Shown here: positions 1 through 60,522 of the stretch, one piece after another
Numbering within the stretch: the stretch's first letter is position 1
How the letters are laid out: each line of letters begins with the position of its first letter
Source of the DNA: an uncultured Candidatus Saccharibacteria bacterium
Lineage (GTDB): Bacteria; Patescibacteriota; Minisyncoccia; Phycocordibacterales; UBA2100
Direction: 5' to 3'
Assembly: GCA_964594735.1 (NCBI GenBank)
Contig: CAZQMS010000001.1
Span: 1 to 60,522 of the forward strand
DNA: 60,522 bases
Program-made: the position numbers and the translations under genes
The notes under the pieces: model-generated
Database searches by the model: none
The model's input: the letters and a program-made list of their open reading frames with translations, nothing else
What the model was told of the DNA's origin: nothing

Positions 1-115
1 CGGATTTGAATCGCGTAGGTTTTTTGCTGAGCCGCCTGCTTTTGTATGTGCCATATGGGTAGGGATTAGTTGGTAGGGAGTAGGGTATAGTTAGACCCAA
101 CAGCACAACCAACGC

Positions 116-475
116 ATGAGGAATATACAGGAATTGTGGCTAAAAGGCAAGGTGGCCCTGGGTCGTGGGGTGGGGGAATACGGCCTATTTCTGGCTATAA
201 CCCTCGCTATTCTAGCCTCCTTTGGTCTGGGGCGTCTTTCTGCCCTGGTGGACGCCAGGCCCCTTATAGAGGTCAGGGCGGCCGCTGCAGCGGCAGGGGA
301 GGCTATAGCCCCAGGTGGGTACTACGTAGCCTCGCGGACGGGGTCTGTCTACTACTTCCCGTGGTGCGCGGGGGCAGCCCAGATAGCGCCTCAGAACGAG
401 CGCTGGTTCCAGAGTGCCGAGGCAGCAGAGAGGGCAGGGTATAGACCGGCCAAGAATTGTAAGGGGTTAGAATAG
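116..475 (+). CDS. membrane-anchored hypothetical protein with C-terminal Cys-containing (Ada/sunset-like) motif
   Basis: ATG ORF of 119 aa. N-terminal hydrophobic helix (GLFLAITLAILASFGLG), Ala-rich linker, C-terminal YYFPWC...AGYRPAKNC motif. The family call is motif resemblance only. Confidence 0.55.
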   Translation: MRNIQELWLKGKVALGRGVGEYGLFLAITLAILASFGLGRLSALVDARPLIEVRAAAAAAGEAIAPGGYYVASRTGSVYYFPWCAGAAQIAPQNERWFQSAEAAERAGYRPAKNCKGLE

Positions 476-480
476 CCGGT

Positions 481-1101
481 ATGTCAGGGATAACACTAGA
501 GACATCTCACGAGGAAATTCTCAGCGAGATAGAGCGCATTCGGGTCATGTACCGACTAAAGAACACGATGCGGTATCTGAGTGTGCGCGACCACACCGTG
601 CATTCCGAATCGGTGGCTGAGCACCTCTTCGCGATGCAGGTAATAGCACAGTACTTTTATCCGCTTGAAGACCCGCTCGGCAAGCTTGATAGAGTGCGCG
701 TCAATGAACTCATGCTATTCCATGAAATTGGAGAGATTGAGACGGGCGACATCATCAATCATCGTAAAACAGCCGAGCACCGAGAACGAGAGAAGGAGGC
801 AGCCAAACGCGTCGTGACACTTTTGCCGGCCTCATTGCAGGCGCTGGCGATAGCCCGCTTCGATGAATTCGAGCGTCGCGAGACCGCCGAAGCGAAATAT
901 GCAAATGCAGTCGATAAAATAGAGCCGATATTTGAAATGTGGGATGCGAACATCGCACTCCCGCTTTTTAAGAAGTTCAATTACACGCGTGAGCATGCTC
1001 TAGATGCCAAACGACAGGCGACTGAAGGATATCCCTTCATGCGTCTGTTCGCCGATGCGTGGGAAAGTCGCGCGGTCGCGCTCGACACCTTTCCGTCGTA
1101 G
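481..1101 (+). CDS. HD-domain phosphohydrolase (YfbR-like 5'-nucleotidase family)
   Basis: 206 aa. Has ESVAEHLFAM and LFHEIGEIETGDI (an HD_3-type metal motif, here HE instead of HD). Starts 6 nt after the previous stop. Confidence 0.75.
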   Translation: MSGITLETSHEEILSEIERIRVMYRLKNTMRYLSVRDHTVHSESVAEHLFAMQVIAQYFYPLEDPLGKLDRVRVNELMLFHEIGEIETGDIINHRKTAEHREREKEAAKRVVTLLPASLQALAIARFDEFERRETAEAKYANAVDKIEPIFEMWDANIALPLFKKFNYTREHALDAKRQATEGYPFMRLFADAWESRAVALDTFPS

Positions 1102-1111
1102 AATACGCACC

Positions 1112-1705
1112 ATGATAGTACTCGACGTAGAAGCGACAGGGGTAGAGCCCCACAAGCATTCGATTGTCAGCCTCGGCGCTTTTGATTTCGCGAATCCGAC
1201 GAATCGTTTCTATATGGAATGCCGCGCGTGGGACGGGGCGCACATTATGGATGAGGCGCTCGCCGTCAACGGCTTTACGCGCGAGCAGGTGACAGATGCA
1301 GGCAAACCCAGCGAAGCCGATTTGACGCACGAGTTCCTGCGCTGGTCGGAGGGGGTAGAGGAGAGGACATTTGCTGGGCAGAACGTGTCCTTCGATAGAG
1401 ACTTTCTCAAAGAGGCCGCGATGCGCGCGGGGCACACAGATTGGCCCTTTGCACACCGCACCATAGATACGCACACGCTTTGCTACATGCACATGATAGA
1501 GCATGGCCTGCAGCCTCCGGTAAAGCATCGTCGGTCGGCGCTCAACCTCGATGCGGTGCTCAACTACTGCGGCATTCCCGAGGAGCCAAACCCTCACAAT
1601 GCGCTTACCGGTGCGCTCTGCCACGGCGAAGTCATATCTCGTCTGCTCTACAGCAGAAAACTCTTGCCGGAATTCGAGGAGTTCGATATACCCTGGAAGA
1701 AATAG
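1112..1705 (+). CDS. DEDDh 3'-5' exonuclease (DnaQ/epsilon-like)
   Basis: The ORF track starts at 1004 but overlaps the HD gene. The internal ATG at 1112 gives MIVLDVEATG (Exo I), QNVSFDRDFL (Exo II) and HNALTGALCHGE (Exo III, DEDDh). Confidence 0.75.
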   Translation: MIVLDVEATGVEPHKHSIVSLGAFDFANPTNRFYMECRAWDGAHIMDEALAVNGFTREQVTDAGKPSEADLTHEFLRWSEGVEERTFAGQNVSFDRDFLKEAAMRAGHTDWPFAHRTIDTHTLCYMHMIEHGLQPPVKHRRSALNLDAVLNYCGIPEEPNPHNALTGALCHGEVISRLLYSRKLLPEFEEFDIPWKK

Positions 1706-1731
1706 ACGGCAGCCTGGAGCGTCCGTAGCGT

Positions 1732-2226
1732 ATGCATACTATTCGTCGACTGGGCACGAAGCTCTCGCTCTTCCTTATCTGGGCTGCAGGGGCATCCCGC
1801 TACTGGCTCACCCTCTCGACGCAGAGCATCAGAGGAGTGCGCGTGATTGTCGTGGATGAGCGGCGCGTCCTCCTCGTCGCGCATTGGTACGCGCCATGGG
1901 CATGGACACTGCCGGGTGGTGGTGTGAGTAAGAACGAATCACCGGAAGATGCCGCGATGCGCGAGGTCAGAGAGGAGACGGGTCTTCGGGTGCGCTCGCT
2001 TGGTGGCACGGTAGGTACGTATGAGGGCACGTGGGGTCGGCATGATCTTGCGGTCGTCTACTGGACCGGCGACTTCGAGGGCTCGCTCGCACTCAAACCA
2101 AATCTAGAAATCATGGCACGCAGTTGGTTTGATATCGACACGCTGCCGGAAGAGCTCTCACCAGCCAATCGCCGCCGCATACATGCGTATCGCGATGGTG
2201 TGCGAGAGGAGAACGGAAAGTGGTAA
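1732..2226 (+). CDS. NUDIX hydrolase
   Basis: 164 aa with Nudix box LPGGGVSKNESPEDAAMREVREETGL. Confidence 0.85.
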   Translation: MHTIRRLGTKLSLFLIWAAGASRYWLTLSTQSIRGVRVIVVDERRVLLVAHWYAPWAWTLPGGGVSKNESPEDAAMREVREETGLRVRSLGGTVGTYEGTWGRHDLAVVYWTGDFEGSLALKPNLEIMARSWFDIDTLPEELSPANRRRIHAYRDGVREENGKW

Positions 2227-2250
2227 AGGACGTTTTGTTATACTTGTTAC

Positions 2251-2406
2251 ATGAACAAGTGGCCGAACGGTACCGGTATTGCAATAGGAATAGCGATTGG
2301 TCTCGCCATAGGGACGGCTATCGACAACATCGGTGCTGGGATAGCCATCGGAGTCGCAATCGGAATTGCAATTGATATGCAAAAGAAAAGCAAAGGCGAT
2401 GAATGA
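2251..2406 (+). CDS. small glycine-zipper membrane peptide (51 aa)
   Basis: Below the 60-aa cutoff of the ORF track. ATG 2251 to TGA 2404-2406. Translation: MNKWPNGTGIAIGIAIGLAIGTAIDNIGAGIAIGVAIGIAIDMQKKSKGDE, with repeated GxxxG/AIGIAIG zippers and a charged tail. The 75-aa antisense track ORF (2247..2474) looks like its shadow. Confidence 0.45.
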   Translation: MNKWPNGTGIAIGIAIGLAIGTAIDNIGAGIAIGVAIGIAIDMQKKSKGDE

Positions 2407-2745
2407 CTCCCCCGAGCTTTGAAAAGGGGAGGGGTGGATTGAGGTGAAATTTGGTACAGAAAAAACCTCAACAAAATTTCTTAGAAAATATTTTTTAACT
2501 GGCAGCAGGTGAGGGAGAGGGGTTGACACGAACTCTGCGAGCCGTGTTGTGGTGTGGATAACTCTTCATCTTCTCCCAGGGCGGCATGTCGCACAATATA
2601 CCTTTTGCGACACATACGCCTAGGTAAAGCCGCGCATTGCGCGTACACTCCATGCAGCCGTACGGTCTTTCGTGTCACTTCGGATTGTGCGGCTCTACAG
2701 CAGCAATTCGGCGGCTGTAGGTGCAACTTATCCCCCAACTACGTG

Positions 2746-2802
2746 CCCGGTCGCGCATCCTGCTTGTATCTACAAGCGAGATGCGGATCGGGCTTTTTCT
2801 TT
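2746..2802 (+). terminator. intrinsic terminator-like long hairpin plus T-tract
   Basis: cccggtcgcgcatcctgcttgta..tacaagcgagatgcggatcggg (about 20 bp imperfect stem) followed by ctttttcttt. There is no T-run on the opposite strand. Confidence 0.55.
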
Positions 2803-2848
2803 GCCGCATCCCCTACCGCGAAATTTTGCTTTTTTCGAGGGAGCCGCA

Positions 2849-3406
2849 TCAGATCTCTAAACTGCGCCATTTGGCGTAGGCGGTATCGAACTTTGTTCTG
2901 TTGAAGGTTACAACTGAATAATTTCTAACAGTTCCATCAGCCTGATCCTTGCTGAGTACACCTATCAGGTCAAAAATCAGGTTTGGAAAATCCTTCCTGT
3001 TTCCGGTCATGATGACAGAGTTTGGTGCATGGAGAGCCGAGCGTCCAGCCAGGAATAAGTCCACGACGCTAGCACCTTTACAACCATTATGGCCGTATAG
3101 ATAAGACAGTGTATATGCGTTTGCACGCACCTGTTGCACTACGGTCTGGTGGTCGACTGCGGGTATAAAAACCTCGTTGGCTAGGAATGATTCTTTGACA
3201 GCTCGTTCAGATGGCAAAAATACAGTTTGTAAAAACTCGAAGCGAGTTAGCGGGTCTATCAGCAGTGCCGCCTTCTTACTAAGCTCAAGAATTTGCGCCA
3301 GACTTTCATAATCGATGGCGAGAGCGGATAGAAAATCGTTGTCTAGGAATATGTACTTGCCCGCAAGTGAATCCTCAGTTAGCCCTGAAGAGACCACGAA
3401 GCTCAT
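2849..3406 (-). CDS. PIN-like domain protein (putative toxin/RNase)
   Basis: 185 aa. Acidic PIN-type positions are IFLDNDFL, VVDLFLAG and MTGNRKDF. Spot counts of 60-nt lines give about 37-42% GC, against about 55-60% in the flanks. Confidence 0.55.
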   Translation of the reverse strand: MSFVVSSGLTEDSLAGKYIFLDNDFLSALAIDYESLAQILELSKKAALLIDPLTRFEFLQTVFLPSERAVKESFLANEVFIPAVDHQTVVQQVRANAYTLSYLYGHNGCKGASVVDLFLAGRSALHAPNSVIMTGNRKDFPNLIFDLIGVLSKDQADGTVRNYSVVTFNRTKFDTAYAKWRSLEI

Positions 3407-3408
3407 GG

Positions 3409-3648
3409 CTATTCACTCGAGTCTTTCTGCTCCTCTATTCGTTTGTTCTTATCGATGATGACTTTCAGCTGTTCGAGAACTGACTTCTCGTGAACAATTG
3501 GCTCCCTGCGGCGCTCCACCGGCTGTGTGCCGATGTGCATTTCAAGCGGGGCAGGTTTAATCACTGCATCCTGCTTCTTCTTCATGCTCTGCATAATACT
3601 ACGAGTACTATCTTTTGCACTTCGCTTAATCCCCAACCGCTTCTTCAT
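3409..3648 (-). CDS. small basic protein, putative antitoxin-like partner of the PIN-like gene
   Basis: 79 aa, Lys/Arg-rich. Its stop lies 2 nt before the PIN-like start, and it shares the same AT-rich composition. No recognisable fold motif. Confidence 0.45.
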   Translation of the reverse strand: MKKRLGIKRSAKDSTRSIMQSMKKKQDAVIKPAPLEMHIGTQPVERRREPIVHEKSVLEQLKVIIDKNKRIEEQKDSSE

Positions 3649-3711
3649 ATGTAGAATCTGACGTTTTCAGTACGGATTTCTTATGAAAATTAGCGTGTCA
3701 TAATCCACCTC

Positions 3712-4365
3712 GTGACCTACCAAATACGGCTTCAGGAGGTTCTGACGGCGAAGGAGAGGGCGCTATTTGGACGGCTTGGTACCCCGCAAAAGGTGCAGGA
3801 TTGGCTCGATGCCCTACCGCTCAATTTTGAGTCGGGTGGGGAGACCTATATGTCCCCTCGCCGGCTTATTCGGGAAAAGCGCGCGCACTGTTTTGAGGGG
3901 GCGCTTTTCGCTGCTGCCGTACTCGCCTACCATGGCGAAAAGCCCATGCTCCTCGATTTCCAGACAGTGAAAGGTGACGATGACCACGTGGTCGCGCTTT
4001 TCAGGCAGAAGGGGTTCTGGGGCGCGATAAGCAAGACGAATCACGCGATACTTCGGTACCGTGACCCAGTGTATGCGACGGTTCGCGAGCTCGCGATGAG
4101 CTACTTTCACGAATACATGTTGGAAAATGGAAAGAAGACGATGGTCGCCTACTCTGCCTCATTCGACCTATCAAAATATGCTCCGGAAAAATGGGTGACT
4201 GCCGAGGATGACCTCGACTGGCTTGTGACAGCGCTCGATGAGAGTCGGCACTTCCCTATTGCGTCTAAGAAAAATATGCGGCTCGTGCGCCGCGGCAGCG
4301 AGGTAGAACGCCGCGCACTGAAGCATGTGGAATGGAGAGCGCAGGGCAAGCGCTCGAAACGCTAG
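3712..4365 (+). CDS. transglutaminase-like / papain-fold cysteine peptidase superfamily protein (putative)
   Basis: 217 aa with a GTG start. A Cys-His-Asp arrangement is suggested by RAHCFEGALFAA and DDDHVVALF. Confidence 0.5.
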   Translation: MTYQIRLQEVLTAKERALFGRLGTPQKVQDWLDALPLNFESGGETYMSPRRLIREKRAHCFEGALFAAAVLAYHGEKPMLLDFQTVKGDDDHVVALFRQKGFWGAISKTNHAILRYRDPVYATVRELAMSYFHEYMLENGKKTMVAYSASFDLSKYAPEKWVTAEDDLDWLVTALDESRHFPIASKKNMRLVRRGSEVERRALKHVEWRAQGKRSKR

Positions 4366-4382
4366 CCTTTGCGGCAGTTCGA

Positions 4383-5639
4383 CTAGCTCTGCAAATAGTT
4401 GAGCGGGTTTATGTACGCGTTGGTCGGGGCTATTGGCACGCTTACTGTCGAACCACTCTTGCACCTGTAGGATTTGAACGTGAGCGCGTCGGCGAGGTAC
4501 ACGGTGAAGTGCAGGTGCGGGCCTGTCGCGTAGCCGGTGTCGCCCGCGTATCCGAGTACTGAGCCGGTCGATATAGTCTGCCCCTTGGCTACGTGGATAT
4601 CGGAGAGGTGCGCATAAAGTGTCGCAAGGCCGTTGCCGTGCTTTACGATGACCCATTTTCCGTACTGGCAGTTGCGCACGGCGCCGTGATTGACCTCGAG
4701 CACCGTACCAGTGAGCACGGCGCGGACGGGCGTCCCGATCGATGCGCGCAGGTCGATGCCGTCGTGCGTTCCAGATGAATACAGACGTCCTGAAGAGGAC
4801 GTGCGGCCGAACTGTTGCGTGATGAACACGTTGTCGAGCGGCCAGCGGAATACACTGCCCGATGTTGGGACCTTCGATGGGTCGAGCGTGTACTCGAGCT
4901 GCGACGCGAGTTCAAAGAGTGCCGATTCGAATTGCTTCTTCTCCGCTTCTTTCTGCGTGATTATTTGCTGGTATGCGGATTCCTGTGACTTGGTCTGCTG
5001 CAGAAGCTCGTTCTGCGCACGGCGTGTCGCATCAAGCGAACCCTGCTGCGAAGAGAGCTGTTGCTGCTGTTTGAGAAGCTGCGCGCGCTTTTGTTCGGCC
5101 TGCGTTTTGGTGTCGGTGAGCGTCTGCTTTTCCTGCGCGAGCGCGTGGATGTCATCGCGTACAGCTTCTTGGATGGTGGCGAGCGCATCGACCGTCTGCC
5201 ATGTCTCGGTGATGTCTTCGGCAGAAAGAATCGCGAGCGCGAGTGGGCGCCTATCGGCATCGTGAAGAGCCCGGAGCGACTCTGCGAGTCCCGCACGATT
5301 GTTGTCTATCGAAACTTGCGCAGAGTCGATGCCCTGGTCAAGCTGCTGAATCTGCTTCTGCGTCGTCCCTATCTGATTCTTCGTCTTAGTGACTTCCGCG
5401 GTGAGCTTTTTTCGCTGCAGGTCGAGCTCGTTGAGTTTTGACTGGAGTGTCTGCTTCTGCGCGGATGTGGTTTTGAGCTGCGCCTCGTACTGCGCGATTT
5501 CCTTATCGAGGGCGTCGATTTGCGCACTGTGAGCGTTGATTTGCTGCTGGAGGTCATCGACACTCTGGCCTGCTGAATAGGCGGGAGCGAGCAGGGTACC
5601 TGCGACAAGTATGGCAAGAGCTGCCGTAAGGGTCCTCAT
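4383..5639 (-). CDS. M23 family metallopeptidase with long N-terminal coiled coil (EnvC-like)
   Basis: The track ORF extends to 5801. I use the ATG at 5639, which gives signal peptide MRTLTAALAILVAGTLLAPAYSA and an ATGA overlap with the gltX stop. Q/L/K-rich coiled coil, then HDGIDLRA and GPHLHFTV (HxxxD and HxH). Confidence 0.85.
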   Translation of the reverse strand: MRTLTAALAILVAGTLLAPAYSAGQSVDDLQQQINAHSAQIDALDKEIAQYEAQLKTTSAQKQTLQSKLNELDLQRKKLTAEVTKTKNQIGTTQKQIQQLDQGIDSAQVSIDNNRAGLAESLRALHDADRRPLALAILSAEDITETWQTVDALATIQEAVRDDIHALAQEKQTLTDTKTQAEQKRAQLLKQQQQLSSQQGSLDATRRAQNELLQQTKSQESAYQQIITQKEAEKKQFESALFELASQLEYTLDPSKVPTSGSVFRWPLDNVFITQQFGRTSSSGRLYSSGTHDGIDLRASIGTPVRAVLTGTVLEVNHGAVRNCQYGKWVIVKHGNGLATLYAHLSDIHVAKGQTISTGSVLGYAGDTGYATGPHLHFTVYLADALTFKSYRCKSGSTVSVPIAPTNAYINPLNYLQS

Positions 5640-6985
5640 GCGCCAAGGCCGTCTTGTGCAGCTTTCAGGCGCGCTAGAGTTTCCTCCTTGCCGATTGCAG
5701 CTGCGATAGTAAATGGGTCGGGGGACTTCGCTTTGCCTGAAAGCGCGAAGCGCATCGGCCACAAGACCGCTCCCCTCCCCTCGGCTGTAGCGTAATCCCA
5801 CACAGTATTCTTTAGACGTTCATACGAATTATATATTTCACTGTCAGCTTCAGACAAAAGTTCATGAATCCGCGCAAGATGGCGCGACGCAGTCGCCGCA
5901 TCACTCCCCTTGCCCGGCAGCTCGCTTGGCGCAGGCTCAGGCCGTTGGAAGAAGAAGTCCAGCTCACCCTCTTCGGTCATGCGGTCGATGTCGCCCCAGG
6001 TACTGATGCGCTCCTTAAGCGTGGGCAAAATCTTTTGCGCTATCCCCTCTTGAAAGCTCACACCGCGTGCCGCGAGTGCTTTGTGCAGGCGCTCGAGCGC
6101 GTGCGATGCAAATGTGGCGTCGTCGAGCTTCAGGAGGTACTCGCGGTTGTACCAGCGCAGCTTGTCGACATCGAATACCGCGCCGCTCTTGTGGAGGTCC
6201 TCGAGCTCGAACTCCGCGACCATCTCGTCGAGCGAGAGAATCTCTCTACCCGATGGCGGAGTCCAGCCGAGCGTGCCAATGAAATTGAGCAGTGCTTGCG
6301 GCAAGTAGCCTTCTGCGCGGTACTCCTTGACCGCGACGTCGCCTTTTCGCTTGGAGAGCTTCGAGCGGTCTGCGCCAAGAAAGAGCGGGTAGTGCGCGTA
6401 GAGCGGCCGCGCATAGCCAAGTGCCTCTTGAATGAGAATTTGGCGTGGCGTGTTGGAAATGTGTTCCTCGCCGCGTATGACATGGGTCACGCCATTCTCC
6501 GCATCGTCGACGACGACAGAGAGATGGTAGAGCGGGTCGTCTATGGCACGGGCAATGACGAAATCGCCGAGCTCGGTCGTGTCGAATGTAATCTCGCCGC
6601 GCACGATGTCGGAGAATGTCACCACGCTACCCGGATTGCGCAGGCGCACGGGTGCAACCATCACCGCAGGGTCTTTCTTGCTTGACTCCTCGGAGATGTA
6701 CGCTTTTCCCTCCTCGATGAGCTTCTCGAGCGCAGCGGTATACACGGGAGTGCGCTCTGACTGGCGCAGAAATTCGTCCCATTCGAGGCCAAGCCACTTG
6801 ATGCTCTCTATGATGTCCTCTTCAAACTCTGGCGTACTGCGCTCACGGTCGGTGTCTTCGCTTCTGAAGACTATAGTGCCGCCGCGTTTGCGCGCGAAGA
6901 GATAGTTGAGAAGCGCCATGCGTGCGGTGCCCACATGGCAATAGCCCGTCGGGCTCGGCGGGAATCTGACTTTGACGTTGCTCAT
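5636..6985 (-). CDS. gltX: glutamate--tRNA ligase
   Basis: 449 aa. RFPPSPTGYCHVGTARMALLNY (HIGH region) and KLSKR (KMSKS). Confidence 0.95.
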   Translation of the reverse strand: MSNVKVRFPPSPTGYCHVGTARMALLNYLFARKRGGTIVFRSEDTDRERSTPEFEEDIIESIKWLGLEWDEFLRQSERTPVYTAALEKLIEEGKAYISEESSKKDPAVMVAPVRLRNPGSVVTFSDIVRGEITFDTTELGDFVIARAIDDPLYHLSVVVDDAENGVTHVIRGEEHISNTPRQILIQEALGYARPLYAHYPLFLGADRSKLSKRKGDVAVKEYRAEGYLPQALLNFIGTLGWTPPSGREILSLDEMVAEFELEDLHKSGAVFDVDKLRWYNREYLLKLDDATFASHALERLHKALAARGVSFQEGIAQKILPTLKERISTWGDIDRMTEEGELDFFFQRPEPAPSELPGKGSDAATASRHLARIHELLSEADSEIYNSYERLKNTVWDYATAEGRGAVLWPMRFALSGKAKSPDPFTIAAAIGKEETLARLKAAQDGLGA

Positions 6986-8133
6986 ACGGGCTCGTGTTCG
7001 AGTGCTGTCTCGACGATGATAGTGCCTATCTTACGCGCTGCAGCAGGTCGTGCATAGGCCTTGGCCGCTTCGCTCATCTTGGCCATTTTTTCTTTGTCTT
7101 GCATGAGGCGGTCGATTTCCGCAGACAGGATGTGCGAGGTGAGGTTGCGCTGCTCTATCACCACCGCACCCCCTGCGCGCGCGTAGGAAAACGCATTCTC
7201 TGTCTGGTCATGCGAGATGTCCTCAGGAATCGGAACGAGGATGGCGGGAATGCCCCAGCTCGCTATCTCAAAGATGGTGCCGCTCCCTGCCCTCGCGACG
7301 ATGACCGAGGTGATGCCGGCAGCCATGCGTATCGCAAGTGTGTTGAGGAGTCCAAAGGCGCGGTAGTGGTTGTCGGGTGCGTCTTTGAGGACCAGCTTCG
7401 AGACTCCGCTCACCTCTTCGAGATTTGCCGCCCCTGCCTGGTGAATGACATTGTAGCGTTGAACCAGGTCAGGCAGTGCATCAAGTACGGTTTCATTTAT
7501 TTTCTGCGCGCCCTGAGAGCCGCCCATCACCATGACGGTCGGCACACTCGGGTCGAGCTTGAGGAATTCGTGTCCGCCCTCTTTGGCGACTGACTCAATC
7601 TCTTTGCGGATAGGGTGCCCCGTGCGCGCGATGCGGTCACGGACTTTTTCTGGAAAGAACGCAGCGGCTTCTACGTGCGCGAGTGCAATGCGGTGTGCGA
7701 ACTTGCCTGACCAAAGCGAGACGCGGCCAGGCTTTGCATCAGCATCGTAGATGACGACGGGAATGCGCAAGAGTCGCGCTGCGACCAGTGTGGGAAATGC
7801 GGCGTATCCGCCCGAAGAAAAGACGACATCAGGGTACAGCCGATAGAGATGCAGTGTGGAGCGGAATATCCCGAATGCTGATTTGAAGAAATCCCAGATA
7901 TTGAGGGCGCTCGTGTACCGGCGCAGTTTCCCCGCTGGTGATGGATGGTAGATGATGTCGTGTTCTTGAAGTGCTACTTGGTCAAAAGGGGTCGGGCCAA
8001 TGTAGATAAGCTCGGGCTCGATGAGCGTGCGCTCAAGGGATATGTCTTGAATAGCCTGCGCGACCGCGACGAGCGGATAGAAATGGCCTCCGGTGCCTCC
8101 CCCTGCGAGCACAATACGCATATGTCGCCCCAT
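6982..8133 (-). CDS. murG: UDP-N-acetylglucosamine--N-acetylmuramyl-(pentapeptide) pyrophosphoryl-undecaprenol GlcNAc transferase
   Basis: 383 aa. RIVLAGGGTGGHFYP, C-terminal GT28 region. 4-nt overlap with the gltX start. An alternative ATG lies at 8121. Confidence 0.9.
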   Translation of the reverse strand: MGRHMRIVLAGGGTGGHFYPLVAVAQAIQDISLERTLIEPELIYIGPTPFDQVALQEHDIIYHPSPAGKLRRYTSALNIWDFFKSAFGIFRSTLHLYRLYPDVVFSSGGYAAFPTLVAARLLRIPVVIYDADAKPGRVSLWSGKFAHRIALAHVEAAAFFPEKVRDRIARTGHPIRKEIESVAKEGGHEFLKLDPSVPTVMVMGGSQGAQKINETVLDALPDLVQRYNVIHQAGAANLEEVSGVSKLVLKDAPDNHYRAFGLLNTLAIRMAAGITSVIVARAGSGTIFEIASWGIPAILVPIPEDISHDQTENAFSYARAGGAVVIEQRNLTSHILSAEIDRLMQDKEKMAKMSEAAKAYARPAAARKIGTIIVETALEHEPV

Positions 8134-8226
8134 TATGCCACGAAAGATACGAGGCTCTCAGGCGACGCACAGGGCAATCCGATGCCGTGCCCTGGGCACC
8201 TTGCAAAGGGTTCCCCTTTGCAAGCG

Positions 8227-9321
8227 CTAGCTGCGGCGGCGGGAGATACTGAGGAGGATGCCTGCGCTGCCGAGTGAGACGAGCATTGCGGAGCCTCCTT
8301 GGCTGATAAAGGTGAGAGGTACACCCGTAAGCGGGAATGCACCGAGCATGGCACCAATATTGATGAATGCTTCCACGGCTAGGTATGTCGCGATGCCGAC
8401 AGCGAGGAGTGAGCCAAACATATCGGGCGCATGTGTTGCGACCCGATACCCGCGCAGGGCAAAAGCGAGAAACAGAAGCACTATCACCGTCGAGCCTATG
8501 AAGCCGAGCTCCTCTGCGGCGACAGCAAATATCGAGTCGCCCATTGGCTCGGGTAGATACGTAAACTTCTGCACTCCCTGGCCGAAGCCGCGCCCAACGA
8601 GCCCGCCAGAGCCAATCGCGATGAGAGATTGTTTGAGCTGGTATGACTGCGTCTGTTGGTTTTCCCACGGCTTTATAAAGGTCATGATGCGCTCTTTCAC
8701 GTAGGGGCGGAACGTCGCGAGAAGTGCAAGAGAGACGACGCCTATCATGAGTGCTGCAAGTATCTGTTTCCACGAAGCGCCGGCGGCAAAAAATACTGCC
8801 GCTACGGACACGGCGATGATGCCGAGCGTCCCGGTGTCTGGCTGCAGGAGGAGCAGGAGCACCGGCACAGCAAGAATCGCGAGGAAGCCACCAAAACCGT
8901 AGGTAAATGTGCTCACCTTGGTTTTGATAAGGGAAAAGTACGCCGCAGCGAGAATTACAGCAGCGATCTTTATTCCCTCGGATGGTTGGACGGAGAGCGA
9001 GCCGATATGGAGCCAGCGCGTTCCCCCGCCATGCGAAAAGCCTAGGCCTGGTATAAAGACGAGCGCAGTGAGGGCACAGGCAAGAATAAAGAGGTGCGGC
9101 GCGTACTTTCGCCAGATGCGGTAGTCGATGCTCGCGCCTATCGTCATCGCCACGAGTCCGAGCCCGACGCCGAGCACGAGGTGGCTGAAGACAACCGATG
9201 ACATGTGCGACGCGCCGCGCGCGAGGAGGCCGAAAGCAGCCGACGCGAATATCAGTGTGCCGCCCAAGACGAGTATGCCGATGAGGAGTGCAAGCGTTTT
9301 GTCGAGGGAGTGCTTGCGCAT
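8227..9321 (-). CDS. ftsW: SEDS family peptidoglycan glycosyltransferase (FtsW/RodA)
   Basis: 364 aa, about 10 TM segments, conserved LPEPMGDSIFAV and FISQGGSAML. Called ftsW because of its position between mraY and murG. Confidence 0.8.
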   Translation of the reverse strand: MRKHSLDKTLALLIGILVLGGTLIFASAAFGLLARGASHMSSVVFSHLVLGVGLGLVAMTIGASIDYRIWRKYAPHLFILACALTALVFIPGLGFSHGGGTRWLHIGSLSVQPSEGIKIAAVILAAAYFSLIKTKVSTFTYGFGGFLAILAVPVLLLLLQPDTGTLGIIAVSVAAVFFAAGASWKQILAALMIGVVSLALLATFRPYVKERIMTFIKPWENQQTQSYQLKQSLIAIGSGGLVGRGFGQGVQKFTYLPEPMGDSIFAVAAEELGFIGSTVIVLLFLAFALRGYRVATHAPDMFGSLLAVGIATYLAVEAFINIGAMLGAFPLTGVPLTFISQGGSAMLVSLGSAGILLSISRRRS

Positions 9322-9322
9322 G

Positions 9323-10399
9323 TCAGTACGAAAGAGCCGCTATGGCCAAGATGACGCCCGCAAATGAGAATACGACCGAGAGCACCCAATACCGCATGAC
9401 CACTTTTGTCCCAGGCCAGCCGATGGCTTCGAAGTGATGGTGCAGCGGTGCGATGCGGAATATCTTGCGGCCAAATGCCTTTTTCCAGACGAGCTGCAGG
9501 ATGTCGGATGCGACGGTAACGACGAGCAAGAAGCCGATAATCGGCAATACGGCCACCCCCACACCGCCGCCGAGACTGTCGGTCATAAAGGCAATAGTCG
9601 CGAGCGCGAGGGTGAGCCCCATCGTGCCCGTGTCGCTCATGTAAAAGCGCGCAGGTGGAATGTTGAACCACAAAAATGCAAGAAGGCCGCCGACAATAGC
9701 TGCAGAAAACGCCGCGAGGTCTGTCTGCTCCTGGACGAAGGCGATGACTGTGTACGATGCGAAAATTGTAGCGAAGACACCGCCTGAGAGCCCGTCGATA
9801 CCGTCGATGACACCGGATGCATAGAGCGCGAGCGAAAGGAGAATGAAAAACGGCACAACAAATATGCCTATCTCAAGCGGCGCACCAAAAGGTACGTTCA
9901 CCGCTATGACGTCGAGCTTGTCCCAAAACCACCAGCCGATGAATAGCGACAGCAAGAACACGACGAGTAAGCGTACGCGTAGCGAAAGCCCCTGCCCGCC
10001 GGGACGGATGACGTAGAGGTCGTCGATGAGTCCCGCGAGCGCGCCGACGAGGAGCGCTGCAAGCGGTATCCAGGTCTGACTGCGACTAAGGAAGTTGAGC
10101 TGCTCGGCGAGTGGCAGTACTGCAGCGAGTGCTGCGATGCCGAGCGTGGTGAAGAGAACGCTTGCCCATACGACGATGCCTCCCATGCGTGGCGCACGCA
10201 CTTCATTCCCGATATGCAGCCGATTGAATTCTTCTGCGACGCGGCCGTCGTACGCGATTTTGCCCGCACTCTTCTTCCAGGCCTTGTACTTGTAGAGATA
10301 GTGCGTGAGGAGCGGGGTGAGTACGATGCCGATAATGAACGACGCTGCCGCCGGAACAAGGACGCGGACGATATCTGACAACATGCCCTCCATCACCAT
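9323..10399 (-). CDS. mraY: phospho-N-acetylmuramoyl-pentapeptide-transferase
   Basis: 358 aa polytopic protein. Motifs DDL..IR, NVDGLDG-like GIDGLSGG and APLHHHFE. Confidence 0.95.
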   Translation of the reverse strand: MVMEGMLSDIVRVLVPAAASFIIGIVLTPLLTHYLYKYKAWKKSAGKIAYDGRVAEEFNRLHIGNEVRAPRMGGIVVWASVLFTTLGIAALAAVLPLAEQLNFLSRSQTWIPLAALLVGALAGLIDDLYVIRPGGQGLSLRVRLLVVFLLSLFIGWWFWDKLDVIAVNVPFGAPLEIGIFVVPFFILLSLALYASGVIDGIDGLSGGVFATIFASYTVIAFVQEQTDLAAFSAAIVGGLLAFLWFNIPPARFYMSDTGTMGLTLALATIAFMTDSLGGGVGVAVLPIIGFLLVVTVASDILQLVWKKAFGRKIFRIAPLHHHFEAIGWPGTKVVMRYWVLSVVFSFAGVILAIAALSY

Positions 10400-10409
10400 A
10401 TTCTACCCC

Positions 10410-11390
10410 CTATTCTTCGGCTATTGCGGAGAGTGTGCGGTCGACAAGAGCACGCATATCAGTGAAGCGGCCGTCGATGGTCGAGCCCAGTACGATAGCC
10501 ACGACGGGCTGGGATAGGCCGACGTCGAATACAATGCCCAGGTTGCCTCCTGCGAGGTCTGTGAAGCCCGTTTTGCCCATGATAAGGCCTGGGATGTGGC
10601 CCAGAGCCTGGTTGGTGTTGAACGCCGTCGTGGTCTGCCCGGCGGTGTCTGTGAGGAGGAGTCCCCCTCGCGTAGTGCCATCGAATATTTCGGAGTGGAC
10701 GGTAGCCGCGTACGCAAAAAGCTTGGCGACCTCGCGCGCTGTGCCGTACGCACCGCTCTGTGATTCATCGACATCCAGCCCGCTTACGTTGAGAAAATAC
10801 GTACGTGAGAGGCCAAGACTCTTGGCGAGGTCGTTCATGCGCCAGAGCGCGACGGATCCCGGCGTCGACGATGCGTACAGCTTTCCGAGGTCAGCCTCGG
10901 CATACTCTGCGAGTATTTGCGCACTTTCGTTGGACGATGCGACAAGCGCATAATGTAAGACATCGCGGACTTGCCACTTCTCGCCTTTGAGGAGACGCTG
11001 ACCCCCCTCTGTAAATCCCGTGTTGTATGAGATTTCGATTATCATCTCGGGTGCAAGGACTTCAGATACCGCGAGCGCGAGCGGCACTTTCGTAAGTGAG
11101 GCGAGCGGCAATTGCTCGTCCGCATTCTTCTCGAAGAGCACACGACCCGTGTTGAGCTCGACGACAATCGCAGATTTTGCCGCAATAGAAAGTCCGTCGT
11201 ACGCAGTCGGTGCACTCGCCGCGGCAGCCGTCTGTGTGGCTGCAGGCGTGAGCCCATCCATGTAGGTGAATACCATGAAAAATGCCGCGAGACCGAGTCC
11301 CACGAGAGATACAGCGCCTATGATGTGCTGTTTTTGCGAAAGGGGTTCAGTCCCCTCCGGCGGCAGCGGATTCGGTGTTTGTGGTGGCAT
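10410..11390 (-). CDS. D-alanyl-D-alanine carboxypeptidase (S11 penicillin-binding protein)
   Basis: SxxK (ASLTKV), SxN (ASSNES) and KTG (GKTGFT). The ATG at 11390 gives an N-terminal TM anchor. The longer track ORF (to 11570) is Arg/Ser-rich and overlaps scpB. Confidence 0.8.
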   Translation of the reverse strand: MPPQTPNPLPPEGTEPLSQKQHIIGAVSLVGLGLAAFFMVFTYMDGLTPAATQTAAAASAPTAYDGLSIAAKSAIVVELNTGRVLFEKNADEQLPLASLTKVPLALAVSEVLAPEMIIEISYNTGFTEGGQRLLKGEKWQVRDVLHYALVASSNESAQILAEYAEADLGKLYASSTPGSVALWRMNDLAKSLGLSRTYFLNVSGLDVDESQSGAYGTAREVAKLFAYAATVHSEIFDGTTRGGLLLTDTAGQTTTAFNTNQALGHIPGLIMGKTGFTDLAGGNLGIVFDVGLSQPVVAIVLGSTIDGRFTDMRALVDRTLSAIAEE

Positions 11391-11946
11391 GGTCTTCACT
11401 CTCGAACGGACCTGCCTTCTCCTCGAACGCGGCCAATTCGCTCGATATTTTAGCATAATCGGGCAGTTCCTGCGCGCTGCGGACTCCCAAGTGCGCGAGA
11501 AGCTCCACCGTAGGCTGGTAGAGGTATTCGCGGGCGTCCTTGGGGTTGGGGACGCGCTCGAGGAGGCCACGCGCCGCGAGAGTGCGGATTGTCCACGAGG
11601 TGTTGACGCCGCGTATGTAATCTATCTGCGCCCTGGTCGAGGGTCCACGGTAGAGCACGATAGAGAGCACCTCGAGACCCGCGTCGCCTATTTGCTCGCC
11701 GAGCTCGCGCTCAAAGGCCGCCTTGACCGTGGGAGCGGCTTCAGGAGAGACGGCGAGCGCGACATCTTGAGCAGTGGCAATCACAGAGAGCACGCTTCCC
11801 TCTTTGCGTTGAATCAAATCTGCGATGGCGCTCTCGAGCTCGTCGGGCGTGCACGAAAGCAGCTGCGCCAGCTTCTTGCGAGCGACGGGCCCGCCCTCGC
11901 TAAAGAGGAGTGCTTCGAGCTGTGCTGCCGTGTCGATGGTGGTCAT
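11347..11946 (-). CDS. scpB: segregation and condensation protein B
   Basis: 199 aa. LEALLFSEGGPV and winged-helix repeats. Adjacent to scpA. Confidence 0.85.
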   Translation of the reverse strand: MTTIDTAAQLEALLFSEGGPVARKKLAQLLSCTPDELESAIADLIQRKEGSVLSVIATAQDVALAVSPEAAPTVKAAFERELGEQIGDAGLEVLSIVLYRGPSTRAQIDYIRGVNTSWTIRTLAARGLLERVPNPKDAREYLYQPTVELLAHLGVRSAQELPDYAKISSELAAFEEKAGPFESEDHATTNTESAAAGGD

Positions 11947-11950
11947 GGTG

Positions 11951-12676
11951 CTATATGCCGTACCGCGGTACGCCCGTACTCTCCAATTCTATCGTAATAT
12001 CTTCAAAAAGTTTCTCCTGGCTCACACTCGCGGAGCCGCTCCTCACAAGTTCGAGCATGGCCAAGAAGTACACGATGGTGTCGTACTTGTCTTTGGACTT
12101 TGTGAGCTCACTGAAGCGAGCTCTGAACGCGGTAGTGAGGCGTTGCTTGAGGCTGACTATCACGTCTTCCAGCGCGAGGACTGGTGCGACAGCGGCCTTG
12201 GCGAGCTGCTCCGGCTTTGGAAGCATGTTCATGAGTCTCGTTCCCGCAGCAAAGATGCTCTGTACGCTTGATTCCGCGGGAGAGAACACGGGAGGACGCA
12301 GAGGCGCTTTGCGCGGGAGCGCAAGTGGCGCAAGACCCCACTCATGCCGCAGCAGCTTTGCGGCTTTGCGAAAGAGTGCGTAGCGCGCGAGACGTCGCTC
12401 TAATTCTTCGACGGATTCTTTTTCCTCTTCGGAAAGTGTCAGAGTGGGCAGGAGCGTGCGGGATTTGATGAGGAGTAACGTCGAGGCGACGAGAATGAAT
12501 TGCGATGTCTCGGCGAGTGGGAGCTCTGGCAGCTTCTCTACATAGGCAAGGTACGCGTCGGCGACCTCAGCGAGTGATACATCGGTGATGGAAAGCTTGC
12601 GCGACTCGATGAGGTCGAGCAGCGCCTCGAGTGGTCCCTGAAAACGCTCGGTCTCTATGCTAAAACGATTACTCAT
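11951..12676 (-). CDS. scpA: segregation and condensation protein A
   Basis: FQGPLEALLDLIESRKLSITDVSLAEVADAYL. I use the ATG at 12676; the track ORF begins at a GTG at 12688. 8-nt overlap with the aspS stop. Confidence 0.85.
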   Translation of the reverse strand: MSNRFSIETERFQGPLEALLDLIESRKLSITDVSLAEVADAYLAYVEKLPELPLAETSQFILVASTLLLIKSRTLLPTLTLSEEEKESVEELERRLARYALFRKAAKLLRHEWGLAPLALPRKAPLRPPVFSPAESSVQSIFAAGTRLMNMLPKPEQLAKAAVAPVLALEDVIVSLKQRLTTAFRARFSELTKSKDKYDTIVYFLAMLELVRSGSASVSQEKLFEDITIELESTGVPRYGI

Positions 12677-14024
12677 GTTCCTCGCCACCTTCCTCTGAGA
12701 GTAGCTGGTCGATGCGGTGCATATCGCGCGGGAACATGGCCGCTTCGCGGATGTTCTTGAGGTTTAGAATCTGCATCGTCATGCGCTCTGCGCCGAGAGC
12801 AAAGCCACCTTCTGGCGGCGCCCCATAGCGGAAGGCTTCGAGAAACATCTCGATCTTCTTCGGGTCCATCCCCCACATACCTACGTGGTCCATGAGTTGC
12901 GCGTAGTCGTTGATACGACGGCCGCCGGAGAGCCACTCGACGCCGCGGCACAGGAGATCCATGCCTTCATTGAAGTCTGGATTCTCCGGATTCGGGTACA
13001 CATAGAAGGGCTTCTGGCGCGTGGGATAGCCGTAAACGTACACAAAATCCGACCCCGTTTCCTCTTTGAGAATCTCACAGATGGCGCGCTCGTCTTCTGG
13101 GTTGAGGTCTTTCTCGCCGCGTGAATCGCGACCCGTCTTTTGAAAAATCTTCTCTTGAGCTTCGGTGAGAGAGAGCGTCGGCGTCTCCTCAATCATGGTA
13201 GGCAGTGTAGTACCCAGAAGTTCCAGTTCACGAGCGCATTTTTCGCCGACCTGCTGCAAGATGTAGCGAACCGTGTTCTCTGACATGTCACGTACATCGC
13301 GCCACGAATCGATAAAGCTCATTTCGGCGTCGAGGGACACAATCTCGGTGAGGTGTCGCGTTGTGGCGCTCGGCTCCGCGCGGAACACTTTGTTGACGGA
13401 GAATACCCGCTCGAATGCGGTCATCACGATTTGCTTGTAGAGCTGGGGCGACTGCGTGAGGTAGGCCTTCTTATCGAAATACTTAACCTCGAATACTTCA
13501 GCACCTCCTTCGGCGGTCGCAGGAGCAATAGCCGGCGCTTGGAATTCGAAAAAGCGCTGCGACTTCATGTATTCTCGGAAGGAATCAATGATGACCGCCT
13601 GGACTTTGAAGATGGCTTGCAGGCGCGGATGACGCAGCGTCAGCGCACGGTGGTCGAGCTCTGTGGGGAGGTCGAGGTTGAATCCGTCGAGCGACATGTC
13701 GAATGGCAGTGGCTCTGCCTTCGCGAGCACCGTGAGCTGCAGGACTTCTAGCTCGATATCACCGTTTTGTACTTTCGCATTCTTGTTCTTCTCCGGTCGC
13801 TCATTGACCTTGCCCTCTATGGCCACGACGTACTCGAGTCGCGTCTCCTTGGCTATCTCTATGGCCGCGCTCGAAGGAAGCACGACACCCTGGACGGTGC
13901 CTGTCATGTCGCGGAAATCAAAAAAAACCATTTTCCCTTGGTCGCGGCGCACCGACACCCATCCCTTGATGAGCACGGTCTCCCCTATCATTTTGCCGAG
14001 GTCTTCGATGTATGTTCTTTGCAT
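12669..14024 (-). CDS. aspS: aspartate--tRNA ligase, short (archaeal/type-2) form; AsnRS not fully excluded
   Basis: 451 aa class IIb enzyme. N-terminal OB fold (VRRDQGKMVFFDFRD), FRAEPSATTRHLTE and GGFALGAERM. The SGGRRIN motif favours AspRS over AsnRS. Confidence 0.75.
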   Translation of the reverse strand: MQRTYIEDLGKMIGETVLIKGWVSVRRDQGKMVFFDFRDMTGTVQGVVLPSSAAIEIAKETRLEYVVAIEGKVNERPEKNKNAKVQNGDIELEVLQLTVLAKAEPLPFDMSLDGFNLDLPTELDHRALTLRHPRLQAIFKVQAVIIDSFREYMKSQRFFEFQAPAIAPATAEGGAEVFEVKYFDKKAYLTQSPQLYKQIVMTAFERVFSVNKVFRAEPSATTRHLTEIVSLDAEMSFIDSWRDVRDMSENTVRYILQQVGEKCARELELLGTTLPTMIEETPTLSLTEAQEKIFQKTGRDSRGEKDLNPEDERAICEILKEETGSDFVYVYGYPTRQKPFYVYPNPENPDFNEGMDLLCRGVEWLSGGRRINDYAQLMDHVGMWGMDPKKIEMFLEAFRYGAPPEGGFALGAERMTMQILNLKNIREAAMFPRDMHRIDQLLSEEGGEEHE

Positions 14025-14028
14025 AGGC

Positions 14029-14964
14029 TTAAATGGTGAGTCCGATTTTTGCTCGTACGTCTGTCATTTTGGCGACCGCGCGCTCGCGTGCCCTCGCCGC
14101 GCCGTCTTTGAGAATTGCCCGCACGTCAGCATCGCTAATGGAATTTCGTTTCTCGCGCATGGGTGCGATAAACTCGTCGAGGTCTTCTATAAGCGCCTCT
14201 TTGAGTGACTTGTATTTACCCTTGTAGGATTCGTAGAGCGATTGAAGCTCTCCTTCATTCTTCACGACGCGGTGAATCGCGTACACGTTCTCCGGCCTAT
14301 CGCCCGTCGAATCGGTGACGATACTCATGACGGCAGCCGCTATCTCCTCGCGCGTACCAAAAAGCGGGATGGTATTGCCGTAGCTTTTGCTCATCTTTTT
14401 GCCATCGGTACCCGGGACGGCCGCAACTGCCTCGATGATGCGCTCCTGAGGCTCTTTAAATGTCTCACCAAATGCGTGGTTGAATTTTGCCGCAGCCTCC
14501 CTAGCGTACTCGACATGCTGTTTTTGATCGGCGCCGACAGGCACGATATCGGTGTCGTAGAGAAGTATGTCCGCAGCCATAAGCATGGGGTATGCGAAAA
14601 GTCCTGCGTTGGCCTCGAGGCCTTTTGCGACCTTGTCTTTGTATGCGTGCGCCTGCTGCAAGAATGGGACCGTCACGAGGCACTGGAAAATCCAGCCGAG
14701 CTCTGTGTGCTCGGGCACATCTGACTGGCGGAAAATCACCGCGGACTTCGGGTCGATACCCGCGGCGATGTAATCCCGCGCAACATTGAGGATGTTGCCG
14801 CGAAGCTCTGCAGGATTCTTGAGAGTCGTAATCGCATGGTAATCAGCGACCATGAGCATGCTGTCGTACTCACCTGCAAGGTCGACGAAGGGCTTAAGCG
14901 CGCCGACATAGTTGCCGATATGTAGTGCGCCGGATGGCTGCAGACCTGTAAAAATACGCTTCAT
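14029..14964 (-). CDS. trpS: tryptophan--tRNA ligase
   Basis: 311 aa. GLQPSGALHIGNY (HIGH) and KMSKS. Confidence 0.95.
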   Translation of the reverse strand: MKRIFTGLQPSGALHIGNYVGALKPFVDLAGEYDSMLMVADYHAITTLKNPAELRGNILNVARDYIAAGIDPKSAVIFRQSDVPEHTELGWIFQCLVTVPFLQQAHAYKDKVAKGLEANAGLFAYPMLMAADILLYDTDIVPVGADQKQHVEYAREAAAKFNHAFGETFKEPQERIIEAVAAVPGTDGKKMSKSYGNTIPLFGTREEIAAAVMSIVTDSTGDRPENVYAIHRVVKNEGELQSLYESYKGKYKSLKEALIEDLDEFIAPMREKRNSISDADVRAILKDGAARARERAVAKMTDVRAKIGLTI

Positions 14965-14994
14965 AGGCGTATATGATAGCAGAAAACGACCGTT

Positions 14995-15864
14995 TTAGCG
15001 GGTCTCTGTGGCGGGCGCAGTCGCCTCATCGGCGCGCACGTTGACGAGGACGATGACAATAAACAAGGCGAGTGAGAGCACGAAGTGGTTGCCCATGCCG
15101 GCAATGTCTGTGAGCAGGTCCCAAATCGCGACAGGAATGAGCGCAAAGAGTGCGGTCACGTACGACATACCGTAGGTAAACTGCACGCCTTTCAGTCGCG
15201 CCAAGAGCCACACGATAAGACCACCGAAGAGTGCGACGAAGAGGTACCCGAGTACGGCGACCGCAAGAAGTACCACAAAAATAACGAACGGAGCGACACC
15301 AACAACGATGCTCACTATAGGCCGCGCAATCTCGACGAGAGTATCAACGGTCCCGCGATCTATGGTCTGGTTCTCGATGCTCGATACGTCGACGTACTGG
15401 TACGAGATGTTGGGCGGATTGCTGCCTCGCATTTCGTATTTGTTGATGAATACGAGCGTGCGCTGTGTGAGGTAGAGAACAGCGCTATCGTCGAAGAGTT
15501 CATCCACTGTCACGTCGGGTCTCGTGTCGATGACCGCAAGGTGCTCTGGTGTGGAAGAGCTCAAGAATTGCGGCGGCATCGCGACGTAGTATGGCTGCTC
15601 GACATTGGCACTCGCTTGCCCGTCTTCAATCGTAATGACGAGCTCCTCGGGATAAATATCCGCGAGGCGATTGAGTACGTCGTTTTGCTGAAATGCCTGT
15701 ATGGCAACGAACGCCATGACAGAGAGGACGAGCGCCCACAGTACCGAAATAGCTGTAAGTGCACCGAGTGGCTTCCCTACCCTGGAGGAGCGATTCTCGC
15801 GGTAAAACGCAGGATTATAGAAGCTGTTCTGGATAGTATCGAATGTTCTGCGAATGAATCCCAT
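14995..15864 (-). CDS. DUF1189-like polytopic membrane protein
   Basis: 289 aa. N-terminus FYNPAFYRENRSSRVGKPLG followed by TM segments; C-terminal multi-TM region. Confidence 0.55.
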   Translation of the reverse strand: MGFIRRTFDTIQNSFYNPAFYRENRSSRVGKPLGALTAISVLWALVLSVMAFVAIQAFQQNDVLNRLADIYPEELVITIEDGQASANVEQPYYVAMPPQFLSSSTPEHLAVIDTRPDVTVDELFDDSAVLYLTQRTLVFINKYEMRGSNPPNISYQYVDVSSIENQTIDRGTVDTLVEIARPIVSIVVGVAPFVIFVVLLAVAVLGYLFVALFGGLIVWLLARLKGVQFTYGMSYVTALFALIPVAIWDLLTDIAGMGNHFVLSLALFIVIVLVNVRADEATAPATETR

Positions 15865-15897
15865 ATGTGACTACTGTGACATGAATAGACCGGAAGC

Positions 15898-17532
15898 TCA
15901 ACCGTGTCGAATGCCGGTGACCGGAAGCTCGACCGTGAAGCGTGAGCCCTTGTCCTTGCCATCAGACTCTGCCCAGATGCGCCCACCATGCCCTTCGACA
16001 ATGGTTTTCGCTATGAAGAGTCCGTAGCCCGTCGAGTGGACGTTGATTTTCACTGACTCGGCTCCCTTGCCGCCTTCGGTGAATAGATTCTTCATGTCTT
16101 CCGCGGTTATGCCGACGCCAGTGTCGCTCACAAGGAGCCGCACAATGCCGGCGCTTCGTTTGAGTTCCACGTGCACACTTCCATGGAGCGTGTAATTGAT
16201 GGAATTCTCTACGAGGTTGCGAAGCACATGTCGTCGGAGCTTGTCTTCATCGCCGAGAATCAGAAACTCTCCCTGCGGTGCCGCAAAGAAAAGTTGGAGC
16301 CCGCGTGCGCGCGCAGCTGGTGCGAGGCTCGAAACAACATCGTCGACCGCTTTCGCAAAGTCGAACTGTCGCTTCGCAAATGAGACTGTGCCCCGCTTCA
16401 AATTCGACGCATCCAGAATATCGATAACTGTATCGACTCCCTTGCGCACGTCAGTCAGCGCAAGACCCGACATCTCATGGAGCTTCGGCGAGACTTGCCC
16501 ATAATCGCCCGAGAATATGGCGGCGAAAGCTGCCTCGCTTTTTGTAAGATACCCCTTCACCTCATGGCTGATGAAGTGCAAGAGACTCTCCTGTTGCCTA
16601 TTGGCCTCCCCGAGTTCTTCCGCCTGCTTCTGAATAATTTCCCGCTGCTCGACTTCCCTACGCACACTCTGAACAAGAAAATAACCAAAGATTCCCACAA
16701 ACAGAAAGATAAGAGCGTCAACGACTGCAGCTTCGACAGTTCTCTCGGTAAAAATCTTCGCGAATAGGACTACGCAAATGGCAAGCGTAATCGCCTGTGT
16801 CACGAGTACTTTGATATTAAAAAGCTGATATTTCGTAATCGCGTATGCCGTAAGCCCGAGAAATACAAGTGTGTACAGTGGCGTAAAGGGTAAGAACACA
16901 AGCGAGTTGAAGAACAGGACCGGGACGAGAATAGTGAGAGTGATGAGGGCAAGCATCAAGAGTATTCCTAGCAAAACGGAACCGAGCTGCCGTCTTGTTA
17001 CCTCAGTTCCCTTTAGGTACTTCTTCAAAAGCAAGTACACGGCGAGTACACTAAAGAGAGTAGAAACAATAGAAAAGGGGGCAAGGCCTGGCCCTGGGGT
17101 GAGTTGAATCGCACCATTTGATAATTCCACGCCTGTAAAAGCAAACGGCGACAGGTTGAGAATCATCATGGCAACTGTAGCGCCCAGTACTGAGTAATAT
17201 GAGCGCTTCGACAGCTGAATCTTTCTATGGGGTATCGTGTGGGCGAGAAGAAAGAAAAGTGCGCTCATCGGTGCTGCGAAAAAAATGCCAAATCGACCGA
17301 CGAGCAATGTGAGTTCTGAATATTGAGAATATATTGATATATGGCCAGTTATGTAATTATTCAGAAGCCAGAGCGATGTAGTGATGCTCAGCATTACGAA
17401 AATGACATTAGTTGCACTTTTTGAATCGCTACGGAAAACCCCGTACGCCAAAAACCCGTTCGTTACGAGTGCTACGACTAGCAGCACCAGCTCAAGAGAC
17501 GGGCTCAAAAGCATGAGGCCGGGAATATTCAT
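15898..17532 (-). CDS. sensor histidine kinase with N-terminal 7TM sensor domain
   Basis: 544 aa, about 7 TM helices. H-box FISHEVKGYL, N/G boxes (NLVENSINYT, DTGVGI, GYGLFIAKTIVEGHGG). The TM-coding part is only about 33-42% GC by spot count. No response regulator lies nearby. Confidence 0.85.
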   Translation of the reverse strand: MNIPGLMLLSPSLELVLLVVALVTNGFLAYGVFRSDSKSATNVIFVMLSITTSLWLLNNYITGHISIYSQYSELTLLVGRFGIFFAAPMSALFFLLAHTIPHRKIQLSKRSYYSVLGATVAMMILNLSPFAFTGVELSNGAIQLTPGPGLAPFSIVSTLFSVLAVYLLLKKYLKGTEVTRRQLGSVLLGILLMLALITLTILVPVLFFNSLVFLPFTPLYTLVFLGLTAYAITKYQLFNIKVLVTQAITLAICVVLFAKIFTERTVEAAVVDALIFLFVGIFGYFLVQSVRREVEQREIIQKQAEELGEANRQQESLLHFISHEVKGYLTKSEAAFAAIFSGDYGQVSPKLHEMSGLALTDVRKGVDTVIDILDASNLKRGTVSFAKRQFDFAKAVDDVVSSLAPAARARGLQLFFAAPQGEFLILGDEDKLRRHVLRNLVENSINYTLHGSVHVELKRSAGIVRLLVSDTGVGITAEDMKNLFTEGGKGAESVKINVHSTGYGLFIAKTIVEGHGGRIWAESDGKDKGSRFTVELPVTGIRHG

Positions 17533-17539
17533 ACCTCTA

Positions 17540-18610
17540 TTATGACAGAATAATCGGCGCGTGCTTAAAGGACTCTACAGTTTTTCGCGTGGGTAGACCA
17601 ATCCGAAACATCATGCCGATTGATTCGTTGCCGACCAAGTAAAAGGAACGGGCGATTGTCGAATAGGATTCGGTTATCATCGAAGCGTGCTCTGCTGTGA
17701 ATGTGCGCGTATCCCCTGCCCGCAATCGCTGCTCGAGGTACACAATTGCCGCTGTCGGCTGAATCGCAAGGCCCATACGCGTCGCAGTAAGCCACACGCG
17801 CTGAAGAGCTCGCCCAATGGCAAAAAAATCCGCATCGTTCTCCCCAGGGAGAATCAGTGCTCCAAAGGCAGATGAGGCAGTATAAATCGGCGCCGTTTGT
17901 TCGGGTATCTTTTTTGAAAAACCAATCCGGTTCATCATTTGTAAAAGCTTCCATGACCGCAAGACGGTGCGAAAAAGTACTTCCACCGGCAATGGTAAGT
18001 CCATTGTGCGAATGTACATGCCAGGTGTTCGTCGCTCAGCACGTCGAGAGAAGCGAATCATACCGAAAAGACCATCGTGCAGTCCGCGGTGCTCCATGAG
18101 AATGCGTTCGTTGACACTTACGGCGCGAGCCAATGTGCGCACTTCGTCCTTCGAATTGGCGAGTTTAAGAGCAATCCCAACATCGCGTGCCGCACCCTCC
18201 AGAGCGTGAATCTGATCGGGAGTCAGGGGGTCAGTTTTGTATGGCGCGCGATTCGTGCTACGTAGCGAAACAAACTCAGCAAGAGAATCAGGTTTATCGG
18301 CTGCTACTGAGAGTGTAATTCTTGCTACGCATCCTTCGGCTCCGTCGGGAAATGCCCGCACGCCAGCTGCGTACCCGAGATGTGTCGCCAAAATCCGGAT
18401 ATTCTCTGCCACCGCGCCAATCGCTAGGATGGAGCCACGTTCGCGGAAATTGTAGGGAGTAGAGTCTGCATCTTGGACATTCCAGATCTCTATGGAATCT
18501 TTACTACACGTAAACCTCCAGGGCTGTGCATTGTCACCTGACGGTGCGTTGACCGCTTCTTCGAGCACTTGCCGCATCTCTGTGGGAGACATGCTCATAT
18601 GTATATACAT
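17540..18610 (-). CDS. double-domain nitroreductase-fold FMN oxidoreductase (Acg/Rv3131-like)
   Basis: 356 aa. APSGDNAQPWRF near the N-terminus and a second nitroreductase-like half. Stops 7 nt before the kinase start. Alternative ATGs at 18598 and 18592. Confidence 0.7.
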   Translation of the reverse strand: MYIHMSMSPTEMRQVLEEAVNAPSGDNAQPWRFTCSKDSIEIWNVQDADSTPYNFRERGSILAIGAVAENIRILATHLGYAAGVRAFPDGAEGCVARITLSVAADKPDSLAEFVSLRSTNRAPYKTDPLTPDQIHALEGAARDVGIALKLANSKDEVRTLARAVSVNERILMEHRGLHDGLFGMIRFSRRAERRTPGMYIRTMDLPLPVEVLFRTVLRSWKLLQMMNRIGFSKKIPEQTAPIYTASSAFGALILPGENDADFFAIGRALQRVWLTATRMGLAIQPTAAIVYLEQRLRAGDTRTFTAEHASMITESYSTIARSFYLVGNESIGMMFRIGLPTRKTVESFKHAPIILS

Positions 18611-18700
18611 AGTATATAATGCCCAGCAAATATGGGTACAAGCGACCGCACTGGTGTACCAGCCGTAGCGAGCCTGCCCGTCGAGCGACGCGGATTTTCA

Positions 18701-20098
18701 ATGGCGCTCAATCTCTTCCATGAGGCAGCGCGGCGCGTGCCCGCGTATGCAAGATTCTTAAAAAAGCAGAAAATCCGGCCGGATTCAATCAGGACGAAAT
18801 CTGATTTCGACCAGATTCCCCTGATAGATAAAAACAACTACGTCTCACTGAACTCATTGGAAGACATGAGCTGGGATGGGACGCTCGACATGGCGCGTTA
18901 CGTATCGACTAGCTCAGGGTCGACTGGTATGCCCTATTTCTGGCCGCGCGGGCTGGCACAGGATGTTATAGCTGGCTCGATAATGCGCAAAGTCCATGAG
19001 GATATATTCGACTCCAAGCGCGGCACGACGCTCTTTGTTGATTCCTTTGCGCTCGGGACATGGATTGCGGGTCTAGAGTTTTATAATGCCGCACGATGGA
19101 CGGCAGACGCGGGTAGCAAGATAGTCATCACTACTCCAGGTATAGACAAGACAGAAGCCATTAATCAAATCAAAAGGTTGGCTAGTTCGTTCTCCCGCAT
19201 AGTTCTTGGCGGTTACCCGCCATTTATCAAAGACATCATCGAGCAAGGCACCATATCAGGCATTGTTTGGAAAGATATTGATATGCGACTTCTCTTTGCG
19301 GGTGAAGCGGTTAGTGAGTTTTGGAGGAGCAGAGTGCTGGAGCTGATTGGCAAGAGGGACGATTACTTTGCGTCGGTCAACGTATACGGCATGGCTGATA
19401 TTGGAGTAGTGGCGCACGATACCCCGCTTTCTTGCATGGTACGCAGACATCTCCCCGCATCTAGAGATAACGAAATTCCCGCTTCTTCAGAGGTGCTTGG
19501 CATGTATCAATACGATCCGGCGCGTCGATACTTCCAAGTGGTCGGAGAGTCATCCATTATTATTACCGCCAACTCTGGCTTGCCACTCATCCGCTACGAC
19601 ACGAGGGATAGCGGCGGCATTCTCGGACGTGAGGCCGTGGTGGAGCGAATGCCAAGTACATTCTTCGACGAGGCAAGGAAGCACAAAATTAGTCTCAACG
19701 GCTGGAAAATCCCGTTCGTGTACCTGCACGGAAGAAAGGACCTCTCCATATCGCTGTATGCACTTAACATCTATGTAGAGAACATCAAACATGCGCTCGA
19801 ACGCTCGCTATTCAACGACTTGCTTTCGGGGCTATTCATAATGCAGGTAGGACACACAGATAATCTAGACCAGCAATTCGAAATTACTATCGAGCTAGCA
19901 CGTGATTCGGAGCCAAGTGTGGCACTTACAGAGTCACTCGTAAAGGAAATAGTCGAGAATCTATGCAAGTTAAATTCTGAATATGCGAAACTGCATTCCG
20001 TAGTCGGTGCCCGCGCGCTACCTAAGGTCAGACTGGTGCGATATGGAGAAATAGACACAATACCCGGCAGGAAGCACAAGTGGGTAAGGAAAACCTAA
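18701..20098 (+). CDS. adenylate-forming enzyme, phenylacetate-CoA ligase / coenzyme F390 synthetase-like (PaaK/CapK family)
   Basis: The track ORF starts at 18632; the ATG at 18701 (MALNLFHEAARRVPAYARFL) is the more likely start. AMP-binding-like motif STSSGSTGMPYFWPRG. 465 aa from 18701. Confidence 0.65.
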   Translation: MALNLFHEAARRVPAYARFLKKQKIRPDSIRTKSDFDQIPLIDKNNYVSLNSLEDMSWDGTLDMARYVSTSSGSTGMPYFWPRGLAQDVIAGSIMRKVHEDIFDSKRGTTLFVDSFALGTWIAGLEFYNAARWTADAGSKIVITTPGIDKTEAINQIKRLASSFSRIVLGGYPPFIKDIIEQGTISGIVWKDIDMRLLFAGEAVSEFWRSRVLELIGKRDDYFASVNVYGMADIGVVAHDTPLSCMVRRHLPASRDNEIPASSEVLGMYQYDPARRYFQVVGESSIIITANSGLPLIRYDTRDSGGILGREAVVERMPSTFFDEARKHKISLNGWKIPFVYLHGRKDLSISLYALNIYVENIKHALERSLFNDLLSGLFIMQVGHTDNLDQQFEITIELARDSEPSVALTESLVKEIVENLCKLNSEYAKLHSVVGARALPKVRLVRYGEIDTIPGRKHKWVRKT

Positions 20099-21090
20099 GG
20101 TAGCGGGCTTGCAAGTAAGGAGCTTGTGTCAATGAGGTAGCGACCGGACGGCATGTCAGCACCTGTTAAGATACGGCGCGCCGCGTACGCGACGGCTGCG
20201 CCGGTCGTTGCAGCTGCGGTGCCGAGTTGTGGAATTCCGGCGAGTGATACACCAACGCGAACAACAGACTCCGCCTGCCGCAAGCTAAATAGTGCCGGAT
20301 TAATAATCTGGGCGGCAATCCTGCTAAACTCTTCGCGTGAAGTCGGATTGAGATTTAAACTACTATCAACACGTCCGTGGAATAAGGCACGTCCCGGCTC
20401 CGTATCGAATCTCTCTACGTCCAGGATGACGCCGTCCCCATTGTCGGTACCCATGACGACCGGTATCTTCCGTCGCTTGCATTCCTCGCGCAGTGCAAAT
20501 TTGAGCGGGATTGAGTCCATTTCATCAATAACTATATCCAGCTCCTCAACAAACTTTCCGATTGTGCTTGCACTGATGCCACCGTCCCAGACATCAATGT
20601 CTGCAAACGGATCAATCTCCCACGCGCGTTTCGCGGCAACTTCAGCTTTATGCAGTCCGACATCGACAAGCCTTGCCTTAATTCGATTTAGGTTTGTAAT
20701 CTCTATTGTGTCCGGGTCTGCTACGCGAAGCCTTTTGGGTCCGCCAGTGATGGTAAGTGATTCCAATACGGCGGATCCAACGGACAAGCCGGCGATACCG
20801 ACGAATCCGTCACGGTACCTAGATTGCTCAACCGCTGTAATAATGTCGCGGTTGCGTGCTGTGCGAAGCAGAAAATACGTTCGCTCCGAGGGTGTGTGCA
20901 CGGCTGCGTCGAGCCAAGGATAGAAGACCCATACGCTATCGAACTCTGCAGGAAGCGAGGTATCGAAGACCCTAAGCTTTTGAAGCTCGCTTTGGGCAAT
21001 GGTGATAGTATCGACGCGTGCTGCTCCGGCTGGGATATCGGATTCCAGTTCAAAGATAATTGGCGGCGTAGTCATGTGCGCATTATGCAT
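20095..21090 (-). CDS. ThiF/E1-like adenylyltransferase (Rv1355c N-terminal-domain-like)
   Basis: 331 aa. Rossmann GIAGLSVGSAVLESL, RLRVADPDTIEITNLNR and VVMGTDNGD. Its stop overlaps the convergent ligase stop by 4 nt. Confidence 0.7.
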   Translation of the reverse strand: MHNAHMTTPPIIFELESDIPAGAARVDTITIAQSELQKLRVFDTSLPAEFDSVWVFYPWLDAAVHTPSERTYFLLRTARNRDIITAVEQSRYRDGFVGIAGLSVGSAVLESLTITGGPKRLRVADPDTIEITNLNRIKARLVDVGLHKAEVAAKRAWEIDPFADIDVWDGGISASTIGKFVEELDIVIDEMDSIPLKFALREECKRRKIPVVMGTDNGDGVILDVERFDTEPGRALFHGRVDSSLNLNPTSREEFSRIAAQIINPALFSLRQAESVVRVGVSLAGIPQLGTAAATTGAAVAYAARRILTGADMPSGRYLIDTSSLLASPLP

Positions 21091-21096
21091 GCTCCA

Positions 21097-21582
21097 TCAG
21101 CGCCGCACCATCGCCAGGGCGAAATAGGCGCCTATGAGCCAGAATAGGCGGTAGGCGTTGCCGAATACAGAGGAAAAGGTGCTGCCGAAGTCCCACGGGA
21201 CAGTTTCTGCGGGCAATTGGAGTAGCACGATAATGCACACAGCTGCGCTCGCGAGCCCCGCAATGAGTGCCTGCATGGGGTGCAGTGAATCGATGCCTGT
21301 GTCGAGCAATCGGTAGAGTGCGATGAAAAGCCCTATGCAGAGCAAAATGAAAACGCCTGTCTGTACTGCCGGCGCTGCTTGTGCCACGAATGCCCCGATG
21401 AATGCGGTGCTCCCGATGCTACTCGATAGAAAGAGTGCAATCGGAAGCGCGAGAGAGAGTGCGGCAACTCGTGCAGGCCCGGCGCGGAGTGCATCAAATG
21501 TGAGAAACAGCGCAAGGCCACCGAAGATTATCCAATCGGCTGAAAGCGCGGGAAGGTATGCGGTAATGCTACCGAGGTCCAC
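21097..21582 (-). CDS. hypothetical membrane protein (about 4-5 TM)
   Basis: 161 aa with a GTG start 8 nt after the dnaJ stop. Uniformly hydrophobic. 7 nt upstream of the ThiF-like start. Confidence 0.5.
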   Translation of the reverse strand: MDLGSITAYLPALSADWIIFGGLALFLTFDALRAGPARVAALSLALPIALFLSSSIGSTAFIGAFVAQAAPAVQTGVFILLCIGLFIALYRLLDTGIDSLHPMQALIAGLASAAVCIIVLLQLPAETVPWDFGSTFSSVFGNAYRLFWLIGAYFALAMVRR

Positions 21583-21589
21583 GCGAGAA

Positions 21590-22660
21590 TTATAACCCCT
21601 CGTTGCGTAGGTCTTGAATCAATTTGCGCGCCGATGAGGACAGCTTCTTGGGGAACAAGATGTCGATGCGGACAAGCAGGTCTCCCTTGCTTGAGCGCCC
21701 GTACGGAACGCCTGCGCCGCGGATGCGAATCATCTCGCCGTGCTCGACACCTGCGGGCACCGTGATGCTAGCTTCGCCGTCGAGCGTGCGGACTTTGTAC
21801 TCCCCACCGAGTAGCGCATCGGTCAGCTTGATTTGCAGCGATGTAATGAGGTGGTTGCCCTCGCGTTCAAAGGCCGGGTCGTGCTTCACGTGGAGCTTCA
21901 CGTAGAGGTCTCCCGCGGCGCCGCCCGGGGCAGCCTCACCGCGGCCTGGCATGCGAATCATTTCGCCATCGGACACACCCGCGGGCACCGTGATATGGAT
22001 CTCTTCCTGCTGGCGCCGAATCCCCTCTCCGTGGCAGGCCTCGCAAGGGCTCTCTGGAATTTGTCCTCGCCCGTGGCATGTGGGGCACGTACGATTGGTC
22101 GTAAAGGTGCCGAAAAACGAATTGCGTGTCTCGCGGACGTTGCCCTTGCCGTTGCAGGAAGTGCAGGACGTGAGCTTGGTACCCTTTTTGGCGCCAGTGC
22201 CTGCGCAGACATCGCACGCGCCCATCTTTGAGACGAGCACGCGACGGTCGGTACCGAAAACGCTCTCCCTAAAGCTCAGTTCGATATCGATGGACACATC
22301 GCGACCACGCTTTTGCGAGAACGGATTCTGCTGACCACCGAAGAATTCGCCGAATATGTCGCCGAGGTCAAACTCGAATTGCTGCCCCTGTCCACCAAAC
22401 CCCTGAAAATTGGAGAAATCGAATCCGCCCGGGCCACTCTGTGGTCCCCCGCCGGCAAAGGTGCGTCCGTACGTGTCGTACTCTGCACGCTTCTTTTTGT
22501 CGGAGAGTACCGCGTACGCCTCGCTCGCCTCTTTGAACTTGTCTGAGTCGCCGCCTTTTTTGTCGGGATGGTACTTGTGAGCCAATTTTCGAAACGCGCT
22601 CTTTATCTCGTCCTCAGACGCGCCCTTTTGCACACCGAGTATCTGATAGTAGTCTTTCAT
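21590..22660 (-). CDS. dnaJ: molecular chaperone DnaJ
   Basis: J domain DYYQILGV...HPD, G/F region, four CxxCxGxG zinc motifs. Confidence 0.95.
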
Positions 22661-22773
22661 GTTTGTGATCTGATAGCCTGCCCCGTTAGAAGCGAAGCTT
22701 TCTAATGGGGTAGTCTTTCATCTCGTACGTTGTACACCGCCCAGTGCTGCACCGCAATCATGCGGCGCATATG

Positions 22774-24651
22774 CTACTTGGATTCTGGATTCTCCGGTGG
22801 AGTCTGTGTGTCTGTCGAGGACTGCTCTGGACCGCCTGTGCTCGCGCCCTGAGAAGATGCCATCGCCTGTCCTATGGCGCTCATCGCTGTTGAAAGTGCT
22901 TCACTCGAGCTCTTGATAGCGCCTGGGTGTGTACCGTTACGCGCTATCTTAAGTGCCTCAATTTTCTCCTGCACATTCTTGCGGATGTCCTCGCTCACTT
23001 TTTCACCGTGATCTTTGAGTGCCTTTTCCGCAGCATAGAGGATCTGGTCGGCACTGTTTTGCAGCTCCACGAGCTCCTTCTTCTTGAGGTCGCTCTCTGC
23101 ATTCGCCTCCGCATCCTGGCGCATCTTCTCGATTTCCGCTTCGGAGAGACCGGACGAGCCCTCGATGCGAATAGATTGCTCCTTGTTGGTGGTCTTGTCT
23201 TTTGCTTTGACCGTGAGAATGCCGTTGGCGTCGATGTCAAAGGTGACCTCTACCTGTGGCATACCTCTGGGGGCTGGTGGGATGCCGTCGAGGTTGAAGC
23301 GTCCGAGTGATTTATTGTCTGCAGCCATAGGCCTCTCACCTTGTACAACGTGTATCTCGACCGACGGCTGATTGTCGGAGGCGGTGGAGAAGGTCTGTGA
23401 GCGCGACGTGGGAATGGTCGTATTGCGCTCGATAAGCTTCGTCGCGACACCACCCATGGTCTCGATGCCGAGACTCAGCGGAATCACGTCGAGAAGCAGT
23501 ACATCCTTTACGTCACCTTGCATGATGCCTCCCTGGATAGCGGCGCCGAGAGCTACCACCTCATCGGGGTTCACGCCCATGTGCGGCTTCTTGCCGAAGA
23601 ATTCTTCCACGGCCTTTTGAAGCGCAGGCATACGCGTCTGACCTCCGACAAGTACGATTTCGTTGATATCGCCTACCTTGAATGGCGATGCCTCCATGGC
23701 GCGCTTCGTGATGGAAATGGCGCGATCGATAAACTCCGCTGTGAGCTCCTCGAGCTTGGCGCGAGTAAGTTTGACAAGGAGGTGCTGCGGGCCTGCATCT
23801 GTGGAAGTAATAAACGGGATATTCACTTCGGTCTCGAGTGCGTTGGAGAGCTCAATTTTCGCCTTTTCAGCGGCCTCGTCGAGTCGCTGGCGTGCGAGCG
23901 CGTCGTTGCGGACGTCGACGCCCGTATCCTTTTTGAATTCATCCGCCAGCCAATTGATGATTTTCTGGTCGATGTCTTTACCGCCAAGGTGTGCGTCGCC
24001 GTCTGTGGAGCGTACTTCAATCACGTCATCGCCGACCTCGAGTACAGAAATGTCGAACGTGCCGCCGCCGAAGTCGAAAACGACAATCTTTTCGTTTTTC
24101 TTCTTGTTGAAACCGTATGCGAGCGCTGCGGCCGTGGGCTCGTTGATGATGCGCTTGACATCGAGACCCGCAATTTTGCCCGCGTCGCGTGTCGCAGCGC
24201 GCTGTGCGTCGTTGAAGTACGCGGGGACGGTAATCACGGCTTCCGTGATTGTCTCACCGAGGCGCGCTTCCGCATCCGCCTTGAGCTTCTGAAGTATCAT
24301 CGCCGAAATCTCCTCCGGGCGGTACCACTTGTCGCCGAGCTGGACCTCGATGCCACCGTTGGACGCTTTGCGCATCTCGTAGGGCACGGCTGCCTTGTCT
24401 TTCTGCACATTGGCCTCGTCGAACGTGTGGCCGATGAAGCGCTTGATCTGGTAGATGGTGTTCCTGGGGTTGGTCACGGCCTGGCGGCGTGCTATCTGCC
24501 CCGCGAGGCGCTCACCCGTTTTAGAGAGAGCGACGATAGAAGGCGTCGTGCGAGCACCCTCAGAGTTTTCGATAATCTGAGGCTCGCCCTGCGAGACGAC
24601 AGCCATCGCTGAGTTCGTGGTTCCTAGATCTATGCCGAGTATTTTTGCCAT
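22774..24651 (-). CDS. dnaK: molecular chaperone DnaK (Hsp70)
   Basis: The ATG at 24651 gives [14 protein letters not shown]; the track ORF begins 30 nt further upstream. DLGGGTFD and [10 protein letters not shown] are present. Confidence 0.97.
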
Positions 24652-24662
24652 ATTTTTTGAGA

Positions 24663-24691
24663 ATACTAACGATATGACCAATATTTGTAAA
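24663..24691 (-). promoter_or_regulatory. candidate sigma70-type promoter for dnaK (TTTACA-17-TAGTAT)
   Basis: On the minus strand: tttaca, then aatattggtcatatcgt, then tagtat, ending 11 nt before the dnaK ATG. Sits in an AT-rich spacer between the palindrome at 24750 and dnaK. Confidence 0.35.
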
Positions 24692-24749
24692 TATTTCTAA
24701 ATGTTGCGGGTGCTCGCAAAACTTGCACACATTGTAATTGCGTTTTCTT

Positions 24750-24774
24750 CTTGTGCAAGTCTGACTTGCACAAG
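24750..24774. repeat. 25-nt perfect palindrome (REP-like), copy 1
   Basis: cttgtgcaagtc-t-gacttgcacaag. 12-bp arms, identical to copy 2. Confidence 0.9.
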
Positions 24775-24784
24775 AGTGCAACAA

Positions 24785-25489
24785 TTAGCTGTCGTTGGCA
24801 AGTTCTCGCATCCGCTCGTCGATATACCGTCCTTCGAGCATACTCCTCGCATCCCGTTCAAACTGCTTTCCCCGCTGAAAGAGCTGATCGATTTGCACCA
24901 TGTCCAGCAGCGCCGACGTCTGACCGCGCGTAAAGGCGGGAAGGCTGGAAAACGGATAGCGCTCGGCAAACAGTAAGGCGTCATCAAAATTTTGTAGTGC
25001 GGCGAGTAACCCATCGGGATATCTCTCAAAAGGATTCTTTACGAGGATATAGGCCGCCAAGTACTGTAGGTAGTCATCACGTTCGACCGTACGAGCGCGA
25101 AATGCACCTTGGAATAGCGTCCCAGAATCCTTGTGTTTGGCATTGAAATATGCGGACATGCTTGTACACACACGCTGCATGAATTTGCTCACACCACCCT
25201 CTTCCTTCTCTTGAACGAGGAGGTGAAAGTGGTTATCCATCAGACAGTACGCAAGAATCGAGACATAAGGTTTTGCCGGCTTCCAGTGCGATGGTCGAGC
25301 AAAGCCATTGGAAATGTGCTCGCGCGTGACGTCGCGCTCCCAGTTTCGTGGTACATGCGCATCGTTGAGGTATCGTAAAAGCTTTACAAAACGCCAACGA
25401 TCATCGTCGTCACGCACGATTGGGGTCCGTTTCGCGCCACGCTTAATGATATGGACGTACGACCCGACCGAGAAAGGCTCCTTTCGCAT
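24785..25489 (-). CDS. IS200/IS605-family Y1 (HUH) transposase-like protein, REP-associated tyrosine transposase type
   Basis: The ATG at 25489 gives MRKEPFSVGSYVHIIKRG. HUH motif MDNHFHLLV and a catalytic-Tyr region YLQYLAAYILVKNP. 234 aa. The track ORF extension to 25705 reads through the palindrome and into grpE. Confidence 0.8.
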   Translation of the reverse strand: MRKEPFSVGSYVHIIKRGAKRTPIVRDDDDRWRFVKLLRYLNDAHVPRNWERDVTREHISNGFARPSHWKPAKPYVSILAYCLMDNHFHLLVQEKEEGGVSKFMQRVCTSMSAYFNAKHKDSGTLFQGAFRARTVERDDYLQYLAAYILVKNPFERYPDGLLAALQNFDDALLFAERYPFSSLPAFTRGQTSALLDMVQIDQLFQRGKQFERDARSMLEGRYIDERMRELANDS

Positions 25490-25516
25490 TTGACAATAAT
25501 CGCATATCCTGCTGCT

Positions 25517-25541
25517 CTTGTGCAAGTCTGACTTGCACAAG
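25517..25541. repeat. 25-nt perfect palindrome (REP-like), copy 2
   Basis: cttgtgcaagtctgacttgcacaag, identical to 24750..24774. Ends 3 nt before the grpE stop codon. Confidence 0.9.
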
Positions 25542-25544
25542 ACG

Positions 25545-26087
25545 CTACTTTTTGACGATAACCTGTGCGGGTCTGATAATGCGTTCGCCCGATTGATACC
25601 CGTACCGAAGAATGCGGGCAATCGTGCCCGGCTCCCCTGCCACGTCATCGCGCTCCTCCGCTGCGTCGTGGATGGCGTGGTCGAATGCATCGCCAATTTT
25701 GCCATAGCGCTGTACGCCTACACGCGCAAGCGCGTCGAGAAGCTGACTCTGCACCTGCTCCATCCCGGTGCGCCAACCTTTATCTATCGTAGCCCACGCT
25801 TCGCTTCCTGCTGCCATATCAAAACTATCCAATGCGGGGAGCAGACTCTCAACAAACTCTTCAATGCGGCGCGTCGCCTGCCGCTCGCCCGCCGCGACAG
25901 CTTCTTTCTTGGCATTTACAGAATCTGCCTTGCACCTCTGCCAGCCGTCGAGGTACTCCTGTCGCTCCGCCTTTACCTTTTCGAGCTCGTCTCGGAGTTT
26001 CTGCATCTTGGCCTTTGCAGCTCCCGCAGTTCCGAGTTCATCCTCGGGTTCAAAGTCTATGTCTTCAGTTTCTGGAGATGTGTTCAT
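25545..26087 (-). CDS. grpE: nucleotide exchange factor GrpE
   Basis: 180 aa. Acidic N-terminus, coiled coil, then C-terminal FDHAIHDA and RILRYGYQSGERIIRPAQV. Confidence 0.9.
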   Translation of the reverse strand: MNTSPETEDIDFEPEDELGTAGAAKAKMQKLRDELEKVKAERQEYLDGWQRCKADSVNAKKEAVAAGERQATRRIEEFVESLLPALDSFDMAAGSEAWATIDKGWRTGMEQVQSQLLDALARVGVQRYGKIGDAFDHAIHDAAEERDDVAGEPGTIARILRYGYQSGERIIRPAQVIVKK

Positions 26088-26146
26088 AGCGCTGCGAGTA
26101 TATCACGCTGGCTCATGAGCGGGCAAAAACCGCGTATCTGCACGAA

Positions 26147-26455
26147 CTAAGACTGGTGCCTCTTTGCCTCGTTGTATGCATCGAGCCCGAAGGCAATCGG
26201 CAGCAGAACCCAGGAAAGAATCTCTATGAAGAGCCCGTTGGTCGTTTCGCTCAAAAAGAAACCAGTCGGCGCGGCTACAAGAGTCGCGTTGTTGGGCTCA
26301 AGCCACACCCAGAGCATCCCAAGTGCCCAGCCTGCAATGAGGAGGATACCAAACGTCCGGCGTCGCTCAATAAAGATGTATCCACCTCCGGGCAAAACAG
26401 CGTTGAATATCCCGATCGCGAGTGGCGCCGGTTTGGAGAATCGGAAAGATTCCAT
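26147..26455 (-). CDS. small membrane protein (3 TM), hypothetical
   Basis: 102 aa. ATG 6 nt after the rpsI stop. Hydrophobic segments AIGIFNAVLPGGGYIF, ILLIAGWALGMLWVW and ILSWVLLPIAFGL. Confidence 0.5.
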   Translation of the reverse strand: MESFRFSKPAPLAIGIFNAVLPGGGYIFIERRRTFGILLIAGWALGMLWVWLEPNNATLVAAPTGFFLSETTNGLFIEILSWVLLPIAFGLDAYNEAKRHQS

Positions 26456-26461
26456 ACACTG

Positions 26462-26854
26462 TTAGCGCTTGCTCCACTGCGGGGCGCGGCGGGCGCCCTT
26501 GAGGCCAAACTTCTTGCGCTCGCGAGCGCGCGGGTCACGCTTGAGGAATCCGCGGACCTTGAGGTCTTTGCGTTGTGAGGGCTCGATTTCGATCATGGCG
26601 CGGGAGATGCCGAGGCGTATCGCTTCAGCCTGCGCTTTGGTGCCGCCTCCAGAGACCTTGGCGGTCACGGCAAACGTAGCTCCGAGAACCTGGAGAGGCT
26701 CGTACGCAGTCTTCATCTGGATCGCGAGTGGGAAGTATTCAGACGCTTCCTTGCCATTCACAGTCATCGATGTGCTCTTGGCGGGAGTGATGCGCACGCG
26801 TGCGGTGGCTGTCTTGCGTCGTCCTACTGCCTCTGTGTACCTGCTTGTTGCCAT
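26462..26854 (-). CDS. rpsI: 30S ribosomal protein S9
   Basis: 130 aa. GGGTKAQAEAIRLGISRA and a C-terminal ...RRAPQWSKR. Confidence 0.95.
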   Translation of the reverse strand: MATSRYTEAVGRRKTATARVRITPAKSTSMTVNGKEASEYFPLAIQMKTAYEPLQVLGATFAVTAKVSGGGTKAQAEAIRLGISRAMIEIEPSQRKDLKVRGFLKRDPRARERKKFGLKGARRAPQWSKR

Positions 26855-26859
26855 ACAAA

Positions 26860-27219
26860 TTATGCGTTAACGGTAAGATTCTTCATGCGTGCGTTACGCA
26901 TCGTGTTGTTGGGAAGCATGCGCTGCACCGCGCGGCGGATTGCCTCGCCCTCGCCTTTGCGCTCGATGAGATGTGCAAGTGTCTCCTTCTTGAGACCACC
27001 CGGGTAGCCCGAGTAGGTCGTGTACACGGTCTGCTTCTTCTTACGCTCGCGGGTGTAGATTTTCGAAGCGTTGATGACTGTGACTTTCACATCTGAGCGG
27101 ATGTGCGGGGTGTAGTCGGCAAGCGTCTTGCCCATGAGCATCTTTGCGGCTTCAGACGCAACGCGGCCGAGTGTACGACCCGCAGCATCTATGGTGAATG
27201 TCTTCTGTTTAGTTTCCAT
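26860..27219 (-). CDS. rplM: 50S ribosomal protein L13 (short form, 119 aa)
   Basis: IDAAGRTLGRVASEAAKMLMGK, YSGYPGGLK, AVQRMLP. Directly upstream of rpsI. Confidence 0.9.
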   Translation of the reverse strand: METKQKTFTIDAAGRTLGRVASEAAKMLMGKTLADYTPHIRSDVKVTVINASKIYTRERKKKQTVYTTYSGYPGGLKKETLAHLIERKGEGEAIRRAVQRMLPNNTMRNARMKNLTVNA

Positions 27220-27228
27220 ACGTTGTAT

Positions 27229-27594
27229 TTACTTTTCGGCCTGGACGAATTCTATGCGAGCTGATTCACCCACGCGCTTTCCGATGCGGCCGAGCTTCAC
27301 GATGCGCGTGTATCCGCCCGCGCGAGATGCGTAGCGCTTGGCAATCGTGTCGTGCAGCTTCTTGACCGCGTCAGATGCGCCACCGAGGCGGGTGGAGATG
27401 TCGCGTCGCGATGCAACTGTGTTCTTCTTGCTCGTCGTAACGAGGCGCTCGATAAACGGGCGGAGCTCTTTGGCTTTTGCGACCGTAGTGGTGATGCCCT
27501 CCTCGAGAACGAGCGAGCGCGCCAAAGAGCGCAGGAGTGCGGTGCGCTGTCTCCTGTCTCTATTGAGTGTTCGCTTGTTCACGTGGTGTCGCAT
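27229..27594 (-). CDS. rplQ: 50S ribosomal protein L17
   Basis: MRHHVNKRTLNRDRRQRTALLRSLARSL...GGYTRIVKLG. Confidence 0.95.
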   Translation of the reverse strand: MRHHVNKRTLNRDRRQRTALLRSLARSLVLEEGITTTVAKAKELRPFIERLVTTSKKNTVASRRDISTRLGGASDAVKKLHDTIAKRYASRAGGYTRIVKLGRIGKRVGESARIEFVQAEK

Positions 27595-27599
27595 ATGAC

Positions 27600-28583
27600 T
27601 TATTGAGTGCGGAGCGTAAGTCCGAGGTTCGAGAGTGCCCGCTTGATGTCCTGAAGACCCTTCTGACCGAGACCCTCTATTGCAAGCAGGTCGTCTTCGC
27701 GCTTACGCACGAGACCGCCCACAGTGCGGATAGACGCATTGTCGAGCGCATCCTCGACGCGCTGGGGGAGGCTGAGTTCGGTGATGCGCGTCTTGAGCAT
27801 CTCTGCGTCCATAGGAGCAGACTTGTCTTCGCGCGAGGTGGACTTGCTGTCGCCCATGCTCGGTAGTCCCATATCGGTGGTGTCCTCCTCCTTGAATCCA
27901 ACGACCGCTTTGAGCTGATGAATCATCGTCTCGATAGAACGCTCGAGTGCCTCTCGCGGTGCGATGGTACCGTCGGTCTCGATGAGAATGCGCAGACGGT
28001 TGAAATCAGTCCTGTCACCTACGCGCATGTTTTCCACTTCGTAGTTGGCGCGGCGGATAGGAGAGAAAATCGCGTCGAGTGCGATGGTGCCGATGTCGAC
28101 GCGCTCTTTCTGGTGGACTTCTTTGGGGATGTAGCCGAGGCCGCGCTCTGCGCGAAGCTCGAGCTCGAAGTTCACCTTGCCTGTCACTTCGGCGATGTGC
28201 TGCTCAGGATTGAGTACTTCTACCTGGCCGGGGAGCTTGAGGTCAGCTGCAGAGACAGCCTGCGGACCCTTTACCGAGAGCGTGATGGTCTGCGGCTCGT
28301 CGGCGAGGAGCTTGAAACGAATCTTGCGGATGTTGAGGAGTATCGTGACGACATCCTCCTTGACCCCCTCGATGGTCGAGAACTCGTGAGAGACTCCGGG
28401 TATCTTTACGTGCGTAATAGCAGCGCCGGGAAGCGAGGAGAGGATGATGCGGCGAAGGCTGTTGCCGAGCGTAAAGCCGTAACCCGGATAGAGGCCGTCT
28501 ATCTCGTACGTTCCGCTCCGCTCGGTTTCCGAGACGACACGGGGCTTTGAGGGCAGTGCGATGTGGTAATCCGACATATGCAA
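27600..28583 (-). CDS. rpoA: DNA-directed RNA polymerase subunit alpha
   Basis: 327 aa. An N-terminal domain (GFTLGNSLRRILLSS-like GNSLRRIILSSLPGAA) and a C-terminal domain (helix-hairpin-helix LSLPQRVEDAL). Confidence 0.95.
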   Translation of the reverse strand: MHMSDYHIALPSKPRVVSETERSGTYEIDGLYPGYGFTLGNSLRRIILSSLPGAAITHVKIPGVSHEFSTIEGVKEDVVTILLNIRKIRFKLLADEPQTITLSVKGPQAVSAADLKLPGQVEVLNPEQHIAEVTGKVNFELELRAERGLGYIPKEVHQKERVDIGTIALDAIFSPIRRANYEVENMRVGDRTDFNRLRILIETDGTIAPREALERSIETMIHQLKAVVGFKEEDTTDMGLPSMGDSKSTSREDKSAPMDAEMLKTRITELSLPQRVEDALDNASIRTVGGLVRKREDDLLAIEGLGQKGLQDIKRALSNLGLTLRTQ

Positions 28584-28647
28584 AAAATTATCTGCGGCGC
28601 TACTAATGATGAATAATCAAGGGGTTAAAAAACGGGCGTATTATACA

Positions 28648-29250
28648 TTATCTGCTGTAGAACTCAAACACCGTCGCGAAGTCGAGACCGACTTCTGCCG
28701 CGGAGTACGAGGGCTCGCCGACGACTTCGGCTTTTAGCAGGTTCATGTCAACGGAAAGCCACTGCGGCACAGAACGGCGCTCTTCCTTTTCGGTAAGTGC
28801 AGCAAAAAGCGGGCTCGTACGGCTTCCCTCGCGGACTGAAATGACATCACCCTTCTTGAGGCGATGCGAGGGCACGGTGGTGCGGCGGCCGTTGATCGTG
28901 ATGTGGCCATGGCTCACCATCTGACGAGCGGCACGACGAGTGGATGCGAGACCCGCGCGGTATACAGCGCTGTCGACTCGCATCTCGAGTGCGCAGTAGA
29001 GGCTCGTTGACGGGTCAGCTGTCGTAATTGCGTCTTGCGCGTAGTTCCAAAGCTGCTTTTCCGCGAGTCCGTAGCTGAAACGGACACGCTGCTTCTCAAG
29101 AAGCTGCTTACCGAAATCTGACGCACCGCGCCCGCGCTTCTCTTTGCGAGAGCGTGCCTCAGAGAGCGCAAACTTCTGCGTCTGCGTCTGCTCGAACACG
29201 CCGTTGCCGAGGCGCTTCGCGATTTTGTACTTGGATTTTACGGGTAGCAT
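28648..29250 (-). CDS. rpsD: 30S ribosomal protein S4
   Basis: 200 aa. S4 domain RVDSAVYRAGLASTRRAARQMVSHGHITINGR. Confidence 0.95.
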   Translation of the reverse strand: MLPVKSKYKIAKRLGNGVFEQTQTQKFALSEARSRKEKRGRGASDFGKQLLEKQRVRFSYGLAEKQLWNYAQDAITTADPSTSLYCALEMRVDSAVYRAGLASTRRAARQMVSHGHITINGRRTTVPSHRLKKGDVISVREGSRTSPLFAALTEKEERRSVPQWLSVDMNLLKAEVVGEPSYSAAEVGLDFATVFEFYSR

Positions 29251-29287
29251 GAAAAGACTTTAGTAAGTAAGAGAGATATTCTAAATG

Positions 29288-29722
29288 TTATATGCGCCGT
29301 GGCTTCGGCGGGCGCGGACCGTTGTGCGGGACTGGTGTGTCGTCTGCAATGCGCGTGACGTCGATACCCTTGCCGGCAAATCCGCGCAGTGCGCTCTCGC
29401 GACCAGCGCCCACGCCGCGGATAACCACATCGACCTCTTTGAGTCCGATGATAGCAGCCTTGTCGCCGACGAGCTCCCCTACCTTTGCGGCAGCAAACGG
29501 TGTGCCCTTCTTTGCTCCAGAGAAGCCGAGGCTTCCCGACGACGACCATGCCACCGCATTGCCGTTCTTATCAGTCAAAAGCACCTTCGTATTGTTGTAC
29601 GTGGCGTGGATATGGAGCGTGCCGGCGATGATGTTCTTCTTGGCGGTGCGCGCAAGTGAGCGCGACTTCAGACCCGCGTCGACGGTGCCACCTGATTTTC
29701 GAATGATTCGTTTCTTTCCCAT
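29288..29722 (-). CDS. rpsK: 30S ribosomal protein S11
   Basis: 144 aa. HIHATYNNTKVLLTD, GSLGFSGAKKGTPFAA, DDTPVPHNG. Confidence 0.95.
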   Translation of the reverse strand: MGKKRIIRKSGGTVDAGLKSRSLARTAKKNIIAGTLHIHATYNNTKVLLTDKNGNAVAWSSSGSLGFSGAKKGTPFAAAKVGELVGDKAAIIGLKEVDVVIRGVGAGRESALRGFAGKGIDVTRIADDTPVPHNGPRPPKPRRI

Positions 29723-29800
29723 AAGTTTTAGTATTTAGTATTTTGTATTTAGTAATCGGTATGCCATATACCACATACTAGATACTCCATACTGTCGATA

Positions 29801-30181
29801 TTATGTCTTCTCAAGCTTTCTGCGACCGCTCGTCATCGTCTTTCGGACGTTGCCGCGGACGGTGCGAGAGTTGGTCTTGGTGCGCTGGCCACGCGCTGGA
29901 AGCTTTCGGAGGTGCCTCGTGCCGCGGTGAGCTTTGATGTCCTTGAGCCGGCGGATGTTACCAGAAATCTGGCGCTTGAGCTCACCCTCGATGGTGAACT
30001 TCTCGATCGTCTCGCGAAGCGCGCTCTCTTCTTGTGTGGAAAGATCTTTCGGACGCTTCCCAAAATCAATACCAAGAGATTCGAGAGTCGACTGCGCGCG
30101 CGGTCGCCCCACACCGTAAATAGCCGTGAGACCAATCTCAAGACGCTTTTCTTCCGGTATGGTGATTCCAGCAATACGCAT
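29801..30181 (-). CDS. rpsM: 30S ribosomal protein S13
   Basis: MRIAGITIPEEKRLEIGLTAIYGVG...HRGTRH. Confidence 0.95.
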   Translation of the reverse strand: MRIAGITIPEEKRLEIGLTAIYGVGRPRAQSTLESLGIDFGKRPKDLSTQEESALRETIEKFTIEGELKRQISGNIRRLKDIKAHRGTRHLRKLPARGQRTKTNSRTVRGNVRKTMTSGRRKLEKT

Positions 30182-30195
30182 AATGAATATTCAAA

Positions 30196-30309
30196 TTAAC
30201 CTTGACGCTGTTTGTGACGCGGATTCGAGCAGATAACCCACAACCGGCCGCGCCGTTTGACGTGGCGGCAGTGCATGCAAATTTTCTTGACTGAGGCTTT
30301 GACTTTCAT
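30196..30309 (-). CDS. rpmJ: 50S ribosomal protein L36
   Basis: Not in the ORF track (37 aa). Minus-strand translation is [37 protein letters not shown]. Lies between rpsM and infA. Confidence 0.9.
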
Positions 30310-30318
30310 GAGAGATTC

Positions 30319-30525
30319 TTACATGCGACGCGTGATGCGCGCACGACCGCCATATGGGTCAAGATGCAGCTGCACACGATCGCCGACGAGCACTTTAATT
30401 CTGTGCAGACGCATTTTTCCGGCGAGGTACGCAAGTACGATCTCTCCAGACTCAAGCTTTACGCGAAAGAGGGTGTTCGGGAGTGCCTCATCGACGACTC
30501 CTTCTACTTCTTTCACATCAGCCAT
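30319..30525 (-). CDS. infA: translation initiation factor IF-1
   Basis: The ATG at 30525 gives MADVKEVEGVVDEALPNTLFRVKLESGEIVLAYLAGKMRLHRIKVLVGDRV. The track ORF starts 42 nt further upstream. Confidence 0.9.
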   Translation of the reverse strand: MADVKEVEGVVDEALPNTLFRVKLESGEIVLAYLAGKMRLHRIKVLVGDRVQLHLDPYGGRARITRRM

Positions 30526-30568
30526 ATCTGCGGGGGCAAGAATAGCAGCAACTTGGCGTAGCGTCAAG

Positions 30569-31924
30569 CTATTTGGCCATTTCCGGCTCGATGACCTGGA
30601 CCCTGATGTCCTCGGGCGCCTCTGGGAAGCTGTTTCGCCAGAATGGCTGGATGCGGGCGCTCGCCTCCTGGACGGCCGGTACCTCGGCTACAATGGCCTC
30701 AAAGGCCGCTTTGTCCTTGCCGGCGAGTGCCTCCTGTAAGGAACGCTCATCTACCTGCCAGACCAACACCGCTGCACCCTGGAGGGTAAATCCAACATCG
30801 GTGGTACCGAGAACCGTCGACGTACCGGCGGGCGTGGCACCGAAGCCGCTTCGAGCCACGAGCCTGATGGCAGACACCTCTCTCGCATCGACAGCAGCGC
30901 CGCTCACAGCTGCAGCAAAAAGTGGCGCCGGAAAGACCGGGACGCTCACACGCGCCTTCTGATTCACGCGCACCTTGCCGTCTGGCTCGGATGTGTTTGG
31001 CATGGATACGTACTCAATCTGTGCGAGCTCAGGAAACACTACAGAGTCGCTCGACGACTCATGCAAGGATTCACGAGCCTTCGCTTCAAGCCGCGCACGC
31101 ACGGATGCAATCGCTGCTTCAAGCGCGCCTGCGGCGACGCCTGGCCTCTCCCCTACAAAGCCGCCCGCAAAAGTGGACTTCGTTTCGGCATAGACCTGTG
31201 CGTACATTGCCGGCGTCGATTTGAGGCCCGGTACGGTGAGCCTTCCTGTGGCTGCATTGTACTGCTCGCCGGGCTGGTCTGCGACGACGGTGATTTCGAC
31301 CGAGCCGGGTGTATTGCCCTGTTTGCCGGGCACGGTCACCTCTGCAGGAGTGCGGAATATGAGCCCATTTGCAGTCTCGAATCGGGTATCTTTGACCAGC
31401 CTCAGAGGCGCGGTCTGGAAGTTGTTGTAGACAGTAATGTTGCCGGTCGCCTTCTCCTCTGCGTACACAACACCCGTGCTCGGCACTACTTCCGAGTCTT
31501 CCAATTCGAATGTCTCTACGACGTATGTGAGATCGGCTGGGCCACCCTCCGCGGCGGGGACGGCGGTAAAGGTCTCCCCGGCAAATGTCAGCACGTGCGT
31601 GCGCGGCTCCACGGTCACACGTGTTGGCCGGAGCGCCACCATCAGGAGCGCGCCGATAAGAAGCACGCAAAGAACCGCAACAATCCAGACCGTGTAGCGC
31701 ATCAGTCCGCGTCGTGCGCGCCGGGGCGACTGCGGCCTGCCCTCCGGTGCGGGACGAGAACGCATCCTCGAAGGTGCCGAAATATTACGGATAGATTTGC
31801 CCGAAGGGGCTGATTCGGTGTGTATAGGGATGTCGACAGCTTCATCGTCTTCGTCTCTTTTGTGCTCGACAGGATGCCTCCTTGGCGCGGGCGGGACGAT
31901 GTCTTGGAAGTAGTCCTTAGCCAT
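30569..31924 (-). CDS. single-pass membrane protein, hypothetical
   Basis: 451 aa. Basic and acidic cytoplasmic N-terminus (DIVPPAPRR...SIRNISAP), one TM (YTVWIVAVLCVLLIGALLMVAL), then a large Ala/Val/Thr-rich extracytoplasmic domain. Stop is 1 nt from the infA track ORF. Confidence 0.6.
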   Translation of the reverse strand: MAKDYFQDIVPPAPRRHPVEHKRDEDDEAVDIPIHTESAPSGKSIRNISAPSRMRSRPAPEGRPQSPRRARRGLMRYTVWIVAVLCVLLIGALLMVALRPTRVTVEPRTHVLTFAGETFTAVPAAEGGPADLTYVVETFELEDSEVVPSTGVVYAEEKATGNITVYNNFQTAPLRLVKDTRFETANGLIFRTPAEVTVPGKQGNTPGSVEITVVADQPGEQYNAATGRLTVPGLKSTPAMYAQVYAETKSTFAGGFVGERPGVAAGALEAAIASVRARLEAKARESLHESSSDSVVFPELAQIEYVSMPNTSEPDGKVRVNQKARVSVPVFPAPLFAAAVSGAAVDAREVSAIRLVARSGFGATPAGTSTVLGTTDVGFTLQGAAVLVWQVDERSLQEALAGKDKAAFEAIVAEVPAVQEASARIQPFWRNSFPEAPEDIRVQVIEPEMAK

Positions 31925-31960
31925 GAGCGTGAATTATACCACTGCACGCATGCGCATTGT

Positions 31961-33109
31961 TTATGCGCGCGCTTCAATGTTGACAAGCGCGCTCGCGACA
32001 GTGAGCGCGTCGGTAGAGCCAGCGCCGCCGACCCAGCGCCCGATATCGAGCGAAGCGCCCGAGTGCACGCTGAGCGGAAGTCCCGTAATCGTAAACTGAG
32101 AAAAATCAATGCGCGAGAGAAAGGCGCTGAACCACCCGACAAAATCGGTGTGCGTGACGAGAAGTACGTCGTTGGGCACTTTGCCATTGGAGCTGACCTT
32201 TGCAAACGCTTCGCCAAATATTTTCACAAGGTCTGGCTCCGCCGCTGCGAGCGCCTGCGTCGTGGCATCGCATGCCTCCGTAGAGCACGCATCGCGAGCG
32301 AGCATGCGCATGAGGCCTAGCACTTCCTCTGGTGTGCGCTTCCCTGCCACACGTGCAAGTATTGAACGCACGCCCTCGGGGACCACAAGCTGGTCCAGGC
32401 TTCCGTCGTGCATCGATATGACATGGGTATCGTCGACGCCCATGTCGACGATGAGAAACGAGTCTACGGGCAGCGCCTCGCGAGCGAGTGCGAGGAGCGC
32501 CCGCAGACCTGTGCGCCACGATACCTTTGCGACCGGGAACGCAGTGTGCACCGCGCCTTCGACTTGCGACCGAATCGCCTCTTCTAAGTCACTACCAAGA
32601 GACAGAGTTCTGAGAGTGCGAGCGGATTTACCCTCTGGCGCAGATGTCGGGTAGCCATTGAGTGCGACTTGGATGACACTGCCCTCGAGTAGTCTCGTGG
32701 CATCAATGTCGCGTACGTTCGCGAGAGCGCTTTTACCAAAATCGGCTATGTGCGCGGTGGTGATACGCGTATCCGTCTCGTACCTCTCTTCCGCGCGAAC
32801 GACGACTGAACGAGACCAGGGGGCGTGCACGACAACGTACGCATCTGTTATCGGTGCCTTTTGGCCAGCGGCAGCGTAGAGCTTCTTTGCGATATCCGCG
32901 GCTTCCTGAATTTGCGCAGCGCCGCGCGATTTTGCCTGCTCCGGCGTGCGCTCCTCGAGCGTGAGGGAAGAAAAGCCCGTTGCGAGCACTGTGGCAGCGG
33001 AGTCTGTCGGGCACGAAAGTATTGCAACTGATGCGCCACCAGGACTTACATCAACGACTGCGACAATCTTGTGTCGCATGAACGGCAAGTTCATGTGTAT
33101 CATTTGCAC
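31961..33109 (-). CDS. actin-like ATPase fold protein (FtsA/PilM-like), putative
   Basis: 382 aa. Phosphate-1-like VAVVDVSPGGASVAI and phosphate-2-like FLIVDMGVDDTHVISM. Weak, motif-level call only. Confidence 0.5.
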   Translation of the reverse strand: MQMIHMNLPFMRHKIVAVVDVSPGGASVAILSCPTDSAATVLATGFSSLTLEERTPEQAKSRGAAQIQEAADIAKKLYAAAGQKAPITDAYVVVHAPWSRSVVVRAEERYETDTRITTAHIADFGKSALANVRDIDATRLLEGSVIQVALNGYPTSAPEGKSARTLRTLSLGSDLEEAIRSQVEGAVHTAFPVAKVSWRTGLRALLALAREALPVDSFLIVDMGVDDTHVISMHDGSLDQLVVPEGVRSILARVAGKRTPEEVLGLMRMLARDACSTEACDATTQALAAAEPDLVKIFGEAFAKVSSNGKVPNDVLLVTHTDFVGWFSAFLSRIDFSQFTITGLPLSVHSGASLDIGRWVGGAGSTDALTVASALVNIEARA

Positions 33110-33258
33110 TCAGTATACCCTGTGAGATACGGCGCAATCAGGTTGCCGTGTACAAATCACGGCAATTACTCAGAGGTTACTCCAAAAATATTTTTCGCGT
33201 ATATCTCGCAGGGTATATCGCGCAAAAAGGCGGCGAGCATCGCCCAATGTGCAAAATA

Positions 33259-35178
33259 TTACACAAGCACCGCCTTGATACGCCTCACACCCGATGCAAC
33301 AGCCTCCTCCTTTTGGATCTTAAACGTACCGCTTTCCCCGATTTCACGCGTGTTTGCGACGTGCGGCCCTCCGCAAAATTCGATTGAATACGCGTCACTA
33401 AAAGCGGGGCTCTCAAGTGTCGCGCCGACAGGACCAATCGAATACACGGAAACTGTGTCAGGATACTTCGCGCCAAATTCATGCTCCGCACCGAGCATTT
33501 CCGCCTCCTCTTTCGGCAGAGTCGAACGAACGACCGGCAGAGCGTCCTGTATGCGCTCATTCACGATACGCTCGACGTCGGCTAGCTGCTCTTTCGTCAT
33601 CTTTTCGCCGTGTGAGAAGTCGATGCGAAGTCGCTCCGATGTGATGTTGGATCCGCGCTGCTTTACGTGCGGGCCGAGAACTATCTGCAGGGCTTTAAGG
33701 AGCAAGTGGTGCGCTGTGTGCAGTCGAGTCGTTTTCTCAGAGTGGTCAGCGAGGCCTCCTTTGAATTTTTGTTCAGAACCCGCACGCGATGTTTCCTGGT
33801 GCTTTTTCATGAGCTCCTTGAATCCGGCAGCGTCTACCGGAATTCCCCGCTCCTGCGCAAGTTCCTGCGTCATTTCGAAAGGAAAGCCGTACGTGGTGAA
33901 GAGCGTATACGCATCTTCAGCACCAATGTTCGAGCCTGAGAGCTTCTCAAACTCCTTCATGCCGGCGACGAGTGTGCGGCCAAACTGCACCTCCTCCTTC
34001 CAGATTTCACCGGTGATGTCTTTGTAGGCCTGCTCCCCGTCGAGCTCGCTATAAGCACCTTTGTACTTCTCAATAAGTATGACTGCTGCGCGCACGAGCA
34101 TGCTGTCTTCCTGTTTCTCCGCAGCAATGCCGAGCTTCTGCACGTGCTGTGAGGCGCGTCGGAGCAGCCGGCGCAATATGTAACCGCGTTCTGTGTTGGA
34201 TGGTCGCACACCATCGCCCAGCATGAGCACCGCGGCGCGCATGTGGTCGGCAACCACGCGGAACGAGCGCAAATAGCGGCTATCGCTGTACTGCTTGCCA
34301 GAGAACTGCTCAAGCAGAAGAATCACGTCCCAGAAGACATCCGTCTTAAACACGTCAGAGTCACCGCTCTTGGCAGCTGTGATTCTTTCGAGGCCGCCTC
34401 CGAAGTCTACGTTCTGCTTGGGGAGCAACTGAAAACTACCGTCCGACTGCTTGATGTACTGCATGAAGACTGAGTTGCCGATTTCCATAAATCGACCGCA
34501 ATCGCAGTTGGGGTGACACTCGGGACCGTATTTGGCATCGTGTGGCGTCCCGAAATCATAGAAGACCTCGCTGTCTGGGCCGCCCGGTTCACCCGGGGGC
34601 ATATTCTCTGGCACACCGGCACGGCTCCACCAATTTTTCTTGGCGTTGTAGTAGAAAATGCGCCCGCCACGCATGCCGAGTCGATAGCCATCGGCCTCGC
34701 TCCCCACTTCGCGAATCTCTGCGTCGATTCCCTTTTCGGAAAAGAGTCGCTGCCATATCTCCGCCGATTCTGTATCTCGCGGCACGTTGTTGGCCTCATC
34801 GCCGATAAATGCGGTCACGTACAGTCTCGACGGGTCGATGCCAATATCCTGAGTGAGAAATTCGAAGAACCATGGGAGCTGCTCTTGTTTGAAGTAATCG
34901 CCGAGCGACCAATTGCCGAGCATCTCAAAAAATGTGGTGTGACGATTGTCGCCCACCTCTTCAATGTCTTCCGCTCGAAAGCTTTTCTGGCTGTTGACGA
35001 GCCTACTGCCCTTGGGGTGCGGCTCTCCGAGGAGGTACGGTACGAGGGGCTGCATGCCGCTTCCTGTAAAAAGGGTGGTCGGGTCATTCTGCGGCACGAG
35101 CGACGCGGATGGAATGACCGTATGCCCCTGAGTCTTAAAAAACTCTAAATATTTCCGCCGAACTTCGTTGACTGTCAT
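33259..35178 (-). CDS. alaS: alanine--tRNA ligase (no C-Ala domain)
   Basis: 639 aa. N-terminus VRRKYLEFFKTQGHTVIPSASLVPQNDPTTLFTGSGMQP and editing-domain motifs HTAHHLLLKAL and FCGGPHV. The protein ends about 35 aa after the CGGPHV motif. Confidence 0.95.
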   Translation of the reverse strand: MTVNEVRRKYLEFFKTQGHTVIPSASLVPQNDPTTLFTGSGMQPLVPYLLGEPHPKGSRLVNSQKSFRAEDIEEVGDNRHTTFFEMLGNWSLGDYFKQEQLPWFFEFLTQDIGIDPSRLYVTAFIGDEANNVPRDTESAEIWQRLFSEKGIDAEIREVGSEADGYRLGMRGGRIFYYNAKKNWWSRAGVPENMPPGEPGGPDSEVFYDFGTPHDAKYGPECHPNCDCGRFMEIGNSVFMQYIKQSDGSFQLLPKQNVDFGGGLERITAAKSGDSDVFKTDVFWDVILLLEQFSGKQYSDSRYLRSFRVVADHMRAAVLMLGDGVRPSNTERGYILRRLLRRASQHVQKLGIAAEKQEDSMLVRAAVILIEKYKGAYSELDGEQAYKDITGEIWKEEVQFGRTLVAGMKEFEKLSGSNIGAEDAYTLFTTYGFPFEMTQELAQERGIPVDAAGFKELMKKHQETSRAGSEQKFKGGLADHSEKTTRLHTAHHLLLKALQIVLGPHVKQRGSNITSERLRIDFSHGEKMTKEQLADVERIVNERIQDALPVVRSTLPKEEAEMLGAEHEFGAKYPDTVSVYSIGPVGATLESPAFSDAYSIEFCGGPHVANTREIGESGTFKIQKEEAVASGVRRIKAVLV

Positions 35179-35239
35179 TCACAACAAAGTAGCGCGCTTC
35201 CATACAAAAAGAAAGAGGCTTACTTGCGACAAACGAAAT

Positions 35240-35266
35240 CGGGGTCCCCAAATCTTGGGGACCCCG
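35240..35266 (-). terminator. intrinsic terminator after the multi-HTH gene
   Basis: cggggtcccc-aaatctt-ggggaccccg, a perfect 10-bp stem 11 nt past the stop. On the minus strand it is followed by atttcgtttg. Confidence 0.7.
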
Positions 35267-35277
35267 TGCTGAGCCCT

Positions 35278-37008
35278 TTAGCGGGCACGTTTGACGAAGT
35301 GCAGTTGGACGATAGAGCCCGTGCCGTCTTCGGTCGGAACGGTCGTGAGGTGTTCCGGTCGAAGTCCGAGCTTTCGCAGTCGCTCGATATCTTCTTCGAA
35401 GACATCGGTGTTGCCGTGGCTATTGATGAATCTCGTCACCACATGCACGCCGCAGATGCTGTCGTTATCACTAAGCGGGATGACGACCGGAGGTGCAAAC
35501 CTAACGCTTGCGATGACTGTCGGCTCGGGTGCTTTGCTTACAGACTCCTCAGGCTTCGATTGCGGAGCTTCGACCGTATTTATCACGGCCGGAGCTTCGA
35601 AGGTGCGTGTAGGCTGTTCCTCGACCGGAGGAAGGGACTCGGCAGGAACATTCGGCTCCTTCGAGGCAGACTCCCCGGTCTGGGTCGTAGCTTCCACTTC
35701 CGCATGTGCCAGCCTGCCTTTGTACCGGCCAAAGGCAACTCCAAGGATTCGCTGACGCTCCTTGCGGCCTACACTCGCTGGCAGTCCGAGCTGGTCATAT
35801 ACCTCTCCCATGCAGTTACTGAGATACGTGGACGTAATGCCGAGTTGTGCGGCAGCAACCTCACCATTTCTGTAGCCAGCGCGCACGACCGCTTCGACCA
35901 TCACCCTCGCTTTCGACGAGAGAGATGCGATACCGTCGGCGAGGCGTTCGATATCATCGCCGGTACTTGCAACCGTAGTAGCAGCCCGTGACTCACCGCT
36001 GGAGATCTGCGCCGAATTGCCACCACTCTGTTTGCGACCATTCCGCTCGTCGGCCGACAGCTTCCACGCGAGTGAGAGGAGCACTGCCCGCCGAGCCTGG
36101 GGCATCTGCATCGGGAACCCCAGTTCGGCATGAATCGTCGAGAGGTAGCTTTTCAGCGTTGCGTCCGCGAGGCCGAGCTCTTGTGCAACCTGCGGCCGAG
36201 CCTGCTCCTGAAAGTCGTGTGCGGACATCGCTTCAAGTCTTTTCAGCTTGTGCTCACCGAGCTTGAGAATACTCTCTGCGAGTACACGGATGTCGATTTC
36301 AGACACATTTGGCATCGTCGGCCTTTCGTCGACCGTCGCCTCCTGCGAGGCACCGATCAGGGTCTTGGGCACGGCTGTCGTGGTCTCCACTGGTGCCTCC
36401 TTGGGTTGCATCGTGACTGGCATTTGCGCCGCGTGAGATGTACGGTTGATTACCTCCACGGCTTCGCGAACTGCTGTCCGCCGCTGCTTTTTCAGCTTTT
36501 TCGGAAGTCCTAACGCGCCGTACAAGCGTGCAACAAGCTGGCCGGCGTTGTTGACGTCGGTCTCGAGACGTATCGCGAGCTGAAAGTTGTCGAGGCCTGC
36601 CCCGATGTACTCGGCGATAGCACGTAGTTCCGGACTGAGACCACGGATGCGCCGAACGACAAAGTCGATCGCATTTTGCCGGGACGCACTTTGCGTCGTC
36701 GGCTCGAATGTGTGCGCAACCCGCTGCGCGGGCTTGTTATACGCGACACGCTGTCCAGTGTTGACACGTTTAAAGTACTCGTTGTAGGCCTCCTTCGTGA
36801 ACCACCTTCGCGCGTCGATGCTCGGAATGCCGTAGATGCCGAGCTTTACGTGAATTGCGCTTTCCAACTGAGAGACCTTGAACTCGGTGACATTCAACCG
36901 TTTTGCGATCTCCGCATGCGCGGCATCTTTCACGAGCCACTGTACCGCCATAATTTCATCGGCTGATAGAGTGGTCAGACCCTTCACCCGCTCTTCAAGA
37001 GGCTGCAT
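35278..37008 (-). CDS. protein with four tandem LuxR/GerE-type HTH modules plus an unknown C-terminal domain
   Basis: I use the ATG at 37008, which is preceded by aaaggggg about 8 nt upstream (576 aa). The track ORF runs to 37143, and another ATG lies at 37086. See the findings for the four repeats. Confidence 0.7.
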   Translation of the reverse strand: MQPLEERVKGLTTLSADEIMAVQWLVKDAAHAEIAKRLNVTEFKVSQLESAIHVKLGIYGIPSIDARRWFTKEAYNEYFKRVNTGQRVAYNKPAQRVAHTFEPTTQSASRQNAIDFVVRRIRGLSPELRAIAEYIGAGLDNFQLAIRLETDVNNAGQLVARLYGALGLPKKLKKQRRTAVREAVEVINRTSHAAQMPVTMQPKEAPVETTTAVPKTLIGASQEATVDERPTMPNVSEIDIRVLAESILKLGEHKLKRLEAMSAHDFQEQARPQVAQELGLADATLKSYLSTIHAELGFPMQMPQARRAVLLSLAWKLSADERNGRKQSGGNSAQISSGESRAATTVASTGDDIERLADGIASLSSKARVMVEAVVRAGYRNGEVAAAQLGITSTYLSNCMGEVYDQLGLPASVGRKERQRILGVAFGRYKGRLAHAEVEATTQTGESASKEPNVPAESLPPVEEQPTRTFEAPAVINTVEAPQSKPEESVSKAPEPTVIASVRFAPPVVIPLSDNDSICGVHVVTRFINSHGNTDVFEEDIERLRKLGLRPEHLTTVPTEDGTGSIVQLHFVKRAR

Positions 37009-37127
37009 GTGTATACCCCCTTTTTCAGGTCGTCGGACCGCATCGTCCGGACCTACTGTCGCGTACGGTACCACCTTGCTCTTCATAATCAAGCGTGGCA
37101 GAGTTTTGTCAGACACAGGGGGAGAAG

Positions 37128-37934
37128 ATGCATACCAGCACATTCGACTTCGATACTGAAATGCTCAAATGCGGGGCCTCGCTTAAGGCTTTCGCAATCA
37201 GTCTCACTGGCAATGTTGATCGTGCCGAGGACCTCGTCCAGGAGACAATTCTGCGGGCGCTCGCCAATCGGCATACCTTCGAACCGGGAACAAACATGCC
37301 CGCATGGCTATTCACAATCCTGCGCAATTTTTTTCGGTCGGAATACCGGAAGCGCAAACGTGAGGTTGAGGATGCAGATGGCGCACATGCTCAGACGCTC
37401 ATATCTCAGCCGAGTCAGCAGGGGTATGTAGAGTTTGGCGATTTCGCAGAAAAACTTCATGCACTGCCGGATGATCAGCGCGAGGCACTGATACTGGTAG
37501 GCGCAAGCGGCTTTTCCTACGACGAAGCAGCTCTGATTTCCGGTTGTGCAGTTGGCACAATAAAAAGTAGGGTGAACAGAGCACGGGAGCGCCTTACGCT
37601 ACTACTTTCAGAAGAACCGACGAGGGCGGTACCAGCTGATCGCGATCCATATGGCGTTCGAAACACGCAGCGACAGTTGTACAACTACTTTCCGCCGAAA
37701 AGGCTCGTCGCAGAATCGACCTCGCGCACACCGCCACTGGCCCTACACAGCGAGCCGTCCACTGCGAGTGAGAGCAAAATGAATGAGGTCGTCGCTTCTC
37801 CTCAGCCAAACATCCCGCTGGCTGTCCAAGGTAAGTCTGCAGACATCGTAATTTCCGGGCTGCGATTTGTGCTCCAGTCAGTTCGACCGCACGATGCGGG
37901 CCGGAAAGTATCGACGTACTCGCTCTCTGTGTGA
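37128..37934 (+). CDS. ECF-type sigma-70 family factor with a roughly 100-aa C-terminal extension
   Basis: The ATG at 37128 is preceded by gggggagaag. Region 2: DRAEDLVQETILRALANRHTFEPGTNMPAWLFTILRNFFRSEYRKRKRE. Region 4: LPDDQREALILVGASGFSYDEAALISGCAVGTIKSRVNRARERL. About 105 further residues follow before the stop. Confidence 0.85.
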   Translation: MHTSTFDFDTEMLKCGASLKAFAISLTGNVDRAEDLVQETILRALANRHTFEPGTNMPAWLFTILRNFFRSEYRKRKREVEDADGAHAQTLISQPSQQGYVEFGDFAEKLHALPDDQREALILVGASGFSYDEAALISGCAVGTIKSRVNRARERLTLLLSEEPTRAVPADRDPYGVRNTQRQLYNYFPPKRLVAESTSRTPPLALHSEPSTASESKMNEVVASPQPNIPLAVQGKSADIVISGLRFVLQSVRPHDAGRKVSTYSLSV

Positions 37935-37941
37935 ACAATGG

Positions 37942-37975
37942 CACCCCCTCGCTTCGGCGCGGGGGTGTTCGCTTT
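37942..37975 (+). terminator. intrinsic terminator after the ECF sigma gene
   Basis: caccccctcgc-ttcg-gcgcgggggtg (10 bp, one mismatch, UUCG loop) followed by ttcgcttt, 8 nt after the stop. Confidence 0.65.
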
Positions 37976-37977
37976 AT

Positions 37978-38131
37978 CACAAAATGAAAGAGACCAGCAC
38001 CGCGTCGTGCTGGTCTCCGTCGTAGGGCCTTGCTCAAGCTGCGAACAGCTTGGCTGCAGCCCATTACCGTCCGGATCCCACTGTCTGGGTGAGGGAGGGG
38101 GGGGGAAGCAGAACCCGGACGATTCAAAACC
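37978..38131 (-). ncRNA. candidate about 150-nt sRNA with a C-rich loop (unnamed)
   Basis: Minus-strand TTGACA-17-CATATT promoter at 38138..38166. Internal stem cgtccgg/ccggacg encloses cttccccccccctccctcaccc. A 7-bp hairpin has a UUCG loop on the minus strand. A perfect 11-bp terminator hairpin (37990..38017) is followed by tttcattttgtg. No credible ORF. Confidence 0.35.
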
Positions 38132-38137
38132 GTGTAC

Positions 38138-38166
38138 AATATGTTCGGCTGCACCACCTTTGTCAA
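38138..38166 (-). promoter_or_regulatory. candidate promoter (TTGACA-17-CATATT) for the minus-strand sRNA candidate
   Basis: Reverse complement of 38161..38166 is ttgaca. A 17-nt spacer follows, and the reverse complement of 38138..38143 is catatt. Confidence 0.35.
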
Positions 38167-38175
38167 GACTACTTT

Positions 38176-38204
38176 TTGCGATTCTGCAATACGAACGATA
38201 CTAT
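38176..38204 (+). promoter_or_regulatory. candidate promoter (TTGCGA-17-TACTAT) giving a near-leaderless M16 peptidase mRNA
   Basis: ttgcga at 38176..38181, a 17-nt spacer, tactat at 38199..38204, ATG at 38211. Back-to-back with the minus-strand TTGACA. Confidence 0.35.
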
Positions 38205-38210
38205 GCGCCG

Positions 38211-39482
38211 ATGAAGCACGAAATTCTCACGCTCGACAATGGCCTGCGCGTCATCCTCGTCCCTATGCCGGGCGTGGATACCGCATCGGTCATGGTTATG
38301 ACGGGCACCGGCTCTCGCTATGAGACGATGCGGGAGAATGGTCTCGCGCACTTCCTCGAGCACATGTTCTTCAAAGGCACGAAGAAGCGGCCAAGCGCCA
38401 AAGCTATCAGCGAGGAGCTCGATGGGGTCGGCGCCGTGTACAACGCGTTTACTGCCAAAGAGCGCACGGCGTACTACGCAAAAGTGAGCAGCGAGTTTCT
38501 AGACACTGCGCTCGATGTGATATCCGACATTTTTCTCAACTCCACACTGCCCGCTCGCGAGATTACAAAGGAGCGCGGCGCGATTATCCAGGAAATCGAC
38601 ATGTACGAAGACATTCCGATGCGAAATATCGGCGATGTTTTCGATGCGCTCATGTTTGGCAAAGACCATCCGCTCGGGCGCTCTATTCTAGGACCCAAAG
38701 AAAACATCCGTGCCTTTAAGCAGAAGGATTTTGCGACGTATCACAAGAAGCACTACACCGCCGGCAATACTGTCGTGTGCGTCACGGGCTCATTTGAGCG
38801 CACGACGGTTCTAAAAAGGATTGAGAGGGATTTTTCGAAGCTGCCTACCGGTGACATCAGCACCCCACTTCCCTTCTCGCACGACCAGTCGGAGCCGCGG
38901 GTCACGGTAAAACGCAAGCAGACCGACCAGACACAGCTCATGCTCGGCCTCCCCGCCTACCCGTACGGACACCCGGATGAGTACGCGCTCGAAGTTCTCA
39001 CGTCGGCACTTGGCGGCGGTATGAGCAGCAGGCTCTTCTCAGAAGTGCGCGAGAAGCGTGGACTCGCCTACTCTGTGCACGCGTGGATCGATAAATATCC
39101 GGACGTGGGGGCGATTGTCGTGCAGGCCGGAGTCGAACACGCCAAGCTTCAGAAGGCACTTGCGACTATTTTGGCAGAGCTGAAGAAACTTCGTCGGGCA
39201 CCGATACAGGCTGCGGAACTGAAGAAAGTCAAAGCGTACATCAAGGGCACGCTCACGCTCTCCCTCGAGACTTCCGACCGCGTGGCCGAGCATGCATCGA
39301 CGTCGGTAATCAATCTCGGTAAAATCCGCACGCTCGAGGAAGATATCGCCGCACTCGATGCGGTGAGCGTGTCTGACGTACACCGTGTGGCACAGGACAT
39401 TTTCAAAACCGCGCACTTGAATCTCGCGGTCATTGGTCCGCATGATGACGCGGCGCGACTGAAAGGAATTCTCAAGATGTAG
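38211..39482 (+). CDS. M16 family (pitrilysin-like) zinc peptidase
   Basis: The ATG at 38211 gives MKHEILTLDNGLRVILVPMPG. Inverted zinc motif HFLEHMFFKGT (HxxEH). 423 aa. The track ORF extension (from 37938) is G/P/C-rich junk crossing two hairpins. Confidence 0.85.
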   Translation: MKHEILTLDNGLRVILVPMPGVDTASVMVMTGTGSRYETMRENGLAHFLEHMFFKGTKKRPSAKAISEELDGVGAVYNAFTAKERTAYYAKVSSEFLDTALDVISDIFLNSTLPAREITKERGAIIQEIDMYEDIPMRNIGDVFDALMFGKDHPLGRSILGPKENIRAFKQKDFATYHKKHYTAGNTVVCVTGSFERTTVLKRIERDFSKLPTGDISTPLPFSHDQSEPRVTVKRKQTDQTQLMLGLPAYPYGHPDEYALEVLTSALGGGMSSRLFSEVREKRGLAYSVHAWIDKYPDVGAIVVQAGVEHAKLQKALATILAELKKLRRAPIQAAELKKVKAYIKGTLTLSLETSDRVAEHASTSVINLGKIRTLEEDIAALDAVSVSDVHRVAQDIFKTAHLNLAVIGPHDDAARLKGILKM

Positions 39483-39735
39483 TCACGAAACCCTCGTCGA
39501 AGAGGATTCCCGCCTTGCGCTCGACGCCGCCGCGATTGTATCCGCGCATGCTCCCATCGGATGCAATGACACGATGGCACGGTACACTCGGGTCGTAGTT
39601 GGACCGCATGATGGCGCCGACCGCTCGTGCGGCTTTCGGGTTGCCAGCCTTCGCAGCAACTTGCTTGTACGTCATCGTCTTGCCTTTGGGTATCTTCCGC
39701 ACGATGTCGCGCACCTTGTCGGAAAAGCTTTTCAT
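39472..39735 (-). CDS. MGMT-family protein (methylated-DNA--protein-cysteine methyltransferase DNA-binding domain)
   Basis: 87 aa. MTYKQVAAKAGNPKAARAVGAIM and active-site-like PCHRVI. Confidence 0.8.
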   Translation of the reverse strand: MKSFSDKVRDIVRKIPKGKTMTYKQVAAKAGNPKAARAVGAIMRSNYDPSVPCHRVIASDGSMRGYNRGGVERKAGILFDEGFVTTS

Positions 39736-40550
39736 ATGCCGAGCGTCCCTGTATCCGTAGGAGCTTTTTTCTTCGCGAAGGCGAGCATCTTTTTTCCCAC
39801 AGCTTCACGGTATCGGCAGTAGTCGCAATCCGACGCGGGCTCCGGCAAATCGGCACTGTCGAGGCATCGCTTGAGCTCTTGCAGTGTTTCCTCCACCCAC
39901 GAGTCGTCGCCCTTGTGCGGCACGAGCGTGACTTCAAAAGTCAATTTCCCGTCGAATGCCTCCTCATCCTTGCTTGCGTTGGCGTAGACCCAGTACGCGG
40001 TGTTGGAGACCTTGAAGCCATTCTGGCGGAGTAGCCATTGGTAAATCTCTATCTGTCGCTTGTAGCCAATGTGCCATTCTTCATCGAGAGATTCGATTTT
40101 GCCGTCTTTACTTGTCGCCTTGTAGTCTACGACGATAAGTTCCCCCTCCTCGTTGACCCATATGTCGTCCACGCCGCCACAGACCGTGAGGCCCGTCTCA
40201 TGCTCGTACACGACGCCGCCGCGCAGCGAATCGCGCCAGGTGTCCATTTTCGGGTGATCGAATGGCTTTGCCTTGAGACCGTACGCTTCCATAAGGGGAT
40301 GCGCGGTGCCGTTGGTTCGATGTACATCGAATTCCTTCTTGAGAAGTGCGTCTACGGCGCTGTTGAGATTGAAGGGAAAGCCGGGAGGTCTTGCGGTGCC
40401 GAGTTTGTTGTCGATGTAGAAACATCGGGGACATTCCATGAAAAGCGATATTTTCGATCGCGAGAGGCGGAATCGCTCCCCGCCGTAGTTCCAATTTGGG
40501 TTACGGTCGGGCTTGTAGTACGTACTCATGCGGTGAGTATACCACCGCAC
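39732..40550 (-). CDS. PD-(D/E)XK nuclease superfamily protein (Cas4/RecB-like, Cys-cluster type)
   Basis: 272 aa. N-terminal CPRCFY, core GGVDDIWVNEEGELIVVDYKATS (D...D/ExK), C-terminal CDYCRY. 4-nt overlap with the MGMT start. An alternative ATG lies at 40529. Confidence 0.7.
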   Translation of the reverse strand: MRWYTHRMSTYYKPDRNPNWNYGGERFRLSRSKISLFMECPRCFYIDNKLGTARPPGFPFNLNSAVDALLKKEFDVHRTNGTAHPLMEAYGLKAKPFDHPKMDTWRDSLRGGVVYEHETGLTVCGGVDDIWVNEEGELIVVDYKATSKDGKIESLDEEWHIGYKRQIEIYQWLLRQNGFKVSNTAYWVYANASKDEEAFDGKLTFEVTLVPHKGDDSWVEETLQELKRCLDSADLPEPASDCDYCRYREAVGKKMLAFAKKKAPTDTGTLGI

Positions 40551-40557
40551 CTAAAAT

Positions 40558-41055
40558 CTACTGCTGTGGAGTCGAAAGTATGTCGTCGCGATGCTCAGCA
40601 AACCAGTGCTTGAAGCGATTCTCCACGTACCACATGCCAGTGAAAAGAATAAGCACCATCAGAGTGGCGAAAATCGCGAGCGCGTAGAGGCCAAAGCCCA
40701 CTGTCATGCCGATAGCTGCGGTAATCCATAGACCCGCAGCAGTCGTGACGCCGTGCAGCGAGTCGCCGCGAAAGACGATGAGACCGCCTCCCAAGAATCC
40801 GATGCCCGTAATGATGGCTGCCGCGATAAATGTGGGCTGTATGTCGGCCGATGCGAGAAAGACGAGATTGACGTAGTTGCCGAGAATCACGAAAAGCGCC
40901 GAGCCGAGAGCGACGAGTCCAAATGTTCTCGTGCCCGCGTACTGCTTTGCCAGTACCGCGCGCTCAGTGCCGATGATGCCGCCAAGCAAGACCGCAAGGC
41001 AAAGTTTGCCGAACATGACGACGGTTGGGTCAAGAAATATATCCGGGTTGAGCAT
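40558..41055 (-). CDS. MgtC/SapB family membrane protein
   Basis: The ATG at 41055 gives 165 aa. LAVLLGGIIGTERAVLAKQYAGTRTFGLVALGSALF is typical of MgtC. The track ORF extension overlaps the upstream gene. Confidence 0.8.
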   Translation of the reverse strand: MLNPDIFLDPTVVMFGKLCLAVLLGGIIGTERAVLAKQYAGTRTFGLVALGSALFVILGNYVNLVFLASADIQPTFIAAAIITGIGFLGGGLIVFRGDSLHGVTTAAGLWITAAIGMTVGFGLYALAIFATLMVLILFTGMWYVENRFKHWFAEHRDDILSTPQQ

Positions 41056-41071
41056 GTGAGCAGTATATCCC

Positions 41072-41896
41072 CTAGATGCTGCAGAGCTGTTTGGCCTCGT
41101 CGAGCACCTGTGGAATGCGATTGGGGGCAACGCCGTAGTCTCTCAGCACGTGTTCTGTCTGCACCGCCTTGCACAGGACAATGCGATTCTCGAGAAAACG
41201 CCGCTTCTCGCTCTCGGTGAGCGTCGTCAAGCATGTTAGTGGGTGCACTTTTGCCTCTTCTATCATCTGCATAAGCCCGCGCGTACGTGGGTAGTCCCAT
41301 GCGAGTATGGTGAGGTTGGTGCAATGCGCATAGCGAATCGCGTTGCTCGTAAACTGCGTATTCGTGACGAGCCACCCTTCGTCGACACGCGATGACTCCA
41401 TAGGTGCTTGCTTCAGGTCTTCGTACCGCGCATACACGTACAGCGCGTCTTTGATGTCGGTCTTGCCGCCTGGCTCGTTGTGGAACTTGCACTCAATACC
41501 CACTTTGCGCCCGTCTTTTTCAGCCAGCACATCCACCTCATGCGGCGCACAGCGGCCCACAAGCGCCATATCGGTGCGCACAGACCAGCCATGCGCACGA
41601 AGCACCTCGGCCAAAAATTGCTCAAATGGGAATCCAGACGGCCCAAGGGCGTAGACAGCGCGCTTCGTGGAATAGCGAGCTGCCACCGGCAGGCGCTCCT
41701 CCTTTTTCAGGAGCTCAAATGCGCGCCGGTAGATTTCTTCAGTACTTATGAGTGGCCGGAGCTCGCGCATCACCTGAGCGAGTACGCGTGCGCTCGTCGT
41801 CGTCGAGGCTCCCGCGTGTGCAAGCGAGCGTTCGAGTTTGGTCGGGTCGAAGTGCTCGCGCTCGCCATCTGCTTTGGTGATAAGTGTGTGCGACAT
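41072..41896 (-). CDS. ATP-cone domain fused to an Mrr-like (PD-(D/E)XK) restriction-endonuclease-fold domain
   Basis: 274 aa. N-terminal ITKADGEREHFDPTKLERSL...EEIYRRAFELL (ATP-cone). Then FEQFLAEVLRAHGWSV and HEVDVLAEKDGRKVGIECKFH (D...ExK). Confidence 0.7.
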   Translation of the reverse strand: MSHTLITKADGEREHFDPTKLERSLAHAGASTTTSARVLAQVMRELRPLISTEEIYRRAFELLKKEERLPVAARYSTKRAVYALGPSGFPFEQFLAEVLRAHGWSVRTDMALVGRCAPHEVDVLAEKDGRKVGIECKFHNEPGGKTDIKDALYVYARYEDLKQAPMESSRVDEGWLVTNTQFTSNAIRYAHCTNLTILAWDYPRTRGLMQMIEEAKVHPLTCLTTLTESEKRRFLENRIVLCKAVQTEHVLRDYGVAPNRIPQVLDEAKQLCSI

Positions 41897-41898
41897 AC

Positions 41899-42309
41899 CT
41901 AGTAGCGATATTCCGTTGCTGGCGTCACCGCGAGCTCGAGAGGAGCACCGTCGAGGGTACCGATGAATCGCACTCCTACAGACGGCGCAAAAACCACGAC
42001 ACGGAATGAGCGAGGCGTGTCAGTGTGTTCGCAATCTACATAAGGCTGTCGCCACGTCTGGAACGCGAGCAGAAATGTCGCCGTGTCTACCTCCTTTGTC
42101 TCGACAGAGAGCTGATCGCATGTCGACGGTACCATCACCATGCCCGAGAGGTGGTGCTCACCGACTTTCAAAAAGTCGCGCACAAGCACTACTCGAGACT
42201 CTCCAAGGGCTTGCGTATAGATGGCATTTCCGGCCACGAGAAATATGGAATACGAAAGCGCCGAGGCGACGACAAAGAACCACACGAGGCGGCGTGTTAG
42301 CTCGAGCAT
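41899..42309 (-). CDS. hypothetical N-terminally anchored protein
   Basis: The ATG at 42309 gives MLELTRRLVWFFVVASALSYSIFLVAG (136 aa) and avoids overlap with mnmA. 2 nt upstream of the ATP-cone gene. Confidence 0.45.
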   Translation of the reverse strand: MLELTRRLVWFFVVASALSYSIFLVAGNAIYTQALGESRVVLVRDFLKVGEHHLSGMVMVPSTCDQLSVETKEVDTATFLLAFQTWRQPYVDCEHTDTPRSFRVVVFAPSVGVRFIGTLDGAPLELAVTPATEYRY

Positions 42310-42377
42310 TTGCTCTATTGTAACCGCGGCGCGACATCTGCATACGCGACTGTACACACCCGCGCTAGCGAGAAGCG

Positions 42378-43421
42378 CTACCGTATCCGGCCACCTCCGA
42401 CACACCGTTCTCCGTCGTAGAGGACCAATGATTGACCCGGAGAGACGATGTGAGGCGCGCGAAATGTCGCTACAACCTTCTCCCCATCAAGACGAAGCGT
42501 CACCTCAAATGGCGTTTCCCTGTATCGCGACTGAGCGAGAAGCACTTCGCCATCCTTCCACTCTCGCAGTTGATGCGCCGCATCAAGCTCTGCGCTCTCG
42601 CGCATACAGTCGGCCACGTCCGATGAGACGTGAACCGTGTTGGCACCTGCGTCGACCGCTGTCACATAGTGCGGTTTGTGGACGTCGCCACTCAGTACCT
42701 GGAAGCCGTGCCGCTGCCCGATGGTGTAGAGCGCAGCGCCAGCGTGCTCTCCCACCACTTCGTCACGCTGATTCAGTACCGCCCCCGGCTTCAGGTCGAT
42801 GTACCGGGCGAGAAAGTCGGCCATACTCACATCGCCGACAAAGCAGAGTCCCTGACTATCCTTTTTCTGCGCGACAGGCAGTCTGAAATCCTGAGCAAGC
42901 GCGCGCACCTGTGACTTGTGCAGACCGCCAACGGGAAACCGTACATTTGCCAAGTGCGCTCGAGGTATACGGTAGAGAAAGTACGACTGGTCTTTTTCCG
43001 CATCGATTCCCTTCAGAAGCATCGCCTGTCCTTGCACTGTTTCTATGCGCGCGTAGTGCCCTGTGGCTACCACCTCCGCACCCTCGGATGTTGCCCAGTC
43101 GTAGAATGCACCGAACTTAATCTTTTCGTTACATTCGACATCTGGATTCGGCGTGCGTCCGGCAGCGTACGACTCAGTCATGTCCCGCACGACTTCCTTC
43201 TCATACGCATCGGAAAGGTCGATTTCACGAAACGGCACGCCCAGCGCCACGGCGACCCGCATCGCATCGAGCCGATCCTTCTCCCACGTGCACTCAAAAA
43301 ATGTTGGCTGCCATATTTTTATAAAGACGCCGGTGACATCGAATCCCTCGCGCTGCAATAGCGCAGCGGAGACTGCTGAATCCACACCTCCTGAAATCCC
43401 TACGAATGCCTTCTTACTCAT
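42378..43421 (-). CDS. mnmA: tRNA 2-thiouridine(34) synthase
   Basis: The ATG at 43421 gives MSKKAFVGISGGVDSAVSAALL (PP-loop SGGxDS). GHYAR and DQSYFL are present. Confidence 0.9.
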   Translation of the reverse strand: MSKKAFVGISGGVDSAVSAALLQREGFDVTGVFIKIWQPTFFECTWEKDRLDAMRVAVALGVPFREIDLSDAYEKEVVRDMTESYAAGRTPNPDVECNEKIKFGAFYDWATSEGAEVVATGHYARIETVQGQAMLLKGIDAEKDQSYFLYRIPRAHLANVRFPVGGLHKSQVRALAQDFRLPVAQKKDSQGLCFVGDVSMADFLARYIDLKPGAVLNQRDEVVGEHAGAALYTIGQRHGFQVLSGDVHKPHYVTAVDAGANTVHVSSDVADCMRESAELDAAHQLREWKDGEVLLAQSRYRETPFEVTLRLDGEKVVATFRAPHIVSPGQSLVLYDGERCVGGGRIR

Positions 43422-43998
43422 GCCGCGACAATAGCAAAAAGAAGGCGCCGCGCCCATGAGGGCGCGGCGCATGTGCAGACTTTGGGCTCCGGCACGCGCG
43501 CCAAATCCGAGCGGCGTGTGCGAACGGCATCATCAGCATGCTCGTTGCACTGAAGCCTCCGCGAGCCCTGACCCAGTCATGTATATCTCGCGAATAGGTC
43601 GGGTCGAAGTGGCGCCACCTGCCGTCGCGAAAGCGACCAAATCCCTTGTGAAAGCCCAGCGCTACTAGCGGGGTCACACAGACGTTTGGTCGTGCCATGT
43701 CGGCAAAAAGACTGCAGCCAGACAAGCAGATGCCGTCGACAATTACTGGTATCTGTTTTTGCAAAACCACATGAGCGGCCCGCTGAAATACATCAACATA
43801 CCCACCAGTGTTTGCCGTAATGTGACATGGGTTGCCACACTCACCGAATGCCGCATACAGTGGATCAGCGACCCCATAGATTCGCTGCCTCACGAGCGTA
43901 CTTTCGTGCACGACTAACGGAGCGACTAGCGTGAAGCCCCAGACGATTGCCGCAAGACACCCCATGATGAGCACGGGAAGACGAATGTGTCCCATCAC
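43414..43998 (-). CDS. hypothetical anchored/secreted Cys-rich protein
   Basis: 194 aa. N-terminal TM LPVLIMGCLAAIVWGFTLVAPLV and several Cys (CGNPCH, GICLSGCS). 8-nt overlap with the mnmA start. Confidence 0.5.
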   Translation of the reverse strand: MMGHIRLPVLIMGCLAAIVWGFTLVAPLVVHESTLVRQRIYGVADPLYAAFGECGNPCHITANTGGYVDVFQRAAHVVLQKQIPVIVDGICLSGCSLFADMARPNVCVTPLVALGFHKGFGRFRDGRWRHFDPTYSRDIHDWVRARGGFSATSMLMMPFAHAARIWRACRSPKSAHAPRPHGRGAFFLLLSRHE

Positions 43999-44050
43999 TT
44001 CCTCCCTCTGTTACTTGCACTTTTATATATGAAAATCGACTCAGCGCAAA

Positions 44051-45079
44051 TCAGTAGTACCTCGCCTTGTTCGCAGTGTGACATGCATGAGTCTTGCAGA
44101 AATGTGTGACACCTGAGAGATCCGCCATAAAGAAAAGGTAATCCGTATCTGCAGGTTGCACCGCCGCGAGGAGCGCATCGAGCGAGGGACTACCGATCGC
44201 AGTAGGTGGGAGACCTTTGTTGATGTACGTGTTGTACGGTGACTCGCTCGCGAGGTCTTCCTTGGTAAGATCAAAAGTCCCCTTGCCTATCGTGTAGAGA
44301 AATGTGACGTCGACCTGAAGCGCCATGTCGCGCTCGAGCCTATTCCAGAGCACGCTTGATATCTTGCGTCGGTCGTCGGAATTGCGCGCCTCTTTTTCGA
44401 TAATCGAGGCAAGGATGACAATGTCCTCGAAGGGCTCGCCAAACGCATCTATTTCTTCGCGAATAGCCGCGACGCGTGTGTCAAAATTCTGACGCATCGT
44501 CTCGATGACCATGTCTTCTGTCGCATTCGGCAAGAAGAAGTAGGTATCAGGGAAAAGGTAGCCTTCCTGCGGCTGCGCTTTGGCGAGGAACTTTTCTGCA
44601 TCGAAGCGCTGCAGAAGCCTGTCGTACACGTGCGCCATCTCTTTCGTATTGGCGCCTTCCGGTATGCGCACACGTATTGGTTCCAGTCCAAACGCGCCAG
44701 CCGCCATTGCACGGGCCACGCTGAGCACATCGCGCGGCTCCTTGAATAGGTAATCTCCCGCGCGCACCGTCCTGTCGGATCCGAGCAGTAGGATTAGCCC
44801 TTTGAATGCGAGCGGCGAGCGAATCACCTGTTGTTCTTTGAGCTCATGAGCCAGTTCGCCCACCGTGCGGCCGGTCTCCACGGTAACGAGCTCACCTATT
44901 GGGAAATTGCTTGGCGGACGAATGAGAAAGAGATACGCGTAAAGAAGCAGCGCGCCGAGAATCACGAGTATCACAATTGAGCGCATGTTGACGTTCTCTC
45001 GCCACCTCAGAGAGAGGCGCTGCTGAAACTCGTTGAGATCGCTCACGACTCTCTGGACTTCTGGTTCTATGGGGGGCAT
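44051..45079 (-). CDS. mltG: endolytic transglycosylase MltG (YceG-like)
   Basis: 342 aa. N-terminal TM, LASIIEKEA, SPYNTYINKGLPPTAIGSPS. Confidence 0.85.
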   Translation of the reverse strand: MPPIEPEVQRVVSDLNEFQQRLSLRWRENVNMRSIVILVILGALLLYAYLFLIRPPSNFPIGELVTVETGRTVGELAHELKEQQVIRSPLAFKGLILLLGSDRTVRAGDYLFKEPRDVLSVARAMAAGAFGLEPIRVRIPEGANTKEMAHVYDRLLQRFDAEKFLAKAQPQEGYLFPDTYFFLPNATEDMVIETMRQNFDTRVAAIREEIDAFGEPFEDIVILASIIEKEARNSDDRRKISSVLWNRLERDMALQVDVTFLYTIGKGTFDLTKEDLASESPYNTYINKGLPPTAIGSPSLDALLAAVQPADTDYLFFMADLSGVTHFCKTHACHTANKARYY

Positions 45080-45082
45080 GCG

Positions 45083-46519
45083 CTATTTGGGGAGGTTGGA
45101 TGGTGCGGTCGCTTTGGTCGACGGAATGCGGCGGAGACCCGGCACCTGCACAGTGCTGCTCGGCGGATGCCAGAGCGTGGCAAGCGTTTCATTCGTAAGA
45201 ACGTTCGTCGGGATCACCCATGGTGTGTGGAAAAAGCTTCTGCGCCGAAAAGCATCGAGCGCGCGGCGTATCTGGTTGTTGAAGCGAAGGTCTGCGACAT
45301 CCTGCCACGGGTAATCGAAATCGCAGCTCCACCGACGCGGACGTAGCTGTGACAGATAGCTTGGATTACCAATTGGCTTCCAGAGCCAGCGCATGCCCGT
45401 GTATGTCGGCCCGTGCAGGTGGCCGTTGCCTGAGATATAGATGGCGCGGCCGCCATACTCAAAAGGGTACTTGCCCAAATGTCGCTCCATAGAACGCAGC
45501 TGCTCCTGCTGCCGCCACGAGGGACGCGCCTGCGGGGCACGCTCGAATTCCATGTGAAGTTCTTTCTCGACTGCCGCAACTGCGTCAGCGCTCACCGTAG
45601 CCGCTTTCGCGCGAATCTTTTCTACCTCGTCTTGGACTGCGTGAATCCACTCATGATCTTCCTCCACCTGGAAAAGGATTCCTTTGTTGCCGCACTTGCG
45701 TATCACGTGCTGTACCCAAATCTGCTCGTGCGGCTCGATGTTGCCGATAAATTCGAGCACCGTCGCGAGCGGGTCTACACGGTACTCTGCCTTGGGGTCT
45801 TTATCGAGCTCGAAATCCACGTATGAGCGTGGTTGATATGCGTTGATGTGGAAGTCATCCGCTTTGATGTTGTGATAGCACTCAAGCCGCCATTCAGCTG
45901 CGAATGCCGCGTGCTTGCTTGGGTCAAACTCAAACTTCGTCGCGTAGTCCTCGACCTCATGCAGCTCGACCTCCGGGTACTGCCCGTAGATGGCACTCTC
46001 AACTTCTGTCTTGTAATTCTTCCAGCACCAGATAAAGAAATGTATCTCGCCTCCGAAGCTTGCCATCTCAAAGGAAAAGAAAGGTCGTACCTGCCCTTTC
46101 CACGCGCGATGTATAAAGGTCGTCTCGCCCGATGATATGGAGAAGAGCGAAAACGCTATTTCCATCGCGCGCGGCGATTTATCTATTTCGCGCGGCACCT
46201 TGAGCTCGAGCAAGATCGGATTGCGACCAGAGAGAAAAAGCGAGTGGACATACCATATCCAGACACGCCACGCGCCCATGATGAGTACTACAGGGAGCCA
46301 AATCGGCGATGTACCGATAAGCCAGTTGAATGTGTAGAGCGGCAAATGCGGAATGAGGTGTACAAGCCAGAGATACTCCGCGACAAAAAGAATCCCTAGG
46401 AAGAGCGCGCGAGATACCCCCCAATCACCCATCCACTTAACCCAACTACCAAGATCAAAGAATTTGACACCGAGTTTATCTTGCAGCTTATTGAGAGGAC
46501 CGCCACCATGTGCTGACAT
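45083..46519 (-). CDS. large conserved-looking membrane protein of unknown function
   Basis: The ATG at 46519 gives 478 aa and avoids overlap with the upstream gene. 2-3 N-terminal TM helices, then LLELKVPREIDKSPRAMEIAFSLFS and a Trp/His-rich soluble region. No P-loop. Confidence 0.6.
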   Translation of the reverse strand: MSAHGGGPLNKLQDKLGVKFFDLGSWVKWMGDWGVSRALFLGILFVAEYLWLVHLIPHLPLYTFNWLIGTSPIWLPVVLIMGAWRVWIWYVHSLFLSGRNPILLELKVPREIDKSPRAMEIAFSLFSISSGETTFIHRAWKGQVRPFFSFEMASFGGEIHFFIWCWKNYKTEVESAIYGQYPEVELHEVEDYATKFEFDPSKHAAFAAEWRLECYHNIKADDFHINAYQPRSYVDFELDKDPKAEYRVDPLATVLEFIGNIEPHEQIWVQHVIRKCGNKGILFQVEEDHEWIHAVQDEVEKIRAKAATVSADAVAAVEKELHMEFERAPQARPSWRQQEQLRSMERHLGKYPFEYGGRAIYISGNGHLHGPTYTGMRWLWKPIGNPSYLSQLRPRRWSCDFDYPWQDVADLRFNNQIRRALDAFRRRSFFHTPWVIPTNVLTNETLATLWHPPSSTVQVPGLRRIPSTKATAPSNLPK

Positions 46520-46601
46520 GTGAAAAATTATAGCATCGCGCTGCCCGTATAAATACGAACGCGCCCCGACAGGGGCGCGCTCTTGAGCACATTGTGCAGA
46601 A

Positions 46602-47624
46602 TTACTTTGCGAGCGCGTATTTGCCATCGCTCTGGCGGACGAACATCGGATTCTGGAGATTGACTGCGATGGTCGCGTCTTTGACGTAACGCTCGCGTTT
46701 TACCCTATCGACGATTTCTTCGCGCGTCAGTGCGCCCTCTCGCTCGAGAATGCCGCGTATCACATCGCGCACGACACCCGGTTCGTAGCCCCACTCTTTG
46801 AGTGCGTACAGGCCCCGTCCCACGAGCACAAAGCGACCGTCCTTGATGAGTTCATTGTGCGTGGTCGCAGGATGTGTCTCGCGCCCGAAGAGCTTCTCGA
46901 TGCCTTTCGCCACTTCGGTGAAGTGCATGGGTGAACCATGGCGCTTGAGCGTGAGGTAGGCAAAGTCGCGGGTGTTCTTGATGCGCACGTGCGGAGACTC
47001 GGTGCGACCCCACTCCCCGAGCGGGTTGCGGCCAATGCGCTTCGAGATGTGCAGCCATCGAAGCATGACCTCGTTGTCGCGCCCTTTTACTCCAGCCTGG
47101 CGAAGATGCTTGCCAAATGCCGCGAGGAATTCTTCCTCCGGCGTGAGCTTGTTGGACTCGAGTGACTCGTACAGATTCGTGAGTGCCTCTTCCACCTGCT
47201 CGGCGAGCTGCTCGTCGATGTGCCAGCGCGTCTTGAAGTCCGCATTCTCGCGCCTGTCGTCGAAATGATGTCCGACGGTAAGAAGAAAAATGACATGGTT
47301 GTGGTCCGCATCGTTCTTTGCGACATGGCCGAGGAGCGACTCCTGCGAGAGGATGCCGCCGAGCGTCTGTACTGCTTTTTTGAGCTCTTCGAGCGCGTGT
47401 GCAAACTCAGCGTATGCATCAGAATCGCGCACCGCAGCGATACCATGATTCTCAATCTGGCGGATGCGCTCTCGCGTAATGCCGTATTCCTGACCAATAG
47501 CATCGAGCGTGCGCTGCTCACCCTTCGGCGAGAGACCGAAGCGGTCGATAAGCACCTTGCGGGAACGCTCAGGAAGCTCCGAAAGGAGCTCTTTGGTGAT
47601 GTTCTTGGGGGTAAAGCTAATCAT
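46602..47624 (-). CDS. DNA-binding protein with a sigma-70 region-4-like HTH and a HARE-HTH-like C-terminal domain
   Basis: 340 aa. LPERSRKVLIDRFGL...RTLDAIGQEYGITRERIRQIENHGIAAV (sigma r4-like). C-terminal MHFTEVAKGIEKL...HNELIKDGRFVLVGRGLYALKEWGY (RpoE-delta/HARE-HTH-like). Confidence 0.6.
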   Translation of the reverse strand: MISFTPKNITKELLSELPERSRKVLIDRFGLSPKGEQRTLDAIGQEYGITRERIRQIENHGIAAVRDSDAYAEFAHALEELKKAVQTLGGILSQESLLGHVAKNDADHNHVIFLLTVGHHFDDRRENADFKTRWHIDEQLAEQVEEALTNLYESLESNKLTPEEEFLAAFGKHLRQAGVKGRDNEVMLRWLHISKRIGRNPLGEWGRTESPHVRIKNTRDFAYLTLKRHGSPMHFTEVAKGIEKLFGRETHPATTHNELIKDGRFVLVGRGLYALKEWGYEPGVVRDVIRGILEREGALTREEIVDRVKRERYVKDATIAVNLQNPMFVRQSDGKYALAK

Positions 47625-47819
47625 ATTGATTGGCGCCAGTAGGCTAAAATTTGACTATTTGTATACCTGTGGCTTTGTTTTATCAAACCCTAGCCTACCC
47701 GTCAAGTACCTTGCCCTGAGGGGTACCGCCAGACCTTGTCCACAGGCATCCACAGAAAAGTCACAGAATTGCATTGGCGTTGTCGAAGCCCGAAAACGCC
47801 ACCGTGCTACCATCGCTTC

Positions 47820-49217
47820 ATGGCCACTGGAAGAGTCCCCGTCCCACCGCAAGATATTGAGATGGAAAAAGCTCTATTGGGAGCGCTTCTCCTCAATCCG
47901 AGTGCCGTATACGAGATCGTCGACATCATTGGCATTGATTCCTTTTACGTTGCGAAGCACCGCACGATTTTTGATGCAATGCTCACCTTGCACGCAAAGG
48001 GCGAACCCATAGACGTGGTCACGGTCTCAGGCAAACTCAAAGAGCGAAAGCAGCTCGCCGACATCGGCGGCGGCGCGTACCTCTCTGAGATCGCTGGCTC
48101 AGCCGCATCGCCCGGCAGCTCGCGCCACTATGCCCAGAGCGTGCAGACGAAATTTGTTCTCCGCTCACTTATCGATGCTGCGGCAAAAATCGGTGAGCTC
48201 GGCTTTCAGGAAGACCGCGACATCGAGCAAGTGCTCGACGAGGCGCAGTCGACGATTTTCCAGGTCTCAAATTCGCCAATGCTTCAGTCGTTTACAGCCA
48301 TCAAAGACGAGCTATCTGAAGCCTGGGAGCGCTTGGAATCGCTCCAAAAGCACCAAGGTGCGATGCGCGGTGTCCCCACGTGCTATCCGGCGCTCGACAA
48401 CATGCTCGCGGGTCTGCAAAAATCCGACCTCATCATCCTCGCTGCTCGCCCCTCGATGGGTAAGACATCACTCGCGCTCGATATTGCTCGCATGACAGCG
48501 ACGAAACATAAGACATCTGTGGGAATCTTCTCACTTGAAATGAGTTCACAGCAGCTGGTGGACCGCATGCTCGCGGCGCAGGCCGGTGTGAATTCCTGGC
48601 GCCTTCGCACGGGTAAAATTTCTCGCGACGATGAGTACGATAGGCTGCAAGACGCGATTGCGCAGCTATCCGACGCACCGATTTACATCGACGACAAACC
48701 CGGCATGACCGTGCTTTCAATGCGCTCCGTCGCTCGTCGCCTCAAGATGGAGCGTGACCTGGGGCTTGTCATAATCGACTACCTTCAGCTAATTACACCG
48801 AGCGGCTACAAGTCGAGTGACTCCCTTGTGCAGCAGGTCACAGAAATATCTCGCTCACTCAAGGCAATGGCACGCGAACTCGACGTGCCCGTCCTCGCAC
48901 TCTCTCAGCTCTCGCGCGCGGTCGAGCAGCGCGGCGGCAAGCCTCGCCTTTCCGACCTGCGCGACTCTGGCTCTATCGAACAAGACGCAGACGTGGTCAT
49001 GTTCATCCACCGCGAAGACATGATGGGCAACAGAAGCGGCAATGAAAAAACGGGCATCGCGGAAATCCTCGTGGAAAAGCACCGCAACGGCCCCGTGGGC
49101 AAGGTAGACCTGCGTTTCGACGAAGAAAAGACCACGTTCCTCCCCATTGACAAAAGCGACTTCGGCGACTTTGTGACCGAGGCGCAAGTGGGCGGCGGCG
49201 AGAGTGCTCCGTTCTAA
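47820..49217 (+). CDS. dnaB: replicative DNA helicase
   Basis: The ATG at 47820 gives MATGRVPVPPQDIEMEKALLGALLL. Walker A ARPSMGKTS, plus IIDYLQL and SQLSR. 465 aa, no intein. Confidence 0.95.
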   Translation: MATGRVPVPPQDIEMEKALLGALLLNPSAVYEIVDIIGIDSFYVAKHRTIFDAMLTLHAKGEPIDVVTVSGKLKERKQLADIGGGAYLSEIAGSAASPGSSRHYAQSVQTKFVLRSLIDAAAKIGELGFQEDRDIEQVLDEAQSTIFQVSNSPMLQSFTAIKDELSEAWERLESLQKHQGAMRGVPTCYPALDNMLAGLQKSDLIILAARPSMGKTSLALDIARMTATKHKTSVGIFSLEMSSQQLVDRMLAAQAGVNSWRLRTGKISRDDEYDRLQDAIAQLSDAPIYIDDKPGMTVLSMRSVARRLKMERDLGLVIIDYLQLITPSGYKSSDSLVQQVTEISRSLKAMARELDVPVLALSQLSRAVEQRGGKPRLSDLRDSGSIEQDADVVMFIHREDMMGNRSGNEKTGIAEILVEKHRNGPVGKVDLRFDEEKTTFLPIDKSDFGDFVTEAQVGGGESAPF

Positions 49218-49224
49218 GCTGGAT

Positions 49225-49488
49225 TCAAGTCGTACTGAGGTACGCAATACCCAAAGCGACAAGACCGTAGCCTAAGAGAAGGTACAAGGTTTCTGCGCGT
49301 TCCGGCAGTCGACGAACAATTACGTACCATGAGGCGCAAACGAATACGGTCGCTGCGGCGGCATAGGCGTAATTACCTATAGTAAATGTGAGGTAACTCG
49401 CGCTCGCCTGCCAGGTTAAAAGCAGGGTTGAAATAAGAAAATTGATCGTAGCTATAACCGCGAGAACGACGAGTCCCAGAGTCCTCAT
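49225..49488 (-). CDS. small 3-TM membrane protein, hypothetical
   Basis: The ATG at 49488 is preceded by aggtg. 87 aa, hydrophobic throughout. Convergent with dnaB. Confidence 0.45.
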   Translation of the reverse strand: MRTLGLVVLAVIATINFLISTLLLTWQASASYLTFTIGNYAYAAAATVFVCASWYVIVRRLPERAETLYLLLGYGLVALGIAYLSTT

Positions 49489-49529
49489 ACACACCTACAG
49501 TATCATGTTCTTTCGGCTATACTCGGGCA

Positions 49530-50135
49530 ATGGACGCGATAGAACGACTCTCCCGCCTCTTTGAGAAGTTCCCCGGCATCGGTCCGAGGCAAGCCGGCCG
49601 CTTCGTCGCATACCTCCTCCGCAGTTCCCCATCGCTGCGTCGCGAGATCATCGATGCGATTCAGGAGCTCGGCAGCGGCGTGCGGCAGTGCGAGAGCTGC
49701 ATGCGCTACCATGCGGGCGATAAGAAACTCTGCGGCATCTGCGCGAATCCGGAACGTGACGCGGCAGTGCTCGCCATCGTCGCATCCGACTCCGACCTCG
49801 CCGCACTTGAGCGCAGCGGCACCTACCGAGGTACATACTTCGTGCTCGGTGGGACAATTTCGCTCGCCTCGGAGAAAACATCGGGACTTCGCGTCAAGCA
49901 GCTACTCGACTCGCTTGCAGGGCGCATAGAGGCGGGACTCACTGAGGTCATTCTCGCGTTCCCCGCCAACCCGGAGGGCGACGCGACAGCCGCGCGTCTT
50001 CAATCCGAAATATCTGAATCTTACAAAGGGTTCCCCTTTGTAATTTCCACGCTCGGGCGCGGGCTATCGACTGGGAGCGAGCTTGAGTACGCCGATCCCG
50101 AAACCATCAAGGCCGCCCTTGACTCCCGCAAGTAG
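49530..50135 (+). CDS. recR: recombination protein RecR
   Basis: 201 aa. FPGIGPRQAGRF (HhH), zinc finger CESCMRYHAGDKKLCGIC, Toprim region. Confidence 0.95.
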   Translation: MDAIERLSRLFEKFPGIGPRQAGRFVAYLLRSSPSLRREIIDAIQELGSGVRQCESCMRYHAGDKKLCGICANPERDAAVLAIVASDSDLAALERSGTYRGTYFVLGGTISLASEKTSGLRVKQLLDSLAGRIEAGLTEVILAFPANPEGDATAARLQSEISESYKGFPFVISTLGRGLSTGSELEYADPETIKAALDSRK

Positions 50136-50145
50136 GCCTTCCCTG

Positions 50146-50170
50146 CTTGTGCAAGTCAGACTTGCACAAC
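50146..50170. repeat. REP-like palindrome, copy 3 (24/25 arms, centre base flipped)
   Basis: cttgtgcaagtc-a-gacttgcacaa(c), 10 nt after the recR stop. Same arms as 24750 and 25517, with centre a instead of t. Confidence 0.85.
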
Positions 50171-50288
50171 CGCTCCGCAGCTACGTCTGTCTAGGGGAGT
50201 CCTAGACCAACTGGAGCAGAAAGGCTGCTGGACTCCCGTCGGTAGTACGATAGGCTGGTTCAAGTCGCGCCTTTCCAGGAGAACTCGA

Positions 50289-50603
50289 ATGCACGAACAG
50301 CTCACCCCCCTCAATGCGCCTGACGACCCACTGCTTGCGGCGTTTATGAAGGACCAGATTATACTGACGGCCAAGATTTCCGCATTGGTCGCGGGTATTG
50401 CATCCGTAACGATGGCGACAGGCCAGTTCAGCCTTGGTCTTCTTGGAATGTTGTTCGTCGCCAAATGGTGGAGCGAGCTTTACGCAACGCGTAAGCGAAT
50501 TGCTAACGGTCGGTTTGGCGACGGCGAGGATGACCACGATCGACTCAACTGCTTCCTTGCGGCGCATGCTGGTCGCCGTGTCGATGGCATCTTGCTCGAT
50601 TAA
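50289..50603 (+). CDS. hypothetical small membrane protein
   Basis: 104 aa. ggag lies 7 nt before the ATG. Two hydrophobic segments (ISALVAGIASVTMA, LGLLGMLFVAKWW). Followed by the bidirectional hairpin at 50648. The overlapping 138-aa minus-strand ORF looks like a shadow. Confidence 0.5.
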   Translation: MHEQLTPLNAPDDPLLAAFMKDQIILTAKISALVAGIASVTMATGQFSLGLLGMLFVAKWWSELYATRKRIANGRFGDGEDDHDRLNCFLAAHAGRRVDGILLD

Positions 50604-50647
50604 TGCCAAACGGCTCATACCTGTCTGAGCCGTTGAGTCCCAACGAA

Positions 50648-50670
50648 AAGGCCGCCCGATGGGCGGCCTT
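50648..50670. terminator. bidirectional intrinsic terminator (rplU on the minus strand; 50289 ORF on the plus strand)
   Basis: aaggccgccc-gat-gggcggcctt, a perfect 10-bp stem. The minus strand continues ttttcgtt and the plus strand continues ctgtttt. 5 nt from the rplU stop. Confidence 0.75.
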
Positions 50671-50675
50671 CTGTT

Positions 50676-50990
50676 TTAGACGCTGGTGATGCGCACGCGG
50701 GCGTACGGCTGGCGGTGGCCCTTCTTCTTGGAGTAGCGGCTCTTCTCACGATAGCGAAGGACAATCTTCTTGGCATCCTTACCTGTCTCGACGAGCTCGC
50801 CCACGACCTCTGCGCCCTTTACATACGGTGCGCCCACGGTGGTCTTGGAACCGTCGTCGGTGAGGAGGACCTTGTCGAAAGTAACCTTGGCGCCGACCTT
50901 GTCGACACCCATGGTTTCGATATCAATAACGCTGTCCTTGGTGACAACGTACTGTTTGCTGCCCGTTTCTATAATCGCTATCTTTGCCAT
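50676..50990 (-). CDS. rplU: 50S ribosomal protein L21
   Basis: The ATG at 50990 gives MAKIAIIETGSKQYVVTKD...RYREKSRYSKKKGHRQPY. Confidence 0.9.
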   Translation of the reverse strand: MAKIAIIETGSKQYVVTKDSVIDIETMGVDKVGAKVTFDKVLLTDDGSKTTVGAPYVKGAEVVGELVETGKDAKKIVLRYREKSRYSKKKGHRQPYARVRITSV

Positions 50991-51247
50991 ACGAGTGCGC
51001 GCACTATACGACAACTGCCAATTTCATGCAAGACACGTCCTTGAGCCTAGGTATAATGCGCGCGGCTGGGGGCGTATGGAGCCCCCCATGAAGACCGCTC
51101 GATACACCGAGCGCAACAAGAACAAGTCCCTCTGGATAGAAAACTTAAAGATTATTGCCGGAGGATTTGGCCTGGCAACCCTGGTAATCCTCGCGGCCGT
51201 ATATGCGCTCGCGTGACTCGTGACCCGGCCAAGCGGCCGGGTCCTTT

Positions 51248-52348
51248 TTACTCGCTGTCGAGCGCCGGTCGCTCCACCGTTTCCATCTCCCCAATCTTCA
51301 ACGTGCTGTCCTCGGTAATCCTGACCACGTCCTTGTTGATGGACTTGAACGCCTTGCCCGCCTTTTCGTAGTGACCAACGGCAGCGCTCAGCGACTTGCC
51401 CATGCTGTCGTGCGAATCCTTGTAGGCATTGAGGTGCTTGCCGAGCTCAGAAACATTCTTGATGATGTCTTTTGCGGTCTCCTGTATCTTTGCGCGCTGA
51501 TTGCCGAAGAGAATCGTCTGCAGGTACGCCAAAAATGTCGTCGGCGACGCGATGACGACGTTCTTCTGCTGGTACGCGTACTCGATAAGGTCGCGTGAGC
51601 TCACGCCCACGCCCACGTCGTTGTTGAGGAGGTCGTAATAGATTCCCTCCGCTGGTATGAACATGATGGCGAATGGCATCGTCCCCTCCTCGGGGCGGAT
51701 GTATTTGGCCGTCTCATCGATACGTTTCTTAATGTCGTTCTTAAACTCTCGTCTATACGTATCCCGGCGCTGGTCGTCGGTCTCATCCACCAGACGCATG
51801 TAGTTCTCAAGCGGGAATTTCGCATCGACCGGCAGGATGCCGTCGCGCGTCTTTATGGCAAAGTCCACCTTTTCGCCGTCTTTGAAGAGGTACTGCGGCT
51901 CGTACTGCCCCGGAAGCACATTGGAGAGAATTAATTCAAGCGACGCTTCACCGAGGTTGCCGCGCTGCTTCTGATTCTTCAAGACGCTTTCGAGCGACTT
52001 GAGCTGCTCCGCGATGGTAAACACTTGCTTGGTCGACTCCTTGGTCTCTGATACGCCGCGCACTACTTCGGTCAGCTGCTGGGTGACGCGGTTGGTTATC
52101 TGGTCGAGCTGCTGTTGGATGTTCGAGATGGTTTTTTGAGACTGATCCGACTGTACTTTCATCCCCTCAAACATCCTGTCCGTCCCCTCGCCAAGTTTGT
52201 TGTCGAGATTCCGCTGCAAATCTTGTAGCTGGTTTTGCAGAAGTACGAGACTCTGTGTGTCCTGCTGTGGGGCTGCCGGTTTGCGCAGGAAAAAGAATGC
52301 GAGAAGTGCAAGATTGACCGCAAGAAGTCCGATAATAAGCCATTCCAT
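51248..52348 (-). CDS. rmuC: DNA recombination protein RmuC
   Basis: 366 aa. N-terminal TM, long coiled coil, RmuC nuclease-like core FAIMFIPAEGIYYDLL and VVIASPTTFLAYL. Confidence 0.9.
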   Translation of the reverse strand: MEWLIIGLLAVNLALLAFFFLRKPAAPQQDTQSLVLLQNQLQDLQRNLDNKLGEGTDRMFEGMKVQSDQSQKTISNIQQQLDQITNRVTQQLTEVVRGVSETKESTKQVFTIAEQLKSLESVLKNQKQRGNLGEASLELILSNVLPGQYEPQYLFKDGEKVDFAIKTRDGILPVDAKFPLENYMRLVDETDDQRRDTYRREFKNDIKKRIDETAKYIRPEEGTMPFAIMFIPAEGIYYDLLNNDVGVGVSSRDLIEYAYQQKNVVIASPTTFLAYLQTILFGNQRAKIQETAKDIIKNVSELGKHLNAYKDSHDSMGKSLSAAVGHYEKAGKAFKSINKDVVRITEDSTLKIGEMETVERPALDSE

Positions 52349-52405
52349 GCGGCGATTGTATCACGCGAGCCGTTCTGCTAAGGTCGCGAGCGGGAGGTAC
52401 GACTC

Positions 52406-52603
52406 ATGTGCGACAGACACTCTTACGTACAAGTCCTAGCCGTTCATTTGCACACGAATTCCAAGGGCAAATGGTATGTCGTGGTTACCGAACGCGATGA
52501 GCAATCGGGGCATGTACGGACGCGACACGCAATGAAGAATGGAGGGAGGCTTGAGTTCGACCCGTTCGACGAACAGCCTCTTGTGTTCGACGAGTACCGA
52601 TGA
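52406..52603 (+). CDS. hypothetical small protein
   Basis: 65 aa. gggagg lies 8 nt before the ATG, and a GC hairpin follows immediately. Confidence 0.45.
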   Translation: MCDRHSYVQVLAVHLHTNSKGKWYVVVTERDEQSGHVRTRHAMKNGGRLEFDPFDEQPLVFDEYR

Positions 52604-52608
52604 CTATG

Positions 52609-52632
52609 GGGGCCGCCTTCATGGGCGGCCCC
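52609..52632 (+). terminator. GC-rich hairpin, weak-T terminator
   Basis: ggggccgcc-ttcatg-ggcggcccc followed by ttcgctg. Confidence 0.45.
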
Positions 52633-52654
52633 TTCGCTGATATACTCTGCGCAT

Positions 52655-53107
52655 ATGCTTCAAGTACAGATAAAGGAAGACCTCAAGACGGCAATGAAAG
52701 CGCGCGACCAAGTATGCGTGGACACGCTGCGCGGTGCGCTCGCGGCATTCACCAACGAGCTCGTAGCCAAGGGTAAAAAGCCCACCGAGGAAATTACAGA
52801 CGCTGATGCCGTGACAGTGCTCAAGCGCCTTGCCAAGCAGCGCCAAGACTCCATCGAGCAGTTCACCAAAGGCAATCGACCCGAGCTTGCAGCAAAGGAG
52901 TCGCAAGAACTCACAATACTCAAGACATATCTGCCACAAATGGCATCGCGAGACGAAATCGTGAAAGTGGCACGCGCCAAGAAGGAGGAGCTCGGTGTCG
53001 CCGACGCTTCCGGTGCCGGTAAACTCATGGGTGCAGTCATCAAAGAGTTTGCCGGCCGCGCAGATGGCGCTGATGTGAAGGATGTGGTTCAGGGCTTGTT
53101 TTCATAA
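52655..53107 (+). CDS. GatB/YqeY domain-containing protein
   Basis: 150 aa. IKEDLKTAMKARD...DTLRGALAAF...LTILKTYLP...GKLMGAVIKE. Confidence 0.85.
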   Translation: MLQVQIKEDLKTAMKARDQVCVDTLRGALAAFTNELVAKGKKPTEEITDADAVTVLKRLAKQRQDSIEQFTKGNRPELAAKESQELTILKTYLPQMASRDEIVKVARAKKEELGVADASGAGKLMGAVIKEFAGRADGADVKDVVQGLFS

Positions 53108-53111
53108 CATA

Positions 53112-53146
53112 TTGACACTGGACGCGACTCTGTGTTGTGGTATAAT
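53112..53146 (+). promoter_or_regulatory. candidate extended -10 promoter (TGgTATAAT) with an upstream TTGACA at non-optimal spacing
   Basis: A perfect tataat at 53141..53146 is preceded by tg at 53138-53139. ttgaca at 53112..53117 lies 23 nt upstream. gagaaggga sits before the ATG at 53209. Confidence 0.5.
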
Positions 53147-53208
53147 TTAATGAGTATAGTTGCGTTTGTAGCGTTGCGTATCCCCCACTCCATGAGAAGG
53201 GATGCACA

Positions 53209-53418
53209 ATGGCTAATGTAGCGGCGCTCGCTGCGAGCGCACGTCGCAAGCTTTTGTCTGGTGATGCATTGACGGAAGTCGATGCCATCAGCAAAGCAAT
53301 TCGCGGAGCGGGCATCACGTACAAGCCCGACCATAAGCGCCTCATGCGCGAAGTGGGCAGGCGGTTCGCCCGTGACAAGGCGGATGCGGCGCGTGACGCA
53401 CGGCGCGGTGTAGCATGA
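53209..53418 (+). CDS. hypothetical small basic protein
   Basis: 69 aa, Ala/Arg-rich and predicted helical. ATGA overlap with the next ORF. Confidence 0.5.
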   Translation: MANVAALAASARRKLLSGDALTEVDAISKAIRGAGITYKPDHKRLMREVGRRFARDKADAARDARRGVA

Positions 53419-53795
53419 GCGACGAGGATTTCTTCACGCCGTTTGATGACACTGAGTACGCCGTAGCGCACCGGTATCTTCGAGGGCAAAAAGAATTTTT
53501 GCATCTCATGCCACCGCGAAAGACCCTGTATGTGGACTGGTTCCTCATGCGGGCAATCGGCAAGGAGGTCATGGCTCGGCGCAAGCCCGACTCAATACTT
53601 CCGATGCTCGTGAGCGACGTGGTTCGCGAATTCGTGCCCGACACGAATCCGCGAACACGAGAGCTGTACGAGGCCTATCGCAACGGCGTGATGAAGATGT
53701 TTAGCAGAAGACGACACCTGCGCGCATCATCACGCCGAGCGAGTCGCGAGAAGGTGCCAACGGCCGATGCAACCGGCCAGCAACGTCTGATATAA
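53415..53795 (+). CDS. hypothetical protein
   Basis: 126 aa, with an acidic N-terminus and a basic C-terminal tail. Translationally coupled to 53209..53418. A terminator follows directly. Confidence 0.55.
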   Translation: MSDEDFFTPFDDTEYAVAHRYLRGQKEFLHLMPPRKTLYVDWFLMRAIGKEVMARRKPDSILPMLVSDVVREFVPDTNPRTRELYEAYRNGVMKMFSRRRHLRASSRRASREKVPTADATGQQRLI

Positions 53796-53840
53796 CCGCG
53801 TAGGGATAGTAGCGTCTGTCCCCTACGCGGTTTCGTTTTT
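53795..53840 (+). terminator. intrinsic terminator
   Basis: accgcgtaggg...ccctacgcggt (11-bp stem, about 15-nt loop) followed by tttcgttttt. Sits between convergent genes. Confidence 0.65.
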
Positions 53841-53841
53841 G

Positions 53842-54993
53842 TTAGTACGCAGCGGTGGGACGCGTGACGAAGTACACAGAGAGTCCTGCCGCGAGCCCGG
53901 CCACCAAGAACGCGATCACAAGCGCATACGGGAGCGGCAAGAGCCAGAGGAGGAACACGGTCACAAGACACAGTGCAATGCGGCCGAGCGCCATGCCCAT
54001 TTCTTTGAGCACTGTGTACTCGTCTACAAACGTGTGACTGTCTGCCACGTGCTCTTGAGTATCAATATCGAGTCCGCGCGTCGCGGAGCGTCCCGCGGTG
54101 TGAAAATACGTGTCTACAAGTATCGCCGAGACAAATCCTCCGACTCCCAGGCGCATCACCCAGCCAGAGACAGCGACGAGCGGTAAGACGCGCACCGGCA
54201 TCGTCTCCAGAGTCGGCGAGAAGAGTTTTTTTGCAATGAGCGTAAAAATAAGTGTGAGCGACATGACGACGCCGAGAAGCGGATACGACCAGTCGATGAG
54301 CGTGAATACAGTAATCGGCCAGAGTACAAAGAGCGACGCTGCCTCCATGCCCGAGAGAATCGAACTGCGCAAAAGAATCTTGTTGCGGTCGTCGAAGAGC
54401 TCATGGAACGAAGCGCGGTATCCCCACGAGAATCCTTCGTACGCCTCGCGCACGCTCGCGAGCGGTATGCACGCTAGAAGCGCCACGGCGCCGGCGGCGT
54501 AGAGGAACGCGGCCACAGACGCGGCATCGTAGGCGAGGTAGAGACCCGCAGCGAGTGGCGCGAGTGCTACAACGATCTCTACCCACTCGCGCTTTGGCAC
54601 CGGAGCGATTTCTTTGGCTATTGCATACGGCGCCCAGTAAAAGGCGCGGTACACGCCCGTGAGCACCGCAAAGAGTGCGATGCCAAGCCCCACGTCGCCG
54701 AGCGCGCCCGAGAACCCGAGCGCGAGTGCTGCAAATGACGCTGCAAGGAGTACCGTCGCGAAGATAAGTGTGCGCCTGAAACCGTGACGCAATCGGTGCG
54801 CAGAGAGCGGTGTGACTAACACGACGATTGTGTGCGTAAGTGCGTAGGTGAGCAGTACGCTCGCGAGCGCCGCCGCAATAGAGCGCGTCTGAATGTAAAA
54901 ATATTGGAAGATGAACACCCAGGCGAAAAGATGCGCGGCAGCGAGCGCTGCGCGGATAACGAGTCGATGTATGCCGGATGCGCTAAGCGTCAT
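53842..54993 (-). CDS. polytopic membrane protein (about 10-12 TM, transporter-like)
   Basis: The ATG at 54993 gives 383 aa, hydrophobic throughout. The upstream part of the track ORF (to 55281) is Ser/Arg-rich and overlaps the 54983..55366 gene. Confidence 0.55.
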   Translation of the reverse strand: MTLSASGIHRLVIRAALAAAHLFAWVFIFQYFYIQTRSIAAALASVLLTYALTHTIVVLVTPLSAHRLRHGFRRTLIFATVLLAASFAALALGFSGALGDVGLGIALFAVLTGVYRAFYWAPYAIAKEIAPVPKREWVEIVVALAPLAAGLYLAYDAASVAAFLYAAGAVALLACIPLASVREAYEGFSWGYRASFHELFDDRNKILLRSSILSGMEAASLFVLWPITVFTLIDWSYPLLGVVMSLTLIFTLIAKKLFSPTLETMPVRVLPLVAVSGWVMRLGVGGFVSAILVDTYFHTAGRSATRGLDIDTQEHVADSHTFVDEYTVLKEMGMALGRIALCLVTVFLLWLLPLPYALVIAFLVAGLAAGLSVYFVTRPTAAY

Positions 54994-55366
54994 GTCGTTC
55001 ACGCAGCGCGCCGCGCGGCCACGCCCTTTCAAGAAGCGGAGCGAGAAGCGGGACACATGCGATAAGCGCGTACCCCACCCAGATGTTCCAGTCGCTAAAG
55101 AGTGCCCATCCTGTAAAAGGAACTGTGAGAATAATGTCAAGAATGGCGACGACTGCGACCCACGAGAGCGAGTACGGAAGAATGTCGTGCCACCCGTGGA
55201 GGCGCAGCGACCGGCCTGCGATAAGCGCGAGCAGGATGAGAATGCCGAGCCCCACGAGTCGCGGAAGCACCCCCTCAACAAAACCGTACACGACGAATCC
55301 CGACCAGAGTAGGAACATCACCGCGTATATGACAACTCCCCAGGAGATGAGCGCACTGTATCTCAT
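54983..55366 (-). CDS. 4-TM membrane protein, hypothetical
   Basis: 127 aa. Regular hydrophobic helices. 11-nt overlap with the downstream membrane gene. Confidence 0.5.
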   Translation of the reverse strand: MRYSALISWGVVIYAVMFLLWSGFVVYGFVEGVLPRLVGLGILILLALIAGRSLRLHGWHDILPYSLSWVAVVAILDIILTVPFTGWALFSDWNIWVGYALIACVPLLAPLLERAWPRGALRERHDA

Positions 55367-55421
55367 GCACTCATTATGCTCGACGCGACGACGCTCAGCC
55401 CGCTACGCTGTGGATAGTACG

Positions 55422-56486
55422 CTACTCGCCTTGCGTCGATATCATGAGCGTCGCGCTCACTTCCGCAGTCGCATTGCCGCGCGTGTATACTTTTACCTCT
55501 GATTTGAGTCGTTCGGATGCATCCATGTGTACCTCCACGGTCTTCACGTTGCGGATAGCTTCTTGGAATGTCGAGAACGCCCGACCGTAGTCGCCCTGCT
55601 TCAAACTCTCCTCAGCATCGGTCACCGTCCGCTCCGCATTATCGGCGGCATCGTGCGCGATTTGCGCAGACGATGTTGCGGACATAAGTGCCGATGTCGC
55701 CTTCGCGCGTACCGAATCTATCGCCTTCTTCGCCTTCTCTTGCTTTTCTATTGCGGCCTTGCGGACGTTCTGATCATCGCTTGTTGCCGCAAGACGTGCC
55801 TCTTTCGCCGCCCGAGCGTTCTGCGCCTTCTCCGCCCTCGCTATGACGGAGCGGATGATTGGCTCCGCAGCACTCTCATTGTCGTTAGAAATAGAGAGCG
55901 CCACGAGCACCTCCGCGTGTCCGATAAGCGAAGCTTCGAGGTCGGAGTGGGCTGCAGCTACAGCTGTGTCGGCTTCTGCCATCGCGAGCTTCTCTATCTG
56001 CGAGTCAAACGCGAGGATACTTGTCTCAAGGTGCGACTCAAGCTCTGCCTGAGTCACCGGATCTAACCTGCCCTCAGCTACGAGCACTTCTGCCTCCGCA
56101 AGACGCCTTTCGATGCGCTCCGTGTGCCATGTCGTTTTCGCTGCATCGGAAAGCGCGAGCGCACCGTGTATCTTCTCATTCACGCCGACTTTGACAGCGT
56201 AGAGCGGATCACCCGGAACCGCACCCTCAGCCGCATATGATGTGCCGACACCGACCACGAGGAAAAGCGCGAGCGCGGCGGGGACGAATCGGTAGCGGAG
56301 GCTCGACTGCGAGCCAAACGCATCGCCCATCGCGGACACCCCATCCGCGAGACGCACGAAGAATGGTGGGCGCGCTGGGTGATCCATCATGAAAGCGCGC
56401 AGTGAGTTGCGCATAGATGCACGCTCAAAATCAGTCAGAGCGTGCTGCTTTACTTCCCGAAATATGTCATTGATATCGTCGTTCAT
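55422..56486 (-). CDS. DUF5667-like single-pass membrane protein (anti-sigma-factor-like topology)
   Basis: The ATG at 56486 gives MNDDINDIF. About 60 aa are cytoplasmic, followed by TM FVPAALALFLVVGVGTSYA, PGDPLYAVK, and a long Ala/Glu-rich helical ectodomain. Confidence 0.6.
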   Translation of the reverse strand: MNDDINDIFREVKQHALTDFERASMRNSLRAFMMDHPARPPFFVRLADGVSAMGDAFGSQSSLRYRFVPAALALFLVVGVGTSYAAEGAVPGDPLYAVKVGVNEKIHGALALSDAAKTTWHTERIERRLAEAEVLVAEGRLDPVTQAELESHLETSILAFDSQIEKLAMAEADTAVAAAHSDLEASLIGHAEVLVALSISNDNESAAEPIIRSVIARAEKAQNARAAKEARLAATSDDQNVRKAAIEKQEKAKKAIDSVRAKATSALMSATSSAQIAHDAADNAERTVTDAEESLKQGDYGRAFSTFQEAIRNVKTVEVHMDASERLKSEVKVYTRGNATAEVSATLMISTQGE

Positions 56487-56634
56487 ATGTCCTCTCTCAG
56501 GCCGCTGCACCGGTGCGGCGCATGTGGTTCCCTGTGGATTATAGACGAACTATGCAGCATCGTCTTACCCTCTATGCGAATGGCCCGCCCCAGGCCAGAT
56601 GCCGGGGCGGGCCATTCTAAAACGCAGTCGCGAG

Positions 56635-56967
56635 TTACCAAGCGCGGCCGCCCCCACCTCGGGAACCGCCGAATCCGCCCCGGTCACCACCTCCGCGGAA
56701 ATTGTTCTTCGGGCGCTCCTCCATCGGTCTCGCTTCGTTGACCGTGAGAGTGCGGCCGCCGAAATCCTTTCCGTTCCAGAGATCGATGCCCTTCTGGGCG
56801 TCTTCATCGCTCGACATCTCCACGAAACCGAATCCCTTCGAGCGTCCGGTCATACGATCCATGATGATCGATGCGGAGTCGACGGAACCAGCCTGGGAGA
56901 ACGCTTCGCGGAGCTCATCTTCCGTCGTTGAGTACGGGAGACCGCCCACATATAGCTTCTTAGCCAT
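56635..56967 (-). CDS. RRM-type RNA-binding protein with a Gly/Arg-rich tail
   Basis: 110 aa. RNP-2 KLYVGGL, RNP-1 KGFGFVEM, C-terminal GGGDRGGFGGSRGGGG. Confidence 0.9.
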   Translation of the reverse strand: MAKKLYVGGLPYSTTEDELREAFSQAGSVDSASIIMDRMTGRSKGFGFVEMSSDEDAQKGIDLWNGKDFGGRTLTVNEARPMEERPKNNFRGGGDRGGFGGSRGGGGRAW

Positions 56968-57042
56968 GTCACTTTCTTTTTTCCTTCCTTTAAAAAATGT
57001 AAACCAACCTTTTCCTTATGGGAAAAACTTACATTCGCGGAA

Positions 57043-57070
57043 ACTATAGCCCACCTTTGGTGTAACGCAA
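57043..57070 (-). promoter_or_regulatory. candidate promoter (TTGCGT-16-TATAGT) for the RRM gene
   Basis: Minus strand: ttgcgt, then tacaccaaaggtgggc, then tatagt. The predicted start falls at the base of the 56996..57035 hairpin. Confidence 0.35.
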
Positions 57071-57100
57071 GTGAATTTCAACAGGTCCCCCGCCGCGGCT

Positions 57101-57652
57101 CTACAGAGCCATGATTCCTGCCTTCTCGCGCATCATCCTGCTGAGCTTCTCGATGCCGCGATGGATGCGTACCGATACCACGTTTTCCGAAACACCAAGC
57201 GCGGCAGCTATCTCACGCGGCGACATTTCATCGAGGTACCGCATCGTGATTGCGGTGCGGTAAATCTCATCGAGCGATTCAAGCAGCGCGAGTGCATCGC
57301 CCAGCGCTTTCTTGTCGACGGGTTCTGGGATACTATCATCGCGCACTTCGAAGCCGTCGTCTTCCATCATTGCATCGAGCGACGCAGACTTCTTTCTACG
57401 CGACCCGTCGACGATGAGGTTGTTGGCGACGCGGTAGAGGAACGCGCGGATGTAATCAATCTTCTTGCCTTCGGTGAGGTACACCCATGTCCGCGAATAG
57501 GCCTCTTGTACAATATCTTTGGCTATCTCTCGATCACGCACACGTATCAGGCAATGCCGCAAAAGCGCATCGGCATGTTCTTCATACGCGGACATGAAGG
57601 TCCGCTCGAGCTCGAGAGCCCACGCATCTTGCCGGGTTGTACGTTTTTTCAT
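57101..57652 (-). CDS. ECF-type sigma-70 family factor
   Basis: 183 aa. Region 2: DIVQEAYSRTWVYL...YIRAFLYRVANNLIVD. Region 4: YRTAITMRYLDEMSPREIAAALGVSENVVSVRIHRGIEKL. Confidence 0.85.
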   Translation of the reverse strand: MKKRTTRQDAWALELERTFMSAYEEHADALLRHCLIRVRDREIAKDIVQEAYSRTWVYLTEGKKIDYIRAFLYRVANNLIVDGSRRKKSASLDAMMEDDGFEVRDDSIPEPVDKKALGDALALLESLDEIYRTAITMRYLDEMSPREIAAALGVSENVVSVRIHRGIEKLSRMMREKAGIMAL

Positions 57653-57787
57653 TGAAGCATCAAGAAAAGCAAGCGGATTGTGAGCATTGTATGAATATGC
57701 GCGGAAAAACTAAAAAAGCCGACACTCCTGACGATGTCGCCTTTCCCGCCTCACCATGGTACATGCCAGTCGCGACCACATCAAGCT

Positions 57788-57818
57788 GGAAAAAGAAAAG
57801 GCCGCCCCCCGGACGGCC
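57788..57818 (-). terminator. intrinsic terminator after the 57840..58274 gene
   Basis: Minus strand: ggccgtccggggggcggcc followed by ttttctttttcc, about 21 nt after the stop. Confidence 0.5.
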
Positions 57819-57839
57819 CATTTCTCGATGCGTGGTCAC

Positions 57840-58274
57840 CTACGACCTTTGCACATCGAGCTTTGCAAGTAGCATCATAAGATTTTCCGGCAGCTGTTCG
57901 CTCACACCTAAGTGTTCGCGCAACTGCTTCCCCACCTCGTCGGACGCGGCCTGGGCGGCTCTCCGAATGTCCCGACAGGTATGTTGGAGCTCGTGAATCG
58001 ATGCTCCAAAGCGGAACTTGATGTGCTTCTCGAGCGCCGGGTCGTTGTCGACCAGTTTGCGCAGCGCTTCCACAAAATCAGGGATGTATCGTACGTCGGT
58101 CTTCTCGAGCAATTTGCCGTAAAAGATCACGGCTTCAGGCTCAAGCCGACCCTCGCAGAGTGGCTTGAAGTAGCGCTCGAGAACCGCAATGTCCGAGCTT
58201 CCACTCGGGTGCTTCGCGATAACGAGCGTCCCTTCAAGTGCAGAGCGGGGTATCCTCTTGGTTTCAGTGAACAT
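57840..58274 (-). CDS. hypothetical protein with a NepR-like anti-sigma motif at the C-terminus
   Basis: 144 aa. aaggag lies 9 nt before the ATG. The C-terminus SDEVGKQLREHLGVSEQLPENLMMLLAKLD resembles the NepR signature (IGxxLRxxY....E.lP..f..LL..L). The N-terminal 100 aa are unassigned. Confidence 0.5.
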   Translation of the reverse strand: MFTETKRIPRSALEGTLVIAKHPSGSSDIAVLERYFKPLCEGRLEPEAVIFYGKLLEKTDVRYIPDFVEALRKLVDNDPALEKHIKFRFGASIHELQHTCRDIRRAAQAASDEVGKQLREHLGVSEQLPENLMMLLAKLDVQRS

Positions 58275-58318
58275 AGGGAGAACTCCTTTACGCTAAAAGC
58301 AATTCTCCCCCCATTGGA

Positions 58319-58346
58319 ATTATAGATGTGTGAACACTCCATGCAA
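58319..58346 (-). promoter_or_regulatory. candidate promoter (TTGCAT-16-TATAAT) for the NepR-like gene
   Basis: Minus strand: ttgcat, then ggagtgttcacacatc, then tataat. The -35 lies inside one of two CCTTGCATG direct repeats. Confidence 0.4.
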
Positions 58347-58409
58347 GGCTCATTTTCATGCAAGGATGTAAAAAACGTGGTGCAAAGCGGGACAGGTACG
58401 AGCGCGACG

Positions 58410-59465
58410 TCAAAACAGCTTTGTATTGGGATATTCAAGGGATACCCGCGTACCTTTGCCAGAGCTCGTCGAGACCAATTCGGCGCCTAGCTGCCTCGCG
58501 AGCGAGGCCACAATGCTCGTGCCAAGACCTTGGTGCTCGTTCGACTTGGTGTACCCGATGCCGTCATCTTCTATGACAAGGGTCCACCTGTGATCCTGTA
58601 CACGATAGCTGATGACCACACTGCCTCCCTTGTCGTCGGGAAAGGCATACTTGAGGGCGTTTATAACCAGTTCGGTCGTAAGAAGCCCGAAACTTATCGC
58701 ATGTTCGGCAGTCACCGTGCCTGCGTCCGCATCGACACGAATCGTTATAGGCCTTCTACCGCCTATCATCGACTTTTCCAGCCCACTGCAGAGCGCTGTC
58801 AGATAGCTGGACACACTGACACTATCATCCATAAGACCAGCAGGATCGAGGTGCCGCTGCACGGTAGCCATCGACATGATGCGACCGCGCGCATCTTCCA
58901 AATGAAGCCGTGCCTCATCGGACGCCACAGTGCCAGCTTTCAAAAGCAGAATGCTCGCAATCAACTGCAAACTATTTGCAATGCGATGACGCATCTCATT
59001 GATGAGGGTATTCTTCTGCTCGACGACTTTCTCGAGCTCGCGCTCAGTAAGTCTTTGACTCGTGACATCGTGGATTGAAAGGAGCATTTTCTTCCTTCCA
59101 TTCTCATACCTGATTTCGCATGCATTGACGAGCATGACGCGGTTGCCGAGCGTAATGAAATCGTGATCCACCTGGTAGTCCTCGACTGTCGCGTGCTCGG
59201 GTATGACCTGCTCTAAAAGCTGTCGCAAGGCGGGAACATTCCACTCGCCATTGCCGATTTCGTAAAAAAGCTTGTCGCGGGTGACTTCGTGCGTCATCCC
59301 AAATTTTTTATAAAAGGAGCGACTCGCGGCTATGATGCGCAATTGTTCATCGAGTACAATAAGTGGCTCTCGAATGGTGTCTATAATCGCACGCGTGAGA
59401 ATATGACCATCCTTTGGGTCACCTAAGGGGTCTCGAACCCCTCGGTGTTTGATCACAAGCTCCAT
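58410..59465 (-). CDS. cytoplasmic PAS-domain sensor histidine kinase, HisKA_2/HWE type
   Basis: The ATG at 59465 gives 351 aa. PAS: IIDTIREPLIVLDEQLRIIAASRSFYKKFG. H-box EMRHRIANSLQLIASILLLK. ATPase region LVINALKYAF, RWTLVIEDDGIG, GLGTSIV. No TM segments. Confidence 0.85.
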   Translation of the reverse strand: MELVIKHRGVRDPLGDPKDGHILTRAIIDTIREPLIVLDEQLRIIAASRSFYKKFGMTHEVTRDKLFYEIGNGEWNVPALRQLLEQVIPEHATVEDYQVDHDFITLGNRVMLVNACEIRYENGRKKMLLSIHDVTSQRLTERELEKVVEQKNTLINEMRHRIANSLQLIASILLLKAGTVASDEARLHLEDARGRIMSMATVQRHLDPAGLMDDSVSVSSYLTALCSGLEKSMIGGRRPITIRVDADAGTVTAEHAISFGLLTTELVINALKYAFPDDKGGSVVISYRVQDHRWTLVIEDDGIGYTKSNEHQGLGTSIVASLARQLGAELVSTSSGKGTRVSLEYPNTKLF

Positions 59466-59717
59466 AGTATACCTATCCTGCGTGAAAGCGAGGTGAAGCA
59501 GAATGAACGGACTAGTTGCAGTCCAAGGGGAGGTCACGCATACCTTGCTCGCCGTCGCTCGCATACTTGCCTGACCACGCCTCGCATCGCTTTTATCTGT
59601 TGCGGACCCTACGCGGCTGGGAAACCCACGGTTTTCCCAATCCTTCCTCCACGGGAAAACGGCAGTTTTCCCGACCCCTTTCTACGCTAGGGTCCATCTC
59701 CTCACTTCATTCGTCGG

Positions 59718-59790
59718 TGGACCCTAGCGGATTCGAACCGCTGACATCCACATTGCAAATGTGGCGCTCTACCAACTGAGCTAAGGGCCC
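59718..59790 (-). tRNA. tRNA-Ala (anticodon UGC)
   Basis: Minus strand: gggccct-ta-gctc-agttggta-gagc-g-ccaca-tttgcaa-tgtgg-atgtc-agcgg-ttcgaat-ccgct-agggtcc-a. The cloverleaf folds by hand, with the G3:U70 identity pair and anticodon TGC. CCA is not encoded (acc-g). Confidence 0.9.
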
Positions 59791-59839
59791 TACAGCCGGG
59801 ATTATACATATTTTTTTGCACTCAGCATTCCCCTCCCTT

Positions 59840-59857
59840 GACTTGATATATCAAGTC
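59840..59857. repeat. 18-bp perfect palindrome gacttgatatatcaagtc, copy A
   Basis: Overlaps the stop codon of the YerC-like gene by 2 nt. Identical, with the same preceding t, to copy B. Confidence 0.9.
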
Positions 59858-60296
59858 ATCGCGATTTCCCCTTGGGCCACGGAAAGAGCAAGAAGTGAAG
59901 CGGGTACTTCTTCTTGAGCCGATACAATGCGCTCGTCGCGTACATTTCCCGCTGCCCCGCCTTGCTTCGCCAGTACCGGGCACTTTGTTCTTCCCTCAGC
60001 CCATCAATGGCTTTCTCATAGCCCGGAAATTGGTCGTCGAGCCAACGGTCTACGCGCCATACGGTATCGGTACCCACTTTTAGTCCATCGGCTATGTATC
60101 GGTGTGTGCACCCCTCCAGCAGCATCCGAGCAATCAATATGCGTCTACCCAACATTATGCGCTCACTTTCAGTGAGAAGGTCGCGCAAGAACATCTTCAT
60201 ATCAGCCCGACCTTTCACGGAAGCCGCAGCGGTGTAGAGCGCATCCAGGATCTCGATTCTATCTGCATCAGGCAAGTCTTTTGCCCTCACTTTCAT
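59856..60296 (-). CDS. TrpR-like YerC/YecD family DNA-binding protein
   Basis: 146 aa. FLRDLLTESERIMLGRRILIARMLLEGCTHRYIADGLKVGTDTVWRV matches the YerC/TrpR HTH pattern. Confidence 0.8.
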   Translation of the reverse strand: MKVRAKDLPDADRIEILDALYTAAASVKGRADMKMFLRDLLTESERIMLGRRILIARMLLEGCTHRYIADGLKVGTDTVWRVDRWLDDQFPGYEKAIDGLREEQSARYWRSKAGQREMYATSALYRLKKKYPLHFLLFPWPKGKSR

Positions 60297-60302
60297 ATTT
60301 CT

Positions 60303-60332
60303 ATATTAGCACCTGACTTGATATATCAAGTC
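60303..60332 (-). promoter_or_regulatory. candidate extended -10 promoter (TGcTAATAT) plus palindromic operator (copy B, 60315..60332); near-leaderless
   Basis: Minus strand: gacttgatatatcaagtc-ag-g-tgc-taatat-agaaat-ATG. The -10 ends 6 nt before the ATG. The palindrome covers the -35 zone. Confidence 0.45.
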
Positions 60333-60440
60333 GGTTATAAACAGTGAGTTCGTGTTTGCCTAAGTACGCTCTACACGGCAGGGTGCACGAGCAGAGATAC
60401 CAAGTATGCGTCAGGTTATGAACATCGTAACGCCTACAAA

Positions 60441-60522
60441 CTAACGTGATGTCCGTGCCAGATGTATCGCGTGCTCGAGGAATTCGAGCACCGAAGAACC
60501 GACACTTTCGAGCATCGCGGGG
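60441..60522 (-). CDS. 3' end of an unidentified gene truncated by the window edge
   Basis: The minus-strand frame reads ...MLESVGSSVLEFLEHAIHLARTSR then stop (cta at 60441..60443). Only 26 codons are visible. Confidence 0.25.
   Translation of the reverse strand, partial: PAMLESVGSSVLEFLEHAIHLARTSR

Follow-up and report, generated by a model that had tools for sequence, protein, structure and literature searches.

The closest described relatives of the locus analysed here are enzymes that turn N-acyl amino acids into oxazolones. TrzAS (Rv1356c/Rv1355c), studied in Mycobacterium tuberculosis, M. smegmatis, and Rhodococcus jostii, includes TrzS, an N-acyl-tryptazolone synthetase in which an ATP-dependent cyclase and an FMN oxidase convert N-acyl-tryptophan to the oxazolone (Kleetz et al., J Biol Chem 2025, PMC12856293). 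The same authors reported 2YMV as the nearest structure to the TrzS oxidase domain and raised a signalling role (PMC12856293). The chemistry of TrzS, OxzB, and TyzBC is experimentally established (PMC12856293; PMC10404671; bioRxiv 10.1101/2020.06.11.147165), and the Rv1355c family, to which an earlier note on this DNA had likened the locus, now has a characterised member. In benzoxazole pathways, the PaaK-fold enzymes ClxA (closoxazole) and NatL2 (nataxazole) pass an acyl-adenylate to an amine or hydroxyl without CoA (PMC12519233, PMC7204872).

The window, i.e. the whole 60,522-nt stretch that was analysed, comes from a tiny-genome Patescibacteria/CPR bacterium. It contains a 7TM sensor histidine kinase (15898-17532, minus strand, 544 aa, HisKA_7TM and HATPase_c), a nitroreductase-fold protein (17540-18610, minus strand, 356 aa, SGDNAQPWRF at residues 24-33), a PaaK-fold adenylating enzyme, hereafter the ligase (18632-20098, plus strand, 488 aa, STSSGSTGMPYFWPRG at residues 92-107), and a ThiF-like protein (20095-21090, minus strand, 331 aa, matching NF005901). 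These ORFs and motifs lie where the earlier note had placed them, and re-measurement reproduced its 7-nt gap between the nitroreductase and kinase genes, its divergent nitroreductase and ligase genes (21 nt between the starts), and its 4-nt stop-stop overlap of the convergent ligase and ThiF genes at 20095-20098. The ligase gene is on the strand opposite to the other three, and all intergenic gaps at the cassette are at most 33 nt. Upstream of ThiF, a 161-aa multi-pass membrane protein (21097-21582, minus strand), which had no Pfam or NCBIfam match, separates it from dnaJ; the three genes follow one another with gaps of 6-7 nt. Homologues of this membrane protein lie directly 5' of ThiF in loci L002 and L005 and in about nine metagenome loci and are absent from most other cassettes; it is possibly an accessory gene of this sub-clade only, and its cassette membership is uncertain. 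The cassette genes are AT-richer, as had been claimed, but modestly so: GC is 0.50-0.53 against a window mean of 0.558 (z = -0.9 to -1.9), and GC3 is 0.52-0.56 against 0.633 (z = -1.2 to -2.0).

The 21-nt divergent spacer (18611-18631) is a candidate bidirectional promoter. It holds most of a TAGTATATAAT box (18610-18620) with TATAAT at 18615-18620, 11 nt 5' of the ligase ATG; the first base of the box, T18610, falls inside the nitroreductase start codon. A TAGTATAAT or TAGTATACT box was found 11-20 nt 5' of the ligase ATG in all seven loci with this gene order, and in two of the seven it is the perfect palindrome ATAGTATACTAT. A generic promoter scan did not flag the spacer box. The box may drive near-leaderless transcripts in both directions. 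The true start of the nitroreductase may be Met5 (18598) or Met7 (18592).

The four genes are a real module, with an adjacency far beyond chance. ThiF was present at 27 of 28 Patescibacteria ligase loci, the exception being a 2.1-kb contig, so that all such loci with sufficient flanking DNA have it. In the reverse test with 34 ThiF loci, the ligase was found at 32, the nitroreductase at 33, and the 7TM kinase at 29; neighbourhood conservation of the trio thus holds in both directions. The genes are also neighbours in dozens of diverged genomes, amid different flanking genes and in at least six orders. Natural fusions also occur (ligase-ThiF, ThiF-ligase, and ScyB-like amino-acid dehydrogenase-ligase-ThiF), the triple fusion being identical in two independent assemblies and flanked by a nitroreductase gene on one side and a 7TM kinase gene on the other. 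A chance grouping of unrelated genes at the end of the dnaK-dnaJ unit, which the alternating strands and the position of ThiF 6-7 nt behind dnaJ and the membrane gene might suggest, is refuted by these data (co-occurrence of 91-100% in adequately flanked loci, in both directions, across diverged lineages with differing neighbours, plus fusions), and its probability is negligible.

The description of a split Rv1355c pair proved exact, with ThiF and the nitroreductase matching the two halves of the 722-position model NF005901. ThiF covers positions 39-340 (E 5e-85, 286 bits; next-best model 6e-18) and the nitroreductase positions 373-711 (E 1.5e-52, 179 bits), each alone being below the whole-protein cutoff of 476 bits. 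The Gly loop (G101, G105), D125, N133, N135, R136, K148, and D192 of ThiF do not vary between it and the fused enzymes, nor does the family-specific E226-R227-x-D229; among solved structures, the closest match is the ct6A (oxazolone-forming) dehydratase TcdA (5e-12). The nitroreductase also matches the Acg family model NF047509 (4e-43), and its AF2 model (pLDDT 94.5) has the M. smegmatis Acg homologue 2YMV as best PDB match (TM 0.72/0.78, E 3e-14). Its nitroreductase-type flavin-site motifs are kept: S24, N27, Q29, P30, W31, G65, R117, G197, and G266 do not vary among the CPR and fused homologues; the residues mutated in TrzS, R540 and Q651, could not be mapped to certain equivalents in the cassette protein. 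ThiF is accordingly predicted to be an ATP-dependent cyclase, the counterpart of the N-terminal half of TrzS/Rv1355c, and the nitroreductase a flavin-dependent oxidase of Acg-type two-lobed fold, the counterpart of the C-terminal (desaturase) half.

The four genes most likely make a small oxazolone-type molecule, with an ATP-dependent ligase replacing the acyltransferase. The ligase would adenylate a carboxylic acid, probably an aromatic acid or an alpha-keto acid derived from an amino acid, and, needing no CoA, pass the acyl group straight to an amino acid's amine. The reaction would yield an N-acyl amino acid and replace the acyl-CoA-dependent OxzA/TyzA/TrzA step. ThiF would then adenylate the carboxylate of the N-acyl amino acid. 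Ring closure by the amide oxygen would give a 5(4H)-oxazolone, after which the Acg-type FMN oxidase would desaturate the C-alpha/C-beta bond. Either this product or the dehydro-N-acyl amino acid formed by its hydrolysis would be sensed by the membrane domain of the kinase, which would signal via a receiver-only response regulator encoded elsewhere in the genome. A small, amino-acid-derived substrate is pointed to by accessory genes of related cassettes (ScyB-like Trp dehydrogenase, class I/II aminotransferases, and FkbO/Hyg5 chorismatase); the window itself contains neither an aminotransferase nor a dehydrogenase. The earlier idea of a single pathway of ATP-dependent activation and oxidation linked to the adjacent kinase is supported as a reading of these sequences, and we found no published description of a ligase-type oxazolone cassette. 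For the complete chain, from CoA-independent ligase through cyclase and oxidase to an oxazolone-type product sensed by the co-inherited kinase, we see an even chance.

The kinase matches PF16927 (HisKA_7TM, 1.4e-10, residues 17-240) and PF02518 (HATPase_c, 1.5e-22). Residues 1-290 contain about eight hydrophobic segments, the H-box histidine is His323 (FISHEVKG), and there is no receiver domain; no response regulator was matched anywhere in the window. Homologous kinases are also present at about 24 of the 28 Patescibacteria ligase loci. This near-constant co-occurrence suggests that the molecule acts as a signal for which the kinase is the receptor, and outside CPR the canonical fused oxazolone synthetases also adjoin genes for 7TMR-DISM kinases, GGDEF-EAL, or PilZ proteins. 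Adjacency is not proof of product binding, and by itself it cannot separate product sensing from pathway regulation; the kinase could equally regulate the pathway on another cue. The same oxazolone chemistry might thus be switched on or off by a kinase that responds to a cue from outside or from the envelope (host contact, stress, or a scavenged aromatic acid), in which case the product would be a membrane lipid, an antimicrobial, or a stress metabolite and not a signal. In this window, with 6-7 nt between genes, and in at least 12 related metagenome loci the cassette comes directly after dnaK-dnaJ, which suggests stress-linked transcription; the literature ties oxazolones to stress and antibiotic induction and describes antimicrobial activity for related N-acyl tyrosines. 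The suspicion that ThiF is the tail of the dnaK-dnaJ unit is correct to that extent, and the chaperone genes and ThiF may share a transcript, though ThiF belongs to the cassette all the same. Against a regulatory kinase, the response regulators that travel with the cassettes (12 of 34 ThiF loci) are receiver-only and have no DNA-binding output, which is atypical for operon control, and the kinase is retained through every rearrangement of the enzymes, as in synthase-receptor pairs. We consider a purely regulatory kinase rather unlikely and favour product sensing.

The middle gene was correctly recognised as a PaaK-like adenylating enzyme, a fold within the ANL superfamily. Its family has no Pfam model, and the protein had no Pfam match and only 28 bits to TIGR02155 (PaaK, cutoff 646), but Foldseek on the AF2 model (pLDDT 88.5) placed the phenylacetate-CoA ligases PaaK1/PaaK2 and BT_0428 on top (about 1e-23), followed by the amide/ester ligase ClxA (1e-16). 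The family (1034 representatives at E<=1e-30) conserves SSGSTGxP, GYPPF, YGMAE, RYxTRD, GRKD, and KHKW. A clade in Cyanobacteria, Chloroflexota, and other phyla lacks ThiF and nitroreductase neighbours, so the ligase has a function for which neither is required. Since the nearest solved relatives are true CoA ligases and PaaK models match, if weakly, the enzyme could be an ordinary aryl-acid/acyl-CoA ligase that feeds an N-acyltransferase elsewhere, i.e. the canonical OxzAB/TrzAS route with added acid activation. This is improbable. A search of the window and of the genes conserved in the examined ligase cassettes turned up no acyltransferase, and nothing matching the GNAT-like protein that partners the fused enzyme of Bacteroidota was found in the window or at the 84 ligase loci searched. 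The ligase fusions with ThiF, in both orders and with the dehydrogenase, have no transferase in between, and at the two ThiF loci without a ligase a single other gene fills its slot. Biosynthesis of CoA and of fatty acids is usually missing from CPR genomes. We therefore propose that the enzyme is a CoA-independent acid:amino-acid ligase that may supply the N-acyl amino acid; the slot that it takes is most likely that of an acyl-CoA:amino-acid N-acyltransferase, and not, as had been suggested, that of a YcaO.

ThiF-family enzymes act mostly on proteins, peptides, or tRNA, and ThiF could in principle activate a peptide or small protein at its C-terminus (as in MccB, PaaA, TOMM, or ubiquitin-like systems), with the nitroreductase oxidising the modified residue. 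This peptide substrate, which the earlier note had entertained, is very improbable and the reading unsupported: profile searches and a small-ORF check at the locus confirmed the absence of both a YcaO and a precursor peptide, the gaps are too short for any separate small ORF ending in GG or rich in Cys/Ser/Thr, ThiF lacks a CxxC motif and contains only one Cys, its specific match is to the small-molecule Rv1355c/TrzS family, and the accessory genes metabolise amino acids.

TOMM systems (E1-like C, YcaO D, and SagB-type dehydrogenase), the analogy chosen earlier, share with the cassette an E1-superfamily protein and a nitroreductase-fold FMN dehydrogenase. However, the cassette has neither YcaO nor precursor peptide, its ThiF is an Rv1355c-family protein with a complete ATP site, and its flavoprotein is Acg-type and not SagB-type; OxzAB, TyzACB, and TrzAS fit instead. 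Quorum-sensing systems pair a synthase with a membrane-kinase receptor, as in LuxM/LuxN, CqsA/CqsS, and AgrBDCA. As there, the biosynthetic genes of the cassette adjoin a co-inherited polytopic histidine kinase without a large extracytoplasmic domain, whereas the enzymes and the membrane domain are not homologous, and release and sensing of the cassette molecule are hypothetical. ClxA and NatL2 share a fold sub-group with the ligase but only 15-17% identity; a C-terminal cap extension is typical of them, their substrates are aminohydroxybenzoates, and ThiF and nitroreductase partners are absent.

In TyzACB (Rv2336-2338c) and OxzAB (Pseudoalteromonas rubra), an N-acyl aromatic amino acid likewise undergoes ThiF-like cyclisation and nitroreductase-fold desaturation (PMC10404671; de Rond et al., bioRxiv 10.1101/2020.06.11.147165), and TyzB and TyzC are separate proteins too (PMC10404671). 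Their first step is performed by an acyl-CoA transferase on fatty acyl-CoA, whereas an ATP-dependent ligase is proposed for the cassette, and, judging by the accessory genes of related cassettes, the acid used is more likely to be aromatic or an alpha-keto acid than a fatty acid. The closest likeness in both enzymes is to TrzAS: cyclase and FMN oxidase are homologous to the halves of TrzS, with ATP- and flavin-site motifs kept, and both have signalling neighbours, c-di-GMP turnover genes in M. tuberculosis and a kinase in the cassette. The cassette differs in that the two domains are separate genes with an opposite-strand gene between them, a PaaK-fold ligase stands in for the TrzA-type acyl-CoA N-acyltransferase, a 7TM histidine kinase is included, the host is a CPR bacterium, and the product is so far only predicted. 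If our reading is correct, the cassette would be a CPR version of the N-acyl-amino-acid oxazolone (azlactone) pathway, with a membrane sensor kinase of its own.

The ORF list reproduced exactly the four genes and coordinates of the earlier note: on the minus strand a 544-aa kinase (15898-17532) and a 356-aa nitroreductase-fold protein (17540-18610), on the plus strand a 488-aa adenylating enzyme, hereafter the ligase (18632-20098), and, again on the minus strand, a 331-aa ThiF-like protein (20095-21090). Its spacings also stood, with a gap of 7 nt between the nitroreductase and kinase genes and a convergent overlap of 4 nt (-4) between the ligase and ThiF genes. The divergent spacer between the ligase and nitroreductase genes was 21 nt long, and all intergenic gaps in the cassette were at most 33 nt. 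Pfam recognized HisKA_7TM and HATPase_c in the kinase, ThiF in the E1-like protein, and only an N-terminal motif in the nitroreductase; it gave no family for the ligase and no AMP-binding match.

The ThiF-like protein and the nitroreductase were compared with Rv1355c of Mycobacterium tuberculosis, which had been treated as uncharacterised and is now known to be TrzS, an enzyme that converts N-acyl-tryptophan to tryptazolone by ATP-dependent cyclisation and O2-dependent desaturation (PMC12856293). Against NF005901, the 722-position NCBIfam model of Rv1355c, the ThiF-like protein scored 286 bits (E 5e-85, model positions 39-340), with the runner-up ThiF model at 65 bits. Its placement in the Rv1355c/TrzS clade agreed with the motifs WVYYPW, DVERFD, and PQLG, which are common to the fused enzymes, the single-chain ThiF-nitroreductase homologues. 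In an alignment of 19 Patescibacteria (CPR) proteins and five fused enzymes, residues G101 and G105 of the Gly loop, D125, N133, N135, R136, K148, and D192 were invariant in all 24 sequences, as was the family-specific ERxD motif. The invariant residues aligned with the ATP-site motifs of TcdA, an oxazolone-forming dehydratase that is the closest solved ThiF relative, and the adenylation site is intact. The Asp of the DxxD motif probably corresponds to D217 of TrzS, an equivalence that we infer from the motif rather than from the M. smegmatis alignment. The protein contains a single Cys (C204) and no CxxC, and it therefore has no E1-type thioester or Zn site.

The nitroreductase covered the other part of the same model (positions 373-711, 179 bits, E 1.5e-52) and matched the Acg family model with 148 bits (4e-43), so that the description of the pair as a split Rv1355c proved literally true. 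The summed score of 465 bits (286 plus 179) was slightly below the whole-protein NF005901 cutoff of 476 bits, as expected of a split and diverged form. The AF2 model of the nitroreductase (pLDDT 94.5) matched the Acg homologue 2YMV with TM scores of 0.72/0.78 and, together with the family models, identified a two-lobed Acg-type partner; 2YMV is likewise the nearest structure for the TrzS oxidase domain according to the TrzS authors (PMC12856293). The general nitroreductase FMN motifs APSxxNxQPW and RxTNR were invariant, and the Gln of the 'QP' motif (GLAIQP) was kept in window-type and fused nitroreductases. As judged from the ATP-site residues and the general FMN motifs, the window's ThiF and nitroreductase proteins appear to keep what TrzS/OxzB-type activities need, and the pair probably carries out TrzS-like cyclase/oxidase chemistry.

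The linkage of these genes to the ligase was examined from both sides. On the ligase side, one genome per species was taken, giving 80 loci that were analyzed by tblastn and ORF clustering. A ThiF gene was present at 27 of the 28 Patescibacteria ligase loci, the exception being a 2.1-kb contig that still carried the 7TM kinase; the nitroreductase was found at about 22 and the 7TM kinase at about 24 of them, in at least six gene arrangements with differing flanks. On the ThiF side, 34 metagenome loci had at least 1.6 kb on either side of ThiF, and these carried the ligase in 32 cases, the nitroreductase in 33, the 7TM kinase in 29, and a response regulator in 12. With flanks of at least 4 kb on both sides (n=22), the counts were 20, 22, 21, and 9, respectively. 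The trio's neighbourhood is thus conserved from whichever side it is approached (27/28; 32/34 for the ligase and 33/34 for the nitroreductase).

Four natural fusions were recovered by the ligase profile search (proteins P0275, P0280, P0318, and P0363): ligase-ThiF (863 aa), ThiF-ligase (880 aa), ScyB-like dehydrogenase-ligase (847 aa), and ScyB-like dehydrogenase-ligase-ThiF (1242 aa). The triple fusion was identical in two independent assemblies (L170 5001-8729; L171 819-4547) and was flanked by a nitroreductase gene on one side and by genes for an alpha/beta-hydrolase and a HisKA_7TM kinase on the other. Its occurrence in two assemblies among cassette neighbours is strong evidence, drawn from gene architecture, that the dehydrogenase, ligase, and ThiF would work in sequence on a single substrate. 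At three loci, two of them well flanked, an unrelated, conserved protein of 340-370 aa stood in for the ligase between ThiF and the nitroreductase (L100 9107-10186; L155 9042-10064; L160 1808-2917). Pfam, NCBIfam, and PDB profile searches gave no family for this protein, nor did hhalign comparisons with the ligase and with the partners of the fused enzymes, and a homologue search returned only 18 unnamed proteins. The first-step slot may therefore be replaceable, with the 340-370-aa protein as an alternative first-step enzyme.

The kinase is of the HisKA_7TM type (PF16927, 41.9 bits against a cutoff of 28.6; PF02518, 80.6 bits), with about eight hydrophobic segments, the H-box His323 in FISHEVKG, and a complete ATPase core. 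No receiver domain or response regulator was detected by tblastn in the 60-kb window; receiver-only regulators occurred in 12 of 34 related cassettes. Signalling genes also adjoined canonical fused enzymes outside the CPR. In Parapedobacter (L086 6001-12854), a response regulator, the fused enzyme, a weakly GNAT-like protein, a 7TMR-DISM kinase, and a hybrid kinase/receiver followed one another, and a Bacteroidota-like contig (L089 4500-11518) had the same gene order with different flanking genes, the two weakly GNAT-like proteins (235/243 aa) being 38% identical. At another locus (L087 1341-11591), three GGDEF-EAL genes and a P450 lay around the fused gene, and at two more (L085 4487-8268; L088 4268-8364), the fused gene was preceded, with overlapping starts, by a conserved protein of 504/578 aa (36% identical, no assigned family, a weak PilZ match in one). 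In M. tuberculosis, trzAS adjoins genes of c-di-GMP turnover, and a role in signalling is raised by the authors (PMC12856293). The recurrent association of oxazolone synthetases with signalling genes supports a signalling reading. Adjacency fits equally well a kinase that controls the pathway in answer to another cue, and that the kinase senses the pathway product is a proposal to which we give less than even odds.

The cassette lay directly 3' of dnaJ in the window (region 21097-22660), as it did in 12 or more related metagenome loci (among L090-L131). The caveat that the ThiF gene might be the tail of a dnaK-dnaJ unit was borne out as to position, which recurs, and co-transcription of ThiF with the chaperone genes is possible. 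Between dnaJ and ThiF, the window's sub-clade has a 161-aa multi-pass membrane protein with no assigned family. The suspected deviation in composition was real and modest, all four genes being 0.9-2.0 SD under the window gene mean in GC and GC3. A recently acquired foreign island would agree with the low GC3 (1.2-2 SD), but the same post-dnaJ position is kept in diverged relatives, which speaks for a long stay there, and we rejected the island as weakly supported.

The ligase gene was inverted between ThiF and the nitroreductase in the window and in six related loci. When the window spacer (18610-18631) was compared with those of L001, L002, L003, L005, L007, and L008, a -10-like box, TAGTATAAT or TAGTATACT, was found 11-20 nt 5' of the ligase ATG in all 7 of 7 loci arranged in this way. 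L001 and L007 have the box as the perfect palindrome ATAGTATACTAT, so that a -10 element can be read on either strand. The box is a candidate bidirectional promoter, predicted from the spacers to give near-leaderless transcripts. A generic promoter/terminator scan gave nothing above shuffled expectation and placed no terminator at the convergent ligase-ThiF junction. The sequencing runs listed for the organism were three DNA metagenome runs from a single study, with no RNA run among them. One close relative (L002/L006 7483-8064) carried a 193-aa BRCT-domain gene between ligase and ThiF, so that the tight convergent junction of the window is not obligatory.

A PDB sequence search with the ligase gave as its best match a PaaK-type ligase at only E 0.14, and a fold search was therefore needed for its placement. 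The AF2 model (pLDDT 88.5) matched PaaK1/PaaK2 and BT_0428 best in Foldseek (2Y27, 2Y4O, 4R1M; E about 1e-23, probability 1.0), followed by ClxA (1e-16). The SSGSTGxP loop, YGMAE, RYxTRD, the GRKD hinge, and the C-terminal Lys in KHKW were kept; the PaaK-like adenylating gene of the earlier note accordingly encodes a two-domain fold of the PaaK type that carries the core ANL motifs. We rejected a PaaK ortholog, since TIGR02155 (PaaK) scored 28 bits against a cutoff of 646 and the ORF list of the window contained no paa genes near the ligase. A word-indexed search returned 161 matches to the family, and exhaustive profile searching recovered 1034 representative clusters at E<=1e-30. The 53 sequences from outside the CPR (Cyanobacteria, Chloroflexota, Nitrospirota, Actinomycetota, and others) all grouped in an ML tree as one 100/100 clade without ThiF, nitroreductase, or 7TM kinase, and the deep, long-branched remainder consisted of ThiF-linked Patescibacteria.

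Members of the non-CPR clade showed 34-37% identity, Nostocales/Microcoleus examples being L019, L022, L025, L031, L038-L045, and others. The cyanobacterial ligase genes diverge from one or two adjoining genes for Ser/Thr protein kinases (Pkinase, 560-750 aa), which is a second, independent tie of the ligase family to signalling kinases.

Neither the cassette nor the set of conserved genes in the related cassettes that we examined included an acyltransferase of the OxzA/TyzA/TrzA kind, and the GNAT-like partner of a Bacteroidota fused enzyme, used as a query, gave no match in the window or in 84 ligase loci. The PaaK-fold enzymes ClxA and NatL2 hand an acyl-adenylate straight to an amine or hydroxyl without CoA (PMC12519233, PMC7204872), and direct amide formation thus has precedent in this fold. 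We give about even weight to the proposal that the ligase makes the N-acyl amino acid directly. Some cassettes carried an additional gene for a ScyB-like tryptophan-type amino-acid dehydrogenase (NF035922, 1e-78) or a class I/II aminotransferase, and one added an FkbO/Hyg5 chorismatase (TIGR04444, 1e-51). Such enzymes make aryl-pyruvates or hydroxybenzoates, and on this basis we would expect the acid donor to be aromatic or an alpha-keto acid, not a fatty acid. The window cassette has none of the three, so its acid is presumably scavenged or produced elsewhere. A PyrD-like gene (quinone-type dihydroorotate dehydrogenase) recurred just upstream of cassettes L016, L028, L041, and L170, beside the amino-acid dehydrogenase; either housekeeping synteny or an extra redox step could account for it.

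The precursor-peptide and ubiquitin-like readings were dropped on the small-ORF scan of 15.5-22 kb, in which all 115 ORFs of 15-100 aa overlapped real genes and none was mostly intergenic; the region contained no Cys/Ser/Thr-rich or GG-ended peptides, no GG-ended beta-grasp partner, and no free small ORF as a precursor peptide. The earlier note had likewise seen no obvious precursor peptide and no YcaO, and there was no YcaO among the cluster proteins.

The physiological role of bacterial oxazolones is stated as open by the groups that discovered them (PMC12856293; review PMC12596934), and our full-text literature search found no paper in which oxazolones are connected with Patescibacteria or with histidine kinases. 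In this bacterium, as in hundreds of its ultra-small relatives, a putative oxazolone-forming pair is tied to a membrane sensor kinase, which makes 'oxazolones as signals' testable with a named candidate receptor. The cassette also suggests a likely job for a family of adenylating enzymes that has no annotation and comprises about 1000 representative clusters, and under this reading N-acyl amino acids would be made by a CoA-independent route in organisms credited with almost no secondary metabolism. If so, CPR bacteria, which live attached to hosts, would possess dedicated small-molecule communication. Beyond this, we consider it conceivable, and on present balance unlikely, that the Patescibacteria possess a lineage-wide, self-contained signal circuit, in which an acyl-CoA-free ligase of a new family and a split TrzS would supply the product and the co-inherited HisKA_7TM kinase would be its receptor. 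The signal would be an oxazolone or its dehydro-N-acyl-amino-acid hydrolysis product, derived from acids of amino-acid origin, and could serve as a labile autoinducer or as a host-contact signal. Such a circuit, if true, would give bacterial oxazolones their first physiological role and their first receptor, and the 7TMR-DISM kinases beside canonical Bacteroidota oxazolone synthetases would be a parallel case.

The observation of the earlier note was confirmed overall, and its interpretation as an ATP-dependent activation plus oxidation pathway, possibly signalled through the kinase, was partly supported. Compared with known systems, the cluster differs from TOMM maturation, which uses a YcaO cyclodehydratase and a precursor peptide, both absent here, and from the ThiF/MoeB/UBA E1 type, in which a catalytic Cys or Zn CxxC is combined with a GG-ended partner, whereas the window's ThiF-like protein is without both. 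Its counterparts are the oxazolone synthetases, namely the ThiF-nitroreductase enzyme OxzB of Pseudoalteromonas rubra (bioRxiv 10.1101/2020.06.11.147165; review PMC12596934), the split TyzB and TyzC of M. tuberculosis (PMC10404671), and TrzS, whose partner TrzA (Rv1356c) is an acyl-CoA:tryptophan N-acyltransferase (PMC12856293). In the oxzAB, tyzACB, and trzAS clusters, an acyl-CoA:amino-acid N-acyltransferase is adjacent, whereas the window cassette is without one. The description that fits this cassette best is a split form of the known oxazolone pathway that uses a ligase and is coupled to a 7TM sensor kinase.

Follow-up and report, generated by a model that had tools for sequence, protein, structure and literature searches.

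A conserved divergent gene pair encodes an array of LuxR-type HTH modules and an EcfG-type sigma factor with a C-terminal tail

Genes for a family of HTH-array proteins form a conserved two-gene unit with genes for EcfG-type sigma factors that carry a C-terminal extension, and no anti-sigma gene adjoins this pair. In the 60,522 nt of groundwater-derived DNA analysed here, which we call the window, the gene for the array protein P0001 and the sigma gene stand back to back with their starts 119 nt apart, in agreement with the about 120 nt given in an earlier note on this DNA. An ECF sigma gene is found divergent from the array gene in 11 out of 13 contexts, at a spacing of 100–126 nt, and in one further context it is adjacent but convergent. 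Many of these contexts are non-syntenic, and several (L007, L009, L012, L014) have no other synteny in common. The linkage, which had been set as a test, is indeed conserved. No anti-sigma-like gene recurs beside the pair in the 13 contexts. Bacterial transcription factors most often lie divergent from their targets. The almost constant adjacency to a sigma gene in this rare family points to an undescribed way of controlling a stress-type, EcfG-like sigma factor.

The array gene is located at 35278..37008 on the minus strand and, according to the ORF call and its translation, codes for a protein of 576 aa in which four LuxR-type modules are separated by linkers and followed by a C-terminal domain. 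Its ATG at 37008 is preceded, 7 nt further 5', by the ribosome-binding site AAGGGGG. The starts of two alternative forms, a longer ORF of 621 aa and the 602 aa annotated by NCBI, both lie 5' of the predicted promoter, and the homologues share the Met of the 576-aa form as their first residue. The gene has its own intrinsic terminator at 35240..35266 (minus strand), as had been claimed, with a stem of 12 bp instead of the reported 10 bp, containing 9 G-C pairs and followed by a T-rich tail. A hairpin in the 5'UTR is present in the closest relatives only; conservation throughout the family was not found.

One might suspect that such an ORF is an artefact in which several small HTH genes have become joined by fusion or frameshift, or survive as a decaying pseudogene. 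The linkers are disordered and of low complexity, and a word-indexed protein search gave one close homologue only. With the family alignment as query the prefilter of this search saturated, and the matches listed were P0001 itself and P0003. However, P0001 has two full-length colinear homologues, P0003 with 46% and P0004 with about 32% identity, and both have kept the modules and the C-terminal domain. A P0001-like architecture is seen again in 25 clusters, the gene has a clean ribosome-binding site, promoter and terminator, and contigs from an independent run hold the same sequence at a word share of 0.99. An artefact is thus already contradicted and we regard it as extremely improbable; the gene is full-length.

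The four repeats originally pointed out in P0001 correspond to residues 14–68, 124–177, 250–307 and 363–420. Their pairwise similarity is weak to moderate (z 1.8–6.7). A leave-out HMM, for which 51 modules from the rest of the family were used and P0001, P0003 and P0004 excluded, found exactly four domains in P0001 (residues 5–80, 115–185, 237–317 and 351–431) with 22.1, 49.5, 38.6 and 53.0 bits, against 4.8 bits for the best of 500 shuffled sequences. Four five-helix modules (pLDDT 80–88; for the ranges of single modules see below) separated by disordered linkers also appear in the AlphaFold model. The modules carry a slight positive charge, +3 as the mean of the family, and the linkers are acidic.

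The class of these modules follows from profiles of the family. A profile of 47 modules matches NarL/FixJ/GerE-type DNA-binding domains in the PDB with E-values from 1e-10 to 6e-8, namely those of LiaR/VraR-like proteins, EvgA, DosR, ChrA, NarL, GerE, FixJ and EL222; an earlier profile of 8 sequences had reached DosR at 4e-5. With the 47-module profile, region 4 of SigK and SigL is matched at about 1e-5, which places the modules about five orders of magnitude nearer to the NarL/FixJ-type domains than to sigma region 4. PhyR chains were not among the PDB matches of the module profiles. Local Foldseek alignments returned GerE with a TM of 0.67 on the target and EL222 with an rmsd of 2.8 over 76 columns, both at a probability of 0.99, the E-values for the whole model being non-significant. 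By the profiles and the leave-out HMM, the claim of four LuxR/GerE-type HTH modules is borne out. The accompanying expectation of Pfam HTH matches in at least three units held for R1 alone, which reaches 23.5 bits with GerE, exactly the cut-off of 23.5; R2 to R4 fall below it and are assigned to the LuxR type because the family profiles match, not by their own Pfam scores.

The individual modules, all on the minus strand, have distinct features. R1 (aa 1–88, 36745..37008, pLDDT 80–90) is of a first-module type and groups with the first modules of other members in a module tree. R2 (aa 106–194, 36427..36693, pLDDT 78–85) falls into a cluster of R2-type modules, has a net charge of +7 and shows a conserved helix, DVNxAGxLVxxLYxALGL, and a basic KKLKKQRR patch. 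R3 (aa 240–329, 36022..36291, pLDDT 80–85) is the only module of P0001 with the canonical LuxR-type recognition-helix signature T-L-K-x-Y, judged by alignment with DosR. In R2 and R4 the alignments place a small or polar residue at the position of the canonical recognition-helix lysine. R4 (aa 350–442, 35683..35961, pLDDT 73–85) adjoins the C-terminal domain, and its type is present in every family member; members with a single module consist of an R4-type module and the C-terminal domain. Searches against Pfam and NCBIfam found no receiver, autoinducer or known ligand domain in P0001, as had been claimed, and neither a PhyR_sigma2, PhyR_sigma-like or Sigma70_r2 match nor a sigma-2-like part.

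The conserved C-terminal domain comprises aa 506–576 (35281..35493, minus strand), as defined by an alignment of 25 sequences, and its AlphaFold model reaches a pLDDT of 88.9 and a pTM of 0.71. At about 70 aa it is shorter than the about 90 aa proposed earlier. The predicted fold is a small strand-helix-strand-strand unit, with a conserved extended PPVVIPL segment ahead of it. The domain, left unassigned in the earlier note, has no Pfam match, including ACT and Response_reg, and Foldseek searches of the PDB and BFVD gave nothing at E <= 0.001. There are weak resemblances to ACT, DUF1737 and DUF4177. For the ACT domain of IlvH the sequence profile gave an E-value of 0.0068 and the fold comparison one of 0.084 at a TM of 0.37; an ACT fold runs strand-helix-strand-strand-helix-strand, and only one helix is predicted here. 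An apparent identity with TALE repeats (profile E about 1e-28 against TAL effectors) was rejected, because this whole-chain value sums about 5 bits per repeat with no single stretch being significant, and because the matching segment is predicted to be strand, not helix. A TALE repeat is a two-helix unit of 33–35 aa, and the domain has no such significant unit.

The family is very small. About 25 clusters, all unnamed, were found among 1.84 billion representatives, and the family is known from MAGs and from contigs of metagenomes. Organism names are attached to two members only, both Patescibacteria (Paceibacteria); the named genomes are those of Candidatus Adlerbacteria and Paceibacterota. 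Pattern scans of the GTDB representative genomes found no relative, JGI metagenomes yielded a single locus (L009), and PHROGs and PADLOC gave only generic HTH-level matches. Within the window, a six-frame scan with HMMs for the modules and the C-terminal domain found the P0001 gene only. A 340-aa protein with sigma-r4/HARE-HTH features (46602..47624), considered as a paralogue, is outside the family and absent from the 28 matches of the family search. Members have one to four modules, an acidic linker and the C-terminal domain of about 70 aa, and in the module tree the modules group by their position in the protein, not by protein. Even at the orthologous locus their number differs, with four in the window, L001 and L002 and two in L011. 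One member, P0023, has by its sequence an R2-type module fused to a ParB-like domain, and a relative with 12 modules is named a CsgD-family regulator by JGI. What all members conserve as a core is a single HTH module with the new C-terminal domain, to which zero to three position-specific modules are added N-terminally.

The divergent partner of P0001 is a sigma factor of 268 aa (37128..37934, plus strand) with matches to Sigma70_r2 and r4_2 in Pfam and to PRK12540 and PRK12547 in NCBIfam. Residues 5–161 match PDB 5uxx_A, the RpoE of B. quintana crystallised with NepR, at an E-value of 3.2e-50 (174 bits); the next-best match is SigH at 1.6e-19. EcfG has been presented as exclusive to the Alphaproteobacteria (PMC3892343); judged by sequence, an EcfG-like sigma occurs outside that class. 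The core spans about aa 1–165 and is followed by a variable linker, altogether about 100 residues past region 4, close to the 105 extra residues noticed before. The terminator that was said to follow immediately is a terminator-like hairpin at 37946..37965 (plus strand) with a 7-bp stem and a weak T tail, weaker than the terminator of the array gene.

All eight complete divergent partner sigmas have such an extension, and in each of them it ends in a motif of about 30 aa, in the window the ~31-aa tail ADIVISGLRFVLQSVRPHDAGRKVSTYSLSV (37839..37931, plus strand); the second ECF sigma of the window is without it. The alignment of the tails is loose, with no invariant column and a mean column identity of 33%, and a search of the PDB found no relative. 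That the tail might be a shortened copy of the C-terminal domain of P0001, as a chance alignment had suggested, was rejected, because hhalign gave a probability of 0.1 for the pair. No nepR or other small gene adjoins the sigma gene. Elsewhere in the window there are a HisKA_2 kinase and, at 57840..58274, a protein of 144 aa with weak likeness to NepR; neither PhyR nor, over all 60,522 nt, any EcfG-type promoter GGAAC-N15-18-CGTT was found in the window.

Aligning the intergenic regions of 11 loci revealed a conserved block at 37065..37104, in which two divergent predicted promoters are interleaved on both strands. That of the array gene (minus strand) has a -35 element TTGATT at 37087..37092 and an extended -10 TGGTACCGT at 37065..37073, that of the sigma gene (plus strand) a -35 element TTGCTC at 37076..37081 and an extended -10 TGGCAGAGT at 37096..37104; the latter promoter looks sigma-70-like, not EcfG-type. 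The -35 hexamers interleave at a distance of 5 bp. Transcription is predicted to start near 37058 on the minus strand and near 37111 on the plus strand, about 53 bp from each other; a search for RNA runs found none. A strict promoter pattern on both strands was met in 7 of the 11 loci, compared with 2e-4 in shuffles, and the block is unique within the window. No operator is visible in it among the 11 aligned loci. An apparent dyad, CACGCTTG...CAAGGTG, was rejected as a palindromic operator because the -35 and extended -10 elements of the two promoters account for all conserved bases. From the sequence pattern, array and sigma genes are driven by interleaved, mutually exclusive predicted promoters of the housekeeping type. 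In bidirectional promoters as described the two -10 elements overlap, whereas here it is the -35 hexamers that interleave. In that class, and by its sequence here too, a pseudo-symmetric region can engage RNA polymerase in either orientation, and one binding event therefore excludes the other (PMC12825309, PMC10268837).

What might such an array do beside a sigma gene? The most likely reading, to which we give about an even chance, is that P0001 regulates transcription as a multivalent DNA-binding protein of the LuxR/NarL/FixJ HTH class and is functionally tied to the neighbouring sigma. Its HTH modules would bind in or close to the promoter region that the two genes share, at the target promoters of the sigma, or at both, and the C-terminal domain would drive oligomerisation and perhaps ligand sensing. 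P0001 may in this way set the amount of sigma made or the place where it acts; with the modules acting on DNA at these promoters, control of the sigma would therefore be mainly transcriptional and not by sequestration. Two observations count against a DNA-binding regulator: everything conserved between the genes belongs to the two promoters, and the canonical recognition-helix lysine is kept in R3 only. Furthermore, a purely transcriptional model leaves both the conserved tail of the sigma and the conserved C-terminal domain of the regulator unexplained. P0001 could also regulate the sigma as a protein, be it as a soluble anti-sigma, as a decoy of the anti-anti-sigma kind or as a tether, and would then replace PhyR in its logic. 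The C-terminal domain would in that case dock the sigma tail, and with region-4-like surfaces the modules would compete for RNA polymerase or for a NepR-like anti-sigma. Sigma region 4 is a homologue of the LuxR HTH domain, and the module profile also matches that region of SigK and SigL; the neighbouring sigma is EcfG-type with its closest match in a NepR-bound RpoE, and the divergent layout resembles phyR // nepR-ecfG. The absence of an adjoining anti-sigma gene and the tails of the eight complete partner sigmas, which the other ECF sigma of the window lacks, fit in as well, as do the HisKA_2 kinase and the weakly NepR-like protein of a window with no PhyR. However, the preference of the modules for NarL/FixJ domains over region 4, the lack of any PhyR-related or sigma-2-like part and of a receiver, and the unrelatedness of tail and C-terminal domain speak against it, and mimicry of a sigma is hard to imagine for members with one module. 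An anti-sigma gene normally shares a transcript with its sigma, but here the predicted promoters are mutually exclusive. We consider a protein-level role unlikely.

P0001 might instead be a general multivalent organiser of DNA or a regulator of many dispersed sites, which neighbours the sigma gene only for shared control of expression by a bidirectional promoter and is not directly tied to it in function. Flexible linkers between tandem modules would allow several DNA sites to be bridged, the number of modules is variable even between orthologous loci, and a specific operator is not seen at P0001's own locus. A family of such rarity, with conserved position-specific module types unlike a simple repeat expansion, does not fit this idea well, and the almost constant linkage to a sigma gene in otherwise unrelated contexts argues for a specific partnership. 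A role as a general organiser is, in our estimate, rather improbable. We hold it to be just as doubtful that array and tailed EcfG-like sigma together constitute a previously unknown anti-sigma-free ECF control module that replaces the PhyR-NepR switch in Patescibacteria. There the C-terminal domain of P0001 would capture the conserved tail of the sigma, and the LuxR-type modules would have one of two tasks. Serving as a built-in activator, they could anchor the sigma on DNA upstream of the promoters it uses, or they could keep it off RNA polymerase until some signal is received. Through the interleaved promoters, expression of the two partners would become mutually exclusive and toggle-like.

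Returning to P0001 as a DNA-binding regulator tied to its sigma, the pair can be compared with known systems. In common with LuxR/GerE domains (PF00196; DosR, NarL, GerE, EvgA, EL222), each module is predicted to be a four-helix LuxR-type HTH, with one extra helix ahead. In the known PF00196 proteins the domain occurs once, at the C-terminus, behind a receiver or ligand domain, whereas the present family has one to four tandem N-terminal copies and a new C-terminal domain, and three of the four modules of P0001 are without the canonical lysine. In Alphaproteobacteria phyR lies divergent from nepR-ecfG. The likeness to the PhyR-NepR-sigma(EcfG) switch consists in the EcfG-type sigma, its divergent partner gene, and the kinase and weak NepR-like protein of the window; the differences are the missing receiver and sigma-2-like domain of P0001, the missing adjacent nepR, the lack of a GGAAC-N16/17-CGTT promoter in the window, the C-terminal extension of the sigma and a host that is a Patescibacterium. 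Transcriptionally controlled ECFs without an anti-sigma are similar in that an orphan sigma lies beside an HTH protein which could control transcription, as in ECF130 and ECF201, which are encoded beside HTH proteins (PMC7826278), and in a possibly regulatory C-terminal feature. Here, in contrast, the sigma is EcfG-like, its partner has several HTH modules and a conserved domain of its own, and the tail is a structured motif of about 30 aa instead of a short degron. Regulatory C-terminal extensions are known from ECF41, ECF42, ECF29 and ECF238 (PMC7826278, PMC8999054). These share with the window sigma an extension after the core and the absence of a cognate anti-sigma gene; they differ from its long variable linker with a short terminal motif and from its dedicated partner gene, and no SnoaL, TPR, Cys-rich or RCE/D signature was found in its extension.

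How Patescibacteria regulate their genes has hardly been explored, and the control of ECF sigmas that lack an anti-sigma is acknowledged as an unsolved problem. The locus described here is a compact conserved two-gene unit, consisting of a tailed EcfG-type sigma and a modular array of LuxR-type HTHs that has a new domain. Its predicted promoters provide a natural case of divergent promoters that are interleaved and mutually exclusive. The locus also indicates that HTH domains of the LuxR type can follow one another in arrays of position-specific modules, of which our literature search found no description. If the tail of the sigma and the C-terminal domain of the array protein do dock, the pair would represent a new class of sigma regulator.

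The four repeats pointed out in the earlier note correspond to residues 14–68, 124–177, 250–307 and 363–420 of the array protein P0001 (35278..37008, minus strand). Their pairwise similarity is modest (z 1.8 to 6.7 against shuffles), and an HMM derived from relatives gives the stronger evidence. It was made with 51 modules from the rest of the family, P0001 and its colinear homologues P0003 and P0004 being omitted, and found exactly four domains in P0001, at residues 5–80 (22.1 bits), 115–185 (49.5 bits), 237–317 (38.6 bits) and 351–431 (53.0 bits), against 4.8 bits at best for shuffled sequences (n=500). The four LuxR-type modules R1 to R4 are genuine, as had been claimed. An AlphaFold model, run on a two-sequence alignment, contains four five-helix modules (residues 1–88, 106–194, 240–329 and 350–442; pLDDT 80–88), and the segments separating them are disordered. 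Mildly basic modules (R2 has a net charge of +7) alternate with acidic linkers.

On the minus strand the array ORF can be read to a maximum of 621 aa, and the NCBI record (P0035) has 602 aa. The sequence supports the ATG at 37008 as the start of a 576-aa protein, since the start codons of the 602-aa and 621-aa versions (37084..37086 and 37141..37143, minus strand) are located within the predicted promoter or upstream of it. An AAGGGGG ribosome-binding site is found 7 nt 5' of this ATG, and the equivalent methionine is the first residue of both P0003 and P0004. The gene does have its own terminator (35266..35240, minus strand), with a stem of 12 bp instead of the 10 bp reported before. Within the predicted 5' leader of the mRNA (65 nt, -22.8 kcal/mol, z -2.35) a 10-bp bulged hairpin is seen at 37026..37055 on the minus strand (AGGTCCGGAC...GTCCGACGACCT); similar leader hairpins occur at the related loci L001 and L002 and are absent from distant family members.

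In each module one extra helix comes before a four-helix HTH of the LuxR type, and the basic RR patch noticed earlier corresponds to the arginine conserved ahead of LuxR helix 4. Taken singly, R1 alone reaches the GerE threshold of Pfam (23.5 bits, cut-off 23.5), whereas R2–R4 gave no more than marginal GerE, Sigma70_r4 or HTH matches. A profile made from P0001 and P0003 (eight modules) matched DosR (4e-5), then ChrA, EL222 and FixJ, and a profile of 47 family modules matched NarL/FixJ-type DNA-binding domains at E 1.4e-10 to 6e-8, among them LiaR/VraR-like proteins, EvgA, DosR, ChrA, NarL, GerE, FixJ and EL222; its best matches to sigma region 4 were SigK (5.7e-6) and SigL (1.8e-5). A fold search with the whole P0001 model gave no significant match, as is expected from the flexible linkers in the chain; sigma factors together with LuxR/FixJ proteins made up the list, in which GerE and EL222 were aligned locally at probability 0.99. 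Read from the sequence against the profile alignments, the canonical T-x-K-x-(H/Y) signature of the recognition helix is present in R3 only.

Searching 5.8 billion proteins by indexed words gave a single homologue, the colinear P0003 (46% identity, 563 aa). HMMER, run exhaustively over 1.84 billion cluster representatives, gave 28 proteins at E <= 1e-3. A common architecture is shared by 25 of these: one or more modules, a Pro/Ala/Glu-rich linker and a C-terminal domain of about 70 aa with the motif GPGVxIxL..P..I..V.VVSG ... G[FL][RK]PE.LV..P..DP....Q.VFVKR. The number of modules lies between one and four (between one and five when matches with E 0.01–0.03 are counted), and the single-module ones consist of the C-terminal domain and the module type adjoining it. 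A tree of the modules follows their position or type (first-module, R2 and last-module types) and not the protein they come from; the array is therefore no recent repeat expansion and is built from old paralogous modules gained and lost. At the orthologous locus, with genes for an M16 peptidase, the sigma factor, the array protein and alaS, there are four modules in the window, L001 and L002 and two in L011. Pattern scans of the GTDB representative genomes gave no further members, and the JGI metagenomes gave nothing further except one locus, L009; the stretch itself is present in groundwater and other metagenome runs. The family is rare and so far comes from metagenome-derived contigs and MAGs only, its two named members, both 'hypothetical protein', being Paceibacteria (Candidatus Adlerbacteria and Candidatus Paceibacterota). 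The contig of the family member P0007 (L007) carries at 12399..16770 a haem biosynthesis run (HemC, HemD, a chlorite-dismutase-like protein, HemE and ferrochelatase); since this would be unusual for a Patescibacterium, the family may also have hosts outside Paceibacteria.

A longer HTH array still is P0008 (1407 aa, JGI contig, named there a CsgD-family regulator), in which about 12 tandem modules of this LuxR-like type come after an N-terminal JAB/MPN-like motif (HSHPSG...S..D, by eye), without the C-terminal domain. In P0023 (428 aa, Logan contig) an R2-type module is fused to an apparent ParB/Srx-like domain (GERRWRS box, by eye), a fusion suggesting that modules of the R2 type serve in DNA-binding contexts.

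The unassigned C-terminal domain, put at about 90 aa before, is conserved and without a Pfam match, but its size is about 70 aa. From a 25-sequence alignment AlphaFold models it confidently (pLDDT 88.9, pTM 0.71) as a conserved extended segment followed by strand, helix, strand and strand. Fold searches of PDB and BFVD gave no match at E <= 0.001. Two weak leads agree no more than loosely, one ACT-like (IlvH, E 0.0068 by sequence profile; probability 0.97 and TM 0.37 by fold) and the other to small phage DUF1737-like and DUF4177-like proteins. Kinship to TAL effectors was rejected as an artefact: the very low E-values are weak scores summed over many repeats, inflated because residues 548–566 (G-L-R-P-E-H-L-T-T-V-P-T-E-D-G) look like GLTPEQVVAIASHDGG, the core of the repeats in TAL effectors. 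A strand is predicted for this segment, and the resemblance is probably coincidence. We treat the domain as new; oligomerisation or ligand binding would be its most plausible roles.

Divergent from the array gene, with start codons 119 nt apart, lies the back-to-back ECF sigma gene already recognised (37128..37934, plus strand, 268 aa), with GGGGGAG as its ribosome-binding site. Sigma70_r2 and r4_2 together reach to about residue 165 of the protein, so that the long C-terminal extension claimed for it stands at about 100 residues; the hairpin behind the gene (37946..37965, plus strand) is weaker than the array terminator. The best match of the protein, over residues 5–161, is RpoE of Bartonella quintana in its crystal structure with NepR (5uxx; E 3.2e-50), far above the second-best match, SigH (1.6e-19), which classifies it by sequence as EcfG-type. 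In one published account (PMC3892343) the EcfG group is described as exclusive to Alphaproteobacteria. The other ECF sigma of the window (57101..57652, 183 aa) has no tail, is not EcfG-like (best PDB matches SigL and SigW, about 1e-14) and belongs, 20 kb away, to a minus-strand operon (57101..59564) that also encodes a PAS-HisKA_2 kinase and a protein of 144 aa resembling NepR weakly (E 0.032).

Conservation of the pairing was surveyed in 13 family contexts. An ECF sigma gene is divergent at 100–126 nt in 11 of them (window, L001, L002, L003 and L010, both partial, L004, L007, L009, L011, L012 and L014), and is adjacent but convergent beside the gene of P0014. L007, L009, L012 and L014 have no other synteny with the window. 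No sigma was seen on the 2.4-kb contig of P0024, nor is one a neighbour of P0027, a relative without the C-terminal domain. In L004 the call at 2327..3046 (239 aa, plus strand, no Pfam match) is spurious; the sigma is encoded on the minus strand at 2351..2986 and carries a tail. All eight complete partner sigmas have such an extension (45–135 aa), ending in a motif of about 30 aa with alternating hydrophobic residues; the alignment is loose (0 invariant columns, mean column identity 33%), and the tail has no relative in PDB and no homology to the array C-terminal domain. The pairing of the array gene with a tailed EcfG-type sigma is conserved, and no anti-sigma-like gene recurs beside the pair. 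The spacer between sigma and M16 peptidase genes is 276 nt and ORF-free in the window; at its position two relatives have additional small regulators: L002 encodes P0034 (1597..2421, plus strand, 274 aa, two family-type modules, no C-terminal domain) and L011 a 125-aa protein with sigma region 4 only (1427..1804, minus strand).

Alignment of the 11 intergenic regions shows one conserved block of about 40 bp (37065..37104), unique within the window, which resolves into two predicted sigma-70-like promoters with extended -10, one per strand: TTGATT (37087..37092) and TGGTACCGT (37065..37073) on the minus strand for the array gene, TTGCTC (37076..37081) and TGGCAGAGT (37096..37104) on the plus strand for the sigma gene. 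Seven of the 11 loci match the strict pattern TTGNNN-16..18-TGN[T/C]ANNNT on both strands, the frequency among shuffled sequences being 2e-4; the remaining four have close variants, judged by eye from the aligned blocks. In the clade of the window the -10 always begins with C on the sigma side (TGnCAnnnT) and with T on the array side. The two -35 hexamers interleave at a distance of 5 bp and the predicted start sites lie about 53 bp apart, so that two polymerases could not bind at once. This exclusion principle is like that of the bacterial bidirectional promoters described in PMC12825309, but the geometry differs. No operator is visible, since beyond the two promoters nothing in the block is conserved, and the EcfG-type GGAAC...CGTT motif is absent from the whole window.

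That the array protein acts on the sigma at the protein level is unlikely in our judgement. Two points speak for it, the analogy with the phyR locus and the fact that the sigma tail and the C-terminal domain of the partner occur together, which is otherwise unexplained; however, the modules are closer kin to NarL/FixJ domains, the protein has no sigma-2-like or receiver part, and one-module family members exist. We give slightly less credit to a general DNA-organising role of the module array, and an artefact is very unlikely. With about even chances, we consider the array protein a regulator that would bind DNA multivalently, oligomerise via its C-terminal domain and control, or cooperate with, an EcfG-type sigma that has no anti-sigma.
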